From the sequence record NC_042081.1: a DNA stretch of 64,000 nt; one strand, given 5' to 3'. Below are positions 1-64,000 of the stretch, piece after piece. Every line of letters begins with the position of its first letter. Within the stretch, counting starts at the first letter, position 1. Below the pieces are notes generated by a model, which saw only the letters and a list, made by a program, of their open reading frames with translations, had not been told where the DNA came from and ran no database searches. The position numbers and the translations under genes are program-made.

Positions 1-116
1 GTCCATCCTAAGTCTGGTGTACCTAGATCAGGTAAATGTTTTAAAACCCCATTGCGTATAAAGGGTTTTCCATATTCTAGTGTGACTTCATGAAAAGAAG
101 AACCATAGATTTTCAT
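1..116 (-). CDS. Partial hypothetical protein running off the window start (MKIYGSSFHEVTLEYGKP...)
   Basis: Manual translation; ATG at 116 preceded by GGTGGT; open to the window edge. Confidence 0.4.
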   Translation of the reverse strand, partial: MKIYGSSFHEVTLEYGKPFIRNGVLKHLPDLGTPDLGW

Positions 117-276
117 ACAACCACCATGCGTTTTAATTCATAGGGTTAGTATGTTTAGTACTGTTTGAATTTTATTTCATTACAGATGATCGCTTTGTTA
201 TGACTGGTGTTTGAATATTTTAGACTAGTTTCAATAAATGCTTTCTTTTTCATATATACACTTACGCAAAATAAAT

Positions 277-299
277 AGGGACTCTCATTAAGAGTCCCT
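277..299 (-). terminator. Intrinsic terminator hairpin
   Basis: agggactct-catta-agagtccct directly downstream of the 305..637 stop. Confidence 0.7.
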
Positions 300-304
300 T
301 AATG

Positions 305-637
305 TTAAACGAATAATAACTCCAGTACTAATACTGGAAATTTATGCCGATATTGTGGATGTACATACGTATGAAATTTATGTGTACCTAAATGAAATTC
401 AACGTATAATACAATAAAATCTTTAGCTGCATTTCGATCATGTACATAAATAGTGAGTATTTCACCATCATCATCTTTCTTACGTCCATAATCAAAATAG
501 TAATTTTTGTTATCAGCTATCCCTTCAGCATTTAATTGAATGCCTCTTACATCGACAACATTTAAACTAGAATCTTCATCAAATAAAGATCTAGTGCTGC
601 CATGGTAAACCATTAATGGATCTAATTGAATCTGCAT
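305..637 (-). CDS. Hypothetical protein, beta-rich (110 aa)
   Basis: ORF track; RBS-like AGGA upstream; terminator follows. Confidence 0.75.
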   Translation of the reverse strand: MQIQLDPLMVYHGSTRSLFDEDSSLNVVDVRGIQLNAEGIADNKNYYFDYGRKKDDDGEILTIYVHDRNAAKDFIVLYVEFHLGTHKFHTYVHPQYRHKFPVLVLELLFV

Positions 638-706
638 GTGTTAGTCCTCTACTATGTAGTGAGGCACATGCCTCACTTATATTTTTTTTAATTTTCATAT
701 TAATGA

Positions 707-1054
707 TCAATTAAAGTTAACAGTGCTATAAGCTTTACCTAAAGCTGTAAATAGTTCTTCATTAAGTTCATCAAATTCTAACCAACCATTCATTTCACCT
801 AAGATAGTTTTAACAATCGTAAGATTAACAATCTCAGAGCTAGGAATGATATCTCGAATTCGCTCATGGAAATTGACTACTTGCTGAATACTTACTTTAG
901 TATCATTGACTGAGATATCATCATCAGTTAACTTATTAATAGCCATCATCGCTATACGTGAGAATAGATCAGTATGTTCTTCCTTAACAATTTCCCATGC
1001 TGCATTAAAGGAGTCAAGAACATCTAGATCATCAGAATTTAGTTGCTTTTGCAT
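707..1054 (-). CDS. Hypothetical acidic helical protein (115 aa)
   Basis: ORF track; GAGG RBS. Confidence 0.8.
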   Translation of the reverse strand: MQKQLNSDDLDVLDSFNAAWEIVKEEHTDLFSRIAMMAINKLTDDDISVNDTKVSIQQVVNFHERIRDIIPSSEIVNLTIVKTILGEMNGWLEFDELNEELFTALGKAYSTVNFN

Positions 1055-1077
1055 TTTAACCTCTTAAACATTATAAC

Positions 1078-1112
1078 ACATATACCCCACAACATAAGTC
1101 ATGGAGTATATG
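1078..1112 (-). terminator. Hairpin, probable terminator
   Basis: 12-bp stem with G-U pairs only on the minus strand (catatactccat/gtggggtatatg). Confidence 0.5.
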
Positions 1113-1156
1113 CCTCGAAAGGTACGTAATAGAAATACTACTACATAGTATTGTAT

Positions 1157-1627
1157 TTACTCATTAATAACAGATACTTTGTTATTCTCAGCTTTACTTT
1201 TAGCCGATAGCGCTAAATAGAGACAACTATACCAAGTGAAGTAGTCTCTTGGGAAATAGCCCTTTAAAAAAGTAGCCATATTTTTAGCACACGCTTTATT
1301 AATATTCTTATTAATGATTTTCCTCTCATTCATTATTTTACAAGCTAACAATGAATAATGTAGTTGATTATTAGTACTTAGGTCTTCAAGGAATAGTTCT
1401 TTCACTGCTTGTGGCTTAGAACTTAGACACATTATAATTTCTTGAACAATATAGTCATTCGTCACTGAATGAATGAGTTCAAGATAGAGTGAAAGATTAA
1501 TTGAATACAGGTCTTGTTTATTATTGAAAATGTACCCATTTCTATCTAATGTAACTAATTTCTTATATGTGGGAGACATCTTTTCATTAACTATTTTATA
1601 AAAAAGACTAATCACTAATTTAATCAT
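1157..1627 (-). CDS. Hypothetical protein (156 aa)
   Basis: ORF track; ATGA overlap with 1624..2757. Confidence 0.75.
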   Translation of the reverse strand: MIKLVISLFYKIVNEKMSPTYKKLVTLDRNGYIFNNKQDLYSINLSLYLELIHSVTNDYIVQEIIMCLSSKPQAVKELFLEDLSTNNQLHYSLLACKIMNERKIINKNINKACAKNMATFLKGYFPRDYFTWYSCLYLALSAKSKAENNKVSVINE

Positions 1628-2757
1628 TTTAATAAACTTCCATCTACTCTATAAAAACCATGGACATCACGTTTACCATTTAGACTAGGTATCTCATATG
1701 GATCAGTTGATGGATTTATCAGTTTGATTTTGCATTTATCTAAACGATCACGCAAGCTGATATTACCAGATAATGTTAAACCACGATACTGAATATCGAC
1801 ATTATCTAAATCAACAATGAGCGTACTAAGCTCCCCATTTGTTAAGTATGGTACCACAACCGAGTCAATTACTTTTGCAATTGTTTTAGCTTCAATATGT
1901 ATCCAGTTTCCAATATGATTAACAATCTCTGGAAACTTATCTAGATTTAATGTGATGCTATAGTCACACCTAATTTTGATAATTCCATTACTTGACCAAT
2001 AATGCATTGCACTATTGATGCCACCTAGATGATTCTCCATAGGTGTGAACTTTAGCCGTCCATTGAAATCTATAAGCACTTTTGAGTTATCACACGCATC
2101 AACTATTCTTGACCGATACATAAACATATTAAGTAGTTTTCTATTGATAGCCACAGTTGTACCATTAGTTAGTTCAACTACGACGATATCACCATCTGCT
2201 TCATAAGACTCTACAATTAGAGTTATTGGGTTACTATCAAATTTGGAATTATCAGATAACCCATCCATCACAATCTTGTAATTACTATTAACTGATTTAA
2301 CTTGATCTATTAAAGATGGATCAATGAAATCCTTAGTGAGTGATTTTGATGTGAAAATTACAGCCACATTTAGATCACTATTGATTGGTGTATTTAAAGG
2401 TAAGTATTGTTCATTAGAAAAATAGAATAATTTAAGATCTTCTATATCAGTTAGATTAATAATATCTAATGAATTATTAGTTACTTTATACATGAATGAA
2501 TCAAAATTTTGTTCAACAAAATAAATCATCCATGTCTTAGTTTCTTTGGTATAATAACCCCATGCTAAACTTCGATCATGTAATTTACCAGATAGCATTC
2601 CTGTGAAGTAACCTGACAAAATATCAATTTTATCAACATCTACATTTTCTCTGATGTATTTATCATTTAGATCAGCTATCTTTTGTTCTAATGTATCTAC
2701 CTTTTTTGGTTTGTTAAAACTATCAATAACATTTTTTAAGTACTTAAATATAATCAT
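1624..2757 (-). CDS. Hypothetical protein (377 aa)
   Basis: Long ORF; AAGG RBS; no recognisable motif. Confidence 0.85.
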   Translation of the reverse strand: MIIFKYLKNVIDSFNKPKKVDTLEQKIADLNDKYIRENVDVDKIDILSGYFTGMLSGKLHDRSLAWGYYTKETKTWMIYFVEQNFDSFMYKVTNNSLDIINLTDIEDLKLFYFSNEQYLPLNTPINSDLNVAVIFTSKSLTKDFIDPSLIDQVKSVNSNYKIVMDGLSDNSKFDSNPITLIVESYEADGDIVVVELTNGTTVAINRKLLNMFMYRSRIVDACDNSKVLIDFNGRLKFTPMENHLGGINSAMHYWSSNGIIKIRCDYSITLNLDKFPEIVNHIGNWIHIEAKTIAKVIDSVVVPYLTNGELSTLIVDLDNVDIQYRGLTLSGNISLRDRLDKCKIKLINPSTDPYEIPSLNGKRDVHGFYRVDGSLLK

Positions 2758-2788
2758 AAATTACCTTTTGAGTATAAACACGGAATAA

Positions 2789-2808
2789 AAGCGGTGTACA
2801 CACCGCTT
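2789..2808 (-). terminator. Intrinsic terminator hairpin
   Basis: aagcggtg-taca-caccgctt at the end of 2807..3106. Confidence 0.65.
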
Positions 2809-3106
2809 ATTGTTCAAATTTGATTTTGATATATCCACCACCAACATTAGGCTGCTTAGGTCTTAGCCATCCTAGATTAAGATCCATATTCAAAACAAAC
2901 GTATACGCTGTTACTCCATTTTCATCATCAACACTAATGGAGTGCCATCCATCATGATTTTGATCTTTAAGAGAATGGATTTTGGGATATAGTTGATTAT
3001 GATTCAAATCAAATACTGTAACATCTCCAATTGATATAATTGGATAACCGCGAGATCCTAAATGATGGGCTCCTCTGCGGTCCAGTGAAATAATAGCTTC
3101 GTTCAC
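2807..3106 (-). CDS. Hypothetical early protein (99 aa, GTG start)
   Basis: GAGG RBS; early promoter upstream. Confidence 0.75.
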   Translation of the reverse strand: MNEAIISLDRRGAHHLGSRGYPIISIGDVTVFDLNHNQLYPKIHSLKDQNHDGWHSISVDDENGVTAYTFVLNMDLNLGWLRPKQPNVGGGYIKIKFEQ

Positions 3107-3150
3107 GATAATTACCTCATGTAGATGTTTCCATTAGTATATGCTAATCT

Positions 3151-3167
3151 ATAATGTAGATCTCAAA
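3151..3167 (-). promoter_or_regulatory. Early (virion RNAP) promoter variant
   Basis: TTTGAGATCTACATTAT; matches the TT[TA][GA]AGAT.TATATTAC pattern seen at other sites. Confidence 0.6.
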
Positions 3168-3183
3168 TAAAATTTAGTGCAAT

Positions 3184-3205
3184 AGCCCTCCCCGAAGGGA
3201 GGGCT
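3184..3205 (-). terminator. Terminator with C(UUCG)G tetraloop
   Basis: Minus strand agccctccc-ttcg-gggagggct. Confidence 0.85.
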
Positions 3206-3216
3206 TTATGACAACA

Positions 3217-3447
3217 TTACCGCTTACTCATTATCGCAGCTAGTTCAACTTTAAATAATGCTTCTTCGACTTTACGAGAAATAGCATTTATTTGAACACG
3301 TTTATTATTTTCACGATCTAATGCAATTGTATTTTTTCGTGTACAATAATCGTGTAAACCCAGTTGTCGCCTAACATAGAAAATAACAATTAATTTCAAA
3401 ACACGAATATATCTCATAACGCGCTTGAACATTTTATAAATCCTCAA
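3217..3447 (-). CDS. Small basic hypothetical protein (76 aa; start uncertain)
   Basis: ORF track; packed between neighbours. Confidence 0.65.
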   Translation of the reverse strand: MRIYKMFKRVMRYIRVLKLIVIFYVRRQLGLHDYCTRKNTIALDRENNKRVQINAISRKVEEALFKVELAAIMSKR

Positions 3448-3451
3448 TAAT

Positions 3452-3643
3452 TTAAGGAATTGCTTTTAAAGCTTCTTCGCGTTCAGCTAAAAGCTTATCA
3501 TATTGTATTTGTAATCGGTTAATTTCCGCACGAGTTAATTTTGTCTTAGCATTAGGTTTCAACTTATGGTTAATATCAACGGTAATACCATGGTACCTAA
3601 ATAGAGCTTCCATTTTGGCTATTTTCTTTTCAATATCATCCAT
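3452..3643 (-). CDS. Small coiled-coil hypothetical protein (63 aa)
   Basis: ORF track; GGA RBS. Confidence 0.7.
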   Translation of the reverse strand: MDDIEKKIAKMEALFRYHGITVDINHKLKPNAKTKLTRAEINRLQIQYDKLLAEREEALKAIP

Positions 3644-3674
3644 AGCTAAAATCCAAAAAAAATAATAATGACTA

Positions 3675-3694
3675 AGGGGACCAGAAGGTCCCCT
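3675..3694 (-). terminator. Intrinsic terminator hairpin
   Basis: aggggacc-agaa-ggtcccct just downstream of the 3701..4177 stop. Confidence 0.8.
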
Positions 3695-3700
3695 ATATCG

Positions 3701-4177
3701 TTAGGCAGTAATAGCGCGGCGGAAGACTGAATCAAACTCTTCCTGGTATGCTTTAATCAGCTTTGCAGTTTCTTCACAAATGGTATTATTACCATAAAAT
3801 GCATCTGCAAAAGATTCTTGCTTACGTACTTCACAACCGAATAGCTCAAGACCATTTTTTGCTAGCTCAACTTTGAACTTAGCTAATTCGGTCATACCAA
3901 TTGGTTTGGCCCGCCCTTCTTCGATACCATTTTCTTTTAGTTTAATATTATCACATACACTGCAATGACGAACATCTTTTTGTTTGTTCTTACGGAAGTT
4001 AGGACTTGATTTAGTTTGTTTTGCAGCAATGTCCATAAAGGTTTCCCTAGAATTTTTACGAACCGCAGCTTCATGATTCTTTTTAGCTCGATTTTTCTGT
4101 TTCTTCTGAACCGGCTTCGGCTGTACACCCAGCATTGAACCAAGTTCACTCCAGGAAGAAATAGTATTGCGTGACAT
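3701..4177 (-). CDS. Basic early protein with CxxC and further Cys (possible Zn/nucleic-acid binder), phiKZ gp216-like
   Basis: K/R-rich N-terminal half, HCSVCD motif, GGAG RBS, own promoter and terminator. Confidence 0.8.
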   Translation of the reverse strand: MSRNTISSWSELGSMLGVQPKPVQKKQKNRAKKNHEAAVRKNSRETFMDIAAKQTKSSPNFRKNKQKDVRHCSVCDNIKLKENGIEEGRAKPIGMTELAKFKVELAKNGLELFGCEVRKQESFADAFYGNNTICEETAKLIKAYQEEFDSVFRRAITA

Positions 4178-4216
4178 GTATTAGAATCTCCTATATATGT
4201 TGATTATATCACATTT

Positions 4217-4234
4217 GTGATATACTGTTTAAAA
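4217..4234 (-). promoter_or_regulatory. Early promoter variant overlapped by an 8-4-8 inverted repeat (4205..4224)
   Basis: TTTTAAACAGTATATCAC; TATATCAC-ATTT-GTGATATA palindrome. Confidence 0.55.
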
Positions 4235-4267
4235 TGCTTTGAATGTATAAACCACTATGTTGGTCAA

Positions 4268-4504
4268 TCATAGATAGAATGGTTCATGAATAACAACCCG
4301 ATAACGAGTGTTATATTGGTTAATTGGAAACATATGAACAATCTTAAAATGCAGTTCAGCAACCAAATTAAAGAATTCAGCATGCATGTTATCAGTTGAA
4401 ATATCAAATGAGATTGTATCATTAACTGCACAAAGTTCTGAATCAGATGCCTTTGTAATTTCAGTTAGCCGACTGACAAACTTTTCTTGGTTAGGACTAA
4501 GCAT
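4268..4504 (-). CDS. Hypothetical protein (78 aa)
   Basis: ORF track; coupled to dcd. Confidence 0.7.
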   Translation of the reverse strand: MLSPNQEKFVSRLTEITKASDSELCAVNDTISFDISTDNMHAEFFNLVAELHFKIVHMFPINQYNTRYRVVIHEPFYL

Positions 4505-4506
4505 TA

Positions 4507-5076
4507 TTAAAGTCTCGCTGTTGTGATACCAATTTGATTTTGATATTTACCATTACGTTTTGCATAACTAACTTCACATGGGGCATCACCTCTAAAGAAC
4601 ATAAACTGAGCAATACCCATATCAGCATAAATTTTTAGAGGTAGTGTAGTGCAGTTTGCAATCTCAATAACGACTTGTCCTTTGAAACCTGGTTCAATAG
4701 GAGTGACATTAACAATTGCACCTAGTCGTGCATAGGTTGATTTACCTGTGCAAATAGCTAGGACATCATCTGGAATATTAAACGATTCTACAGTATGACC
4801 AAGAATATAACTGTTAGGTGGAATAATACAATAATCACCAGTCCAATCTACTAAGAATCCATCACTAGGGTCTAATGGGTCAATAACTGCACTTGTTACA
4901 TTAGAAAAGATCTTAAAATTACGGGCTAGCCTTACATCGTATCCATATGAACTAAGCCCATAACTAATAATCTTTTTACCATCTTTTTCACGGACCTGGT
5001 GACCAATGAAATCCGTAATCATTGGTTCACGACCTTTAGATAAGTCAGTGATTGTTTTATCAGATAGAATAGCCAT
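4507..5076 (-). CDS. dcd: dCTP deaminase
   Basis: ISYGLSSYGYDVRL, CTGKSTYAR, NVTPIEPGFKG and YQNQ motifs. Confidence 0.97.
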   Translation of the reverse strand: MAILSDKTITDLSKGREPMITDFIGHQVREKDGKKIISYGLSSYGYDVRLARNFKIFSNVTSAVIDPLDPSDGFLVDWTGDYCIIPPNSYILGHTVESFNIPDDVLAICTGKSTYARLGAIVNVTPIEPGFKGQVVIEIANCTTLPLKIYADMGIAQFMFFRGDAPCEVSYAKRNGKYQNQIGITTARL

Positions 5077-5099
5077 TTTTAACTTTTCCTGTTAAGTAA

Positions 5100-5648
5100 T
5101 CATCCCCAGAATCGGGCGATGAAGTGAACACACTCCATCTTTTTAGTTTCTTCCAGGAACTTGAAATAACCATCATCCACACCATTGCTCAAAAATAGCT
5201 GGCGATAGGTTTTTTCCGAAATGACTTCACCATTAACATCTTGATCGAACATCGTTGGCTTCTGATCATAATCGAAGTTCCAGAGGTCTTCCATATTGAA
5301 GATCATTGTAAGTGGGTACCAACCATCTTCACTATAATAGGCGTACGGTGTTAGATTGTCCTGTTTGGAATTGACAATTTGTGAAAGGCGACCTTCAAAG
5401 TTGTTCCATACTGGATGCGAGTCATCACTGACGAGTGTACCAAATCCACAGCCTTTAAGAGTCGGTCGACAGAATCGGTTGGTATACTCATTATTATCGG
5501 TTAACCAATCCCAAAGATAATAGCAACGGCTAAAGTTAAGAGCCTCGCATGTATGCATGTCAATGAATTTAAGTACACGTGCACCATCTGAAGAACGTGT
5601 GGAACGTTTGGTAACTACAGGGAAAACATCAATACCCATTTTAATCAT
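5100..5648 (-). CDS. Hypothetical phage protein (182 aa)
   Basis: ORF track; resembles the family of 9973..10683. Confidence 0.8.
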   Translation of the reverse strand: MIKMGIDVFPVVTKRSTRSSDGARVLKFIDMHTCEALNFSRCYYLWDWLTDNNEYTNRFCRPTLKGCGFGTLVSDDSHPVWNNFEGRLSQIVNSKQDNLTPYAYYSEDGWYPLTMIFNMEDLWNFDYDQKPTMFDQDVNGEVISEKTYRQLFLSNGVDDGYFKFLEETKKMECVHFIARFWG

Positions 5649-5652
5649 CCAT

Positions 5653-5997
5653 TTAACAGAATTTTTCTTGACCAGGGATTTTACCGTCCATAACCTCTAG
5701 TACCCAACGACCAGTCATCAACTCACGTGCAACCTCACATGCCACCCCGCCAATCTTCTCAGCTACTTTGTCCAGCAGAATTGGATGATAGTTGTGATCA
5801 CCCATTACTGAGAACTTGCTTTCCCGTTCTATTTCAGCAAGTAAATCAGTGTCAACCCATTCAACACGCCCATCTGGATAGACAATATTAAGACCATACC
5901 ACTTACAATAGTTTTCGATGGTTACAACTGGAATGTCATAAACACCTTTAAAACACAGCGGTAACTTACGATCTGAGTAATGAATACGTTCAGTCAT
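5653..5997 (-). CDS. Hypothetical protein (114 aa)
   Basis: ORF track; ATGA overlap with the upstream gene. Confidence 0.8.
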   Translation of the reverse strand: MTERIHYSDRKLPLCFKGVYDIPVVTIENYCKWYGLNIVYPDGRVEWVDTDLLAEIERESKFSVMGDHNYHPILLDKVAEKIGGVACEVARELMTGRWVLEVMDGKIPGQEKFC

Positions 5998-6413
5998 TTG
6001 CCATTCACCAATTCAAAATAATTTTTTAGTAGATCTTCAGTTATTGGACGAGTATGTTCTTTAATCGATAATTCCTTACTGTCCATTTCAATTTCATATT
6101 CAGAAATTTGAAATTGCTTATATGGCACTGAACCATCTAACATAATGATCACATCTGCTAAGACTTGATCCACTGCACATTGCAACAAATTATTAACTTG
6201 TTGATTATCAGTAAGTGAGTAATCATTGATGGCTTTATTACGAATGTCATATAGCCTTTTACTTAAAGGTGTATTACGTTCAATATGTTCTGTTCGCCAC
6301 TCTTCTAAAATCTGTTCTGTACTTAGTTTGGATAATGACGATCCGCCAAGTTTCTTCCTAACTTCATTTTCTGAAAATGGTTTATCATGCCAGAATTGAT
6401 GATCTTGTTTCAT
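5994..6413 (-). CDS. Hypothetical protein (139 aa)
   Basis: ORF track; AAGG RBS. Confidence 0.8.
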   Translation of the reverse strand: MKQDHQFWHDKPFSENEVRKKLGGSSLSKLSTEQILEEWRTEHIERNTPLSKRLYDIRNKAINDYSLTDNQQVNNLLQCAVDQVLADVIIMLDGSVPYKQFQISEYEIEMDSKELSIKEHTRPITEDLLKNYFELVNGK

Positions 6414-6425
6414 AGTAAATCCTTT

Positions 6426-6683
6426 TTATAATTTAGAAATAGGTTTTAATACCGTATCTTTTTCATTGAATGGATTATAAACTTTATGCGGATTAATCAT
6501 CTTTAGTTGCTCATTCTTTCTTTCTAAATAAGCATCTGATGGTTTAATTGTTTTAGTTTTCCAAAAGTCATCGATTGGTTTTAACTTATCCATTTCTGAC
6601 TGTTCGTTATCAAAAGGAGTTTCCCGATTTCTTAGTCGGGTCGAATTGAATAGGAGTCGTAAACTCCCGTCGTAATTCCTCAT
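6426..6683 (-). CDS. Hypothetical protein (up to 85 aa; true start may be internal)
   Basis: ORF track; overlaps 6610..6774. Confidence 0.55.
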   Translation of the reverse strand: MRNYDGSLRLLFNSTRLRNRETPFDNEQSEMDKLKPIDDFWKTKTIKPSDAYLERKNEQLKMINPHKVYNPFNEKDTVLKPISKL

Positions 6684-6774
6684 CTAAATTCTTCTCTTGA
6701 ATTAATTTAGGAAAATGTTTTCTAACTGTTTTAATTGAAGCTATTAAATTGGAATAGGCTTTTTCTATGGACAT
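6610..6774 (-). CDS. Small ORF below the track cutoff (54 aa, MSIEKAYSNLIASIK...)
   Basis: Manual translation; GAG RBS; first ORF after the hairpin at 6801. Confidence 0.55.
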   Translation of the reverse strand: MSIEKAYSNLIASIKTVRKHFPKLIQEKNLDEELRREFTTPIQFDPTKKSGNSF

Positions 6775-6800
6775 TTTTATAACTCAAAATACATTATAAA

Positions 6801-6822
6801 GACAGTGGCTAAAACCACTGTC
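6801..6822 (-). terminator. Hairpin overlapping the stop of 6809..6934
   Basis: gacagtgg-ctaaaa-ccactgtc. Confidence 0.6.
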
Positions 6823-6934
6823 TAATTATTTCCCATAATGATCCACCTATAACTGCACTTAGAAAAAGCATTTTGAATATGGGTGGTTCTTCTTGTTCAT
6901 GTTGCATGTCTGATTTATTATTTTCGCTAGCCAT
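6809..6934 (-). CDS. 41-aa single-pass membrane microprotein (MASENNKSDMQHEQEEPPIFKMLFLSAVIGGSLWEIIRQWF)
   Basis: Manual translation; GAG RBS; hydrophobic C-terminal helix. Confidence 0.55.
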   Translation of the reverse strand: MASENNKSDMQHEQEEPPIFKMLFLSAVIGGSLWEIIRQWF

Positions 6935-6945
6935 TTTCTTTTACT

Positions 6946-7314
6946 CTAATGCCCACCATATTCTCTAATTTTCTCACCATCCCAAAACTCATAACCAGTC
7001 ATATTGTGATTAAATGGCTTTATTTTAGTAAACCCACTACGATAGATCCAGAAATGACCAGTGCCTCTTTTTAAGCGGCACTTATACATTGCTTTTTTCT
7101 CATATTCCGTGGGAGGGCTAATTTCTAGAACTTCAAGTTCATCACCCCGTATACAGAATAGCGCTGGTGGATGCTCACAGGATGCTTTCATACCGAGAAC
7201 ACCTGTTGACCAAACTGTATCACCTGGCTTAATAACAGTGATGTCATTTGATACAGGTATTACAGGAATTGCACACATATTAGATGCTCCAGAGTAATTA
7301 CCTCCAAAGAGCAA
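6946..7314 (-). CDS. Hypothetical protein, possibly SH3-like (122 aa; start uncertain)
   Basis: ORF track; IKPGDTVW-type beta pattern. Confidence 0.7.
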   Translation of the reverse strand: MLFGGNYSGASNMCAIPVIPVSNDITVIKPGDTVWSTGVLGMKASCEHPPALFCIRGDELEVLEISPPTEYEKKAMYKCRLKRGTGHFWIYRSGFTKIKPFNHNMTGYEFWDGEKIREYGGH

Positions 7315-7405
7315 ACACTGATATATTCATAGTCTGCTCTTTAGTAATATTTAAGAAGTTGGAATACTCATACTGGAGATAAACTAATGTCCATTTATAC
7401 TAATC

Positions 7406-8008
7406 TCATTGTGTATAATAATTCTTTTTGAGATTATCCATATCGTAAGAATCATGTTTGAACTCAAACTTCTTAGCTATCTCACTCGAAAAAGCTTGTT
7501 TACGTTTTTCTTCTTGTTCACGGATATCGTAAGGACCATTCTCTTTAACAAGATATTTTTTATACGGCCCAGTTCCTTGGATATATCCATCAGGAATAAT
7601 GGTTGTGAGATATTTAGCCTCTACCAACCGGATGCACCGTCCATAACCAACTTCATTGGCATGACGAACTTGGATTAGTTGTCTATTCTTGGCAATACGT
7701 TCAGATATGCATGGGAAGTAAACCGGATCATCTCCTTTTTTACAGTTACCCATATCAACCTTTGCGTACAGAATTTTTCTATGATTGGCTTCGAAGAAAG
7801 CCCGAGCTTCACGAATACGTTGGGACCGAATAGCTTCCTTAGTTCTGACATTCTTTAGATGTGCAGGTTGTAAAAAAGGATTCATCTTTCGCACGTGACG
7901 TTGGATAAGTTTTGTCGTGTAATGAGGTGAATCATTAGCCATAGCCAGTAGGCTATTGTACATCTCAATCGACATGATTACTTGCTGCGGGTCATTATTG
8001 CGCTGCAT
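7406..8008 (-). CDS. Basic hypothetical protein (200 aa)
   Basis: ORF track; GGAG RBS. Confidence 0.85.
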   Translation of the reverse strand: MQRNNDPQQVIMSIEMYNSLLAMANDSPHYTTKLIQRHVRKMNPFLQPAHLKNVRTKEAIRSQRIREARAFFEANHRKILYAKVDMGNCKKGDDPVYFPCISERIAKNRQLIQVRHANEVGYGRCIRLVEAKYLTTIIPDGYIQGTGPYKKYLVKENGPYDIREQEEKRKQAFSSEIAKKFEFKHDSYDMDNLKKNYYTQ

Positions 8009-8115
8009 GCTGATCTCCGTATGTGAAATAATGCTTTACTTTAAGGTCATCAGGATTATAAACAACACGTTGGAATTCATGTTTCTTCGCTAGTTTAAAA
8101 GCAGCTTACTTTTCC

Positions 8116-9216
8116 TTAGAAACCTACACGACTTGCTTTGCGTGGGCTACTGCAAGAACTAGTATTCAATGCTTCAGCTAAAGTAAGATTATTACCGACA
8201 AACTCAACTGGATCTAGACCATTAGCTAAACGAGCTGCAATCGCTTGTTCAGCAGTAAGTGTTTTGAAGGTAAGAATATCGAAAGCACGGCCAGGTCGAA
8301 CTAAAGCTTCATCAACATCACGAAGAGTCGGAAGATTAGTAGAAATGATAATCTTGGTCTTAGTAGATACTAGACCAGCTGTAGCATTTAATAGCCCTGA
8401 CATATTACTATTACCATCTACACGTTTAGCCACCATTTTATCAGAGTCTTCTGTAATAATGAGTGAATTATCCTCAACACCACGAATAAAATTAGTCAAA
8501 CCGGCGTGGCCAAGTACATCATCTTGATCAGCTAGATACACATTACGATCATTATAACCACGAGCCCGAATAATCTCATTGATATAATTAGACTTACCAG
8601 TACCAGGAGGACCAATCAATAGTAGAACATTAGATTCAGATGCAGCGAATTCAGTCCAGATTTCAGCTGGAGATCGATCTAGGAATGGATACATTTCCAT
8701 CATATTTGGATTGTAGTTACGAACAGAAATAACTTCACTAAAGCTATATAGTTCATTATTTTGATAGTTAACCCGAATTCTTTTAATACTAGGTGGACGA
8801 GTCTGATCAAATACTTCTTCAAAACGTAATTTAAATACTTTGATCAGTTCTTCATTGGAGTATAATCTAAAGTTCTGACTAGTGGTACCTTCCATTCCAT
8901 TCATTAGGAAACCAATGATTCCTTCATCATCTAGTAATGCAAAACCACCACTAATTCTGAATGCTTTCAGATTTAAAGGGCTTATAACTTCATCACATAG
9001 TTTGTAAATTTGTTCTTTGATGAATTCTTTTCTATCAACTCCAAAAGGATAGTAAATACGTAGATCTTCACTATCTGAACTAATTCCCTGTTCATTAAGA
9101 GTATAGCGATATGCATTGGAAATTGCACGGCCATTATCAACCTCCATAGCAATGGAGATAAAACGATCAATCCACTTCTGCTGGACTAACGTAAGTTTGC
9201 TATTACGATAATTCAT
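8116..9216 (-). CDS. AAA+ ATPase (phiKZ gp208-like)
   Basis: Walker A GPPGTGKS, Walker B IITEDSD, SRH DEALVRPGR. Confidence 0.92.
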   Translation of the reverse strand: MNYRNSKLTLVQQKWIDRFISIAMEVDNGRAISNAYRYTLNEQGISSDSEDLRIYYPFGVDRKEFIKEQIYKLCDEVISPLNLKAFRISGGFALLDDEGIIGFLMNGMEGTTSQNFRLYSNEELIKVFKLRFEEVFDQTRPPSIKRIRVNYQNNELYSFSEVISVRNYNPNMMEMYPFLDRSPAEIWTEFAASESNVLLLIGPPGTGKSNYINEIIRARGYNDRNVYLADQDDVLGHAGLTNFIRGVEDNSLIITEDSDKMVAKRVDGNSNMSGLLNATAGLVSTKTKIIISTNLPTLRDVDEALVRPGRAFDILTFKTLTAEQAIAARLANGLDPVEFVGNNLTLAEALNTSSCSSPRKASRVGF

Positions 9217-9258
9217 TTGATGTTCCTTTTCTAATTGATAATCTAATTTGAGACGATA

Positions 9259-9286
9259 TAAACCCTCCTCTTAGTAGGAGGGTTTA
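9259..9286 (-). terminator. Intrinsic terminator hairpin
   Basis: taaaccctcct-cttagt-aggagggttta. Confidence 0.8.
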
Positions 9287-9319
9287 TTTTGGCTATTATA
9301 ACTAATTCATTTGAGAAAA

Positions 9320-9973
9320 TTAATTATTATATTCATCCATCAATTCAGGTAGACGGCTATCTCTAGGATCTAAGATTTCAGACCAATCAATTGGCATATA
9401 TGGCTCATCAGATTCATTTTTATTTAACCATTCTTCTAGTCTCTTTACATCATCGGACCAGTATAGGTTATACATAGTTGGCACATTTGCATCTAATGCC
9501 AACTGCCACGCTGTATTAGTACCACCACTAATTACAGAGGTTGGTGTCTTTTGTTCACCGTATGCAATAATAGTTGAAACAGGTTCACGTAAAGTATGGC
9601 CATGAATTTGAAATACATTACGAGTATGTAGTTCAATACCTGTTCTACCTAAACCATTGAAACTTCCCCGAGCTGCACAGGCCATTGCCATAGCTGTGGG
9701 AATGGTATCAGTATATACGGAGGCATCATGAAACCACGCTAGATTCTCAATTCGTCTTCCAAGAAATCCATTTCGAATAATGTAAATACGACTTTCTACT
9801 GTATCCCATTTATCAGACTGAATTGCACCATACCAACCAGCTCTATCTGATCCATATGCATCGCCTGATGAAATACCTATACCTAGATCAACAAATGTTC
9901 TTCCTGCGCGTATCATCAATTCTAGGGCCCATGTAGGGGCATAGCGACTACCGACAATAGCTGTCATTGCCAT
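9320..9973 (-). CDS. DprA/Smf-like SLOG-fold protein
   Basis: AIVGSR, SSGDAYGSD, LHTRNVFQ and SGGTNTAWQLA motifs typical of phage DprA-like SLOG proteins. Confidence 0.8.
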   Translation of the reverse strand: MAMTAIVGSRYAPTWALELMIRAGRTFVDLGIGISSGDAYGSDRAGWYGAIQSDKWDTVESRIYIIRNGFLGRRIENLAWFHDASVYTDTIPTAMAMACAARGSFNGLGRTGIELHTRNVFQIHGHTLREPVSTIIAYGEQKTPTSVISGGTNTAWQLALDANVPTMYNLYWSDDVKRLEEWLNKNESDEPYMPIDWSEILDPRDSRLPELMDEYNN

Positions 9974-10683
9974 TATCTAACCCTCATTAGAAGACGGATA
10001 TCACCGTACTTAAGAACGGCATTTCGGACTTGATAAATAAAAGGTTTAAATTCTTTTCGCTGTTGATCAGCCGTGAGTGTATAAGTTACTTTGATAGGTT
10101 CATTAGGAACATTGCAGAAAGATAGATAACGCGATACTCGACGTAGATTACGTAGGTGATTCTTACCACATTTAGGCCCGACTCGTTGTAACCGACCGTC
10201 GATAACCTTCCAATCATAATTAGCTTTACGGTTTAGAGAATAAAAACTTTCAGTTAAATTCTTATAATACTGTAATTGTTTTTGAGAGATTTTATTAATT
10301 TTTGGTTCATCTGTTACAAGACGTGGGCTATACCGTGAATAGCAATCTGGTTCTGACATACGATCCCAGGACATATAAGTATATAGACTCATATATACTA
10401 TTTTAGTAACTGGTTTAAGCTCACTCATGCCTTTTAGAATAGCTTCACCACTAATCCATGCATCACAGCGTGGATCATCATCATAACTACTCCACCATTC
10501 TGGTTTCTTTTTCAGATCATCAGGAACACCATTATGGTAAGCAAATGGTTTTACATCCCAATAATTGCGAATATCAAGTAGATATGCATAAAGATCATAA
10601 TTCTGTGTTAGTTCAATATCTTCGATACCAATCCATTCATTATTTACTTTAGCTTGAGTTTCTAAATATACATAATCACCCAT
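9973..10683 (-). CDS. Conserved phage hypothetical protein (236 aa)
   Basis: QNYDLYAYLLDIRN...GVPDD motif of a widespread phage family; 1-nt overlap with the SLOG gene. Confidence 0.85.
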   Translation of the reverse strand: MGDYVYLETQAKVNNEWIGIEDIELTQNYDLYAYLLDIRNYWDVKPFAYHNGVPDDLKKKPEWWSSYDDDPRCDAWISGEAILKGMSELKPVTKIVYMSLYTYMSWDRMSEPDCYSRYSPRLVTDEPKINKISQKQLQYYKNLTESFYSLNRKANYDWKVIDGRLQRVGPKCGKNHLRNLRRVSRYLSFCNVPNEPIKVTYTLTADQQRKEFKPFIYQVRNAVLKYGDIRLLMRVR

Positions 10684-10887
10684 TTTCTTTATTTCCTGTA
10701 TTAGATTAATATAAATGTTTTATAACAACTATTTCAATATTGAATAACGTATTATTGGTTGTTTTAATTTACTACTCAACCTGATAATGTGTAATACGTC
10801 TATCTATATATCTCTTTTCTCTGGTGAAGAGCATTAGCATTATTCCAAGGTAGAGTCCTTATTCTATTAAACATATAAGTAAATAAT

Positions 10888-10909
10888 CCCTCCCCAATAA
10901 AGGGGAGGG
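10888..10909 (-). terminator. Intrinsic terminator hairpin
   Basis: ccctcccc-aataaa-ggggaggg. Confidence 0.8.
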
Positions 10910-10925
10910 TATATGTTATCTTAAT

Positions 10926-11327
10926 TCATGCTTTTGAAAGATCATATTTAATAGCTTCATCTTTCATAGGAGTTAATACAATAGTCACTTTTTCAAAACC
11001 ATGTATATCCCTACCATTATAAGAAATATCAATACTCTCCCAATCCTGGTTAACTACTTCAGCATGAAGAATATTTTTAATATTGATAGCATCTGTTTTA
11101 TCAAACCATTTAAAAACCTTTGGGTTAAATACAAGTTCGAAAGTAGTTTGATATGGATAGCTTTTCTGTTTAACAAGCCTACTAGATGCTAGTGATGTAT
11201 TCTCAATGTTTCGAATAACATCAATCATTGCTTTACGGATAGTAAGTAATTTACTTTTCAGAACCAAATCAATAAATGCTGGATCAGTTGTCATTACTTC
11301 TTTTACAGATGGAAATGTGATTTCCAT
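10926..11327 (-). CDS. Hypothetical early protein (133 aa)
   Basis: ORF track; GAGG RBS. Confidence 0.8.
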   Translation of the reverse strand: MEITFPSVKEVMTTDPAFIDLVLKSKLLTIRKAMIDVIRNIENTSLASSRLVKQKSYPYQTTFELVFNPKVFKWFDKTDAINIKNILHAEVVNQDWESIDISYNGRDIHGFEKVTIVLTPMKDEAIKYDLSKA

Positions 11328-11343
11328 AGCATCCTCTTATAGG

Positions 11344-11520
11344 TTAATTATTAAAAGATAAATCATAATCACTTTGTCTGCGATTCGGATTAACAGGATC
11401 AGGATATTTTCCAGTTTTGATAACTTCTTTTATAGCTCTAAAATCACGTTCTAGAAAATCTAGTTTTTTAACTAACTCTTTTTCTAATTCTTTATTGAGT
11501 AGTCTTCTTAATTTGCTCAT
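11344..11520 (-). CDS. Small ORF below the track cutoff (58 aa, MSKLRRLLNKELEKELVKK...)
   Basis: Manual translation; fills the gap between two genes; AAGAG RBS; helical heptads. Confidence 0.6.
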   Translation of the reverse strand: MSKLRRLLNKELEKELVKKLDFLERDFRAIKEVIKTGKYPDPVNPNRRQSDYDLSFNN

Positions 11521-11887
11521 CTACGTATACTCTTACAATGAACCAATTGATTAGGCCAAAACCTTTTGGTGTGATGGTAATGTCATCTTTATATCCATTT
11601 TTAGTGATTACATTACGTAATACTTTAATTGCTTCAGGTGGAATAAGATTAGCATTACCGGTAACACTATACTCGAAATAATAACCTACACCTGGTAAAT
11701 AACCTGATGCAATCTGGTTAGTACCTGTGATATTACTAACGTGTTGGAAGTCACTAAAAGCATTCTTGTAGAATAACAAAATATTAGGAATTACTTCATC
11801 CCTAATAGTAGAACTAGTAATGGCATCCGCCGATGGAAAATAAGGTACTAATTCATCTGTTACATTGGTGCTATTAATATCGGACAT
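11492..11887 (-). CDS. Hypothetical early protein (131 aa)
   Basis: GAGG RBS; early promoter upstream. Confidence 0.8.
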   Translation of the reverse strand: MSDINSTNVTDELVPYFPSADAITSSTIRDEVIPNILLFYKNAFSDFQHVSNITGTNQIASGYLPGVGYYFEYSVTGNANLIPPEAIKVLRNVITKNGYKDDITITPKGFGLINWFIVRVYVDEQIKKTTQ

Positions 11888-11933
11888 AATCTTTTCCTCA
11901 TTATAAAAGGATAAATATCTTTATGGTAATCCT

Positions 11934-11950
11934 GTAATATAGATTTAAAT
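11934..11950 (-). promoter_or_regulatory. Early (virion RNAP) promoter
   Basis: ATTTAAATCTATATTAC; contains the phiKZ early consensus TATATTAC. Confidence 0.75.
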
Positions 11951-11966
11951 TAATTTATAATGAATG

Positions 11967-12000
11967 ACATAAAGGAGCCCCTGGTGGGCTCCTTTAATGT
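11967..12000. terminator. Bidirectional terminator-like hairpin
   Basis: acat-aaaggagccc-ctggt-gggctccttt-a-atgt. Confidence 0.75.
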
Positions 12001-12007
12001 AATAGGT

Positions 12008-12150
12008 CCGACCCCTATCTAGAGGTCGGTAAGTAGCAAGGCACCGTAGTTGGGGCTCGTGTCGTTCCTGACGATACTTTAGTACCCCGGTTGATTTACG
12101 ACTGGATCACCCCCTTAAAGTGCAGTGCGTTTTACGCAAACTGCCTTGCT
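12008..12150 (-). ncRNA. Putative structured non-coding RNA (multi-branch; strand tentative)
   Basis: GC-rich non-coding stretch; 9-bp closing helix AGCAAGGCA/TGCCTTGCT, nested stems, an extra hairpin and an adjacent terminator. Confidence 0.55.
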
Positions 12151-12234
12151 CTATATCATTGCACTGTGCGTATTTTTATTCATTAGCTAATCTTATGACT
12201 TAAAGTTATCCACTATCCCTTAAGGAAAGATGCA

Positions 12235-15168
12235 ATGATAGATTCATTTAGGAGATTAATGGGCACGTTATCAATTACTGAGACTGATCAAGAAATTATT
12301 ATCAGTGGTTTTGATGGTGCGGCCTTTATTAGAGATATTAATAAGTATTGGAGGACTACTAAATTATCTACACAGTTATTCAATACAGTTAGTCGAAGTA
12401 GCGTTTCATTTTATAAATTCTTTGCTCCTGAAGTCTATTACATGCTAGAGGCGGTAAAGAATTATAGAAGTAGATATATCTCTATTAAAACAGTTAATGC
12501 TATTCGTGAAGCAATGCTTCAATATACCTGGCTAAAAAATACACGCCCAGTAGACCCTAATTCTGTTCCAGGTAGATTGAATTTCAAAATGTTAGATAAG
12601 TTGACATTCATACCTGACTATGAACAGAAAGCATATTTTGAAAACTATAACTACCGTATTGACCAATATGGTTTACGTGGTGATATCGTTGCTGGTCAAC
12701 CCGGTACTGGTAAAGCACAGCCATTAGATAGTCTTATAAAGATTCCTGGTGGCTGGAAAAAAATGGGTGATATAAAAGTTGGTGATCTAGTAACAAGTTC
12801 AACAGGGGAACCAACTGAAGTTATTGGTGTATATCCACAAGGTAAGAAACGTACCTATACATTTGAATTTAGTGATGGACGTAAAACTAAAGCATGTGGT
12901 GAACACCTATGGCGAGTATATTGTGAAGATTGGGTATTAGACAGTGATGGCTGGAAGATTATTTCTACAGATGAACTTAAAGATGCATTAAGTACAAATG
13001 TTACATCAAAGTACTATGTTCAACTTTGTAAATCAGAAACTAATCCAAATATTGATCTTCCAATCGATCCATACACTGTTGGTAAGACATTAGGTGAAAA
13101 TAAAATTAGATCAGAACAAACTGTATTTATTTCTAATGAATATCTACATGGATCAGATAGTCAAAGATTATCTTTATTGCAAGGTCTAATGGACACCTGT
13201 GGTGAAGTTGATAGTTCTGGTAAAATTAGTTTTACTAGTAATAGTTATACCTTAGTTGAACAAGTTCAATATCTAGTGCGATCATTAGGTGGTATTGCAA
13301 AAATCATCGATACAAAAGAGCATGATTATAAAGTAGATATTACTATTTCTACTCCATCGATATTGTTCCATTTACATGACGAAGCTAAGTATAATAAAGA
13401 ACTTTATCAGCATTTAGATGAGCTTAAGTTACAGATAACCAGTATAGTTGAATCTGATGAAGTAGAATGCCAATGTATTGCCGTGTCTGCACCTGATCAT
13501 CTTTATATCACTGATGACTTCATTGTCACTCATAATACTTTCATGACTATGGCTATTGCAGAAATGGTTGAGTCAGAGATAATTATAGTTGTATGTGAAA
13601 AGAAGTCTATTGAACTTGTATGGAAACCATCCATTATAGAGATGTATAAAGATAAACAAACAGTGTGGACAACTGCTGATGATAGACCTTATAATGGTCA
13701 AAGGATTCTTATATCTCATTATCAGGCACAAGATAAGATTATCGATATACTACGTAGTGGCATTCTTAAGAATAAGAAAATCACTGTCATTCTTGATGAA
13801 TCACACAACATGAATGATCCAAATTCTGCACAGTCTTTAAAATTCCAACAGATCTGTTTCATGACAGATTCAGACAATAGGCTATTAGCCTCTGGAACAC
13901 CTGTTAAAGCACTTGGATCAGAACTGGTGAGTGCCCTACGTGTTCTAGACGATCTATTCACTAAAGAAGTGGAAGAACGCTTTAAGAAGGCTTTTGGCAG
14001 GGATACTCAGAAAGGTCTAGATATTATCCAGCATCGTTTTGGTTTAATAGCTTACGTTATTGAGAAAAAAGATACTGATGTATTACCACCTAAAATTAAA
14101 TCATATCGTATCAAGATACCTAATGGATCACAATATACTCTTAATGCTATAAAACGTGACTGTGAAGCATTTATTAGAGAGCGCGTGAAGTTTTATGCTG
14201 CACGCAGGCCAGAGGATGAAAAGTATTGGGCTAAGTTGATGACAATACATGAGAATTCTCTGAAAACACCTGCACAAAGAGAAGGATTTGCACGTTATAA
14301 AAATCTGATTAAAATAATCCAGAAGAATCCTGATCCACGGTATATCGGTGAAGAGATTAAAGAATCTAACCTATATGAGAAAATGTTCATTGAACCAACA
14401 TTACCGCGTAATGAAATAGCTAATTTTAGAGATATCAAATCAGTTATAAAATACGTAATGTTAAAAATACAAGGTGAATGTTTAGGTAGAGTTCTAGGTG
14501 CTAAACGTATTCAGTGTCATGTTGATATGGTCCCATATATCGACTGGGTTGGTATTACCGAATCAACCATGAAGAAAACCATTACATTTACATCATTCGT
14601 TGAAGTTGTAGATGCAGTTGATAAATATACAAATAAACTAGGTATGAAATCAGCTGTTGTATATGGTAAAACTAATGATAATCTACCTCAGATAGTTTAT
14701 AAATTTGAGAAAGACCCTAAATTAAATCCATTGGTAGCTACATATGCTTCCCTTTCAACAGCGGTCCGTATGACGATGGCTGATACTATGGTGACAATTA
14801 ATTCACCGTTTAGGCATTACATTCTAGAACAAGCTATTGCTCGAATTTACCGTAAAGGTCAGGATTCACAAACAGTCGTATATCAATGTACTCTCGATAC
14901 AGAAGATGAACCGAATATCTCAACAAGGTCAGATGACATTCTAAAATGGAGTCAGGCAATGGTTGAAGCTATTATGGGTATTAAATCTCCATTTGAGATC
15001 ACAGAGTCATTAGAAAGTTATGTTGATAAAAATAATAATTTTGATGAAAATAAAATCATTTATCAGATGCTAAAAGAATCATTTGAGAAGTATGATATCG
15101 CAATTGATTTTAATGACTTTGATACACGTATGTATAAACCATATCAGCCCGCATATATGCGGTTTTAA
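12235..15168 (+). CDS. SF2 (SNF2/DExH-like) helicase, phiKZ gp203-like, intein-containing precursor (703 aa after splicing)
   Basis: Split Walker A GQPGTGK|T, motif II ILDESHN, motif III ASGTP, motif VI QAIARIYRKGQ. Confidence 0.92.
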   Translation: MIDSFRRLMGTLSITETDQEIIISGFDGAAFIRDINKYWRTTKLSTQLFNTVSRSSVSFYKFFAPEVYYMLEAVKNYRSRYISIKTVNAIREAMLQYTWLKNTRPVDPNSVPGRLNFKMLDKLTFIPDYEQKAYFENYNYRIDQYGLRGDIVAGQPGTGKAQPLDSLIKIPGGWKKMGDIKVGDLVTSSTGEPTEVIGVYPQGKKRTYTFEFSDGRKTKACGEHLWRVYCEDWVLDSDGWKIISTDELKDALSTNVTSKYYVQLCKSETNPNIDLPIDPYTVGKTLGENKIRSEQTVFISNEYLHGSDSQRLSLLQGLMDTCGEVDSSGKISFTSNSYTLVEQVQYLVRSLGGIAKIIDTKEHDYKVDITISTPSILFHLHDEAKYNKELYQHLDELKLQITSIVESDEVECQCIAVSAPDHLYITDDFIVTHNTFMTMAIAEMVESEIIIVVCEKKSIELVWKPSIIEMYKDKQTVWTTADDRPYNGQRILISHYQAQDKIIDILRSGILKNKKITVILDESHNMNDPNSAQSLKFQQICFMTDSDNRLLASGTPVKALGSELVSALRVLDDLFTKEVEERFKKAFGRDTQKGLDIIQHRFGLIAYVIEKKDTDVLPPKIKSYRIKIPNGSQYTLNAIKRDCEAFIRERVKFYAARRPEDEKYWAKLMTIHENSLKTPAQREGFARYKNLIKIIQKNPDPRYIGEEIKESNLYEKMFIEPTLPRNEIANFRDIKSVIKYVMLKIQGECLGRVLGAKRIQCHVDMVPYIDWVGITESTMKKTITFTSFVEVVDAVDKYTNKLGMKSAVVYGKTNDNLPQIVYKFEKDPKLNPLVATYASLSTAVRMTMADTMVTINSPFRHYILEQAIARIYRKGQDSQTVVYQCTLDTEDEPNISTRSDDILKWSQAMVEAIMGIKSPFEITESLESYVDKNNNFDENKIIYQMLKESFEKYDIAIDFNDFDTRMYKPYQPAYMRF
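12715..13536 (+). mobile_element. Class 3 intein (274 aa) with degenerate LAGLIDADG endonuclease
   Basis: Starts AQPLDS; block B CGEHLW; block F CQCIAV; ends IVTHN followed by +1 Thr; WCT triplet present. Confidence 0.92.
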
Positions 15169-15179
15169 AGGAGACAGAA

Positions 15180-15650
15180 ATGTCTGATCCACATTCATCT
15201 AATACTGGTGAAGATCTTATTCTTGGGCCTGAAGCCACCAGTGAAGAAATGTATAATGCGATTTTAAGGTGGGTTGACAAAGTAACAACCATCCTAGAAT
15301 CTGGTGGTGGCCCTGGTCCAGGTCCTAGTACTGGTTTAAAACCAATTCTATTTCAAACTGGTACATTAAACCCAGGAGATGTAGTTACTTATGATCTTTC
15401 CAAAGTTATTACTTCTATGGGTGATTATACTCTGGCTACAGCCATCGTTGATCTCAAGATTATCGACCCTGAAACTACTAGTCCTACTAGTGGTAAGCTT
15501 ATTAGCGCTTCTGCTAGTATTGGTTGGGATCTCGATTCATCTACAGGGATTTTAAATATCCGTGGGTATAGCCTGTCTGTACCAATCACTTATTATATTC
15601 GAGTTGACTCACCTATTAAGACGGCTGATATTCCCGTGTATACCCCGTAA
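15180..15650 (+). CDS. Putative virion structural protein (156 aa, gp202-like)
   Basis: GGAG RBS; Gly-Pro linker then a beta-sandwich-like domain; co-oriented with the helicase. Confidence 0.75.
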   Translation: MSDPHSSNTGEDLILGPEATSEEMYNAILRWVDKVTTILESGGGPGPGPSTGLKPILFQTGTLNPGDVVTYDLSKVITSMGDYTLATAIVDLKIIDPETTSPTSGKLISASASIGWDLDSSTGILNIRGYSLSVPITYYIRVDSPIKTADIPVYTP

Positions 15651-15660
15651 GGAGTGAGAA

Positions 15661-17610
15661 ATGCCTTCTATTGTCCCGTCGCAAGTGCCGGGTCCTGTGG
15701 CACTAAACTCTAAAGTTAAATTTAACTTTAGTTCAGATATTCAGAAGGTGTATTATACAGTGAGCCCGGAGTTACCTCCGGTGCTCTCTGAATACATTGC
15801 TTATGATGGTGACCCTGCAACAGGTGGTAGTCCATTTATTGCTGTTGTGCAAGATGGCACTGGTAATGTTCTTTATGATTGTAGTTTTCCAAAATTCTAT
15901 AATTTAAACTATGATACTTACCAAATTCCGGCTAATACAACAAACCCTCAAGATCTATGGGGATGGGTAAGATATTTTTATAATGCTATTGGGTTTATTA
16001 GGAATGGTAGTAAGTACGAATCAACTGGAAAGAAATTCTTAGTAATCACAGATAGTAATCCTAGTGAACCTTATTCAGTCCTCAATACGTCAGGTAATGG
16101 TTTTAAAAAGATACTAGATACGGCTGCTCGTGTACAAGATTCTACCTATGATGTTTATTACCCAGAAATGATGGGTGGCACAGTAGACCTTACTTTAACA
16201 GATCTTAATAAGTATTATGCATGTATTCTATTTTCTACTAAAGATCATAATACTGGCGCATTAACTCCTGAAAGAGTGAGTCAGGCGACTATCGATAATC
16301 TAGCTACTTGGCGTAAATCGGGTAATGGTATCTTTGTTATAACTGATTCTGCTTCAAGAGATTACACTAATATTGAAGATGCTAAAGAAAATAATGGTAG
16401 TTTTGCATTTACCGCTAATAGACTAGCCTTTAATTTTGGTTCTTATTTCTCTGGTGTTGTTGATAGGTCAGATGTTCAATATACTGTAAATCAGATGCTA
16501 AGCTGGTCACCAAAAGCTGCATCATCTGGTTTGTTTACAGGTATGAATAAATCTATTGGTAATGGTCAAGTAACTGACTTTGTTATCAAAGGTGATTCAA
16601 GTGAAAGTGAGATTAAGCTTGTTACTTTCCCAGCGTATAACAAAGAAGATATTCCTGAATTTACCTTCGATCATACTGGCGAGTACATTTACAATTTTCT
16701 TTGTACGACATCTGAAAATCCTAATAAACCGTATGCTATTTCATTTAGATTCCAAGTTGGTGTAGATGATGGTATCTTTGTTGCACGTGATAATGGCCAA
16801 GCTATTGATACTACTCAGATACTAACAGCTAAGCGTTATTTTGATCTTAATCTAGGCTACTCAAATGGTACTGACCATCAGGATTATCTAGGCGATATTC
16901 AAATAAATGGCTATTTAGTTGGATCATTCTTATTTAGTCAGGGCATTACTCAGTGGGATCTGATAACTCATGGATCAACTCTTTTAATCCATGATAATGA
17001 TCAGATACGTATTAACGTACGTGTACCTTATACTTACACAATGCAGCATCAAGTGGTACTTAGTTCAAAACCTGCTTCTCTTTATAATGAAGCATCCCTT
17101 ATAGGTACAATGGCATGGGATGATTATAAAGGGATAAGTAAAGCTAAAATTTATGAATATATTAATCTTAGCATGACCAAGTATATGTATCGTGTAGCGA
17201 ATGCATATAAGAATAACATTAATATAAAACCAATAGTATTGACTGCATTACGCCGTACATTCCTTGGTGAGACATTAAATACAGCTAATGTATATGTTTA
17301 TGATAATAACTCCACATGGGGTAAACTATCACAACGTGTCCAGAACGGACGACATGGTGATATTGTTATCTTTGCAGATACTTCTAAAGTTGTCCAGTAT
17401 GATGAACTGGCTTCAACACCTGGCTGGTATGTAATGAAAGATCCAGGATTAGCTGATGTAACAGTAGCTAAACTAGTTCCATTCTTTGGAAATAACCGAG
17501 CTATTAAAAATAGGTTAAAGACTGGTGACATTCTTGATGAGACCACTGGTCAACCAATTTCTTTCCATGCTAATTGGAAAATAGAAAATGATAAACTTGT
17601 AAAAGTTTAA
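15661..17610 (+). CDS. Putative virion structural protein (649 aa, gp201-like)
   Basis: AGGAG RBS; YDCSFPKFYN motif recalled from jumbo-phage virion proteins. Confidence 0.75.
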   Translation: MPSIVPSQVPGPVALNSKVKFNFSSDIQKVYYTVSPELPPVLSEYIAYDGDPATGGSPFIAVVQDGTGNVLYDCSFPKFYNLNYDTYQIPANTTNPQDLWGWVRYFYNAIGFIRNGSKYESTGKKFLVITDSNPSEPYSVLNTSGNGFKKILDTAARVQDSTYDVYYPEMMGGTVDLTLTDLNKYYACILFSTKDHNTGALTPERVSQATIDNLATWRKSGNGIFVITDSASRDYTNIEDAKENNGSFAFTANRLAFNFGSYFSGVVDRSDVQYTVNQMLSWSPKAASSGLFTGMNKSIGNGQVTDFVIKGDSSESEIKLVTFPAYNKEDIPEFTFDHTGEYIYNFLCTTSENPNKPYAISFRFQVGVDDGIFVARDNGQAIDTTQILTAKRYFDLNLGYSNGTDHQDYLGDIQINGYLVGSFLFSQGITQWDLITHGSTLLIHDNDQIRINVRVPYTYTMQHQVVLSSKPASLYNEASLIGTMAWDDYKGISKAKIYEYINLSMTKYMYRVANAYKNNINIKPIVLTALRRTFLGETLNTANVYVYDNNSTWGKLSQRVQNGRHGDIVIFADTSKVVQYDELASTPGWYVMKDPGLADVTVAKLVPFFGNNRAIKNRLKTGDILDETTGQPISFHANWKIENDKLVKV

Positions 17611-17613
17611 CGG

Positions 17614-17645
17614 CATAAGCCCTCCCGCAATGGGAGGGCATTATG
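17614..17645. repeat. Conserved palindrome / bidirectional terminator, copy 1
   Basis: cataa-GCCCTCCC-gcaat-GGGAGGGC-attatg at a convergent junction. Confidence 0.85.
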
Positions 17646-17650
17646 TTGTT

Positions 17651-18310
17651 TTAACCACGCGTTATATTAAATAACCGTCTTTTCTGATCAAGTAATAAAA
17701 TAGCGCTTGTGGTAATTTTAATGTTAAACCTACGTTTAGCTAAACTCTGAGCTACTAGTTCAATAGCATCAACTAGATCGATTGATTCTATATCACCTGT
17801 ATTTTTAGATTTACTAATTGGTTTACTAAGAATTTTCCATCCCTTAGTAAAATTACTAGCTGATGGCTTTTGACCTATCTTGCTACGAAAAAATAGTCCA
17901 ACTAATTTACTAGCCAGTTCACGTGGATCATTAAAATCTGCTTCTGGTGAATGTAAGGTAATATTACTGTTTGCCAGGAATTCATGGTTCTCCGCACGAT
18001 CCTCGATAGTTTTAGCACGTGGATCAAAATCCCAACAATTAACAGTTATATTTACGTCATTACCATTACGACGTAGATCAATACATCTAACGAAATCAGT
18101 CATGTCAAACTTACGTTCAACATCACGCATGTCATTAGCAATCTTCTCTAATTCATCGTTATCAGTAATACCAACTTGCTTAGTAATATCAAAAGTCAAA
18201 TCGGCTAAAACGGATTGAGGAAAACTGGTTGCGATCAGCAAACGCAGTACGATTTCTGGACGACTTTTTCTATATTTGTCGCCTGACATCTTCTCAAAGG
18301 TGTTAGTCAT
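17651..18310 (-). CDS. Hypothetical protein (219 aa, gp200-like)
   Basis: ORF track; GGGA RBS. Confidence 0.85.
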   Translation of the reverse strand: MTNTFEKMSGDKYRKSRPEIVLRLLIATSFPQSVLADLTFDITKQVGITDNDELEKIANDMRDVERKFDMTDFVRCIDLRRNGNDVNITVNCWDFDPRAKTIEDRAENHEFLANSNITLHSPEADFNDPRELASKLVGLFFRSKIGQKPSASNFTKGWKILSKPISKSKNTGDIESIDLVDAIELVAQSLAKRRFNIKITTSAILLLDQKRRLFNITRG

Positions 18311-18329
18311 GATGGCTATCCCAAAAAGG

Positions 18330-18761
18330 TTAGTTCACACCATTTAAACGCTCCCAGTCATCTAGAGTTGCACGAGCATCAAATAGTGCGTTGTGAAGCA
18401 TTTTAGAACCTTTTCCACTTAGCTCATGATTTAATTCAAATATAGTTGGTAACTCAACAACTTGTTTACCTTTACCCATATCCATAGCTTTACCAGTGTA
18501 AACCATATCGTTAACATGATTAGCTATAAAATGTAATCGAGCAAACTGACCAAGAAACTTGGCTAGTCTATCATGGAATTCTTCTAAAGAGATTGGTTCT
18601 TTTTGAAGAATAGGAATAACGTTTTCTTTAACCCATTCATCTTCAATATTGTCATATGGTAGAACTTCGTAGAATTCACAACGTCGATCTTCACTAACAA
18701 TACCGAGTGAAATAAGAGTACCAGTAGGCGTATCAAATTCTGTATCAACAAAAAGTAACAT
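18330..18761 (-). CDS. DEDDh 3'-5' exonuclease (Rv2179c-like exoribonuclease)
   Basis: FVDTEF, LISLGIVSED and HNALFDAR motifs. Confidence 0.88.
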   Translation of the reverse strand: MLLFVDTEFDTPTGTLISLGIVSEDRRCEFYEVLPYDNIEDEWVKENVIPILQKEPISLEEFHDRLAKFLGQFARLHFIANHVNDMVYTGKAMDMGKGKQVVELPTIFELNHELSGKGSKMLHNALFDARATLDDWERLNGVN

Positions 18762-18817
18762 AGTAGTTTTCCTTGTACGAAAGTCTTATCATAACAATAA
18801 TGCACTTACGTCAAAAA

Positions 18818-18840
18818 GAGAGAACCATCATGGTTCTCTC
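18818..18840 (-). terminator. Intrinsic terminator hairpin
   Basis: gagagaacca-tca-tggttctctc. Confidence 0.7.
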
Positions 18841-18851
18841 CTATAAAAGTA

Positions 18852-19340
18852 TTAGACTTTTAGTCCACGAATATTGAAGATTATTTGACAAGCTGCAATT
18901 ATTCTATTTCTAGAAATCTTTACAGGAATTTTATAGTGATTGAGTACAGCTTTAGGATTCTCAACACTCATCAATTCTTTAAGTAATTCGTCGCTAATTT
19001 TATTATGTGTTAGGACAAAGGTTGCGACATCGTGGTCCCAGCATCGTTTTATTGCACTACAAGCACGAATATACTTCTCGGCTAATTCGGGGCTAAAATC
19101 TAATGCTTCTAGCCATTTCTTACGACCAGCAGTGTAAATCACTCGTGTACGAGTATTCGATGGGACAGCTACAATATAACCTGTACCTGGTGTCCTACGC
19201 TCTTCAATGGGTCTGATGTTCCAATCACCAATCATCCTAATTAATGTAGATAGATCATCATTAGCACCATAGTAACCAATAGGTAAACCTAAACTCACTT
19301 GTGTATCTATCTGGTCTACAGTTTGATGTGTAATAACCAT
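18852..19340 (-). CDS. Hypothetical protein (162 aa)
   Basis: ORF track; GAAGAG RBS. Confidence 0.8.
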   Translation of the reverse strand: MVITHQTVDQIDTQVSLGLPIGYYGANDDLSTLIRMIGDWNIRPIEERRTPGTGYIVAVPSNTRTRVIYTAGRKKWLEALDFSPELAEKYIRACSAIKRCWDHDVATFVLTHNKISDELLKELMSVENPKAVLNHYKIPVKISRNRIIAACQIIFNIRGLKV

Positions 19341-19412
19341 TGTAGTTCTCTTCCCAATAGGGTTTTATAAACTTCCACAAGACTAAACTCCATTATAGCC
19401 CTATCAGATTGG

Positions 19413-19429
19413 GTAATAAAACTTAACAA
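19413..19429 (-). promoter_or_regulatory. Possible early promoter variant
   Basis: TTGTTAAGTTTTATTAC, placed just after a terminator. Confidence 0.4.
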
Positions 19430-19449
19430 AAAAAAATATTAAACATAAA

Positions 19450-19471
19450 ACCCTCTCCCGAAGGAGAGGGT
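19450..19471 (-). terminator. Terminator with UUCG tetraloop
   Basis: Minus strand accctctcc-ttcg-ggagagggt. Confidence 0.85.
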
Positions 19472-19482
19472 AATATATAACT

Positions 19483-19845
19483 TTATCCATACATTACGAA
19501 AGGTACTTCGTAAACAATTAGATAAGTATACATCAGTTTAAAACCAATGTGTAACCACTGATCTTGATTAAATGTAATTTTATTATCACATTTTAAATAA
19601 TCAATAATGCAATGAGCAATTGCTTCAATAAGTCCTAAAACTAATGAACCAGTGATGAAATAAACTGCACCGCCATGCATAAAACTATGCGCGGGTAATA
19701 CCCATTTCCAGTATAGCGAACCTAGTTCAGTAGTATGATTTTTAGCCTTTGCAATGAAATCATTTTGCAATGAAAAATCAAAGATGAAGTGTGCCACAAT
19801 TAAACCAAAGAATAATGCCATTGAGCTGACACTGATTAATTCCAT
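19483..19845 (-). CDS. DUF3307 family membrane protein
   Basis: AHFIFDF.LQ, HSFMH and HCIID His/Asp motifs in TM helices. Confidence 0.88.
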   Translation of the reverse strand: MELISVSSMALFFGLIVAHFIFDFSLQNDFIAKAKNHTTELGSLYWKWVLPAHSFMHGGAVYFITGSLVLGLIEAIAHCIIDYLKCDNKITFNQDQWLHIGFKLMYTYLIVYEVPFVMYG

Positions 19846-19856
19846 TTTATTTCCGC

Positions 19857-20219
19857 CTAGAAAGGTATTTCATCTTCAACAATGTGTGAATAGTCGATAT
19901 TATGTTTTTTACATAATTCTTTAAACTTATTTAATTTAGTTTCAGTTTCTAATAGATCAGAATGTAACTTTGTCTTATAGTTTTTTCCGAAGTCAGCTGG
20001 GTTGAATACGGAATTGTAATAAGCATGTATCTCAGAATATTCTTTCTTTATAAAATCAATAAATTTTGGATCATTGCCGTCGCCAAGATAACTAATTAAA
20101 TGACCTAGATCATAATTCTGTCGTCTAGCTGCTTTTAATATAAGTTCATTAATCTCAATTAATTCAGACGTATTACACCGCCTTCTTTTAAAATATCGGA
20201 TAACTTTATTAAATAGCAT
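19857..20219 (-). CDS. Hypothetical protein (120 aa)
   Basis: ORF track; tight operon spacing. Confidence 0.75.
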   Translation of the reverse strand: MLFNKVIRYFKRRRCNTSELIEINELILKAARRQNYDLGHLISYLGDGNDPKFIDFIKKEYSEIHAYYNSVFNPADFGKNYKTKLHSDLLETETKLNKFKELCKKHNIDYSHIVEDEIPF

Positions 20220-20220
20220 A

Positions 20221-20595
20221 TTAAGTAATCCCTAGCCATTGTAAATATCCACTATCACTTAATCCACGATAATAATCATCTTTATTTTTACATAAATAAC
20301 AATAAACTATTTTACCCATTAATTGATAACTAGTTTCATTATCAAAGGTAAATTCTTTTTCTAATCTATTATTACTATCCACTAATGAGATTACTACATT
20401 ACCGTAACGTACTGTTAATTTCACAGTTCTAGTGGAATCAGCATCATGAAAGATATAAGTCAACCCATAATTCAATTCATTATTTAATACTTGAATACTA
20501 GTAGACCTATCAGATTTAATCTGAAGTGGATGTTCGACAATCGCCTTGAATGCTTTATTGCATAAGAGAATGTTTTGTATTTTTAATGAATCCAT
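20221..20595 (-). CDS. Hypothetical protein (124 aa)
   Basis: ORF track; AGGT RBS. Confidence 0.75.
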   Translation of the reverse strand: MDSLKIQNILLCNKAFKAIVEHPLQIKSDRSTSIQVLNNELNYGLTYIFHDADSTRTVKLTVRYGNVVISLVDSNNRLEKEFTFDNETSYQLMGKIVYCYLCKNKDDYYRGLSDSGYLQWLGIT

Positions 20596-20744
20596 GACAT
20601 TACCTGATTTAGTATTTATAATTTACCTATATCGAATTAGAATTAGGTAATAGTGGGTTGACTCAGTAGTCTTCAATCTAATCAGATCAGTGTTTAGACT
20701 GAGATTGAGTATTAAGCTGTAGTGACACTTTAATCAATGACGTA

Positions 20745-21101
20745 TTATGGATTCCCGGCAAGCCAGTTTACTGCACATGTTGCTGCTTCATCAAATTGAT
20801 TCAATGAGAATTTGGTTATCCGAACAGCCTGTGCCATATTAAGAACTTTAAATTCACTATCACCAGACTCAATATAAGATATCATGGCATGATGATCATT
20901 ACTAGTATCATAAACTGCAATGCGGATATCCTTGCCCCTTTCAACCACATATGCGATAGATCGTTTTGTTACAGGGTTATCGATGACATTAACTGTTTCA
21001 CGTAATGTAGCGTCAATCTGGGATGCATTAATATGGGTACTAATAGCATTCAGCAAATAATGCTCAATCTGTCGCCCTGTTTCAAGAGTTAGAGAACCCA
21101 T
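20745..21101 (-). CDS. Hypothetical protein (118 aa)
   Basis: AAGGAG RBS. Confidence 0.85.
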   Translation of the reverse strand: MGSLTLETGRQIEHYLLNAISTHINASQIDATLRETVNVIDNPVTKRSIAYVVERGKDIRIAVYDTSNDHHAMISYIESGDSEFKVLNMAQAVRITKFSLNQFDEAATCAVNWLAGNP

Positions 21102-21113
21102 TGTAATCTCCTT

Positions 21114-21476
21114 TTAGAATCCAATATAATCTAGGAACCCATGGTAATCGAATGTTCGTGTTGGGATACTTGTATCCGAAAAGAACGTATTTATTTGTTT
21201 AGCTAATTCAGTATGGTGATGTGAATTATCTTTGTTAATCTTAGTAACCACTTTCTCATCAAAGAAATAGGTTACGCACATATTTAGTGGTTTATCTATA
21301 TTGATTTCAACAACTACCTTACGAACCGTATCCTCAGACAAGAGTGTACACTTAGCGCCCCACGGTGAAACCTCTATTTTAATATCTACATGAGGCTTGA
21401 GGTTATCATGATATTTCGTGAGTTCCTTCAATACATCATCCATCGTTTGGATGAGCTTTATATTGGTAATATTCAT
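21114..21476 (-). CDS. Hypothetical protein (120 aa)
   Basis: GAGGGG RBS; 1-nt overlap with the upstream gene. Confidence 0.8.
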   Translation of the reverse strand: MNITNIKLIQTMDDVLKELTKYHDNLKPHVDIKIEVSPWGAKCTLLSEDTVRKVVVEINIDKPLNMCVTYFFDEKVVTKINKDNSHHHTELAKQINTFFSDTSIPTRTFDYHGFLDYIGF

Positions 21477-22213
21477 TATAACCCCTCATAAATATCCTTT
21501 CGTTTTGGATTTATGCCTGCAACCTTGCCTTTACTATTATCGATGTAACAAAGGTATTCATCACAAATGGTAGTCTTTACAAAAGGAATCAATTGGTTTA
21601 GTTCCAATAGAGTGTACTCTTTACCCAAATATTTACACATCTGGGTCAATGGACTACACATCACATTATAAATTCCCTTAGTATTTTTTAGAGAGAGGTA
21701 TTCGCCATCAATATCTCTATCATTATTTATCATGTAAATATCACGAATAGGATAATTATCTTTTAATGGTCCGTTACCAAACTTAACACCATGTACACCA
21801 TTGGGTCCATTTAGTAGATAATAACCAGTTGGCACAGACCAATATGTGGTGCCTTTAAATCCTGAAAGTAAACCATACGGCTCATGATAATCAGAAGTAA
21901 AGCATTGTTCATCATTACAGATGACTTCTTGATACATCGAATAATTAACAAGAATCTGTTTAGTTGGATCACTTGGTTTAACTAATGGAATAACTGAATA
22001 TTCTGGATAACTAGTCCATCCGCAACTACCAAGTCCAGATTGTTGGTCGAAGTTACATGGAGCAATTCGCGGAGTATGATTAGAGTAGAATAGTGGTACA
22101 CCATAAAAAGCAAGTGGTTCGTAATTAACACTAGCTTTAGTACACATGCCGATACTAATCAGAAATACCGCACAAAATACACGCATCGATAATTTAAACA
22201 TCAGTGCATCCAC
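21476..22213 (-). CDS. Exported or membrane-anchored Cys-rich protein (245 aa)
   Basis: N-terminal hydrophobic segment; many paired Cys; internal ICxxxxC repeat. Confidence 0.8.
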   Translation of the reverse strand: MDALMFKLSMRVFCAVFLISIGMCTKASVNYEPLAFYGVPLFYSNHTPRIAPCNFDQQSGLGSCGWTSYPEYSVIPLVKPSDPTKQILVNYSMYQEVICNDEQCFTSDYHEPYGLLSGFKGTTYWSVPTGYYLLNGPNGVHGVKFGNGPLKDNYPIRDIYMINNDRDIDGEYLSLKNTKGIYNVMCSPLTQMCKYLGKEYTLLELNQLIPFVKTTICDEYLCYIDNSKGKVAGINPKRKDIYEGL

Positions 22214-22985
22214 CCTCGGTTTCCTTAATTGCCAATTTTACTAATACATTAACCCATGCACCTTCATCGAGCAGCCAACCAGCAGCGCCTGTACCATGCT
22301 CGGCAAATCCAAGACTATCTAGATAATGTAGCATGAATGTAGTTGGACCAAACCCATATTTCTTATTACATTCATTACGTTTAGAAGTATTCCGACCTTG
22401 GCGATATATATCCAATACATCATCAATATAACGCAACTCCGCTTCTGGATAACCACAGCCACACAGGTTAAATAATTTGCGTGTAATGGTATTGTATGTA
22501 TCACTATATTCTTTTTCATTATAATCAATGAAAGAGCCTACCCGTTTGAATAGTTGCTTATCGGATGCTAAATCATCAAAATGACCAGGGTAATCTTGAG
22601 ATGGAAGTGCACCTAGCGCCATTAGTATAATAACGCGCGGGTCTTTACGTTCAACTGATTCAATGAGTACTTCAAAGTTAAGTTCTCGTTGCACCACATT
22701 GTTATTGCTGTTGATATTATTCAGCAGAATGTCCATAGCTTCTTGACCATGCCAACTACGGATGTTAGGTTGGTTATTAGTATAACCAGTAATGGTCAAT
22801 TGGTTAGCTGTATTTGATTCACCAACAGTAACATGTAGGTAATAAGGACATTGTTCTAATTTCTTAGTAATGCCAGTTGAAGATTTATTACCCTCAAGTA
22901 GTCCAATATCGCCATGACCGATATACAAACAGATACCTTCAGTAGAAGGTTGAGTGGTGTAGTTAAAGTTCAAGGATTTAAACAT
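22194..22985 (-). CDS. Hypothetical protein (263 aa) with a C-terminal winged-helix-like motif
   Basis: LDSLGFAEHG...GWLLDEG pattern. Confidence 0.8.
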   Translation of the reverse strand: MFKSLNFNYTTQPSTEGICLYIGHGDIGLLEGNKSSTGITKKLEQCPYYLHVTVGESNTANQLTITGYTNNQPNIRSWHGQEAMDILLNNINSNNNVVQRELNFEVLIESVERKDPRVIILMALGALPSQDYPGHFDDLASDKQLFKRVGSFIDYNEKEYSDTYNTITRKLFNLCGCGYPEAELRYIDDVLDIYRQGRNTSKRNECNKKYGFGPTTFMLHYLDSLGFAEHGTGAAGWLLDEGAWVNVLVKLAIKETEGGCTDV

Positions 22986-23012
22986 ACTCTTTCCTCTATT
23001 ATAAATGATTAG

Positions 23013-23453
23013 CTATTTACCGTTTATATAAAGATTAAATGGACATTGACACATGAATTCCGCATTTAGAATACTTTCGATATTGTAACTAATTGATTTA
23101 TCAGTGATGATGTTGATATCTAAATGCCATGTCTTAGTATTTTGAGTAACTAACCTGTATTCAATGTCAATACTAAAACCTGGTGCATCAACTGGATCAT
23201 CATCTCCTTCATTCTGATGGATAAAGTATGAAGATAAAGTATACCTGGCTTTAATATATTCATCTGGTTTTATAACTTTTAAAGGGGCATTGATATGTGA
23301 AATAAAACCATGATAATTAAATTCTTTATCCCTAATATCGATAACTTTAGGAGTAACCGATACATAGGCTGGCCATTGTGGTAGATCTAGTTCACCATGT
23401 TTAGATTGGTCTTTATCGATAATGTGAAAAGCTCTAACAATTCTATTGAACAC
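23013..23453 (-). CDS. Hypothetical protein (146 aa, GTG start)
   Basis: ORF track; AAGG RBS. Confidence 0.7.
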   Translation of the reverse strand: MFNRIVRAFHIIDKDQSKHGELDLPQWPAYVSVTPKVIDIRDKEFNYHGFISHINAPLKVIKPDEYIKARYTLSSYFIHQNEGDDDPVDAPGFSIDIEYRLVTQNTKTWHLDINIITDKSISYNIESILNAEFMCQCPFNLYINGK

Positions 23454-23486
23454 TTGATATACCTTTTAACAAAAAAATTATAAAGA

Positions 23487-23509
23487 AGAGTCCCCGTAAT
23501 GGGGACTCT
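23487..23509 (-). terminator. Intrinsic terminator hairpin
   Basis: agagtcccc-gtaat-ggggactct. Confidence 0.8.
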
Positions 23510-23522
23510 ATTATATCGTATT

Positions 23523-23774
23523 TTATTTTTTATCGCGATTAGATGGTGCTAGTTTATAAAACTTCCGGAATTTATTAATAGACAATGTAAATGAATCTTC
23601 CCTACCATCCGGATAACCAAGATAAACATCTCGGCGAGAGAGTTTAATTAGCTTATGCGCTGTAGACACGCCATTTCGTTCGACTAGAAAAGTACGACCA
23701 ATATAATCTTCTAGGTTATCTAGATTAGTTGCAGGGATGTATTTAGATTCTTTCAGAGTCAGGGTAGTGCTCAT
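23523..23774 (-). CDS. Small SH3/KOW-like hypothetical protein (83 aa)
   Basis: ORF track; beta-strand pattern. Confidence 0.7.
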   Translation of the reverse strand: MSTTLTLKESKYIPATNLDNLEDYIGRTFLVERNGVSTAHKLIKLSRRDVYLGYPDGREDSFTLSINKFRKFYKLAPSNRDKK

Positions 23775-23811
23775 TTAATTTCTTCACCAATTACGAAATA
23801 ATAAATTAATT

Positions 23812-24870
23812 TTATTTCCAGAGTGTTTTACCAATTAGATCATTTTCTGCAATGAATGCATCTAATTGATGTCCATAGTAAAGTAAACTATGAATTTGTT
23901 GATTTAGACGTTCTTTATTTGAACCTAAGAACATCTTGTGCTTTTCACTATCAGGTAGCTGATCGTAAACTCGTTGGCAGTACTTCTGTGCCACAACCTT
24001 ACCAGATGCAAGGAAACGATCATCACCTTCGAATAACTGAGGGATAATATTTTCATCAAGATACTTACTGATTTCAGCATCTAGATCAAAATTAATAGTG
24101 TCATCGGTTGTTGCGACAGTATCTTCTTGCTGTTCATCATTCCATGGTATTTCAGAACTTACACTATCATCAAACTGATCACTAGTTGTAGTTTTAGCTA
24201 GTTGTTCATCAAATGATGATTGTTTATTTTTCTGTTTATCACGCAGGAAAATAATTGATTCAACAATCTCATTAACAATGATGTCTAGATCGCGATTGGT
24301 ATCTACAACAATTGAACTAGGTTGATTAATTAAGCGTCCATAACCTTCATCTACTTTATTAAAGTAACTGGAACCCTTAGACTCATAATAGTCAAGACCT
24401 CGGTCGCGCATTTCAATTCGTTTTTTACGAACTTCTTCAGGAGCAGTTAAAAAGAAAGTAGCCGGTTCTGGAATAGAATGTAGTGTTCCTTGAAGAATAT
24501 CCATAAATAGTTTTGATAGGTATGGATTAGTTTCTTCAAAAGGTACTACATTAAGAGCATAAGTAGATGCAATGAAACGTTCAGTGATAACGATTTTATC
24601 ATCTTTTAAAGCAGGTCGAATAATGTTTTCTACATTAAGCATCCTACCTGCACTATGCATCAATACATCGAATTCTGGCGGACGAACTTCATCTTTAAAT
24701 TCTGGCCAAATTAACATTTGTCGAATCTTTTCCGATGTAGCTGTACCACCTGGTTCACGCATTGCTACTACATCGTAATTGCGCTTACGTAGTTCCTCAA
24801 CAACCATCTTTGTAACAGTTGTTTTACCAACACCTTCAGTTCCTTCGATACATACAAATAAACCATTCAT
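23812..24870 (-). CDS. tmk: Thymidylate kinase with an acidic C-terminal extension (gp188-like)
   Basis: IEGTEGVGKTT, REPGG, ERFIAST motifs; about 140 extra residues. Confidence 0.95.
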   Translation of the reverse strand: MNGLFVCIEGTEGVGKTTVTKMVVEELRKRNYDVVAMREPGGTATSEKIRQMLIWPEFKDEVRPPEFDVLMHSAGRMLNVENIIRPALKDDKIVITERFIASTYALNVVPFEETNPYLSKLFMDILQGTLHSIPEPATFFLTAPEEVRKKRIEMRDRGLDYYESKGSSYFNKVDEGYGRLINQPSSIVVDTNRDLDIIVNEIVESIIFLRDKQKNKQSSFDEQLAKTTTSDQFDDSVSSEIPWNDEQQEDTVATTDDTINFDLDAEISKYLDENIIPQLFEGDDRFLASGKVVAQKYCQRVYDQLPDSEKHKMFLGSNKERLNQQIHSLLYYGHQLDAFIAENDLIGKTLWK

Positions 24871-24872
24871 TA

Positions 24873-25202
24873 CTAATCCCTCATCTTAAGTTTAATTACT
24901 GCTTCAACATTATCTTCTAAATCTTGTTGCGATAATTCTAATGAAGCTCTATAACCTAAGCTATATAGAACATCAACTAATACATCAATGCTTAAAGCTG
25001 GTAAATTAAACATTTTAATATTCTCACTAAGTTCATCAGAGATGCCTAGTTTAGTGAAAACATCATCAATCAATACTTTTTGAGAAATGGCTTTTTGACG
25101 GGCAGTTTGTACAATTGCAATAACTAGATTATATTTGATATTGTCAGAATGTGATTTTTTATTATCACCATGAACTTCTTTAAATAAATTCTGATCCGCC
25201 AT
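24873..25202 (-). CDS. XRE/HigA2-like HTH protein (degenerate)
   Basis: LGIS...LSIDVLVDVLYSLGY pattern. Confidence 0.6.
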   Translation of the reverse strand: MADQNLFKEVHGDNKKSHSDNIKYNLVIAIVQTARQKAISQKVLIDDVFTKLGISDELSENIKMFNLPALSIDVLVDVLYSLGYRASLELSQQDLEDNVEAVIKLKMRD

Positions 25203-25271
25203 AATACTCAGTTCCTTAAATTATTAAAATGTACTATTTAGCCATTAAACTTTTTTAATATAAAAAATGAC

Positions 25272-25292
25272 CAGTGGGCAATGCACCCACTG
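25272..25292 (-). terminator. Intrinsic terminator hairpin
   Basis: cagtggg-caatgca-cccactg. Confidence 0.65.
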
Positions 25293-25322
25293 ATCTTATT
25301 ATATTGAAATAGCTAGTATATA

Positions 25323-25727
25323 TTAGCTATTGACATCTTCAAAGAAGCTGGCTACACTTTCAACAACGTCAGTCATAGCGCTACTCTTATATTTGGTATC
25401 TACAACTGTTACAAGAGCACCACTGCGATCAATGATACCAGAAACAGTTGCACCGCCTGCATTATAAGAATAACCAAGCTCAGCAATGCTTTCATTTTCT
25501 TTCATGTACGGTGCGGCTTTTTCAGCAAATACATAACTTACAGCCGCTGCTAGTTGACCTGCACCTTCATGTACCTGCGCATACTGCTCGGCAGTAACGC
25601 CTGCCGGTTGTAGAACAACTTCTTCAAATAGACCATCCGGGATTTCGAATACCCCGGCATCGGACATGCTTACTTTTTCATTTAGGTTGTGGGTTTCGAT
25701 AAACTTCTTGGTGGTTTCGATGGACAT
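25323..25727 (-). CDS. Acidic hypothetical protein (134 aa)
   Basis: GAGAG RBS; visibly more GC-rich codon use than its neighbours. Confidence 0.85.
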   Translation of the reverse strand: MSIETTKKFIETHNLNEKVSMSDAGVFEIPDGLFEEVVLQPAGVTAEQYAQVHEGAGQLAAAVSYVFAEKAAPYMKENESIAELGYSYNAGGATVSGIIDRSGALVTVVDTKYKSSAMTDVVESVASFFEDVNS

Positions 25728-25757
25728 TTTAGTACTCTCTCTATTTAGGGTGGTGGT

Positions 25758-26054
25758 TTAATTTACATCTTTCATTACAAAGCAACTACCATCATTAAAG
25801 ACAATCTTAATTAGATTGTCAGTTAATGGTCGTTTATATACAACACATTTTACATCGGGGAGTTTAACTACTTCTTTTAAAGCATCTGGCATACCAATTA
25901 GATTAATGGTAGCTGCTACTTTATTTAGTGTGTCAAGATGTGAAATCAGCTCATGTGCTGACTTAACCAAATCTACCATTGTTTTGTCTTTATCTACCAT
26001 GCTAGTTACTCGATTTGATATATGAGGTACATACATCGCCAAAGTCTTCACCAC
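25758..26054 (-). CDS. Hypothetical protein (98 aa)
   Basis: ORF track; overlaps the upstream gene. Confidence 0.65.
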   Translation of the reverse strand: MVKTLAMYVPHISNRVTSMVDKDKTMVDLVKSAHELISHLDTLNKVAATINLIGMPDALKEVVKLPDVKCVVYKRPLTDNLIKIVFNDGSCFVMKDVN

Positions 26055-26496
26055 TAGTATCAGCTACAATTGCAACTGGAGACCATCGAGCGGCGACAGC
26101 CTCACATACACCGATCGAATTCACTCTACGGATCATATGTGCACCAGTATCAATTACACTGAAACTGAGTTCACTAATAATTTCCACTCCTTTTAGTTTA
26201 TCGATACTATCAATAACCTGCGTACTAATTAGATAATTAGCTGTATCGTTATTATACGCAAGCACTAGTTTGAAACTCATTAGGGAGTTATCTTTATCGG
26301 TGTCCCCAGCGATTAACTCATGATTTGAAGTGAGTGTATAGATACAACTACTCTCCTGAGCAGTAATTGGTGATCCTGGTGAAGAACTATATACACTAGG
26401 TGCATTAGCTGTATTTAGTGCAAACTTATTTACAGTGGAATTAGCGCTAGGAACTTTATAACCAATAGGTCTGGCAGTGAAAATTACAACGCTCAT
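26002..26496 (-). CDS. Hypothetical early protein (164 aa)
   Basis: GAGG RBS; early promoter upstream. Confidence 0.8.
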   Translation of the reverse strand: MSVVIFTARPIGYKVPSANSTVNKFALNTANAPSVYSSSPGSPITAQESSCIYTLTSNHELIAGDTDKDNSLMSFKLVLAYNNDTANYLISTQVIDSIDKLKGVEIISELSFSVIDTGAHMIRRVNSIGVCEAVAARWSPVAIVADTSGEDFGDVCTSYIKSSN

Positions 26497-26541
26497 TGTG
26501 ATTCCTCTTTACTAGATAGATGGTTTCCTAATTACACACTA

Positions 26542-26558
26542 GTAATATAAATCTCAAA
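26542..26558 (-). promoter_or_regulatory. Early (virion RNAP) promoter
   Basis: TTTGAGATTTATATTAC. Confidence 0.8.
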
Positions 26559-26574
26559 TTTTTTTTAATACGAA

Positions 26575-26604
26575 ATAAAGCCTCCCCGAAGGGAGGCATT
26601 TATG
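26575..26604 (-). terminator. Terminator with UUCG tetraloop ending the gp182-183-184 run
   Basis: Minus strand gcctccc-ttcg-gggaggc. Confidence 0.85.
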
Positions 26605-27297
26605 TCAATTACCACTATAGGTACCTTCAGTACCTTGTTCTTTACGTCTTACGAGGCGTTGATGAATTGCACTAAGAGCACGGTCCATTGAATTAATCAC
26701 TACCTGATTCTCTTCACATGCAAATGGGCCTGCTTGATAACCTTCAAATAAATCTTTAACGATTTTAAGTAGACAGTCAGCAGTTAGGCCATTTACACCA
26801 ACTTCTGGAACAAGTCCATTCTGCATTAGGATAACACATTCAGTCAGATTATCACCAGGCATAGCAGCTGGGTTAGTCTGAGCATTATAACCAGTTACCA
26901 CATAACGTTTAGTTGCACCTGATTTCTGATCAATACCACTTGCTTCAATATTTAGACCATTTTCATCAAAATGTTCATGGCCATAAATACCTTGCATAGT
27001 TACCCATCCACCATCTTCTTGATAAATCCAATCTACCCCATTTACATGATAAGTATCACCTGGTTCAGGGTCAGTTGGAAGATCTTTAGTAGTGGTTAAT
27101 GCACGGATACGCGCATATTCTTCAATTGCAATTTGTACATCAGTTGCAGTAATTTTCTTCTCAGGTTCAGTAGCTTCATCTTGTTGAGACTTATCGCTAC
27201 CTTCCTTTTGATCATTATCCATATCGGAAGAATCTACTGTACTTTTAGCTTCTTTACTTTCTAAGGAAGCTAACCACTCAAGATTAGGTTTAGACAT
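26605..27297 (-). CDS. tad1: Tad1-family cyclic-nucleotide sponge (anti-Thoeris/anti-CBASS) with a long N-terminal extension, gp184-like (230 aa)
   Basis: C-terminal MQNG..GVNG..LLKIVKD..YQAGPFACEEN..RAL..R..R..GTEGT aligns with the Tad1 consensus as recalled; GAGG RBS supports ATG at 27297. Confidence 0.82.
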   Translation of the reverse strand: MSKPNLEWLASLESKEAKSTVDSSDMDNDQKEGSDKSQQDEATEPEKKITATDVQIAIEEYARIRALTTTKDLPTDPEPGDTYHVNGVDWIYQEDGGWVTMQGIYGHEHFDENGLNIEASGIDQKSGATKRYVVTGYNAQTNPAAMPGDNLTECVILMQNGLVPEVGVNGLTADCLLKIVKDLFEGYQAGPFACEENQVVINSMDRALSAIHQRLVRRKEQGTEGTYSGN

Positions 27298-27304
27298 ACT
27301 TACC

Positions 27305-27610
27305 TCAATAAATGAAACCACCAATGTAAAGTGACACTACTACATCGGCAACCCGAGGGTCTTGTGAATATTTAGATTTGACTAGTTTAATAAGTTCGGC
27401 TCGATTTTTAATGAAGCCTAGTTTCTTACTATCAATTTCCTCAGCTTCAATTAGGAAGTCATTTAACTTCTTCTTACTACCCAGTACATTAATCACCATT
27501 TGATCAATAACTGCATTAGTGTTTGATAGTTTAGTTAACTCTTGTTCAAAAACTTCCTTACGTCCTTCTGATCCAATTAGAGCTAGACCGATCTTTTTAA
27601 GTAGAGACAT
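27305..27610 (-). CDS. Hypothetical protein (101 aa, gp183-like)
   Basis: ORF track; AGG RBS. Confidence 0.8.
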   Translation of the reverse strand: MSLLKKIGLALIGSEGRKEVFEQELTKLSNTNAVIDQMVINVLGSKKKLNDFLIEAEEIDSKKLGFIKNRAELIKLVKSKYSQDPRVADVVVSLYIGGFIY

Positions 27611-27668
27611 GTTAATTACCTATTACATTGGTTTAAGAATGGTTACAATAAATAACTATTCCAAGTAT

Positions 27669-36432
<8,764 letters not shown>

Positions 36433-36507
36433 ATTAAACTCCATTGACGATTAGTAAAGTATCATATCGTTGTTTAACTTAGTATTACCAAAATAGGAAA
36501 ATAGAAA

Positions 36508-38160
36508 ATGAAGAAGGCATTAGTTCCTTTTAATATTTCTTTACTTATTCCCACTAAAGAACAATTAAAGTTCTTAGGTCAAGTAAAGAGTCATGAGATA
36601 TTTGAAGGTTTAGGTGGTAACTTTCATGAAGATGGTTTGTTCTCTGTTTCCATTTTTGGAAGAGTTGGATCAACTGATCGTGAGAGTTTATTTGGATATA
36701 TTCATTTAGGTTTAGAACTTATCCATCCAGCTGTATATCGAAACTTAATTAAATTAAAAGCTTTCTATGAAGAAATTATTCTTGGTAAGGCATTTGCAGT
36801 ATTTGACGAATCTATTAAAGATTTTATCCGCGCCGATGAACTAACTGGTAAAACTGGTTATACATTCTTTTTTGATAACTGGAAACGAATTGACTTTGGG
36901 TCCACTAAGTCAGGGGTTCGGCTATCAAGGTTACAATTAATCGAAAAATATAAAGATAACTGTATTTTTAAAGACATGCTTGTAACACCAGCCGCTTATC
37001 GTGATGCAGAGATTGATGAGAATAATCGTGTTGAGATGGATGAGATCAATGAACACTATAGGTATCTATTAAATCAGTCGTTTGGTGTACCTGATAGCTT
37101 TGGACCAAATGATGACTTGAGTATCTATGATCGCAAACGAGTAGCAATGCAAAACACCGTATTAGCTATTTATGAACATTATGAACGACTGCTATCCGGT
37201 AAACGTGGATACATTCAATCTAAATGGGCATCCCGTCGTATTGCCAATGGTACACGTAACGTCATTAGTTCGCTAGATACTAATGCTGCTGATCTTGATT
37301 CACCTAATCGACCAACATTCAAAGATGCCGTAGTTGGCTTACATCAAGCAGCTCGTTCAGTTGCACCGCGTACAATCTTTGCACTAAGGCAAGGTGTAGT
37401 TGGTGAAGTGTTTGATACAGTTACTAACACTGTACAGCTCATCAATAAGAAAACACTACGTTTAGAATGGGTCGATATCTCTAACGAAGATATGGATTTA
37501 TGGGGAACTCCTGAAGGGCAAGAACAAATCATCAATGAGTTAGATGTCATTGAAAAACGTTCACGTGCAATTGAAATTGCTGATCATTATCTAGCCCTTA
37601 TTTACGTTGATGATAAACAGAATTTTAAAATATTCCGCAACATCGATGAGTTACCTACTAATCTAAATAAGAAATTTGTTAGACCTATTACTTATGCCGA
37701 ATTAGTTTACCTTAGTGGATTAAGTATGTGGCGAACAAACTCAGCGTTTGTTACACGATATCCTGTAGAAAACTACAATAGCTCTATCCCCTGTAAGATG
37801 TATGTTAAAACAACCGTAGTGGGTGAATTACGTTATCCGTTAAATGATCAATGGGAACGTGATGATACGTTGGAACCAGCCTTAGAATTCCCTGTGTTTG
37901 AATTAAATAAACCAGCCCAGTGGCATGACTCAGTATCCATCTCTCCTTCTATTCTCGCGCCATTGGGGGCGGATTTCGACGGGGACACTGTATCATTTAA
38001 CGCAGTTTATTCAGAGGAAGCTATCGCTGAAACAGATGCTTTCTTTAAGAAACGTATTGCATATATACATGCCGATGGTCGACTGGCATTTAGTGTTGGT
38101 GTCCATACACTCAATTTAACTCTTCGGTACATGACTGGGGAACCCAAACAAAGGGATTAA
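36508..38160 (+). CDS. gp180: Virion RNA polymerase beta-prime N-terminal subunit (phiKZ gp180)
   Basis: GLFSVSIFG, LSGKRG and catalytic LGADFDGD motif. Confidence 0.96.
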   Translation: MKKALVPFNISLLIPTKEQLKFLGQVKSHEIFEGLGGNFHEDGLFSVSIFGRVGSTDRESLFGYIHLGLELIHPAVYRNLIKLKAFYEEIILGKAFAVFDESIKDFIRADELTGKTGYTFFFDNWKRIDFGSTKSGVRLSRLQLIEKYKDNCIFKDMLVTPAAYRDAEIDENNRVEMDEINEHYRYLLNQSFGVPDSFGPNDDLSIYDRKRVAMQNTVLAIYEHYERLLSGKRGYIQSKWASRRIANGTRNVISSLDTNAADLDSPNRPTFKDAVVGLHQAARSVAPRTIFALRQGVVGEVFDTVTNTVQLINKKTLRLEWVDISNEDMDLWGTPEGQEQIINELDVIEKRSRAIEIADHYLALIYVDDKQNFKIFRNIDELPTNLNKKFVRPITYAELVYLSGLSMWRTNSAFVTRYPVENYNSSIPCKMYVKTTVVGELRYPLNDQWERDDTLEPALEFPVFELNKPAQWHDSVSISPSILAPLGADFDGDTVSFNAVYSEEAIAETDAFFKKRIAYIHADGRLAFSVGVHTLNLTLRYMTGEPKQRD

Positions 38161-38162
38161 TC

Positions 38163-41100
38163 ATGCGCTTAAATATTACACAGTTTCTGAAAAATTATAG
38201 TGTACGCGAATATGCTAAACTTCAGTCACCTAAGTTGCATGCTCTAAATAAACTTGATCTACCTTTCGAATCCATTTATCAGTTCTTCGATGGTAATAAT
38301 GCAGTAATGGGTCCTAGTCAAACAGACCCATTATTCTCCAAACATCAAGGTAAAGTATATATTGAGCATGTTACTGATATGCTTACATTTGAAGGTAATC
38401 CACGTAGGACTTCAAATATCCCAGCAACAATGATTCAAGAGTTTCGCCGCCAGAACCGTTTCTTTAAACCTTTACGCAGTGATACCGGTTTTAAATTATC
38501 AAACCAGAACATTCTGGTAATGAATTATAATTTAATTAACCCTCAATGGAATTATATGGCTTCTTATAAAGCTACATGGTTCCGTTGGTCAAATGACATG
38601 CGTACATTCTGGAGTGGCGTAGCGGCTGCATGTGAACGTTTTCCTGGTTGGAACCAGTTCATTGATGTACACTTACCTGAGTTAGTTCCACCTCCTTCTT
38701 CTTTTAATAAACTACGAGGGGGTTTAACTCAAGATCTAGCTAATCAATTCAATACACCTGATATTCTAAATATATTTGATTTAGTTCGCTGGGTTTCTGA
38801 TGATCGTGAAAGTTCTTTCATGAATGTCATCGATGCTAAGTATTACGGTAACATTAATCTTTTATTCCGTGTACAAAGTTCATTCTTTGTTATTAACTTA
38901 GGGATGCTTGATCAATGGCGTCGTGATCCAGAAATTAAAGATGATAAAGGTTATGATACCCAGCAAATAGCTAGGCGCCTTATTTCACTAGTATCAGCGA
39001 TGGTTGAATATAACCAAGGTAATACTTCATTAATTAAAGAAGATACGCCTATCTTTAATGAAGATATTATTGTTGATGAAGAAACTCCGGTTAGTTATGA
39101 AGAAGGTGAAGCAGAAGAGGTTGAGGATGTTGAGTCTAATAACGTTGAAGAAGAAGTAACTGAAGTTGATGTTATTGATGATGTTCAATTTGACCCAACC
39201 AACTTAACTAACTTAATTGATATTGGCGCAATTGAGGTAACATATACCCCACCACCAGAAAGTGATCTTGAGGTAACAAAGCTTATCATTGAAAAAGATC
39301 CACTGGAATCTTCACCTTCTCGCCAAATTAAAGAAGAGAAGGAACTCATTGTAACAGATGTACCAGAAGATGAGTTATTCATCAATACTGAAGTTGATGA
39401 AGAAGATAAACTAATCGATGCCATTAGAGCTAAAGCATACGACATGTATCGCGTGAATATGATTTCTGCGAATACATTCGAGCAAGCTCAAGAAGATTCG
39501 ATTATGTATCGTCGTCTACCTGATCCATTTACCGATCCTAATGATGAATCAGTAGAACCTATGACGATCGCTGAGGCGATGGAATATCATCCAGATGATC
39601 TTAAGATTCCAGAAGACACCACTTTTGAAGATAAGCCAACCATTGTTGATAAATCAATGTTGGGTAGTAAGTTAAAAGCCATCCAACGCAAATACAACAA
39701 GGTCTTATTAAAGAAAGATATTTTAAACAGTGTGTTATCTGTTCAGAAACAAGGCGTATCAGTAACTAATTACAAAATTGAAACTGTACGCGATTCTGGT
39801 AACCATTACCAAATCCACAAAGTTACATTAAAGCCTATTCGTGGTAGAAGTTCACAAGTAATGTTCCGTATCCCTGTCATTGATAATGACGGTAGGTTCA
39901 TGTCTAATGGGGTAACATATCGCCAACGTTTACAACGTGCTGATATTCCAATTCGTAAAGTTAATCCACGTAAAGTTGCATTGACCTCTTATTATAATAA
40001 GACCTTTGTGACCAGATCTGAACGTGCTGAAAACAACTTTGATAATTGGTTAATCAGAGCGATTACCAACCGTGCATTAGATGGAAGTGATATGTCTGTA
40101 CATTCAGTTACCTATGCTGAATTAGATCAATCCAACTATGTTCTACCAAGGGTGTACACTACTTTAGGAACAGCTTTTAAAGGCTTCCATAATCACCGTA
40201 ATGTGTTCTATTTTAATTTCAAAGATCGTAATGAATTCTTTGCAAAACAAGGATTACATATCGAAGATTATGAAACTGATGATTTGATAATGGTGGGGTT
40301 CAATGGCACTGATGCTATCTTGTTAGATAAGAATTCCATCTTTTACATGAAAACAGGTAATGAGCTAGAACCTATTGGTACCATTACAGATATACTTGGC
40401 TTAGATCTAACCAAAGCGCCGTTAGAAGCTATTCTAATGTCAATTGGTGGTAAAGAGCTACCATTAGGTTTCATTTTAGCATATCACCATGGCTTAAACA
40501 ATCTACTTAAGAAGTTGAATGTTAATTATCAGCGTCATCAGCGTGGTACCAGGATTGTTGTCAATAGTACGGATTATACATTAGCGTTCGCTGATGAGAT
40601 CCTAGTATTTGATCGAGCTGATTATAAAGCAATGCTTGTATTAAGTGGACTCAAACGTTATCATAAATCACTGCGGCGTTATTCTGTTTATGATTTCAAT
40701 AAACGAGATGTTTACTTCAGGGTTCTTGAAGAAGCTGGATTAAGTAATAGATTTACACGTGATATTGATACACTCTTCTCAGCATGGGTCGATCCAATCA
40801 CTGAGGGTCTACTCAAGGAGATGGGTGAACCAACTACTTTTGAAGGATTGCTTTATCGGTCTGTCGAGTTATTAACGAACGACTGGAGTCCAGCAGAAGT
40901 AGATGGTGCATATATGCGCTATCGTGGTTATGAGCGCATGGCAGGGGCTATTTTTAATGAACTCAATAGAGCGGTACGTGTATTTAATATGCGTAATGGT
41001 GGGTCAGTGCAAACTGTCGAGTTAGATCCACACGTGATCTGGCGCAAGATTGTACAAGATCCGACAGTAGCCACTATTGAAGATTCTAACCCCATTGCAA

Positions 41101-42518
41101 ATATCCGTGAACAAGAAGCGATGACTTATCGTGGAGATGGTGGACGCGGTCCAACTTCAATGGTTGCACGTACACGTATTTACGGTGAAGCGGATGTTGG
41201 TGTGGTCAGTGAATCAACTGTGGACTCAGGTGACGTTGGTGTTATTGCTTACTTAGTACCTGATGCTAACTTTGTAAACATGCGTGGTGTTACGCGTATG
41301 TTTGATCCAAAGACAGATGGGCCAGCTAGACTACTCTCAACTAGTGCACTGCTTGGTGTTGCAACCGAACATGATGACCCTAAGCGAATTAACTTTATCT
41401 CAATTCAGCAGCAGCAAGGTATTTATGCTGATGGGTATACAGTTACACCAGTTCGTACAGGCTATGAACAAATCATAGCCCAAAGGACTAGTTCTATCTT
41501 TGCTGTAGCAGCAGAACAAGATGGTGAGGTTGTAGCTATTGATGAATATGGTATCCAAGTTAAATATGCCGATGGTAATGTATTTGGATATCAATTAGGT
41601 ACAGTTCATGGCACAGCAGCTGGTGTTAACTATCCACACATTCTTGTTACCTCATTAAAGAAAGGTGATAAGTTTAAACGTGGAGATACTATCACATATA
41701 ACAAACGTTATTTCTCTGAAGATAGGTATACGCCTGGGCAAGTATTATGGAAAGCCGGTTGTATGGCTGTTGTAGCATTTGATGATAACCTTGACACTTT
41801 AGAAGACGGTTCAGTTATTTCTGAAGACCTAGCTAAAAGGTTAAATACTCAAACAACTGCAATCAAGAATATCGATGTTAGGTTTGATCAGACTATTCGA
41901 GATATGGTGAAAGTTGGGGATCACGTCGACTTAAATTCAATTCTATGTATAATTGAAGATCCTGAAACAGCTGCTCACTCACTATATGACGAGGCATCTA
42001 TTGAGACATTACGCAAACTATCAGCATATTCGCCACGTGCTAAGCTCGTAGGTACAGTATCAAAGATTGAATGCTTCTATCATGGTGAAATAGACGATAT
42101 GACACCAAGTTTACAAGCATTAGCTAATACGTCAGATAAACAACGCGCTGAACGAGCTAAATCATTGAAAGAACCTACTTTCACTGGACAAGTAGATGCT
42201 AACTATCGAGTGAAAGGACGAGCCTTAGAATATGACCACATGATTATTCGAGTGTATATCGATCATGATATCCCATGTGGTGTTGGAGATAAAGGCGTAG
42301 TAGCTAACCAGATGAAAACGGTATTCTCCCGTGTAATGACTGGACGTAATGAAACTGAAGATGGCCGTAATATTGATCTACTATTCGGTAATACATCGGT
42401 AGAAGAACGAATGGTTCTATCTCCTAAAATCATTGCTACAACAACTGGTATCTTGTGGGCAGCTGGAAAACATCTTGTAGCTGTATATAGAGGAAACACT
42501 AATGCAAAAGCTAAGTAA
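38163..42518 (+). CDS. gp178: Virion RNA polymerase beta subunit, large fragment (phiKZ gp178, 1451 aa)
   Basis: RpoB-like motifs HDDPKR..QQQ, LEDG, VGDKG; uninterrupted. Confidence 0.96.
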   Translation: MRLNITQFLKNYSVREYAKLQSPKLHALNKLDLPFESIYQFFDGNNAVMGPSQTDPLFSKHQGKVYIEHVTDMLTFEGNPRRTSNIPATMIQEFRRQNRFFKPLRSDTGFKLSNQNILVMNYNLINPQWNYMASYKATWFRWSNDMRTFWSGVAAACERFPGWNQFIDVHLPELVPPPSSFNKLRGGLTQDLANQFNTPDILNIFDLVRWVSDDRESSFMNVIDAKYYGNINLLFRVQSSFFVINLGMLDQWRRDPEIKDDKGYDTQQIARRLISLVSAMVEYNQGNTSLIKEDTPIFNEDIIVDEETPVSYEEGEAEEVEDVESNNVEEEVTEVDVIDDVQFDPTNLTNLIDIGAIEVTYTPPPESDLEVTKLIIEKDPLESSPSRQIKEEKELIVTDVPEDELFINTEVDEEDKLIDAIRAKAYDMYRVNMISANTFEQAQEDSIMYRRLPDPFTDPNDESVEPMTIAEAMEYHPDDLKIPEDTTFEDKPTIVDKSMLGSKLKAIQRKYNKVLLKKDILNSVLSVQKQGVSVTNYKIETVRDSGNHYQIHKVTLKPIRGRSSQVMFRIPVIDNDGRFMSNGVTYRQRLQRADIPIRKVNPRKVALTSYYNKTFVTRSERAENNFDNWLIRAITNRALDGSDMSVHSVTYAELDQSNYVLPRVYTTLGTAFKGFHNHRNVFYFNFKDRNEFFAKQGLHIEDYETDDLIMVGFNGTDAILLDKNSIFYMKTGNELEPIGTITDILGLDLTKAPLEAILMSIGGKELPLGFILAYHHGLNNLLKKLNVNYQRHQRGTRIVVNSTDYTLAFADEILVFDRADYKAMLVLSGLKRYHKSLRRYSVYDFNKRDVYFRVLEEAGLSNRFTRDIDTLFSAWVDPITEGLLKEMGEPTTFEGLLYRSVELLTNDWSPAEVDGAYMRYRGYERMAGAIFNELNRAVRVFNMRNGGSVQTVELDPHVIWRKIVQDPTVATIEDSNPIANIREQEAMTYRGDGGRGPTSMVARTRIYGEADVGVVSESTVDSGDVGVIAYLVPDANFVNMRGVTRMFDPKTDGPARLLSTSALLGVATEHDDPKRINFISIQQQQGIYADGYTVTPVRTGYEQIIAQRTSSIFAVAAEQDGEVVAIDEYGIQVKYADGNVFGYQLGTVHGTAAGVNYPHILVTSLKKGDKFKRGDTITYNKRYFSEDRYTPGQVLWKAGCMAVVAFDDNLDTLEDGSVISEDLAKRLNTQTTAIKNIDVRFDQTIRDMVKVGDHVDLNSILCIIEDPETAAHSLYDEASIETLRKLSAYSPRAKLVGTVSKIECFYHGEIDDMTPSLQALANTSDKQRAERAKSLKEPTFTGQVDANYRVKGRALEYDHMIIRVYIDHDIPCGVGDKGVVANQMKTVFSRVMTGRNETEDGRNIDLLFGNTSVEERMVLSPKIIATTTGILWAAGKHLVAVYRGNTNAKAK

Positions 42519-42699
42519 TAATGTAGCACATGGTCAGAACATTGCTGTTCTTCATGCTGCTGTTAAACTAGGTACTCAAGCAATTCTACAATCGCTTGGT
42601 GGCACCACCAGCTCCCCATCTCTGAATGGGGAGTTTTTAACTGAGGCTGATATTGCAGCAGCTTTAAACGCTCGCTTAATGAAGAACCTCAATATCTAA
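42502..42699 (+). CDS. Small hypothetical protein (65 aa)
   Basis: GAGG RBS; fills the gap in the operon. Confidence 0.6.
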   Translation: MQKLSNNVAHGQNIAVLHAAVKLGTQAILQSLGGTTSSPSLNGEFLTEADIAAALNARLMKNLNI

Positions 42700-42710
42700 G
42701 GAGTGTTAAA

Positions 42711-44270
42711 ATGTTCTGTAAAGAAACCCAAGCTGCGATTGTTGGCTCAGCACGTAGTCTAACTGAGGATAACCTTGTTCTAGTTATCCCTAATGAAACA
42801 TATCCCCTTGCGGTCTTTGCAGATGGTTTCAGTGTAGATGGCAACTCTAATAAAGTTGCCCTCTCTGAAGAGCTGGAAGCATCTGTAGAAGAGTTCTTCG
42901 AGGAAGCTAACCAAGAGCAACCTGTTAGTGTAGAAGAAGAGCAAGAAGCTCTGATTGCACATGTCTGCTCATCATTACAAAAGATCCAATTCAATACGCA
43001 GAATGTTATTTGCCCTGCAATTGAATATATGGTACGTGTTTTTAATGAGCGTCAAAGCATTAGTTGTCAACCAGATGTAAGCGCTACATTCTACCACTAT
43101 AATGCAGTTCATAGTGATCCACGCTTAACTGCACACGTTAGTACACGATACAATAATTTACAGCCGCTACCTGAGTATCGTACCTTTATTCTAGAATCAA
43201 TTGATGCTAATGAAATTATTCGGTTAGTGTCAATGGGTAATCCGCATCTAGATCAAACTGAAGTTGAAGAATGGCTACTATCTATTCCTAATAGTGCCGC
43301 TGTTATTGAAGGTGTGTGGAATTCTATCTTCAATGATGGTCGTCTTCTCATTCCAGGTGAACTTGAATATGTTGTGGGTAGGTCCTTCCCATTCACTGTT
43401 GATTCACTAGCTCTGGCTTACATGATTTGCGGTCACTACATCGATAACCCGGTTGAAGTTATTGGCGAGAGTGATGTTGACCTAGAAACATGGTCACTAA
43501 CTATTCGTAAACTACATGAGATGTTTGGATTCTATCTCAAGCGTGCTTATGAACGTCGTCAAGCTGATCGTGATGCAGGTCTACTCATCCTAGCCTCAGA
43601 AGCTAATAATGTAGTTGCTAATTCTCGTTGCAAAGTAATCATTAATGGTGATGTTGCACCTCAATTTGAATTAGCCGGTGGTGACATCCAAGCTATCCTT
43701 GGTGCAGCTGTAGCAGGTAGTAATAACATTTACCTAGAACAGATTCTTAATAACTCAGAACAGTTTATTCAACGTTGGCTATCAGTATATCCGCTGATTA
43801 AACAATCGGCTATGGATAAAGGTTTACGTAAACTACGCAATGACATTCATGAATCATTTATGGATGGTGTCATTAATACTGAACTTAAAGATCGCCATGT
43901 TAATGAACTCGAATATCGTATTAAAGAAGCAATGAGTACGATGACGACTGAAGATCTTAAGAATCCTTATATCACCTTTGGTAAACTTATCTGTAAAACA
44001 TTCTTTACAGAAAATGTTTACTGGCAATATCTGCTAGCAGTTGATGAATTTAGTCAAATGTATCCTGAGGCCACTCTACGTGAACTCAATACACAATCAC
44101 TAATTTCACTAATGGCAGCATGGCTGTCTCAACAGATTAAAGTTGAGCGGTTCACTGGTGTTGTTGATCCTTATGCAAAACTACCAGTAAAAGAAGTTAT
44201 TGAAACTGTAGAAGATGATAGCACTGAAACTTTAGATGATGTTGAAATCGAAGAAGAAGTTTCTAATTAA
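42711..44270 (+). CDS. Conserved head-associated protein (519 aa, gp177-like)
   Basis: AAGGAG RBS; head morphogenesis operon; acidic termini. Confidence 0.8.
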   Translation: MFCKETQAAIVGSARSLTEDNLVLVIPNETYPLAVFADGFSVDGNSNKVALSEELEASVEEFFEEANQEQPVSVEEEQEALIAHVCSSLQKIQFNTQNVICPAIEYMVRVFNERQSISCQPDVSATFYHYNAVHSDPRLTAHVSTRYNNLQPLPEYRTFILESIDANEIIRLVSMGNPHLDQTEVEEWLLSIPNSAAVIEGVWNSIFNDGRLLIPGELEYVVGRSFPFTVDSLALAYMICGHYIDNPVEVIGESDVDLETWSLTIRKLHEMFGFYLKRAYERRQADRDAGLLILASEANNVVANSRCKVIINGDVAPQFELAGGDIQAILGAAVAGSNNIYLEQILNNSEQFIQRWLSVYPLIKQSAMDKGLRKLRNDIHESFMDGVINTELKDRHVNELEYRIKEAMSTMTTEDLKNPYITFGKLICKTFFTENVYWQYLLAVDEFSQMYPEATLRELNTQSLISLMAAWLSQQIKVERFTGVVDPYAKLPVKEVIETVEDDSTETLDDVEIEEEVSN

Positions 44271-44316
44271 ATTATCTTAATGGTTAATAATCATTAAAAC
44301 ATGCAATCGATGATAA

Positions 44317-44344
44317 ACTCCGGTATTTGGAAGGATACCGGAGT
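44317..44344 (+). promoter_or_regulatory. Perfect 10-bp hairpin (attenuator, terminator or processing site)
   Basis: actccggtat-ttggaagg-ataccggagt. Confidence 0.6.
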
Positions 44345-44417
44345 AATACAGCGAATATTTAAAGGTGCATGATTTTGATTAAGTATTTTAATCTTTACAT
44401 AAATGAACAATTAGGAC

Positions 44418-45146
44418 ATGATAATGGACGTACGTTCTCTTCGACGGGATCCAGAACGGGTCCACAGTCATCTAACTGATTTAGAAGATAATTCAGTAGT
44501 AACTAATGCCCCATGTAAAATACAGATTCCAGAAAGATTTACAGGAAGACATCTAGCTGTTATTGGTAGTGAAGTATTCACTATTGGTATATTTCCTATT
44601 ATTTTTAATGATGAATATTACGCAGTAAATAATACCATTGCAATGATGCGGATAAATCCAATCTCTACTGAACGCGTCCACATCAATGGTGAAGTTTATC
44701 TAGAATTTCATTTTGATAAAGGTAGTAAGATTTTCCAGAATACTTACTTAGTTGTTAATGATACATTAACTTACTATGTCTATGATGAGTTAATTAACAA
44801 AGGAAACTTCCCTTGGTATATTAACTATTATGACAAAGCCAAATTATTTGAGACAGCTAATTTACACGCTGGTGTTAACCTTGGTGGATGGCCTACATTA
44901 CAACTTATTATTTCAACCACTCAGCGTGCCTCGGATGATATATCACAACTATATCGACATGTGTTAACTAGACACAGTGATATCGTGGATAATCCACCAG
45001 TCGACGTACCATTCCGTTCAGTTATCTGGAATACTTCAGACACAACATCAAAACTCAATGGGGCTTATTTTGATCAAGGTATCACATCAGCACTTGTTAA
45101 CCCATCTGAGTCAGTAGAGCTTATTGAAGAACTCCTCAGGACCTAA
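44418..45146 (+). CDS. Conserved virion/head protein (242 aa, gp176-like)
   Basis: AGGA RBS; immediately upstream of the protease. Confidence 0.8.
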   Translation: MIMDVRSLRRDPERVHSHLTDLEDNSVVTNAPCKIQIPERFTGRHLAVIGSEVFTIGIFPIIFNDEYYAVNNTIAMMRINPISTERVHINGEVYLEFHFDKGSKIFQNTYLVVNDTLTYYVYDELINKGNFPWYINYYDKAKLFETANLHAGVNLGGWPTLQLIISTTQRASDDISQLYRHVLTRHSDIVDNPPVDVPFRSVIWNTSDTTSKLNGAYFDQGITSALVNPSESVELIEELLRT

Positions 45147-45157
45147 GGAGTTGCGTT

Positions 45158-45970
45158 ATGCAACCATATTCTAATTTTTCTGGTTTGCAACAGCGTACTA
45201 ATAACCAAGTAGTTATCGGCAGTGATATGTTAGCCGGTACTAATAAAAAAGGTGTATTAGTACCTGATGCGGATGGTTACTATCTAACTCCACTAGGAGC
45301 TTATGGTACCCGAAATTCAGCTGGTATGTTCTATGAAATGGCATCCGGCGTATCTATGTTTAATCCAGACTCACCTTTAATGCGCCGTGTTAAAAAGGGT
45401 GTTCTATTCATGGAATACAAACACCCTGAACCCTATCGTAAAGATGGCACACGGATGAATGAACATGAGTACCTAATGCGAATTCGTCAAATCGATGATG
45501 ATCGTGTGTGTGCGCATATTAAGGAACTTATTCTGGTTGATTCTACAGATGAGAAAGGTCTTCCTATTAAACTAGTACTTGGCAAATGCAAACCATACGG
45601 TCCTTTTGGTAAGTACTTCGAAGCATCTATTACCAATCCTTCTCAGAATACTTATTGCTCGGTAAGGTCAATAACTCAAGATGATCCTATGCGCGGTATC
45701 AAATATACCCGTGAGATTTCAACTTGGGATATGGTTGGGGAAGGTGGTATTTACGGTGCTAATAAATGGAATTCCCCTGCATTAGAGAACTATGAAGATC
45801 AATTAATGGTTATCACGCCTGATACTCTATATCAGGTACAGCGTGAACGTGAACGTCAAATTAACATGGGTTTTGAATGTTCTGATATCACCAATGTGAC
45901 AGATCTAGCGAAAAGTCTTGGCTGGGATATTTCACCAGTTAAACATAGGCGCCCTGGCTTCATGCGTTAA
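45158..45970 (+). CDS. gp175: Prohead protease (phiKZ gp175, 270 aa)
   Basis: EYKHP (His) and CSVRS (Ser) like T4 gp21; PALE autocleavage motif. Confidence 0.92.
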   Translation: MQPYSNFSGLQQRTNNQVVIGSDMLAGTNKKGVLVPDADGYYLTPLGAYGTRNSAGMFYEMASGVSMFNPDSPLMRRVKKGVLFMEYKHPEPYRKDGTRMNEHEYLMRIRQIDDDRVCAHIKELILVDSTDEKGLPIKLVLGKCKPYGPFGKYFEASITNPSQNTYCSVRSITQDDPMRGIKYTREISTWDMVGEGGIYGANKWNSPALENYEDQLMVITPDTLYQVQRERERQINMGFECSDITNVTDLAKSLGWDISPVKHRRPGFMR

Positions 45971-45984
45971 AAATAAAAAAAAGA

Positions 45985-46016
45985 CATAATGCCCTCCCGT
46001 AATGGGAGGGCTTATG
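45985..46016. repeat. Conserved palindrome / bidirectional terminator, copy 2
   Basis: cataat-GCCCTCCC-gtaat-GGGAGGGC-ttatg. Confidence 0.85.
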
Positions 46017-46019
46017 CTG

Positions 46020-47156
<1,137 letters not shown>

Positions 47157-47166
47157 TTAAAAACTA

Positions 47167-48141
47167 CTATTTTTTATAAGCAATAAATTTTCCAATATGC
47201 TTGAATCCCTTACAACTAATAGTAACTTTAATCGGATATTTAGCCTTCATTACATAAATTAACCTGGACATATTAAACGGCGCATAAAGTATAAAATCAT
47301 TATCTACCATTTCTTTATGGAATGCATTAATCTTATCTTGGACTAGTTTAATATAATCCTCATCATTAATAATACTTTGTTTATCTGAAATAACAATCTT
47401 ATCTACAGTATCGCCTTCAGCACATAGTCTTTCATATACCTCAGTACGGATAAATGTATTAACTGCGATATATGTATTTTCTGTTACTTGTGTAGCTTGT
47501 GCACTATAAATATCACTAATACAGTAATTAGGTTTATATGGACCAAATGGATCAATAATATCTTTAATAGATACACTCTTTTTTGGTAGAACATGGGGTG
47601 TTTCTAAAAATGAAACACTGTCATGTGCATCAATATCTAAATACTTATTGACTAGTGGGGCAACGCGGTTGAATGCCTCTTCATAGATAGCATACATGTA
47701 GCCACGGTAATCTGGTAAAGACGCATAATAATTACGCTGAACAACAGTCTCGCAACTACTAACATAATTATAAAAAATATCTGCGTGCCTTAAAACATTA
47801 TTAAATTCATCTACGCCTAGAATTGAACTAATCCAACTAACATCATTATCGTGGATAAATATAGCTAAACGAAGGTTTTGCCGTTTTGGATTAGTTTCAT
47901 CTTGGAATGGATATGTTGTATATAGCTCAGTGATAGCTTGTTTAACTACATCAGGTGATTCATTGAAAAATTCTTTTGAGAATTGATCAATTGACATATT
48001 TTGTCTTTGCTGATATAGTTCATTAATACGTGCTTCTACTTGCACAAGGAAGTTAATCTTTTTACTGATTTTAAGGCTATGTTCAGTATGCATTAAGTTA
48101 TCTCTGTTTGATTGATTTAATAACATCACAAACAATTTCAA
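47167..48141 (-). CDS. Hypothetical protein (gp173-like; probable start 48093)
   Basis: Long ORF. Confidence 0.75.
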   Translation of the reverse strand: MKLFVMLLNQSNRDNLMHTEHSLKISKKINFLVQVEARINELYQQRQNMSIDQFSKEFFNESPDVVKQAITELYTTYPFQDETNPKRQNLRLAIFIHDNDVSWISSILGVDEFNNVLRHADIFYNYVSSCETVVQRNYYASLPDYRGYMYAIYEEAFNRVAPLVNKYLDIDAHDSVSFLETPHVLPKKSVSIKDIIDPFGPYKPNYCISDIYSAQATQVTENTYIAVNTFIRTEVYERLCAEGDTVDKIVISDKQSIINDEDYIKLVQDKINAFHKEMVDNDFILYAPFNMSRLIYVMKAKYPIKVTISCKGFKHIGKFIAYKK

Positions 48142-48538
48142 ACCATTCTTTTTCTTGAATGGTTAGGTTTGCTCCTGATAAAACTAATGGACCAAAACTT
48201 TTTGCTTTAAATAAAACGAATGGTCGACTATTAAGATTTAATAATAGGGTATCACGAAGGATATTGGTAAGTCCATCTACGTATTGATACTTTAAACCAT
48301 AGTCTAATTTATAATGGGAATTAACCTCTGGTTGAAGAAAAGCCTTTTCTTTTTTACCAGTGATGAGATACATCCGAAGACCTTTGAATGAAAAGAAATT
48401 CTCATTATCAAGTGTGGTCTTCTTCTCTTTTCCATTAAACTGAAATAGATCAGGGAGCGGTGTATTACCGCTCTGATCTACAATGATGCTATCTACAGGA
48501 TAATTATTTTGTACCCATGGGGTTTCTGGATTATTCAT
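48098..48538 (-). CDS. Hypothetical protein (gp172-like)
   Basis: ORF track trimmed to MNNPET; couples to neighbours. Confidence 0.7.
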   Translation of the reverse strand: MNNPETPWVQNNYPVDSIIVDQSGNTPLPDLFQFNGKEKKTTLDNENFFSFKGLRMYLITGKKEKAFLQPEVNSHYKLDYGLKYQYVDGLTNILRDTLLLNLNSRPFVLFKAKSFGPLVLSGANLTIQEKEWFEIVCDVIKSIKQR

Positions 48539-49292
48539 TTGAATTAGGCTCCACCCAATGAGGATCAGGTACAGGAACAATATGCACACTGTCCTCTAGT
48601 TTATCTCGAAGATTAGGATCATCAGTCCATTGTAGAGAAAGAGTGTATCTCTCCTCTTTAGGCCGTAGTAGTAGGAATCCACGTCTTAATGTATTCCAAG
48701 ACATATTGGGCGATAGTAAACCACGCCTTTGTGTATTAGCCAATGAGGTAAGTTTCTTTTTATCCAATCCTACAAGGTTGACTGGATTATTTAAAAACTC
48801 TTCCCATAGCTTATCCCACTTCTCCTGGTTAATTCCTTCTTTCCAGAGAATATGCCTATACAGATGGGCCATTGTAGTTGTAGCTGGTTTTTGATTCTTA
48901 AAAATTTCACATTCTTCATAGGGGAAATCATTTGCAGAGCAAGTTACCTCATCTTCAGTTGGATCGATATTGATCGTATAAACTGAATCAGGTTTTGATG
49001 TACCCCAAATCAGACGTACCTCTAATGTTGCTTTAACAGGTGATAAGAAATCAATAGCTTTCTTAAAGCCATCCCAACTCATTGTATCAGCTTTAAGTGC
49101 TTTATTAAGATTACCTTTATCTGGGTTATTCTTGTTATGTGGTTTTTGAAAGTATGCATTCAAACGTTTATCCCAAGCAAACTGTGTCATATTACGCCAC
49201 AGTAGTACTTCCCGGAAAACATAACACAAAACCCCTTCTGCCTGCCTTAATCCTTTTTGAGGATCGCTTAATAAGTCTTTTACAGATTCCAT
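48531..49292 (-). CDS. Conserved protein with two tandem repeats (gp171-like)
   Basis: Internal duplication (..WDK..P....MSW..); recalled synteny. Confidence 0.85.
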   Translation of the reverse strand: MESVKDLLSDPQKGLRQAEGVLCYVFREVLLWRNMTQFAWDKRLNAYFQKPHNKNNPDKGNLNKALKADTMSWDGFKKAIDFLSPVKATLEVRLIWGTSKPDSVYTINIDPTEDEVTCSANDFPYEECEIFKNQKPATTTMAHLYRHILWKEGINQEKWDKLWEEFLNNPVNLVGLDKKKLTSLANTQRRGLLSPNMSWNTLRRGFLLLRPKEERYTLSLQWTDDPNLRDKLEDSVHIVPVPDPHWVEPNSNE

Positions 49293-49362
49293 CTTTTTTA
49301 CACCTACGGTGAATTGATAATAAACACACTTTATATTAATTTATACTTGTATAGTCTGCACC

Positions 49363-49887
49363 TCATAGTAACTTAATAATTGCTCTTGATAGTTCAATAA
49401 TATCATAGTACATTCTATCCATCTGGCGCTGATATGCTTGATGGTTAATCTGTTCAAGATATTCAGTTTGTTGCCAAATTAAGTCACGCATAGTTTCAAT
49501 AGATTTACATACATCAATAAAACTATCATTACTGTTTATAAAATATTCATCAAGGTCAATTGATTTCCTGTCGATAAACTCAGTACGACACATTTCACTA
49601 ATCTTTAGATCATCTTCATTTGCAATATGATCATTTAACCTAGTTAGAGCATCTAATAAATAACCAATACTGTAATGTCTTAGATAGACAGGAACACCTA
49701 TCATCTTCCTGATGGTCAGAGTTTTTAATTCATCCAGATTAATTAATTGCCAGAAATTATTAATAGCTTTTAATCGTTCTTCACCTGAAATAATATCTTT
49801 ATCTATCCGTTCTAATTCAGTTAGAAGTTGTTCTTTACCAACTTCCTTTTGGAAGCCCCGGAAATATTGAATAAGTTTCTTAAACAT
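49363..49887 (-). CDS. Hypothetical helical protein (174 aa, gp170-like)
   Basis: ORF track. Confidence 0.8.
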   Translation of the reverse strand: MFKKLIQYFRGFQKEVGKEQLLTELERIDKDIISGEERLKAINNFWQLINLDELKTLTIRKMIGVPVYLRHYSIGYLLDALTRLNDHIANEDDLKISEMCRTEFIDRKSIDLDEYFINSNDSFIDVCKSIETMRDLIWQQTEYLEQINHQAYQRQMDRMYYDIIELSRAIIKLL

Positions 49888-49966
49888 GATATAGGACCTA
49901 TTTTTCAGATACTTAGCATATGGTAAGTATGTTAGGTATTACTATTACTAATTAGAGGATAATAAA

Positions 49967-50482
49967 ATGTTCCATGGTGCAGATTTATCTGATGAGCCTT
50001 TAGAAAAGAAATCATCAACTACAGAAGAAAAGGTATATGCTGATCTAGAATATGAGCAGCAGATACGGTATACACAATCAGTTAAAGAGAAAGTACTAAA
50101 AGCTGTATTAGAAAATACAACTGGTAAAGTACCTACTGATAAAGAATCAGTTGATATGATTCTTAAATTAACAGATTCAATGGATAAGACAACAATTGCT
50201 AACCGTCGTATTCAAGTTGATTCTGAGGGTGCACGCTCTAACCGTGAACTTGCTGAAGGCTTTGCTGAATTCGTTAAGATGCAAATGAACCGTAATCCAT
50301 TAATACGTGATCCGAATGATGTCCCTGCAACACCACGTGAGATTCCAGATATTCCTGATGAGGAATTTGAGAATTACACTATTGAAGAAGGTGAAACTGA
50401 AATCGGTATCATCATGGAGGAATCCAATGCATTTATGGAGCGGATGGATGCTGCACGAGAAAAAGAATTAGAAAACGATTGA
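49967..50482 (+). CDS. Hypothetical acidic protein (171 aa, gp169-like)
   Basis: GAGG RBS; terminator follows. Confidence 0.85.
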   Translation: MFHGADLSDEPLEKKSSTTEEKVYADLEYEQQIRYTQSVKEKVLKAVLENTTGKVPTDKESVDMILKLTDSMDKTTIANRRIQVDSEGARSNRELAEGFAEFVKMQMNRNPLIRDPNDVPATPREIPDIPDEEFENYTIEEGETEIGIIMEESNAFMERMDAAREKELEND

Positions 50483-50491
50483 TATTAACGA

Positions 50492-50524
50492 CATATAGCC
50501 CTCCCGTAATGGGAGGGCGTTATG
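50492..50524. repeat. Conserved palindrome / bidirectional terminator, copy 3
   Basis: catata-GCCCTCCC-gtaat-GGGAGGGC-gttatg. Confidence 0.85.
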
Positions 50525-50527
50525 CAC

Positions 50528-51226
50528 TTAATACAAATCGATATCTAATACATCACCAACTGTATTTACGATTACTTCAACAGGTGGTAGCTCAATATTA
50601 CCAATTGATTTCTTAATAACATTCATTTGGTTAATAACTTGATTATGATCAGATGTTACTTTAAGAGCTAATAGTCCAATAGCAGTTAAACTTACGATTG
50701 CAGTTGAGTTATCTGAAATAGTTTCATATGCAGCTTTACCTACTTTCTTAATAGTTTTAAATAGAGTAGGTTTATTTTGACGAATTAGTTTTCGTTCTTT
50801 TGCTTTAGCTAGCTCATCATCAAATTCTTTATTAAAGCTACGGCGTTTACTCCAATCATAAACACCTGGTGAAACTTCTTCAAAATTGGAAGAGATTGCA
50901 CCAAAATCACTAGCATGGCTAAACATCCATTTAAAGATAAAGCGATTAGAAAGAACCCACGCCTGTAGATTAGTTTCTGCATCGTTGATTAGTTTAATAG
51001 CATCGCTTCCAGTAGCCACTTGGCCATTAGCTTTAACAAATAAAATCAGTCTTACAGTAGTACCATTGATTACTGTGTTATTCACATTTGCAATCCTGGT
51101 ATAAATTTCTTTAATAATTCGCTTTTGTTTATCTAAATCAGCACCATTTAAACGAATATTAAATTGACGGTCTAATACGGCCATTGCAGTTTCCTCTAGG
51201 GTTATTGTACCTAAAGTATACTGCAT
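50528..51226 (-). CDS. Early protein with a C-proximal TM helix (232 aa)
   Basis: AIVSLTAIGLLALKV hydrophobic segment. Confidence 0.8.
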   Translation of the reverse strand: MQYTLGTITLEETAMAVLDRQFNIRLNGADLDKQKRIIKEIYTRIANVNNTVINGTTVRLILFVKANGQVATGSDAIKLINDAETNLQAWVLSNRFIFKWMFSHASDFGAISSNFEEVSPGVYDWSKRRSFNKEFDDELAKAKERKLIRQNKPTLFKTIKKVGKAAYETISDNSTAIVSLTAIGLLALKVTSDHNQVINQMNVIKKSIGNIELPPVEVIVNTVGDVLDIDLY

Positions 51227-51233
51227 GACCGTA

Positions 51234-51662
51234 TTATTTTAATTTTTTACATGCTTTATAAAACCGTGTACCAACGTACAAAATAAACCCGCCAATAACA
51301 GCAACTGATGTGATTGTTTCCAGCGGCATGCGCTTAGCGGGTTCTTCAATTGGTACTGTAACAGCTGGTAATTCAATTCTTTTCTCAATAACTTTTTTAC
51401 CAGTTAACTTATAATAAACATCTGGTTCTAATGTTATCGATTCAAGAATCTGATTACTACATGGATAGCGTGTGACGCCTCCATGTCCATCTGCAACATA
51501 GAAGCTGAATGTATCGCCTACACGATGTAAGTCAACCACACTACCCATATATGTCATATGAGCTGGATAGAGTTCTGCCTTGACCTTTCCATCGTTGAAT
51601 AAGTCAATGACGGAACTCTTCTTTAGCTCACCCATTAAGTTTGCTAAAGTGAATGCCGCCAT
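51234..51662 (-). CDS. Early tail-anchored membrane protein (142 aa)
   Basis: ITSVAVIGGFILYVG followed by a basic tail. Confidence 0.8.
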   Translation of the reverse strand: MAAFTLANLMGELKKSSVIDLFNDGKVKAELYPAHMTYMGSVVDLHRVGDTFSFYVADGHGGVTRYPCSNQILESITLEPDVYYKLTGKKVIEKRIELPAVTVPIEEPAKRMPLETITSVAVIGGFILYVGTRFYKACKKLK

Positions 51663-51680
51663 TAGCGATAACCCTATTAT

Positions 51681-51887
51681 TTAATCGACTTGTTGAGCAC
51701 TATCATCAATATCGATTTTATCTAGCTCATCAGTTAGAATATCTACTTCACTGTCTAGTACCGTATCATCATCAGCTACGGTGTCATCAATAACGGTTGA
51801 TTTAGAAACGGCCTTATATAGATTAATAGCGGCAACAGCGAGGGCACCAGTTGAGATAATTGCAGCTGCGATCTTTAGTACTTTCAT
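51681..51887 (-). CDS. Early small membrane protein with an acidic tail (68 aa)
   Basis: N-terminal TM helix; Asp-rich C-terminus; AGGA RBS. Confidence 0.8.
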   Translation of the reverse strand: MKVLKIAAAIISTGALAVAAINLYKAVSKSTVIDDTVADDDTVLDSEVDILTDELDKIDIDDSAQQVD

Positions 51888-51943
51888 TTTCTATTTTTCC
51901 TAATCATTAAGTTTTAATAAGTATCCAATATAGATACATGTCT

Positions 51944-51960
51944 GTAATATAGATCTTAAA
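51944..51960 (-). promoter_or_regulatory. Early (virion RNAP) promoter
   Basis: TTTAAGATCTATATTAC. Confidence 0.8.
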
Positions 51961-51997
51961 CTTTTTTTAGTGTAATAAAAAAATTAATGCGATATAA

Positions 51998-52019
51998 ACC
52001 CCCTCCCGAAGGAGAGGGT
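51998..52019 (-). terminator. Terminator with UUCG tetraloop
   Basis: Minus strand accctctcc-ttcg-ggagggggt (G-U pair fixes the strand). Confidence 0.85.
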
Positions 52020-52029
52020 AATATGTATA

Positions 52030-52425
52030 TCAGTATTCCATCGAAGTTAATACTCGATAATGATCTAATAGTAAATCAATAACAGAGTAAAAAGAATCAC
52101 AGTTGAATTGCGTATCTATATTTGCAGATACTCCAGTAATACGATTGATAATATGGAGACACTTAATATCTCCACCACGTTGTCTGATAAAAACAACTGC
52201 CCACACTGGCCACGTACTATCTGGTGTGGTGTCTTGAATAACTAATCTGTAATACCCATCATTTACTGTTTCAATGGATGCTTGGATTGGATCATCTGTA
52301 TAAGCCGATTCTACTTGAACATATTGATCATTATAATAAAACATTTCCTTAATAAGTTTAGCACAGGCATGTAATGTCTCCATTACCTTAGCTGAACTAT
52401 TTGGATTATATTGTTGATTAAACAT
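52030..52425 (-). CDS. Hypothetical early protein (131 aa)
   Basis: GAGG RBS; own promoter and terminator. Confidence 0.8.
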   Translation of the reverse strand: MFNQQYNPNSSAKVMETLHACAKLIKEMFYYNDQYVQVESAYTDDPIQASIETVNDGYYRLVIQDTTPDSTWPVWAVVFIRQRGGDIKCLHIINRITGVSANIDTQFNCDSFYSVIDLLLDHYRVLTSMEY

Positions 52426-52459
52426 GTCATTAACCTCTTAAGATATTGTATGCATAGTA

Positions 52460-52476
52460 GTAATATATATCTTAAT
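52460..52476 (-). promoter_or_regulatory. Early (virion RNAP) promoter
   Basis: ATTAAGATATATATTAC. Confidence 0.75.
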
Positions 52477-52516
52477 TATTTTTTAGTGTAGTTGTGAAAA
52501 CTTAGAGGAATATACG

Positions 52517-52693
52517 ATGCCTAGTAAAAGTAAAAAACAACATAACTTCATGGCTGCTGTAGCCAATGATAAGAAGTTTGCTAAGAAAGTTGGTGTACCA
52601 CAATCAGTTGGTAAAGACTTTGTTGAGGCTGATAAAAATAAAAAGAGTTTTGAAAGTGTTTCACTTAATAGCACTTATAAAGATAGTTACTAA
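52517..52693 (+). CDS. Small basic protein missed by the track (58 aa, MPSKSKKQHNFMAAVANDKKFAKKVGVPQSVGKDFVEADK...)
   Basis: Manual translation; GAGG RBS; stop directly before palindrome copy 4. Confidence 0.8.
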   Translation: MPSKSKKQHNFMAAVANDKKFAKKVGVPQSVGKDFVEADKNKKSFESVSLNSTYKDSY

Positions 52694-52725
52694 TATAATG
52701 CCCTCCCATTGCGGGAGGGCTTATG
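52694..52725. repeat. Conserved palindrome / bidirectional terminator, copy 4
   Basis: tataat-GCCCTCCC-attgc-GGGAGGGC-ttatg. Confidence 0.85.
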
Positions 52726-52735
52726 TTGCTTATAA

Positions 52736-55228
52736 TTATTTTAATACTAGATTTTTATTAAATACTTCTGGAGTACTAATATTAGCTGGATCAAGTACAA
52801 TAAATTCAGCTTGGTTAAATGCACCGTGTGTTGATTCAAAGTGGCTGATGAAGAACACTTGATTAACAATGCCATTTTCAATTAACCTGTTAATGAATGG
52901 AATAGCATTGGCTCGATGTTGTTCATCAAAAGTCCTGCTAAATTCATCTAAGAAAAGGGGCATGTCATCTAGATGTAAAAATTTCAAGATAGCCATTCTA
53001 AAAGCAAAATCAACAATCTCTAATTGTGAGTCAGACCCGTATTCAATGTCCGGTGGCTGAACGTCACCACCTGCAATATGCATTGGGAACTTATAATCCA
53101 TGCCATCTTTGTCAACATTAGAAGGTAATACTTCTAACCTATAAGTCCAAATCTCATTGATGTATGCATTTACTAGTTTAACTACTCCTTGTAAGAAACC
53201 TAATAAATAGCGACCAAGAATACCACTTTTTGGTGATAATGCTTTTTCAAGAATAGCTAAATCAGTAGCCATTTGTTGTGCATGGTTAACTTCTGATTCT
53301 AAAACTTTAATACGTTCTTCATGACGTTCCATTTCACTTAAACGACTATGCACACTAGATAGTTCTAAGTTAACAGCATCAATCTCTGCTTGGTATGCCT
53401 TATCTACAAAGTTATCAGCTGTATCCACTATCTTTTTAATAAACTGCTCCCATCGTTCAATAAAAGAATGATACTTATCTTCCCATTCACGAATAGCATT
53501 ACCAGCTTTATTGAAATGAGATGCTTTTCTTTGTAAGTCAGCTGCTACATGTGTTTTATTATTAATTTCAGTTTCTAGTGCAGTTGTACGTGCCTTAATG
53601 AACCCTAATGCATCTTGATCCATCTCAGCAATAACACGTAGTCGTTGAGCTAATAAAGTAGCTTCCGCATGAGCTTGCTTAGAGACAATGAGTTGCTGCA
53701 TTGCATCTCGCCAGTCTAATGCATCATTTATATATTTTGCTGGTGTGCGATACATTACGACATGTTCAGCTACATAGTTCCATAATGTATCAAATTCGTT
53801 ATACTCTTTCGTTAATTGAACGTAGCCATGTACATAACTTACATATTCATTGAAGTCAGTCATGTACTGTTCAAGAACCTTGATCTCATTTGAACAGCTA
53901 TCCATCGCTTCATCTAACTTAGCTTTGCGCTCTTCTGCTATTGTGATATCTTGTTCACTAACACCAGGTTTAAATGAATGAGTGCATGATGGGCAAGTAA
54001 TAGATGCGCATTCCTTAAATGAATTTAGGCGTTGATTAATTTGTAAATACATGCCTTCCATGGTTGAGTATTTACTTTTTAATTCTTTTAGCCTTTCTGC
54101 ATTTTTAATAGCAGTTTCTTTACTTAAGTAACCATTCTCATTATTAGGAAATGTAGTGAGAAGTTTGATCCAACGATCTGAGAGATCAGTAAGTTTACCA
54201 GATGGATCACCGTTAACAGAAATGTCAACCAAAGGAAATCTACCGGTATACTTCTTATATTTACTAATAGCTTCTTCAGCAATGCGTGTATGATGTTCAT
54301 GTCTGTCCTTAAGTTCTTGTATTTCTTCTGGAGACATACGTTCAGCTGTATTCGGATTAGAGCTTTTTAATTCTTCTAATTCTTCAACTAAACGTGCAAT
54401 AACTGCTTGTATAGATTTATATTCTTCAATCTTCTTATTATTTAGTTCTAAGAAAGATTCATACCCATCTACTTTAACTTGAATAGGTAACATTGGAAAT
54501 GACATTAACAATGAACGAGCTTCATCTAAGATAGAATCTAATTCTTTACGTGCAGTGGTTTCATCTCTAAAATGAAGGACACCTTTCTTATCACGTGTTT
54601 TATAAAGTAAATCAATACGACTAACTAACCGTTGTTTCACTTCTTTCAACTGTGTCATTTCTGAATCATTCAATACCCCATGGTGTTCTGTGACCAATCG
54701 CTTATTAATTGTTTTAACAGTACCTTGCTGGTTAGATAATTCTTTACGTACTTTGTTATAAACATTAAATGCATAATCAAGGTTAACTACAGACATTCTA
54801 GTTAACCATGCTTTACGTTCATTAGGTTTTAACTTTGTAAAACGCATCTTACCTGTCAACATTTCATGCAGTTCTCGGTTTAACCCGAAATGCGCCATTA
54901 CAAGTTCTTCTTGTTCTTTAAAGGTATGACCACTATTTAATTCTTCATCATTACATAAAAAGGAATGATGTCCAGTGCCACGGTTATATTTAGAAATTAA
55001 TTTATAGTCTTTACCATTTGCATGACAATGGAAATGTTTCTCGCCACCTTGCTTGAAGTTTGAACTGCTAGATACAACAGGTGTCAGTTCACTAATAATA
55101 GATGATTTGCCAGAACCATTACTACCAAGTATAACCATCATCTGTTTGCTTGGAGTCCATTCAAAATAATGTGTATTATTGGCCATCAACCTAGTATAGC
55201 CAATTAGCTTAAGTAGCTTGATCTGCAT
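52736..55228 (-). CDS. sbcC: SbcC/Rad50-like ATPase (gp165-like)
   Basis: Walker A GSNGSGKS, coiled coils, CPSC zinc hook, Walker B LFLDE. Confidence 0.92.
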   Translation of the reverse strand: MQIKLLKLIGYTRLMANNTHYFEWTPSKQMMVILGSNGSGKSSIISELTPVVSSSSNFKQGGEKHFHCHANGKDYKLISKYNRGTGHHSFLCNDEELNSGHTFKEQEELVMAHFGLNRELHEMLTGKMRFTKLKPNERKAWLTRMSVVNLDYAFNVYNKVRKELSNQQGTVKTINKRLVTEHHGVLNDSEMTQLKEVKQRLVSRIDLLYKTRDKKGVLHFRDETTARKELDSILDEARSLLMSFPMLPIQVKVDGYESFLELNNKKIEEYKSIQAVIARLVEELEELKSSNPNTAERMSPEEIQELKDRHEHHTRIAEEAISKYKKYTGRFPLVDISVNGDPSGKLTDLSDRWIKLLTTFPNNENGYLSKETAIKNAERLKELKSKYSTMEGMYLQINQRLNSFKECASITCPSCTHSFKPGVSEQDITIAEERKAKLDEAMDSCSNEIKVLEQYMTDFNEYVSYVHGYVQLTKEYNEFDTLWNYVAEHVVMYRTPAKYINDALDWRDAMQQLIVSKQAHAEATLLAQRLRVIAEMDQDALGFIKARTTALETEINNKTHVAADLQRKASHFNKAGNAIREWEDKYHSFIERWEQFIKKIVDTADNFVDKAYQAEIDAVNLELSSVHSRLSEMERHEERIKVLESEVNHAQQMATDLAILEKALSPKSGILGRYLLGFLQGVVKLVNAYINEIWTYRLEVLPSNVDKDGMDYKFPMHIAGGDVQPPDIEYGSDSQLEIVDFAFRMAILKFLHLDDMPLFLDEFSRTFDEQHRANAIPFINRLIENGIVNQVFFISHFESTHGAFNQAEFIVLDPANISTPEVFNKNLVLK

Positions 55229-55277
55229 GATTAACCCTTAATAATGTCTTACTCTATAGAGTTAATAACCCTAGTAA

Positions 55278-56450
<1,173 letters not shown>

Positions 56451-56454
56451 AGAA

Positions 56455-56486
56455 CATAATGCCCTCCCACTATGGGAGGGCTTATG
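56455..56486. repeat. Conserved palindrome / bidirectional terminator, copy 5
   Basis: cataat-GCCCTCCC-actat-GGGAGGGC-ttatg. Confidence 0.85.
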
Positions 56487-56489
56487 CTG

Positions 56490-57677
56490 TTAAATACCTT
56501 CATTCTCATAATGAGTAATGCAGTGACTAACAAATGTTAACCAGACTTTAAGAGTTACTGCTAACCAATGGGTGTAGTTACCAACAGGTTCTGCTAATTT
56601 TCGGGATATCTCAGCGAGCATATTAATTGCCTCGCCATTTGCCCTTCCCAATAACTCACTACGTTCAGCTAGCTGTCGAATTGAATCATCTACAACTACC
56701 TTAACTGTTTTATATTCTACTTCGCCTTGTTTAGCACGTTCAGCGATCGTTAAAATATTAGCAATACCAGTTACAATATCACTTAGCGTAGTTACAGAAG
56801 GTACTTCTATATCTCGTTCAGTGCTATCAATTGCATTGATTTGTAACTCTGTAAATTCCATTGTAAATGTATTGCGAACCATTTCTAGTGCAGATTGTTT
56901 ATTAGTAACTGATGTAGCTATATGGTCAGCATCAGTATAAACAAATGCACGATTAGCTGGTAAAATATAACTTCTATGGGTACCAGTAGAAGTAGTCTCA
57001 CCTTTCTTTAATGGCTCATCCCCTGGCGGCGCTTTAAAATCACGACGCACTATATCGGCAAAAGATTGTAATAACTCATCAATGATTTCTGTAGTGGTAT
57101 CTTCGCCTTGATTATCTAAGATATTCAATGCTTGTCTACTAATATTTCGAGCAATATTAGAAGTCATTTTAGGATAAGTCATTAAAATATAATTAGTGAC
57201 TTCTTTGATATCTAAAAGATTATCTGGTCGATCACCAATGAATTCACCGTTAATAGATAATCGCTGTAAACCAGAAACAGTCAATCGAGTATTAGTCGTA
57301 CGATTACCTAGTTTTGCAAGTCGCCTAGATAATTTTTGCTGTGTTTTACGCACATGTGAAATACTGCCAGTAAACTTGACGTAGAATGCCGTGAGTGTTT
57401 CGATTACCATCCGCACAATATCTCGTGCAGCCTTAGCAGCTCGAACTAATGCATCTTTTAAAGCACGTAGTGTAATTATACCGCCTTCTTTTATGGAGAA
57501 GGCGGGATCGATACTTTCTAAAGCAAATGACATCGCTTTAGACAGGTCTTCAGATGCTACGTCACGTCCATCTAGCAGATCTTGATAACGAGCTAATCGA
57601 TGGCGATATGCTTCAACAGAAACAATAGCCTCTTTGAGTTCATTATTGGTAATTAATAGTTCTGCATATGTGGACAT
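56490..57677 (-). CDS. Inner-body/head ejection-type protein (395 aa, gp163-like)
   Basis: FALES processing motif; paralogous to the adjacent 522-aa protein. Confidence 0.8.
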   Translation of the reverse strand: MSTYAELLITNNELKEAIVSVEAYRHRLARYQDLLDGRDVASEDLSKAMSFALESIDPAFSIKEGGIITLRALKDALVRAAKAARDIVRMVIETLTAFYVKFTGSISHVRKTQQKLSRRLAKLGNRTTNTRLTVSGLQRLSINGEFIGDRPDNLLDIKEVTNYILMTYPKMTSNIARNISRQALNILDNQGEDTTTEIIDELLQSFADIVRRDFKAPPGDEPLKKGETTSTGTHRSYILPANRAFVYTDADHIATSVTNKQSALEMVRNTFTMEFTELQINAIDSTERDIEVPSVTTLSDIVTGIANILTIAERAKQGEVEYKTVKVVVDDSIRQLAERSELLGRANGEAINMLAEISRKLAEPVGNYTHWLAVTLKVWLTFVSHCITHYENEGI

Positions 57678-57686
57678 TATGTTTAC

Positions 57687-59255
57687 CTATTCAGTTTCCT
57701 TGATTTCACTATCAACTAGTTTCTCAAGTACGGTGATCCAGATCATCACACATTTAAACAGATCATTACTAGCTTCAGTGGTGCCAGTTAGATAAGCCTT
57801 ACCAACATTGGTTGCTTCTTTATCAGTCATCTGTGCAATGATTTCAGCAGTTGACTCTTTAGAGATACCGCGAATATTATTTAGATGATTTAGGAGGTTA
57901 TGAACTGCTTTTAGCTGAGCCATAACAACATTCTTATCAACTAATAGTTCAACAGTAATTCCATAGTTGGGTTTACCCGGTGCATCAAGAATGGAGAAGT
58001 CTACCGCAGCTTTGTCTTTACCAAAGGTATAAACACGATTACCGGGCACAACCGGGCTAGCATATCGGACACCATTAGCATTAATTTTGGTAGCTGTTCC
58101 AAACATACCTTTAGCTAAAGCCAGTGCTTTATCATCAGTTGTTTTTCCAGCTAAGGCTGCTTTAAGAGCACGCAGTCCATTCTTTTCAATGCTGTCAAAT
58201 AGATTACGGATTACAGTAACCCCCTGAACAGGGTCTACACCAACCCAACTCTCACCAGTGTCACCTAGAATCAGATCGCGTGGAATTGCGATAGTACGAA
58301 CTTCATCGGGTAGTTCATTCTCTTTAACGCGTTTCATGATCTTATTAACGCGTTCTATTTGATTACTGACATTCTGGCGAATACGTTGATAAGTTTCTAC
58401 AACAATGCGAATTAGCTTCTTAATGAAATCTAATGCAACAGTGGATACTTCTTTTGCTTTAGCCTGTAGATTATCTAATACTTCAATAGAAGCTTTAGGC
58501 CGAGTTAGCGGTGATATAAAGGATTCCATTGATGGCACAGTGCTATTAAAATATTTATAGTCGAATGACTCTAGCGCAATACTAATAGCTTTAGCTAGAT
58601 CATGATCGACATCATGACCGCGATGATGGCGGTTACTAACTAAGCCAATATAGTTTTCTAATGCAGTTTGAACAGATTCTACTTTAGTCAGTTCATTTAC
58701 AATTGTAAACATTTCAACTGATAATGATTCTAGATGATCATCTAGTTCACCAGTGATGATATCTTCAGTAGTTTCCAGTAGTGCGGTGGCATCATAGCCA
58801 TGGTCTAGCTGCTCAGTCTCATTGGCTTCCATAATGGAAACGTCTTCATTCGATGGGACATCTGCAATCTGGTGTGGTTTTTTGGTACTAACATTAAGAT
58901 CTTTAGTATCACTTACTTTAGTGATCATTTCATCAGCTGTTTCAGTGATTTCGTTTTCAACACGATCACCTTTAGCTACTTGGAATTCTTTTAGCCCTTG
59001 ACTAACATGAATCTTCTTATCATTGATCTTGTCAGCAGTTCCATCAACATCTGGACCTTTGCATACATCAATTTGGGTATTAGTAACGACATTAGTAACT
59101 TCATCAGATGGATTTACTTTACCATCTTCATCATCTTTTAATTGTTCTGGTAATTCTTTACCAACATCAAGATTGACATTCTTATCTTCAGCATCAGAAA
59201 CTCGCTCAAGACTTGCAAAGAAATCCATTGCGGGAACTGTTTTTTTCTTAGCCAT
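57687..59255 (-). CDS. Inner-body head protein with an acidic propeptide (522 aa, gp162-like)
   Basis: Multiple S/A-x-E sites (SLE, ALE, SME); GGAG RBS. Confidence 0.85.
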   Translation of the reverse strand: MAKKKTVPAMDFFASLERVSDAEDKNVNLDVGKELPEQLKDDEDGKVNPSDEVTNVVTNTQIDVCKGPDVDGTADKINDKKIHVSQGLKEFQVAKGDRVENEITETADEMITKVSDTKDLNVSTKKPHQIADVPSNEDVSIMEANETEQLDHGYDATALLETTEDIITGELDDHLESLSVEMFTIVNELTKVESVQTALENYIGLVSNRHHRGHDVDHDLAKAISIALESFDYKYFNSTVPSMESFISPLTRPKASIEVLDNLQAKAKEVSTVALDFIKKLIRIVVETYQRIRQNVSNQIERVNKIMKRVKENELPDEVRTIAIPRDLILGDTGESWVGVDPVQGVTVIRNLFDSIEKNGLRALKAALAGKTTDDKALALAKGMFGTATKINANGVRYASPVVPGNRVYTFGKDKAAVDFSILDAPGKPNYGITVELLVDKNVVMAQLKAVHNLLNHLNNIRGISKESTAEIIAQMTDKEATNVGKAYLTGTTEASNDLFKCVMIWITVLEKLVDSEIKETE

Positions 59256-59290
59256 TTTAAAACTCCGGAGTATTAAAGTTCATAAGGTTG

Positions 59291-59950
<660 letters not shown>

Positions 59951-59991
59951 TCATTCAATTGAGCACTATAGTTACTTTAAGACGAAATAAT

Positions 59992-60019
59992 AGCGGATCC
60001 ACTTTAAAGCAGATCCGCT
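59992..60019 (-). terminator. Terminator hairpin
   Basis: agcggatc...gatccgct. Confidence 0.6.
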
Positions 60020-60024
60020 TTAAA

Positions 60025-60498
60025 TTAAAATGCTTGACCAGGACAAACCCAAATATAATCACCAGTTGTTTGGCCATTAGGTCTGACTAATATAAATCGT
60101 TGTCCAACCGTACCGCGCACAGAAGCATCTTCAAATGGAAAACCTCTAGGTATAACTAATTTACCATCTTTGTCTTGTGCCCAAAAACTTAATGAGTCCC
60201 TAGTCTCTTTGCCATTAATAGGATCTTTTTCATAGAAACTCAATACGAAAGTAAATCCATTTGGCAATGATGTATTATATTTAATAACAGTGCCAATAAA
60301 TGTAGGTGTTGTTGGTGATGATACATATCCATCTTCTTCTTTAAAGATAATGTTAGTATCAAAATAATCTTTAACATCTAACAGATTATAAATAACATCA
60401 TCTCCATAAAGAGGGTGTTTCATTTTTAATGGATATTTATTTATTGTTGTGTAAAATGCACCAGGAATGAAATTATCACATTTTGATGTATCTGCCAT
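60025..60498 (-). CDS. Hypothetical beta-rich protein (157 aa)
   Basis: AGGAG RBS. Confidence 0.8.
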   Translation of the reverse strand: MADTSKCDNFIPGAFYTTINKYPLKMKHPLYGDDVIYNLLDVKDYFDTNIIFKEEDGYVSSPTTPTFIGTVIKYNTSLPNGFTFVLSFYEKDPINGKETRDSLSFWAQDKDGKLVIPRGFPFEDASVRGTVGQRFILVRPNGQTTGDYIWVCPGQAF

Positions 60499-60501
60499 GA
60501 T

Positions 60502-60906
60502 TTACTCCTGTACATCCGTCATTACACGTCCTTCGATAGACCAGTATAATTCATTTTCTAATGAATCATAAACCGTTCTATATTCACATGCCTCACCTTT
60601 GTTTAATTGACAGTCAACTTTGAATACACGGTTACCAACTAAACGATTACCATAAGCACGAATCACCAATAATCCATTTGTCTTATTAGCAATAGTAAAT
60701 ACATATTTACCTTTTTTAGTATCATAGGCAGTAGCTGGTAAATTTACTATAAATGGACTATCTGAATTATCATTATCAGTATAATTAGGATCTTCAACGA
60801 TAATGTGCGCATTAAGATAAGTTGAGTCAATATCAAACTTACGTCCAGTTGCTTTAGACGTGTCAATTACTTTCATAGGTGGGTAGATATAACAGAATTC
60901 GCTCAT
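60502..60906 (-). CDS. Tail-fibre-like beta domain protein (134 aa)
   Basis: IVNLPA..G..FTIANKTN motif; ATGA overlap supports the 60906 start. Confidence 0.7.
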   Translation of the reverse strand: MSEFCYIYPPMKVIDTSKATGRKFDIDSTYLNAHIIVEDPNYTDNDNSDSPFIVNLPATAYDTKKGKYVFTIANKTNGLLVIRAYGNRLVGNRVFKVDCQLNKGEACEYRTVYDSLENELYWSIEGRVMTDVQE

Positions 60907-61853
60907 GATTGCATCCACCATGACAGACCAAGTGTATACATCGCTTTAGTTGTTTCATTATAACAGATAAATCGAGTATAGCCATTATTAGGTAAGAAAC
61001 CAGTACTTGTATACATTGGCCTAATGATACTCTGTTGATAAGCAGTAGCTATATCAACATCTTCATTAGTTAAATTCAGTATTCGATATTCAGCACCAGC
61101 CTTAAGTTTCTCGCTATTGCCAGAAGGTAGTATAACACCTTTAGGTGACTCTGCTATTTGAGCACCATCTGGTTTAGGCATTAGTACCAATAGCCTACCT
61201 ATAGCTTGATCATAAGGCGGACAAATCCAATTACCAAATTTACCTGTTTCATTATCAACTGTAATTGTAAATGGTACAAGCAATTGCGGGAATATCTGAT
61301 ATCCATCTGTTGGTTCTGGATCAGGATCTGGATCTGGGTCCGGCGGATCAGGGTCAACATCACCACCTGAATGTAACCATAGATTTAACCATCCTCTCCA
61401 CCATAGTGACGAATCAATAGCTTTAAATAAAAAGTTTGGTTGTTTCTTACCACCGGTATACGTTATATTAGATATTTCTAACCATATGTCACTAGCAGTA
61501 AAATTTAATTTAGCTTTATTAGCAACATACGCAACTAAAGCTTCGCTATTTTTTAACCCTTGAACAACCGTTACTTCTGATGCTGTCCAATATGGATTTT
61601 TAATATAATCATTAACATTAAAACGATTATAAAGAAAGTCGTAATAAACAGCACTATTAGTTGCATCTTTTTGAATGCGAACAAATGTCCTATTAGGTTC
61701 ATCGATAGTTGCACTATCCATCACCATTACAATAATGGACTTATCCTCAGATAAACCTAAATCCGGATATGTTGTTGTAACTGCTTTGAAGAAACCTATT
61801 CGTGGATCTTGCCCACGCGGGTTATCCGCAAGATTAAGAGTGAATCTACGCAT
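60903..61853 (-). CDS. Two-domain putative virion appendage protein with a Pro-Asp linker (316 aa)
   Basis: YNRF..SLWW.G N-domain, DPDPPDPDPDPDPEP linker, fibre-like C-domain. Confidence 0.75.
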   Translation of the reverse strand: MRRFTLNLADNPRGQDPRIGFFKAVTTTYPDLGLSEDKSIIVMVMDSATIDEPNRTFVRIQKDATNSAVYYDFLYNRFNVNDYIKNPYWTASEVTVVQGLKNSEALVAYVANKAKLNFTASDIWLEISNITYTGGKKQPNFLFKAIDSSLWWRGWLNLWLHSGGDVDPDPPDPDPDPDPEPTDGYQIFPQLLVPFTITVDNETGKFGNWICPPYDQAIGRLLVLMPKPDGAQIAESPKGVILPSGNSEKLKAGAEYRILNLTNEDVDIATAYQQSIIRPMYTSTGFLPNNGYTRFICYNETTKAMYTLGLSWWMQS

Positions 61854-61876
61854 TGCACCACCTTTAGATTAATATA

Positions 61877-61898
61877 AGAGAGGGCCTTTGCCCTCTCT
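61877..61898 (-). terminator. Terminator hairpin
   Basis: agagagggc-cttt-gccctctct. Confidence 0.75.
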
Positions 61899-61908
61899 CA
61901 TTTATGCA

Positions 61909-63249
<1,341 letters not shown>

Positions 63250-63424
63250 TTAATCCTCATAATTAGAGCGCGATGGGTTTCCATCTATAAAATCAGTCTG
63301 TTCTAGTTGTGTTAAAATAAAAAGTCTGGTATTATGAGCTTTACGTAATACCCTTGTAACAGTCTATTGATAGAAATGCCAATACTGGCTTTTATGGGTA
63401 GGCATAGTACTAACAGAGGTCATC

Positions 63425-63715
63425 ATGCTCGGTTTGACTATTAAAGCCTTGCTCTTCGTTTGGCCATTCCTTAAAAGAGCTATCTTTGGTGATAGGACTA
63501 TTAAGGAAGTGTTGCTGGAAAACAAACATGTCACGGCGATGTTAATCCTAGTCGTAATATTACTAGGTACCTTATTCATAGTGACTAGTGAGTTGAAGTC
63601 AGTTAAAGCAAGCAACTGGGCCGTTAAAGCCGAAATGGATCGACTCAAGAAAATGACGCCTGAGAAGGCTGAAATGCTTGAGCGCCGCCGTCGTTTAAAT
63701 GACTTGCTAAAGTAA
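63425..63715 (+). CDS. Putative inner-membrane spanin subunit (or holin-like), 96 aa
   Basis: One strong TM helix then a charged coiled coil; GAGG RBS; followed by a lipoprotein gene. Confidence 0.6.
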   Translation: MLGLTIKALLFVWPFLKRAIFGDRTIKEVLLENKHVTAMLILVVILLGTLFIVTSELKSVKASNWAVKAEMDRLKKMTPEKAEMLERRRRLNDLLK

Positions 63716-63735
63716 GTACCAAATTGGTGGATCAC

Positions 63736-64000
63736 ATGTCAAGAAAGTTCTTTCTAATACTCCTACCACTTATCAGTGGCTGTGTTTATACGCCACATGA
63801 GTACCACACGCACAACACGACTGTGGTCCAATATGAGCACTCCTCTTCTACAGATGATCATACATCTGTTGTTACAACTAAAGAAGAGGTAATACAAAAA
63901 GTTCTGCCTACACCTAAAAAATATAGTAAGGATACTAGTAAGAAGTGTATGGTTTTCGAACTACCAAGAAAGAAACCGGTACCGCCAACACCGATTATTA
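63736..64000 (+). CDS. Putative outer-membrane lipoprotein / o-spanin (partial)
   Basis: MSRKFFLILLPLISGC signal peptide II with lipobox ISGC; Pro-rich continuation; runs off the window. Confidence 0.7.
   Translation, partial: MSRKFFLILLPLISGCVYTPHEYHTHNTTVVQYEHSSSTDDHTSVVTTKEEVIQKVLPTPKKYSKDTSKKCMVFELPRKKPVPPTPII

Follow-up and report, generated by a model that had tools for sequence, protein, structure and literature searches.

A small RNA can imitate a nucleic-acid ligand and in this way occupy a core machine of gene expression, as 6S RNA does with RNA polymerase. The element described here, a structured RNA gene of Pseudomonas phage SL2, would follow the same logic with the 30S ribosomal subunit as its putative target, but it has no sequence or structural similarity to 6S RNA and no Rfam match. 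RsmY, RsmZ and CsrB are likewise small structured RNAs with purine-rich motifs that resemble Shine-Dalgarno (SD) sites, and one hairpin loop of the element in SL2 and phiKZ, CAGGA, recalls them. Unlike these RNAs, the element has no conserved GGA-in-loop motifs, and Rfam gives no match here either.

The SD sites of mRNAs are complementary to the CCUCC-containing tail of 16S rRNA, as the element is. They match over 4-9 nt, whereas the element matches over 14-21 nt, reaching the last 16S base and helix 45. Moreover, no start codon or open reading frame (ORF) stands behind its match, and the RNA that carries this match in its junction loop is folded and stands alone. Pairing with rRNA is also known from eukaryotic viruses, where the BYDV-type 3' translation element and loop IIId of the HCV IRES engage ribosomes through viral pairing with 18S rRNA; such elements are cis-acting parts of the viral mRNA, and their pairing covers 3-6 nt only. 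No natural trans-acting RNA with the anti-SD tail as its target is known to us. A tRNA-Val fragment (PMC5711459) is likewise proposed to occupy the small subunit in competition with mRNA. As reported, that fragment is a processed piece of a host tRNA with no anti-SD pairing, whereas the element is virus-encoded, dedicated and structured.

A further likeness comes from other phages. In PAK_P3, an 80-nt RNA upstream of tRNA01, found by ONT-cappable-seq, contains GAGGAGGUGAUCCAGC. Like the element, RNAs of this type are expressed small RNAs of Pseudomonas phages with the same complement to the 16S tail. They differ from it in that they do not match our covariance model of the element (R1), fold about as well as shuffled sequences (z about -0.3), hold the motif in a hairpin and lie in a tRNA cluster. 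The form AGGAGGUGAUCCAG(C/U), a 15-16-nt complement of the 16S tail, occurs in 170 records, almost all of them Pseudomonas phages; the carriers that were inspected belong to Nankokuvirus and Pakpunavirus and infect P. aeruginosa. It adjoins tRNA genes in all three loci examined, namely L170 679-762 (CHA_P1), L171 672-752 (PAK_P4) and L172 (C2-10_Ab02). The PAK_P3/PAK_P4-type carriers are myoviruses unrelated to the phiKZ-like phages, and their copies of the motif have either arisen by convergence or been transferred as a short module.

Small RNAs bounded by terminators have been described in the phiKZ-like phages themselves, namely 3'UTR_PHIKZ298, 5'UTR_p40, 17 candidates derived from 5'UTRs and sRNA005, but their loci differ from that of the element. 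None of the published small RNAs of phiKZ and 201phi2-1 is reported to match 16S rRNA, and the main text on 201phi2-1 does not mention 16S complementarity. The Grad-seq paper names two phiKZ ncRNAs only, both other than the element, which is also absent from the 17 phiKZ ncRNA candidates of Putzeys et al. (Table S7). In a search of the full-text literature, neither this RNA nor any phage RNA directed at the anti-SD sequence was found to be described; Table S4 of the 201phi2-1 study, with its 11 sRNAs, may include the orthologue among intergenic sRNAs without a name.

The locus and its transcription signals

The window, that is, the whole 64,000-nt stretch of DNA analysed, belongs to Pseudomonas phage SL2, a relative of phiKZ (100% identity to MF805716 73800-74400). 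Its positions 11800-12400 correspond to MF805716 73800-74400 and share ~95% identity with phiKZ 212607-213205 on the opposite strand. The element is found once in the window (covariance model R1) and lies in a 347-nt gap between a minus-strand and a plus-strand ORF. The GC-rich island pointed out there by an earlier note on this DNA is real, with a GC content of 0.53 at 11975-12124 as against ~0.30 in the flanks. The features of the locus other than the fold are as follows.

12235-15168, plus strand: ORF of a PHIKZ203-type SNF2/DarB-like helicase, bordering the gap
12187-12198, plus strand: late promoter GCTAATCTTATG, corresponding to the published phiKZ P107 of PHIKZ203
12151-12180, minus strand: predicted middle-type promoter, an A-run with TAC (AAAAATAC, 12177-12170) followed by TATAG (12155-12151)
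12004, minus strand: equivalent of the phiKZ 3' end T095, transferred through the alignment
11969-11995, minus strand: intrinsic terminator AAAGGAGCCC-ACCAG-GGGCUCCUUU, then AUG; its hairpin is kept in every homologue
11943-11934, minus strand: early promoter TCTATATTAC, preceded by an AT-rich stretch and resembling listed phiKZ early promoters
11492-11887, minus strand: ORF of the PHIKZ204 homologue, bordering the gap on the other side

On these signals, the element is read as a stand-alone gene for a structured non-coding RNA on the minus strand, with a predicted middle promoter and a terminator ending near 11969. The predicted start of the RNA is the G at 12151, the last base of TATAG. In the subtype A homologues inspected by eye, the spacing from the T of TAC to the G of TATAG is 22 nt, with the exception of one contig (L135), in which it is 24 nt. 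The middle promoters of phiKZ carry a TACT motif ~22 nt upstream of the start, with an A-run before it (Wicke 2020), and the upstream signal of the element also resembles the listed phiKZ middle promoters P082, P098 and P116. Subtypes B-D have TATG instead, a late-type start motif, and helix P1 begins with the G of this motif.

The terminator is a G+C hairpin in every homologue; its stem sequence differs from genus to genus, and (C)TTTATG stands behind it. Both its U-tract and the promoter motif are conserved in the minus sense only. In SL2 the U-tract runs into an ATG at 11969-11974, as it does in L002-L007 and other homologues. Since TATG is the phiKZ late-promoter and start motif, the terminator and the next late promoter appear to overlap.

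In phiKZ, ONT-cappable-seq placed a 3' end, T095 (213001 +), on the strand of the element just past hairpin P5 (Putzeys et al., bioRxiv supplement). With T095 mapped to 12004, an RNA of ~148 nt is obtained. Among the phiKZ start sites of the same supplement, none is listed for the element. The earlier note had supposed that the RNA might already appear in phiKZ transcriptome studies; a 3' end has indeed been mapped inside it, though the published lists of ncRNAs do not include it.

The neighbouring genes have promoters of their own. Between the element and the helicase, phiKZ has the late start site P107 of PHIKZ203 (212808 -; Putzeys et al., bioRxiv supplement), and the element is therefore not a helicase leader. 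Since GCTAATCTTATG corresponds to P107, the helicase transcript begins ~40 nt upstream of its ATG and does not contain the RNA. An early promoter had also been placed next to the RNA. Such a promoter does exist, but it serves the downstream PHIKZ204 homologue, which TCTATATTAC would drive independently of the RNA; the latter has a predicted middle-type promoter of its own. The length of the helicase ORF varies between relatives: it spans 977 aa in SL2 and ~1050 aa in PS119XW and PhiPA3, and in phiKZ PHIKZ203 is annotated with 703 aa and followed by a separate PHIKZ202. The phiKZ gene may thus be split or truncated.

Fold, homologues and genomic contexts

The minus-strand RNA folds at -78 kcal/mol (z = -5.8), and none of 200 shuffled sequences folds as well. 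The consensus is a three-way junction formed by P1, P2 and P3-P4, followed by an extra hairpin, P5, and then by the terminator. Its parts in SL2, all on the minus strand, are listed in the order of the RNA.

12142-12150, minus strand: 5' strand of P1 (AGCAAGGCA), pairing with 12035-12043 and closing the three-way junction
12122-12144, minus strand: P2, a hairpin GCAG..UGCG-UAAAA-CGCA..CUGC that has 3 nt in common with P1
12097-12117, minus strand: J2/3, single-stranded and invariant (AGGGGGUGAUCCA), a 21-nt complement of the Pseudomonas 16S rRNA 3' terminus
12052-12088, minus strand: P3, GGGGU (12088-12084) with GCCCC (12056-12052), enclosing an internal loop and P4
12077-12059, minus strand: P4, with loop CAGGA, inside P3 past the internal loop CUAAA / GA
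12035-12051, minus strand: J3/1 (AACUACGG) and the 3' strand of P1 (UGCCUUGCU, 12043-12035), with ACGG and GCCU nearly invariant
12008-12029, minus strand: P5, a hairpin (CCGACCUCUAGAUAGGGGUCGG) of subtype A only

Covariance model R1 recognizes 26 distinct homologues (E 6e-25 to 3e-5), which fall into at least four subtypes of phiKZ-like jumbo phages. A blastn search with the intergenic region matched PS119XW, PA1C and HPP-Temi (Pawinskivirus), as well as PhiPA3, 201phi2-1, Phabio and Viktualia; further copies came from pattern scans of IMG/VR and JGI metagenomes combined with R1. The element is also carried by pPa_SNUABM_DT01, a phage with phiKZ-type RNA polymerases, by a clade of ~238 kb contigs (L217, L224) and by two shorter contigs (L227, L284). 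One protein encoded next to the element in L217 is nearest to proteins of Xanthomonas jumbo phages. A match in phage Goslar was rejected, as it shared a similar terminator and nothing more. A broader pattern scan for homologues gave false positives only among the matches listed. CCAA variants, which an enterobacterial 16S rRNA might favour, were sought with a 14-mer scan that gave chance matches only; all loci went through a regex pre-screen and about a third of them (L289-L332) through the model, with no homologue by either.

The alignment of the 26 sequences shows compensatory changes across the homologues, for which the earlier note had proposed to look. Cells of the modelled pairs are paired in 87.4% of cases against 69.7% in shuffles. 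Two-sided changes occur in 116 cells, where 42.5 are expected, and affect 17 of the 25 pairs. The covariation score is 0.475, against 0.19 in shuffles (0 of 500 as high), and falls to 0.08 or less once the helix partners are slid. This alignment was fitted to the structure, a bias in the structure's favour; the slide controls and the raw helix sequences nevertheless agree, and the covariation signal is therefore taken as real. An alignment of 18 sequences gives the same picture.

The compensatory changes support P1, P3 and P4. In P1, four of the six modelled pairs change on both sides, as in CAAGGC/GCCUUG versus ACAGGC/GCCUGU. All five pairs of P3 and all seven of P4 do so, and P3 appears among the homologues as GGGGU/GCCCC, GAUAC/GUAUC or GGUAC/GUACC. 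The outer pairs of P2 are paired in 100% of cases, one of them changing from G-C to A-U in subtype C, and its loops are often stable tetraloops (GUAA, UUCG). The internal loop between P3 and P4 (5' xUAAA / 3' GA) looks to us like a UAA/GAN motif. At the site of P5, other genera have a hairpin with different stems, read by eye as CGUUGG/CCGACG, CGUCAAC/GUUGACG and GUUUGG/CUAAAC. An alternative pairing of UAAGG with CCUUG, offered by RNAalifold, is contradicted by the ACAGGC/GCCUGU subtypes, which retain P1 although UAAGG and CCUUG could not pair in them.

Most of the helices drawn from the SL2 sequence by the earlier note recur in the homologues: P1, P3, P4, the inner part of P2 (TGCGT/ACGCA), P5 at 12008-12029 and the terminator hairpin at ~11971-11995. 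Two others, CGTA/TACG (12045/12097) and CAC/GTG (12108/12120), are present in SL2 but find no support in homologues, and the second falls within the invariant unpaired segment. The switch imagined between CAGTGC (12123) and GCACTG (12161) is not conserved, and one of its arms lies upstream of the predicted start, in the promoter. The P4 loop, which had been taken for RsmA/CsrA-like, reads CAGGA in phiKZ and SL2 only; in most homologues it is a G-N-G-A tetraloop (GGGA, GAGA, GCGA or GUGA in other genera).

The family does not correspond to a known one, as had been expected. Rfam 15 gave no match in the whole window at gathering thresholds. At E <=10, 11850-12300 gave only weak, terminator-driven matches of 15-21 bits, against thresholds of 45-70, and ARAGORN found no tRNA or tmRNA gene in the window or at homologous sites. 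There is no conserved ORF over the element either, the longest ORFs being of 7-33 codons and unconserved. The proposal of a novel structured ncRNA is thus supported. Viktualia (L006 1460-1549), DT01 (L164 2524-2646) and HPP-Temi (L007 1424-1513 and 1611-1706) have annotated small CDSs for hypothetical proteins that overlap the RNA or run against it. Since the conservation there is of the RNA type, these CDSs are probably annotation artefacts.

As to the strand, the minus-strand reading of the earlier note agrees with the promoter, the terminator and the phiKZ 3' end. Read from the opposite strand, the helices pair at 84.0% instead of 87.4%, and G-U cells outnumber A-C cells by 43 to 23. This preference is only mild, and the strand call therefore rests mainly on the promoter, terminator and 3'-end signals. 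It is very improbable that a plus-strand transcript is the working molecule, mimicking the 16S 3' end (CAAGGCACCGUAG ... CUGGAUCACCCCCUUA) as a decoy for the factors or nucleases that recognise it. The plus strand does fold better than its shuffles (z = -3.6), and the nearly equal pairing of the helices would suit such a transcript. However, it is the minus strand that bears the promoter motif, the U-tract of the terminator and the 3' end mapped in phiKZ, and the excess of G-U cells speaks for this strand as well; the plus-strand late start site of the helicase, moreover, is located downstream of the element.

The genomic surroundings differ between genera. In PhiPA3, the element is co-directional with the helicase gene and directly upstream of it; in phiKZ, SL2 and PS119XW it is divergent from this gene, and in 201phi2-1, Phabio, Viktualia and DT01 small unrelated ORFs lie on both sides. 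Across the genera compared, the element does not keep to one place and one direction in front of the same orthologous gene, as a cis leader or riboswitch would. These contexts bear on the idea of a ribosome-loading leader, in which read-through of the terminator would let the SD-like site preload 30S subunits for the genes downstream, as a standby site or enhancer. In several genomes ORFs do begin 25-80 nt past the terminator, and many published phiKZ small RNAs are premature termination products derived from 5'UTRs. Yet the downstream genes vary among genera, strong G+C terminator hairpins are present in every homologue, the next gene in phiKZ and SL2 has its own early promoter past the terminator, and no transcription unit joining the element to downstream genes is reported for phiKZ (Putzeys et al., bioRxiv supplement). 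A cis role of this kind is accordingly held to be rather unlikely.

In some contigs of subtypes A and B, the RNA is followed at a short distance by tRNA genes of the same strand (L156 60-136 and 872-948, minus; L167 1637-1713), an arrangement that echoes the tRNA-cluster setting of the PAK-type motif.

A complement of the 16S rRNA 3' tail

The most telling feature of the element had escaped the earlier note. The only invariant unpaired block, AGG(G/A)GGUGAUCCA, present in all 26 homologues, is the reverse complement of the 3' end of 16S rRNA, i.e., of the anti-SD tail. Counting Watson-Crick and G-U pairs, 14-21 contiguous pairs with the tail are formed in each of the 18 homologues tested, and in most homologues the match extends past the invariant 13 nt. 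In SL2, the run covers 21 nt (12097-12117, minus) and opens opposite the terminal 16S base (offset 0). It is unique in the 64-kb window, where the next best run has 12 nt, and the best runs in shuffled windows have 12-14 nt. For the duplex, energies of -30 to -38 kcal/mol are predicted, while opening the RNA would cost 4-9 kcal/mol.

For the comparison, the 3' end of E. coli rrsH was fetched (...CTGCGGTTGGATCACCTCCTTA), as were loci of many Pseudomonas genomes other than P. aeruginosa, in which the 16S gene ends in ...CTGCGGCTGGATCACCTCCTTA; the P. aeruginosa tail is taken to be identical to that of other Pseudomonas. A 30-nt BLAST query from the PS119XW copy matched annotated 16S ribosomal RNA records in antisense, at the 3' end of the gene. 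As the tail is identical in every known host, the invariant motif cannot covary with its target. The segment reads GGGGG in 25 of the 26 homologues, in which GGA is lacking, and a perfect Watson-Crick target of this variant (GGAUCACCCCC) was not found in 750 kb of gammaproteobacterial rRNA-operon loci. One record labelled as a phage (L522, CAKLQF020000045.1, 'Acinetobacter phage MD-2021a') holds a piece of a bacterial rRNA operon (16S, tRNA-Ile, tRNA-Ala) and is probably a mislabelled host contig.

Within the RNA, single-sequence folds give no consistent partner for the invariant segment, and the motif is ~45% unpaired in thermodynamic folds. The CCCC of P3 (12052-12056) has two possible partners in SL2 and phiKZ, and in these two only: the GGGG of P3 (12084-12088) and the GGGGG of the motif (12110-12114). 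The minimum-energy folds of single SL2 and phiKZ sequences choose the latter, which may be a lineage-specific self-masking.

Could the block act as an initiation site? In the sequences read by eye, no AUG, GUG or UUG stands ~5-9 nt past the motif, and the nearest GUG falls inside the predicted 16S duplex. A translated mini-ORF (GUG AUC CAG ... stop, 4-9 codons) would act like the bar minigenes of phage lambda. In its favour, GUGAUCCAG does not vary, and in the homologues read by eye a stop codon is reached within 4-9 codons. Against it, the GUG is located 2 nt past the UAAGG block that would pair with the last five 16S bases, the conservation of the peptide is limited to three residues, and the compensatory changes point to selection on RNA structure. 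Such a minigene is the least probable of the roles weighed here.

The length of the match also brings to mind an antisense action on precursor or mature 16S rRNA. The RNA would then prevent the maturation of the 3' end, protect the tail against a nuclease or hibernation factor of the host, or form a duplex for RNase III that removes the anti-SD sequence. The complementarity of 17-21 nt does extend into helix 45, on its 3' strand (CGGCUGG), whose accessibility is greater in precursors, and known toxins cut the same region of 16S rRNA. However, a full antisense invasion would need a second 16S-like block, and the candidate for it, CUACGG..CCUUG (J3/1 and the 3' strand of P1; 16S ~1495-1510), is unsupported. 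Its alignment reaches p 0.03-0.1 against shuffles in a few homologues and gives no signal in most. If real, it would make the whole RNA a colinear antisense to 16S around helix 45. An antisense role is therefore judged decidedly unlikely.

Pairing with 16S rRNA does not account for everything that is conserved. The fold is complex, its loops are mostly G-N-G-A, and the invariance of P2 and J3/1 (ACGG..GCCU) is left unexplained by base pairing with the tail; furthermore, GGGGG is retained over the perfect GGAGG. These features would suit a protein-binding scaffold, whose invariant segment and junction bind a protein of the phage or the host; candidates are a ribosomal protein adjacent to the anti-SD, S1, an initiation factor and an RNA-binding protein of the phage. 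The 16S match would then be mimicry of an mRNA site or a coincidence. But a contiguous match of 14-21 nt, which in SL2 starts from the terminal 16S nucleotide, is far beyond chance. In most homologues it also outreaches the 13 invariant nt, and the motif recurs in the structurally unrelated RNA of PAK_P3 type. A scaffold as the principal role is thus considered unlikely.

A possible decoy for the small subunit

The reading that we favour, and to which we give about even weight, is that of a trans-acting RNA that pairs with the anti-SD tail of 30S subunits and captures or blocks them from mid-infection onwards; we infer both the binding and its effect on translation initiation. The non-virion RNA polymerase of the phage would read the minus strand from the middle-class promoter, and the product, a structured RNA of ~150-185 nt, would end at the intrinsic terminator. 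Its three-way junction would present a loop of ~30 nt carrying AGG(G/A)GGUGAUCCA. This loop could pair with the free 3' tail of 16S rRNA on the 30S subunit, far more strongly than the SD sites of mRNAs, and would offer the bound subunit no start codon. From the strong pairing and the lack of a start codon, it is proposed that 30S subunits would be captured or blocked and initiation reshaped. That the match reaches the terminal 16S base fits this proposal, since a free 3' tail could wind into a closed loop.

Some points speak against the decoy. The mRNAs of the phage appear to use SD sites too, such as AAGGAAAG upstream of the helicase start, and an unselective sponge would therefore hurt the phage as well. 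With the conserved GGGGG in place of GGAGG, the match is not perfect but includes a G-U pair, and pairing beyond ~13 nt would require the base of 16S helix 45 to be opened. The absence of the RNA from the lists of the Grad-seq and ONT studies of phiKZ, with no start site called for it, also weighs on this side, as do the only ~45% of the motif left unpaired in thermodynamic folds and its possible pairing with the CCCC of P3 in SL2 and phiKZ. A wider version of the proposal, in which giant nucleus-forming phages and, independently, smaller Pseudomonas phages encode decoy or sponge RNAs that seize 30S subunits by up to 21 nt of pairing, is more tentative, and we place it somewhat below even.

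Whatever its function, the element is a well-supported new RNA family in a well-studied genome, and it corrects several small-protein annotations over it that are probably spurious. phiKZ is the model of the nucleus-forming jumbo phages, which are under study for therapy, and in the takeover of host translation by such phages only proteins have so far been implicated, e.g., the ribosome-binding PHIKZ014. If the decoy reading is true, the RNA would be a natural ribosome decoy or sponge and add a new layer to the viral control of translation initiation. A conserved RNA aimed at the anti-SD tail would then be a new principle of host takeover.

Follow-up and report, generated by a model that had tools for sequence, protein, structure and literature searches.

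The gp203 gene of Pseudomonas phage SL2, the source of the window analyzed here (64 kb of NC_042081.1), very probably carries a class 3 intein in the P-loop of its helicase, the endonuclease of which should be inactive and most likely serves as a scaffold, and which was recently imported from a lineage resembling that of contigs L009 and L010. Class 3 inteins are well documented in the P-loops of helicases, and it has been suggested that such inteins originated in phages; the SL2 intein itself is therefore an annotation correction, an unexceptional addition to a known and very large family. What is new is that the surrounding sequence indicates a recent import of the intein, together with neighboring gene sequence, from another phage. 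The SL2 genome paper makes no mention of any intein.

The host gene (Table 1) starts at 12259 in RefSeq, where it is named 'DarB-like antirestriction'; the gene is otherwise filed as 'hypothetical'. The SL2 precursor scores above the Pfam cutoffs for both SNF2-rel_dom (28.9 bits) and Helicase_C (25.6 bits), and this SNF2-related ATPase core, the Helicase_C domain and the Walker A motif are the features of an SNF2/SF2 helicase. When aligned with phiKZ gp203 (703 aa), the SL2 ORF is 93% identical, and the alignment has one gap, which spans exactly 274 residues and lies between K160 and T435. The SL2 junctions read GQPGTGK/AQPLDS...FIVTHN/TFMT and the phiKZ counterpart GKPGTGK/TFMT (slashes mark the points of insertion), bearing out the first-pass annotation, which had placed the insertion in the Walker A motif of a helicase: GTGK/T is split between Lys and Thr. 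The boundary set by alignment with the intein-less phiKZ protein makes Ala1 the GCA codon at 12715..12717; Thr+1 (13537..13539) corresponds to the Thr of Walker A in phiKZ gp203, and in SL2 the GxGKT motif is contiguous only once residues 161-434 are removed. ATPase activity would require splicing, but plaque formation perhaps does not, because phiKZ gp203 tolerates transposon insertions and is reported to be non-essential (bioRxiv 10.1101/2025.11.23.690004). The literature supports packaging of gp203 in the phage head, as had been suggested for this helicase.

Table 1. Features of the SL2 gp203 locus, in coordinates of the window
Feature	Position	Strand	Basis or remark
Precursor ORF	12235..15168	+	977 aa, uninterrupted frame; phiKZ gp203 orthologue carrying the intein
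N-extein, 160 aa	12235..12714	+	C-terminal end is the Walker A start GQPGTGK (alignment with phiKZ gp203)
Intein, 274 aa, Ala1-Asn274	12715..13536	+	phiKZ gp203 alignment, solved-intein matches, AF2 model, Foldseek
HINT N-terminal half, residues 1-105	12715..13029	+	Block B; beta strands with pLDDT >90
Cys61 (B:7)	12895..12897	+	Block B
His64 (B:10)	12904..12906	+	Aligns with Msm DnaBi1 His65
Trp66 (B:12)	12910..12912	+	Aligns with Msm DnaBi1 Trp67
Endonuclease remnant, residues about 106-235	13030..13419	+	Orphan LAGLIDADG helix 1, then complete alpha-beta-beta-alpha-beta-beta lobe 2
LAGLIDADG motif 1 remnant DPYTVGKTLGENK, residues 118-130	13066..13104	+	Catalytic position Glu128 (13096..13098); next Gly is Asn
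LAGLIDADG motif 2 LLQGLMDTCGEVD	13174..13212	+	Cys162 (13198..13200) in place of the catalytic Asp
HINT C-terminal part, blocks F and G	13420..13536	+	Cys254, Tyr264, Thr272, His273, Asn274
Cys252 (F:2)	13468..13470	+	Block F
Cys254 (F:4, putative nucleophile)	13474..13476	+	Aligns with Msm DnaBi1 Cys118
Thr272 (G:5)	13528..13530	+	Block G, followed by His273
Asn274	13534..13536	+	Last residue of the intein
C-extein, 543 aa and stop	13537..15168	+	Thr+1 first, then SNF2 and Helicase_C cores
Putative imported recombination (co-conversion) tract, 2.5 kb	about 12182..14702		533 bp left, 822 bp intein, 1,166 bp right

Class 3 inteins are defined by a first residue other than Cys, Ser or Thr and by Trp at B:12, Cys at F:4 and Thr at G:5 (Tori et al. 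2010, PMC2807308). All the motifs from which this class had been proposed for SL2 are there (EHLW at intein residues 63-66, CQCIAV at 252-257, VTHN at 271-274), and the assignment holds on alignment: Ala1, Thr+1 and the WCT triplet (Trp66/Cys254/Thr272) are in register with the solved class 3 inteins, and the sequence and fold features described in PMC2807308 extend to a HINT fold with a C-terminal His-Asn. Among solved inteins, gp41-1 (E 3e-13) and Mycobacterium smegmatis (Msm) DnaBi1 (E 3e-11), the Tyr128 of which aligns with SL2 Tyr264, match the SL2 sequence, as do 14,947 cluster representatives at E<=1e-3; judged from these matches, the motif pattern is not due to chance. In all 183 family inteins compared, positions B:10, B:12, F:4 and G:7 hold His, Trp, Cys and Asn, respectively (183/183); 182/183 have Thr at G:5, 182/183 have Thr or Ser at +1, and 116/183 start with Ala. 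The SL2 genome contains only one locus of this family (tblastn, phage collection). An AF2 model, built from an alignment that left out two rows derived from annotated phage records, has a HINT fold and one LAGLIDADG lobe (pLDDT 93, pTM 0.91). With this model, Foldseek recovered PI-SceI and TliVMA at E 1e-12, PI-PfuI, and, with target-normalized TM scores of 0.78-0.82 (E about 1e-9), the class 3 DnaB inteins. Of the Pfam HINT models, Hom_end_hint matched below its cutoff (E 0.02); the evidence for homology of the splicing domain therefore comes from sequence and fold matches to PDB entries.

If it proceeds as in the homologous inteins of MP-Be DnaB, Dra Snf2 and Msm DnaBi1, splicing would begin with an attack by Cys254 on the Lys160-Ala1 peptide bond, because Ala1 is incapable of an N-S shift; block B His64 and Trp66 would help, and the product would be a thioester branched intermediate. 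The N-extein would then be transferred to the hydroxyl of Thr+1, cyclization of Asn274 would free the intein, and an O-N shift would reform GTGK-T and restore the ATPase site. In Msm DnaBi1, H2O2 reversibly inhibits splicing via Cys118 (F:4), and zinc, bound by Cys118, an adjacent backbone position and Tyr128, is also inhibitory (PMC6195587, PMC7360933). By analogy, oxidation or zinc could block Cys254 in SL2 and so keep the packaged helicase off until it encounters reducing, metal-poor conditions, which we consider unlikely. The two inteins share their class and the type of site they occupy (the P-loop of a helicase), and the equivalents of the zinc site are conserved in SL2 (Cys254, Ile255 and Tyr264), but the Msm disulfide partner Cys48 corresponds to Thr47 in the SL2 alignment. 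SL2 has two additional cysteines by its active-site blocks, Cys61 (B:7) and Cys252 (F:2); the position of the latter, however, is variable across the family (Ala, Thr or Cys). Moreover, inhibition in vitro is possible for any thiol nucleophile and is no proof of a regulatory role. Redox or metal conditionality of SL2 splicing is speculation.

The suspicion that the intein is polymorphic was confirmed by comparison of gp203 homologues: SL2 has it, and it is absent from the 45 other phiKZ-like genomes found (phiKZ and 44 more). The intein is not fixed among phiKZ-like phages. Inteins of the same family occupy the same insertion point of the same gene in PhiPA3 (gp233), PA1C, PS119XW and BRkr (50-56% identity to that of SL2) and in the Serratia phages 2050HW and Haymo (about 43%), and all six contain the WCT triplet. 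These relatives are about 345 aa long and have two LAGLIDADG lobes and, in most cases, the two catalytic Asp residues, whereas the SL2 intein is ~71 residues shorter and has Glu and Cys at these positions. The LGDG/DTDG motifs are intact in PhiPA3, PS119XW and BRkr, save that in BRkr the acid position of motif 1, Glu in SL2, is Ala. The PS119XW intein begins with Ser, unlike the Ala of SL2. A natural split intein in 2050HW, in which two CDS are annotated, was ruled out, because the locus differs by a single extra base from that of its single-ORF sister Haymo and therefore contains a frameshift or a sequencing error.

Between the two HINT parts, LAGLIDADG_3 matches intein residues 150-206 above the Pfam cutoff (E 9e-7). 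Erosion of the LAGLIDADG motifs had been recognized in the first pass (LGDG to LGEN, and DTDG to DTCG within LLQGLMDTCG, residues 154-163), and it proved more severe than claimed: relative to the same-site relatives, SL2 also has deletions of ~59 and 12 aa, and the whole lobe 1 beta core is gone. The ~59 aa deletion lies directly after motif 1, near 13117, and in the AF2 model helix 119-128 is followed directly by the elements of lobe 2. An active monomeric LAGLIDADG endonuclease has a two-lobe DNA-binding saddle and an acidic residue on each helix; SL2 has a single lobe, Glu128 without the following Gly in motif 1, and Cys162 in motif 2. With the lobe 1 beta core and the motif 2 catalytic Asp lost, the enzyme should therefore be inactive, and from its sequence it is almost certainly dead as a nuclease. 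About 130 endonuclease-domain residues are still present, and the SL2 intein is thus not a mini-intein.

In the family as a whole, the motif 1 acid position is Asp or Glu in 145/160 long members, and the motif 2 Asp is found in 151/160 long forms versus 9/23 short forms; because the short forms lose this residue far more often, function was apparently lost following the deletion. A single old deletion behind all short forms of ~275 aa was ruled out, as these are scattered over the tree; the changes forced by its well-supported branches give the one-lobe architecture at least four independent origins. Decay in this intein family repeatedly takes the form of losing lobe 1 and keeping lobe 2. Within the clade of four that contains SL2, PS119XW and P0009 have full-length inteins, and P0145, the immediate sister of SL2, has a short one. 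We found no closer relative with an intact endonuclease, the best matches outside the SL2-like cluster being about 57% identical or less.

Comparison of SL2 with the donor-like lineage gives omega values, based on just 15-29 substitutions, of 0.18-0.22 for the intein, about 0.17 for the endonuclease remnant and about 0.1 for the flanking exteins; the remnant has 6 non-synonymous and 9 synonymous changes, arguing against neutrality (binomial P = 0.002). The earlier description of the endonuclease as decaying is thus apt for its lost motifs and lobe, but the remnant is under purifying selection and is not decaying freely. Four alleles, about 97% identical (dS about 0.08-0.10), encode the same 274-aa intein with all catalytic residues and no stop codon or frameshift, and the intein allele is present in further independent runs, with contigs that cross both junctions. 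Most likely, the remnant acts as a scaffold for the intein's structure and is kept by purifying selection in that role.

The intein lies within the most diverged stretch of the window relative to phiKZ. Inside this tract SL2 shares 72-92% identity with phiKZ and 94-100% with L009/L010, whereas outside it the values are 99.6-100% for phiKZ and 68-96% for L009/L010. For the tract as delimited in Table 1, identity to phiKZ is about 81-85%, against 99.6-99.9% outside; dS between SL2 and L009/L010 is 0.04-0.10 within the tract and 0.75 beyond. L009 and L010 represent diverged phages with the same intein, in which the endonuclease is likewise truncated and the motif 2 Asp likewise Cys. This reciprocal mosaic indicates a recent lateral import of the intein with flanking co-conversion. 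The intein would have reached the phiKZ-type backbone recently, the recombination partner being a diverged phiKZ-like phage from the lineage of L009 and L010, and would have brought along about 0.5 kb of upstream and 1.2 kb of downstream extein DNA; the endonuclease truncation would predate the transfer, having arisen already in the donor lineage.

Other, milder diverged patches, without an intein, are found in the window; SL2 has such patches at 27.5-30.5 kb and 35-38 kb. A tract centered on an intein is the usual trace of endonuclease-driven homing and is awkward to combine with a dead endonuclease; ordinary recombination, or a nuclease in trans, would reconcile the two. We give little credence to the proposal that the remnant or a trans-acting nuclease is still effective and that the intein arrived in SL2 by homing, in which a double-strand break at the empty GTGK/T site of a phiKZ-type genome during co-infection would be repaired from the intein allele to leave an asymmetric co-conversion tract. 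Arms of 533 bp and 1,166 bp around the intein are of typical break-repair size, but the milder patches elsewhere in the window contain no intein, and plain recombination between co-infecting phages therefore suffices to explain the tract. Homing would also agree with the near identity of the remaining backbone to phiKZ, from which it follows that the event was recent, and with purifying selection on the remnant. As for a nuclease in trans, T4 mobE with I-TevIII (PMC2790892) provides a phage precedent for homing with a defunct endonuclease, and intact endonucleases of the same family occur at this site in the P. aeruginosa jumbo phages PhiPA3 and PS119XW; in SL2 and the donor-like alleles, however, lobe 1 has lost its DNA-binding beta-sheet core and Cys replaces the motif 2 Asp, and the contrast between long and short forms places the loss of function after the deletion. 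There is likewise a slim chance that the one-lobe remnant still serves mobility, as a DNA-binding or dimerizing module or with an intact endonuclease in trans, or forms a redox or zinc gate with Cys61, Cys252 and Cys254; such a functional reading draws on the purifying selection, the at least four origins and the recent move with a break-repair-like tract. If the gate reading were true, these cysteines and the remnant would control a helicase that is injected along with the genome.

That the intein no longer splices, so that the P-loop is permanently broken and a helicase-dead gp203 is tolerated as dispensable, is very improbable: a non-splicing insert would not be lethal in a gene that tolerates transposons, which weakens the argument that the intein must splice, and two deletions have left it heavily rearranged, but its catalytic residues are intact and its frames open in four diverged alleles, omega (about 0.2 for the intein, about 0.1 for the flanking exteins) reflects purifying selection on both intein and helicase, the HINT fold is predicted with confidence, and many family members share the short architecture.

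SL2 and phiKZ constitute a natural experiment, in which near-isogenic backbones (99-100% identical over the flanks) differ by the intein and by 2.5 kb of foreign sequence with sharp boundaries; the lineage resembling the donor has been sampled as well, for example by a 42.5 kb contig of run X1. This pair of phages is suited to asking if mixed infection still allows a class 3 intein to spread when half of its endonuclease is deleted, and if a helicase that is head-packaged and DNA-associated is spliced conditionally.

The closest class 3 inteins are those of mycobacteriophage Bethlehem DnaB, Deinococcus radiodurans Snf2, and M. smegmatis and M. chimaera DnaBi1 (PDB 6BS8, 6RIX). Like SL2, they start with a non-nucleophilic residue, contain His-x-Trp in block B, Cys at F:4 and a C-terminal Thr-His-Asn followed by Thr+1, adopt a HINT fold, and are inserted after the Lys of GxGK/T in an SF-type ATPase. 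SL2 differs from them in its host protein, an SNF2 helicase of a jumbo-phage virion, and is about 15-17% identical to the solved class 3 inteins over structural alignments. Its LAGLIDADG remnant of one lobe contrasts with the mini-intein form of DnaBi1 and the full 341-aa form of MP-Be DnaB, and SL2 is without the disulfide partner that Msm DnaBi1 has in Cys48. In the trans-homing and marker exclusion of T-even phages (T4 mobE with I-TevIII; SegB), as in SL2, ~1-2 kb of foreign flank is co-inherited with the mobile element, although for SL2 the mechanism of import is only inferred. In the Pyrococcus horikoshii VMA intein (PMC8966425) and in mini-inteins that have lost their endonuclease, the endonuclease is inactivated and splicing is kept, as is predicted for SL2, and these inteins likewise represent the stage of the homing cycle after nuclease loss. 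Unlike such degenerate-endonuclease inteins, that of SL2 has had a whole lobe excised while the other lobe is under selection, and it is polymorphic and, as the mosaic indicates, recently transferred.

The window is identical (100%) to Pseudomonas phage SL2 (Phikzvirus SL2, NC_042081/MF805716), and the interrupted ORF encodes the orthologue of phiKZ gp203, with SNF2-rel_dom and Helicase_C domains above their Pfam cutoffs and a LAGLIDADG_3 domain mid-protein. The SL2 protein is 93% identical to phiKZ gp203 (703 aa), and the sole gap in the alignment, from Lys160 to Thr435, is exactly 274 residues long and therefore delimits the insert. The junctions (GQPGTGK/AQPLDS...FIVTHN/TFMT in SL2, GKPGTGK/TFMT in phiKZ) split the Walker A motif of the helicase between Lys and Thr. 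This alignment to an intein-less homolog reproduces the bounds of the first-pass annotation, and all motifs that it quoted are found where it placed them. RefSeq starts the CDS at a later position and names the product 'DarB-like antirestriction'; the upstream ATG is the start in the phiKZ orthologue and in two sister alleles. The intein is not annotated in any record.

The phiKZ record flags gp203 as a structural protein, and a transposon study describes it as a helicase that undergoes proteolytic processing, is carried in the head, co-pellets with the genome and yet tolerates transposon insertions (bioRxiv 10.1101/2025.11.23.690004). Therefore, while an intact Walker A needs splicing, plaque formation in the laboratory probably does not.

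Class 3 inteins are defined by a first residue that is not a nucleophile, by a triplet of Trp (B:12), Cys (F:4) and Thr (G:5), and by a +1 residue that is Thr or Ser; most interrupt the P-loop of a DnaB, RecG, SNF2 or terminase protein (PMC2807308). All of these sequence features are present in the SL2 intein. A PDB sequence search gave five significant matches, all inteins of helicase P-loops: the gp41-1 intein (6RIZ, E 3e-13; 6QAZ) and the class 3 DnaBi1 inteins of Mycobacterium smegmatis (Msm; 6BS8/6OWN, E 3e-11) and M. chimaera (6RIX/6RIY). His64-x-Trp66 of SL2 aligns with His65-x-Trp67 of Msm DnaBi1, Cys254 with the catalytic Cys118, Tyr264 with Tyr128, and THN with THN. With the triplet in register with solved class 3 inteins and GTGK/T split, the proposed class 3 intein in Walker A holds. 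A confident AlphaFold2 model of the intein (43-sequence alignment; pLDDT 93, pTM 0.91) retrieves PI-SceI and TliVMA with Foldseek (E about 1e-12), as well as class 3 DnaB inteins (TM 0.78-0.82 over the target). By homology, attack by Cys254 would yield a block F branched intermediate, followed by transfer to Thr+1; Asn274 would then cyclise, with the O-N shift last.

The intein belongs to a very large family, with 14,947 cluster representatives matched at E<=1e-3 in an exhaustive profile-free search and 1,781 at E<=1e-30. Among 183 inteins taken from the 150 best-matching proteins, His B:10, Trp B:12, Cys F:4 and Asn G:7 are invariant, and Thr G:5 is found in 182; the short member P0145 has Asn there. 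The +1 residue is Thr (151), Ser (31) or Cys (1), the -1 residue is Lys in 148 of 183, and the first residue is Ala in 116, Pro in 22, Ser in 11 and mostly another non-nucleophile in the rest. The SL2 intein thus falls squarely within a known class and family, at a known kind of site. This family occurs in 669 phage records overall, including phage EL and its relatives, Vibrio, Klebsiella and Salmonella jumbo phages and 299 mycobacteriophage records, and many of the 669 are annotated without mention of an intein; EL-like phages carry up to four copies per genome, under features labelled RNA polymerase beta subunit, terminase or helicase.

Related inteins occupy this position of the gene in PhiPA3 (gp233), PA1C, PS119XW, BRkr, phiLBG22 and phiHQ, in the Serratia phages 2050HW, Haymo and BUCT660, and in other jumbo phages. 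The PS119XW intein begins with Ser but keeps the WCT triplet, a minority class 3-like configuration whose mechanism was left open by Tori et al. (PMC2807308). In 2050HW the intein-bearing helicase is annotated as two CDS, and we considered and rejected a natural split intein: the break is a one-base frameshift inside endonuclease lobe 1, and in the sister phage Haymo, whose sequence is one base shorter, the ORF is uninterrupted. The two-CDS state is either a sequencing error or a pseudogene of recent origin.

Features of the SL2 window and of related loci, with comparison to phiKZ
Feature	Coordinates	Length or mismatches	Identity
gp203 orthologue ORF	12235..15168 (+)	977 aa
RefSeq CDS start	12259	969 aa
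Intein	12715..13536	274 aa
Outside tract, left	11000..12181	5 in 1,182 bp	99.6%
Tract, left of intein	12182..12714	78 in 533 bp	about 85%
Tract, right of intein	13537..14702	about 222 in 1,166 bp	about 81%
Outside tract, right	14703..16000	1 in 1,298 bp	99.9%
Other diverged patch	27500..30500		92-97%
Other diverged patch	35000..37975		92-97%
PHIKZ179 indel	about 37975, within 36508..38163
PHIKZ179 (phiKZ)	L007:28660-29733
PS119XW intein	L004:2492-3526
BRkr intein	L006:2501-3541
2050HW, two CDS	L005:2024-4655
Haymo, single ORF	L011:2093-4654

The suspicion that the intein is polymorphic was borne out. Of 47 phiKZ-like records identified by Megablast, only two, both SL2, contain the insert, and the remaining 45 (phiKZ, KTN4 and OMKO1 among them) give a two-piece match spanning 2,112 nt, the intein-less allele. 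Across the 64 kb, BLAST segments show 97.6-99.8% identity between SL2 and phiKZ, except in the tract around the intein (12182..14702), the most diverged from phiKZ in the window. The pattern is reversed against two contigs of a diverged phiKZ-like lineage with sister alleles (L009/L010), which are 94-100% identical to SL2 inside the tract and only 68-96% outside; synonymous divergence from L009 is 0.04-0.09 inside and 0.75 just beyond. This reversal indicates that SL2 has a phiKZ-type backbone that recently acquired its intein from the diverged lineage, along with extein DNA on both sides (about 0.5 kb upstream and 1.2 kb downstream). The truncated endonuclease is shared with the donor-like alleles, so the nuclease was already crippled at transfer. 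We prefer ordinary recombination in a mixed infection; break-driven homing, perhaps by a nuclease acting in trans, is possible but less favored. Among public runs, a 42.5 kb contig and soil and biofilm metagenome contigs span both intein junctions, with no intein-less joints seen in those runs, confirming that the intein-bearing allele circulates independently.

Two further patches of reduced identity, in a remainder that is 99-100% identical, may be other recombination imports. SL2 also lacks PHIKZ179, an HNH_3 endonuclease gene (Pfam E 7e-9) that in phiKZ separates the virion RNA polymerase genes gp180 and gp178. In SL2 the gp180-like ORF is longer (550 aa) and abuts the gp178-like ORF, and identity to phiKZ is only about 95% in the 1 kb left of the indel. 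This is a second homing-endonuclease gene that is polymorphic for presence or absence and flanked by diverged sequence.

The inteins of PhiPA3, PS119XW and BRkr are about 345 aa long and, in an alignment of these three, 53-56% identical to SL2, with the endonuclease motifs LGVILGDG and GLMDTDG. In comparison, SL2 lacks about 59 residues directly after LAGLIDADG helix 1 and 12 more later, and has LGEN and DTCG in place of LGDG and DTDG. In the model, helix 119-128 leads directly into the second LAGLIDADG helix (148-162) and one beta-beta-alpha-beta-beta unit; what survives is one lobe and an orphan helix. The endonuclease is almost certainly inactive. The full-length BRkr endonuclease reads LGAGG at motif 1, with Ala in the catalytic position, pointing to a separate inactivation event.

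The median length in the family is 348 aa; 23 of the 183 inteins fall below 300 aa. The lobe 1 region is lost in 17 of 19 aligned short forms, with larger deletions in the other two (P0003, P0145) and variable boundaries. The motif 2 Asp is retained in 151 of 160 long forms versus only 9 of 23 short forms, the pattern predicted if loss of lobe 1 abolishes nuclease function. Short forms are scattered in a maximum-likelihood tree, in which well-supported branches force at least four changes. The well-supported clade of four containing SL2 includes two full-length forms (PS119XW and P0009), and the SL2 deletion is therefore derived; the immediate sister of SL2 is the short P0145. Loss of lobe 1 with retention of lobe 2, yielding inteins of about 270-290 aa, arose at least four independent times in this class 3 family.

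Three further full-length alleles, about 97% identical, fall in the 90% cluster of the SL2 protein; one is from a P. aeruginosa assembly contig, one from a TPA record and one from a Logan contig. All have the same 274-aa intein, with 11-12 substitutions in it, none at catalytic residues. Against these alleles dN/dS is 0.18-0.22 in the whole intein, 0.17 in the endonuclease remnant (6 non-synonymous, 9 synonymous; P = 0.002 against neutrality) and 0.09-0.13 in the exteins. Though small, these counts argue that the helicase and the whole intein, remnant included, are still constrained. The decay proposed in the first-pass annotation thus stands as to the deleted lobe and altered catalytic positions, but not as free drift; most simply, the splicing domain would depend on the remnant to fold correctly. 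The insertion tolerance of phiKZ gp203 leaves room for an inert intein that does not splice, against which the selection data weigh.

The SL2 genome paper (PMC5707522) mentions neither an intein nor this helicase, and we found no description of inteins in gp203 orthologues in the literature searched. The lateral import is new relative to the first-pass annotation; its sharp bounds in a near-isogenic backbone, and the recurrent one-lobe decay state, are what makes the system worth pursuing. In Msm DnaBi1, H2O2 traps the catalytic nucleophile, Cys118, by disulfide bonding to Cys48, and zinc is coordinated by Cys118, by the backbone at the position after it and by Tyr128 (PMC6195587, PMC7360933). 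SL2 has additional cysteines at B:7 (Cys61; Cys in 81 of 183 relatives) and F:2 (Cys252; 36 of 183). Redox- or zinc-conditional splicing is a reasonable if speculative idea for SL2. The equivalents of the zinc ligands are kept (Cys254, the Ile255 backbone and Tyr264), while the disulfide partner Cys48 is replaced by Thr47.

Follow-up and report, generated by a model that had tools for sequence, protein, structure and literature searches.

Residues 109–230 of gp184 of Pseudomonas phage SL2, a phiKZ-type jumbo phage, are a Tad1-family domain, and the protein as a whole is very probably a three-part precursor that is loaded into the head, cut by a gp175-type protease and able to deliver its Tad1 part at the next infection. 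This picture of gp184/Tad1 as a head-packaged, protease-trimmed and injected sponge is supported and already known. A 2025 TnSeq preprint, in which orf184 is identified as tad1 and found dispensable, describes the N-terminus of gp184/Tad1 as wedged in the capsid and the C-terminus as freed by the head protease and injected at the next infection, and a 2026 review gives the same model. The head location, the cleavage by gp175, the injection and the dispensability for growth were shown by others, and the packaging and processing model, which the sequence-only reading of this DNA had put forward as its new part, was already in print. The same reading had suspected that a phiKZ Tad1 homologue might have been reported, and the protein is named Tad1 in later work. 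According to AntiDefenseFinder, Tad1 is the only known anti-defence gene reported for phiKZ. The present analysis covers the homology, the fold, the pocket residues, the identity of the capsid chain, the conserved sites and the gene context, and what we say on the cut sites, the ligands, the time of expression and the sufficiency of the injected amount is inferred. The additions to published knowledge of gp184 are modest and descriptive.

Gene and locus

The window (the whole 64,000-nucleotide stretch that was analysed) belongs to phage SL2; the 5-kb stretch around the gene is 100% identical to SL2 and 97–98% identical to about 45 other phiKZ-type genomes. The product of the open reading frame at 26605–27297 matches chain I ("gp184") in PDB 8Y6V, the phiKZ capsid structure, with 100% identity. 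The open reading frame is the counterpart of PHIKZ184, which is annotated as "structural protein" in AF399011 and comes after PHIKZ181–183 in the phiKZ record; the SL2 gene has the same genomic position. With the sequence and the position identical, only the strain differs, and the published facts on gp184 apply. The features of the locus and the protease gene of the window are as follows.

26605–27297, minus strand: gp184/Tad1 gene (open reading frame and translation), 230 aa and a stop, ATG at 27297
27305–27610, minus strand: gp183 homologue of 101 aa with unknown function; 7 nt separate its stop from the gp184 ATG
27669–29663, minus strand: gp182 homologue, 664 aa, first gene of the gp182-gp183-gp184 unit
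26580–26597, minus strand: terminator-like hairpin 8 nt past the gp184 stop, 7-pair stem with 6 G-C pairs and a T-rich tail
29684–29711, minus strand: terminator-like hairpin in the gp181–gp182 interval, with a 12-pair stem and then a T run
45158–45970, plus strand: head maturation protease, gp175 homologue (phrog_3014 "head maturation protease", E 3e-90)

As the sequence-only reading had it, the gene ends the gp182-gp183 run: gp184 is the last gene of a gp182-gp183-gp184 unit with terminator-like hairpins at both ends, and a GAGG-type ribosome site is present in the 7-nt gap that separates it from gp183. The product of gp182 is the baseplate spacer ring in phiKZ (phiKZ structural atlas). Co-transcription of gp184 with the tail gene is likely, and late timing of its expression is plausible. 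A scan for sigma-70 promoters showed no enrichment (35 sites versus 40 expected), a result that is irrelevant here, since phiKZ transcription is independent of the host polymerase; the published late-promoter element of phiKZ is four bases long. The hairpin at 26580–26597, which separates gp184 from the following gene of that strand (26002–26496), is terminator-like on both strands.

The protease encoded at 45158–45970 is presumed to be the enzyme that processes gp184. A search for the N-terminal motif of gp184 in the other open reading frames of the window gave nothing informative. Separately, an internal head protein of 395 residues (56490–57677, minus strand, phrog_8282) carries V-S-V-E-A at residue 19, which is likewise a candidate protease site close to an N-terminus.

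The Tad1 domain and the N-terminal extension

Along the sequence, gp184 is divided as follows.

27259–27297, minus strand: N-terminal propeptide, residues 1–13, with S-L-E13 at its end as a candidate gp175 site (18 of 20 relatives have [SAG]-x-E in this column)
27121–27258, minus strand: acidic, poorly conserved linker, residues 14–59, ending in A-I-E59 (13 Asp and Glu versus 6 Lys and Arg; pLDDT below 50)
26974–27120, minus strand: small beta module, the probable capsid-bound piece, residues 60–108, ending in G-H-E108 (modelled strands and match to 8y6v_I)
26608–26973, minus strand: Tad1 sponge domain, residues 109–230 (phmmer, family profile, AF2 and Foldseek, pocket residues)

A phmmer search against all solved chains retrieved the Tad1 entries 8kbb, 8kbe, 8kbg/h and 7uav with E-values of 2e-6 to 4e-6 over residues 117–226, and a profile built from 20 relatives matched the solved Tad1 proteins across the whole domain (E 3.7e-12 to 6.8e-11). 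When phage genomes were searched by tblastn, a match was obtained to the gene annotated as Tad1 in Bacillus phage SBSphiJ7 (E 4e-4). The AF2 model of residues 109–230, calculated with a 64-sequence alignment, has a mean pLDDT of 95.6 and consists of strands at positions 8–14, 21–27 and 45–50 followed by helices at 65–81 and 87–112; the Tad1 fold is an N-terminal antiparallel beta sheet and then two long C-terminal helices. Foldseek against the PDB with this model gave 20 significant matches, all of them Tad1, with TM scores of 0.73–0.74 to CbTad1 and CmTad1 (8smd, 7uaw and 8kbb), and the best match outside Tad1 had an E-value of 0.06. Sequence identity to the solved Tad1 proteins is only 20–28%. 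A Pfam scan with the whole protein and with the C-terminal 120 residues gave no match to PF24729 (Acb2/Tad1 hairpin) even at E 10; this family is listed in the precomputed table for the 96%-identical relative P0001 and for most other relatives. A word-based protein search with the C-terminal domain returned no short-form Tad1, and these were found by an exhaustive search of cluster representatives. The C-terminal Tad1 pattern that the sequence-only reading had picked out thus exceeds what chance would give in phmmer, in the 20-relative profile and in the fold, and the HMM and structure comparison that it had proposed came out in favour of Tad1 (best profile E-value near 4e-12). The full-length AF2 model was poor (pLDDT 55.8, TM to Tad1 approximately 0.44) and was replaced by the model of residues 109–230 for this comparison. 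The domain is modelled as folding independently of the extension, and it is the best conserved part of the protein, with a mean identity share of 0.60 versus 0.22 for the beta module.

Residues 1–108 contain 24 Asp and Glu versus 10 Lys and Arg, corresponding to a pI of 4.3, and residues 1–69 were modelled with pLDDT below 50, which indicates disorder. Within residues 70–108, the model has a three-strand module (strands 82–85, 88–92 and 98–100). Composition and model therefore agree with the description first given from the sequence, an acidic and disordered extension of about 100 aa followed by a small module. [quoted passage not shown] Only 34 residues are modelled in 8y6v_I. The full-length model of gp184 matches them with a TM score of 0.82 and 100% identity, whereas 8y6v_I was not among the matches of the model of residues 109–230 against the PDB; because of this difference, we assign the capsid-bound piece to the beta module of the extension and not to the Tad1 domain. 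A word-based protein search with residues 56–111 found only near-identical proteins.

The cleavage motif of gp175 is S/A/G-x-E. Residues 1–108 contain five such motifs versus 2.4 expected from shuffled sequences (P 0.064), so the number of motifs alone is not significant; the conservation of individual sites is more telling, because the extension is otherwise poorly conserved. Besides the E13 site, [SAG]-x-E is found at the same or an adjacent column to E59 in all 20 relatives, and G-x-E is conserved at E105/E108, at the start of the Tad1 domain, in 13 of the 20. Sites at E13, E44 and E59 had been named from the sequence: all three exist, and E13 and E59 are conserved, but E44 is not conserved among the 20 relatives. 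The conserved site E108, just before the Tad1 domain, was absent from that list and is, judging from its position and conservation, most likely the one at which the sponge domain would be freed. In phiKZ gp93, a capsid-wedged and injected protein, the cut by gp175 falls between Glu13 and Ser14, the same position as E13 of gp184. The capsid paper lists gp184, second-hand, among the capsid proteins cleaved by gp175.

Two groups of head-packaged proteins can be set beside this arrangement. The phiKZ gp93/PF12699 internal head proteins resemble gp184 in that their N-terminal part is wedged at the capsid shell, and the C-terminal part of gp93 is unseen in the capsid and injected. They differ in that gp93 has as its cargo not a sponge but a helical PF12699 domain, the activity of which is unknown, and in that the capsid-bound part of gp93 is an extended arm and that of gp184 a beta module. 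IPI* of phage T4 is a head-packaged inhibitor of the GmrSD restriction enzyme with a short N-terminal capsid-targeting peptide; the prohead protease cuts the protein after Glu, and ejection takes place together with the DNA. IPI* thus follows the same logic as gp184, but its sequence and target are unrelated; IPI* is free in the head, whereas gp184 is partly anchored to the shell.

Architectures in related phages

Three architectures were observed among the phiKZ relatives: module with Tad1, Tad1 without the module, and module alone. In phiKZ-type phages, the order is propeptide, linker, beta module and Tad1. Proteins of the phiPA3 gp217/201phi2-1 gp280 type (189–205 aa) consist of a propeptide, an acidic linker and a Tad1 domain that is 55–60% identical to that of gp184, and differ from gp184 in having no beta module; phiPA3 gp217 (L002:3773-4342) keeps only the propeptide and the acidic linker of the extension. 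In phiPA3, the module sits in gp096 (L003:2943-3908), a virion structural protein of 321 residues encoded among genes for PF12699 internal head proteins. Residues 181–235 of gp096, in the middle of the protein, are 54% identical to the beta module of gp184 (E 4e-18). The third architecture is that of Psa21 gp249 (L001:3857-4132), which is syntenic with gp184 and whose 91 residues comprise no more than the N-terminal part and the module. The protein stops two residues short of the conserved G-x-E site, and tblastn of the whole Psa21 genome detected no Tad1 domain. Capsid plug and sponge are thus separable, and fused in phiKZ, and the modularity seen in Psa21 and phiPA3 fits a putative cut at E108.

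Beyond these phages, the Tad1 domain matched 2136 cluster representatives at E 0.001 or better. Among the best 150 of the 2136 representatives, approximately 40 have N-terminal extensions of 60–365 residues, with Tad1 at the extreme C-terminus; these long forms were counted outside the 19 relatives found first (P0001–P0019) and are among P0021–P0167. Most of the approximately 40 extensions have no Pfam match, and several match PHROGs 11049, 9467 and 872, which are of unknown function. Three (P0157, P0073 and P0104) match Pfam PhiKZ_MCP at the N-terminus, at profile positions of about 135–370, a fragment that corresponds to the linker and the start of the insertion domain. We considered this PhiKZ_MCP-like fragment as a possible loading device; the location of the insertion domain and its linker gives no clear support for such a role. 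Two of these three genes were located as follows.

L006:8001-9455: P0157, 484 residues, on 252-kb metagenomic contigs from several samples (at least 10 contigs)
L010:465-1832: P0073, PhiKZ_MCP-like fragment and C-terminal Tad1

That loading part and cargo are interchangeable modules across jumbo phages is a tentative generalization, to which we give clearly less than an even chance. As a separate observation, tblastn gave matches to gp184 with 37–38% identity in Rhizobium phage LG08 and Agrobacterium phage OLIVR5 (H37/H38), which have genomes of approximately 150 kb. These matches start at gp184 residue 86, within the beta module, run through the Tad1 domain and span two annotated genes, one of which is annotated as "ABC transporter ATPase". 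LG08 and OLIVR5 possibly carry another long form of Tad1 outside the jumbo phages.

Ligands, delivery and biological meaning

Mutation of F82/N92 or of R109/R113 in CbTad1 abolishes the binding of both gcADPR and 2',3'-cGAMP. These residues align to Y187, N197, R214 and R218 of gp184, and the pocket is kept. Among 63 relatives, the Asn and the first Arg of the pocket are invariant and the second Arg is present in 59. Judging from these residues, the gp184 domain is expected to bind TIR-made gcADPR, and probably cyclic dinucleotides. Binding of gcADPR and relief of Thoeris are asserted for phiKZ Tad1 by secondary sources, and the 2023 preprint of Li et al. contains no mention of phiKZ. The short-form Tad1 proteins of about 125 aa (SBSphiJ7 Tad1, CbTad1 and CmTad1) share the fold and the residues of the gcADPR/dinucleotide pocket with gp184, which adds to them a 108-residue extension, probably for loading. 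Short-form Tad1 proteins are cytoplasmic and are made after infection.

Where gp184 departs from the solved short forms CbTad1 and CmTad1 is in the residues for cyclic trinucleotides. In solved Tad1, the phosphates of these ligands are held by one Arg and one Thr (R90 and T97 in CbTad1), and a Met-Trp-Lys patch (M102, W103 and K106 in CmTad1) holds together the hexamer that is needed for trinucleotide binding. The Arg/Thr pair aligns to E195 and N202 of gp184 and the patch to S209, A210 and Q213, so that both the pair and the hexamer contacts are absent. The replacement of the MW in the ALMW motif, noticed from the sequence, is real (Ser209-Ala210). An altered ligand preference had been read into it; in solved Tad1, Met-Trp is a hexamer contact and not a ligand contact, and the absence of the pair is common. 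In the 64-sequence alignment, Glu occupies the position of the trinucleotide Arg in all 9 jumbo-phage long forms. Among the nearest short-form representatives, the Arg is found in only 7 of 54 and the Trp in only 9 of 54, from which the trinucleotide and hexamer residues are features of a clade and not of the whole family; at the Trp position, Ala is the commonest residue of the nearest relatives (22 of 54). The jumbo-phage Tad1 clade would accordingly be one that keeps the gcADPR/dinucleotide pocket without the canonical trinucleotide site.

The statement in a review that phiKZ Tad1 blocks both CBASS and Thoeris speaks for a full dual sponge of the CbTad1 kind, able to bind cyclic trinucleotides in addition to gcADPR and dinucleotides. 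We consider such a dual sponge improbable in view of the replaced Arg/Thr pair and hexamer patch and of the Glu common to the jumbo-phage long forms. The behaviour of a phiKZ mutant in an unrelated gene also argues against it: a cAAA/NucC CBASS system blocked this mutant, and Acb2, a sponge for cAAA, rescued it when provided in trans. As no change to tad1 is named for the mutant, its Tad1 was presumably present and did not neutralise cAAA.

For delivery, there is the published injection of a fusion protein. gp184 with a C-terminal 3xFLAG tag, packaged in trans, was detected in translation-blocked cells post infection and was counted as injected; the evidence is a western blot with n = 1. The tag is carried by the Tad1 end of the protein, so that the Tad1 domain is part of what was injected. 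Together with the identity of the capsid chain and the listing as a gp175 substrate, this bears out the head loading, gp175 processing and ejection that had been proposed from the sequence. In the mechanism that we favour, the precursor would comprise a short propeptide, an acidic linker, a beta module of about 35 residues and then the Tad1 domain. The beta module would fill the space left between gp86 and one subunit of the major capsid protein, below the hexamers around each capsid vertex. As the head matures, the gp175-type protease would cut after the Glu of S/A/G-x-E, likely after E13, E59 and E108, and the cut after E108 would free a Tad1 domain of approximately 13 kDa inside the head. 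At the next infection, this domain would leave the head with the DNA, so that the sponge would be in the cell already when signalling begins. After ejection, phiKZ DNA is at first enclosed in a membrane vesicle, which may keep the sponge from the cytoplasm.

The amount that is delivered matters for this mechanism. With five vertex complexes per vertex (capsid paper), the head would hold approximately 55–60 copies of gp184, few binding sites against a cell-wide signal, and late cytoplasmic precursor may for this reason matter as much as the injected pool. A stronger version of this argument makes the unprocessed precursor in the cytoplasm late in infection the sponging pool that matters, with packaging as a small carry-over or a structural role. 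The cytoplasm is the site of translation for every phage protein and also the place where the signals are made, and the Tad1 domain as modelled would not need to be released from the extension to fold. We nevertheless regard this version as rather unlikely, although clearly less so than the dual sponge, as C-terminally tagged gp184 was shown to be injected and as propeptide and protease-type sites persist in the phiPA3-type relatives despite their lack of the beta module, which points to selection for delivery of the Tad1 domain itself. At the other extreme, gp184 may be mainly a structural cement of the capsid vertex, its Tad1-like domain being a tethered remnant without any function in immunity. 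In favour of this, the beta module is ordered within the vertex-binding complex, and Psa21 retains it without a Tad1 domain; the gene, however, tolerates transposon insertions with no marked competitive defect (competitive index approximately 0.35–2.0 for the control-insertion group that includes orf184/tad1). A remnant would also hardly be the best conserved part of the protein, with pocket residues that are invariant or nearly so, nor would it be expected among the injected material, and we consider this explanation very improbable. Loading into the head, trimming by the gp175-type protease and delivery of the Tad1 domain with the DNA is thus the reading that we retain.

To the published model, the present analysis adds a conserved G-x-E site (E108) exactly at the Tad1 boundary, a testable candidate for the release point of the sponge, together with the prediction that the jumbo-phage Tad1 clade does not take up cyclic trinucleotides and evidence from related phages that capsid plug and sponge are separable modules. 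By arriving together with the DNA, a sponge would remove the unprotected lag against signalling defences such as Thoeris and CBASS. An early sponge would matter most for a nucleus-forming phage, the DNA of which is shielded while the host is still able to signal and shut down; the value of a DNA-borne sponge for phiKZ has already been argued in the literature. Should every extension of the other long forms prove to be a loading device, delivery of signal sponges from the head would be a widespread strategy and not a peculiarity of phiKZ, and the conserved G-x-E boundary would be a general "cut here" junction for packaged cargo.
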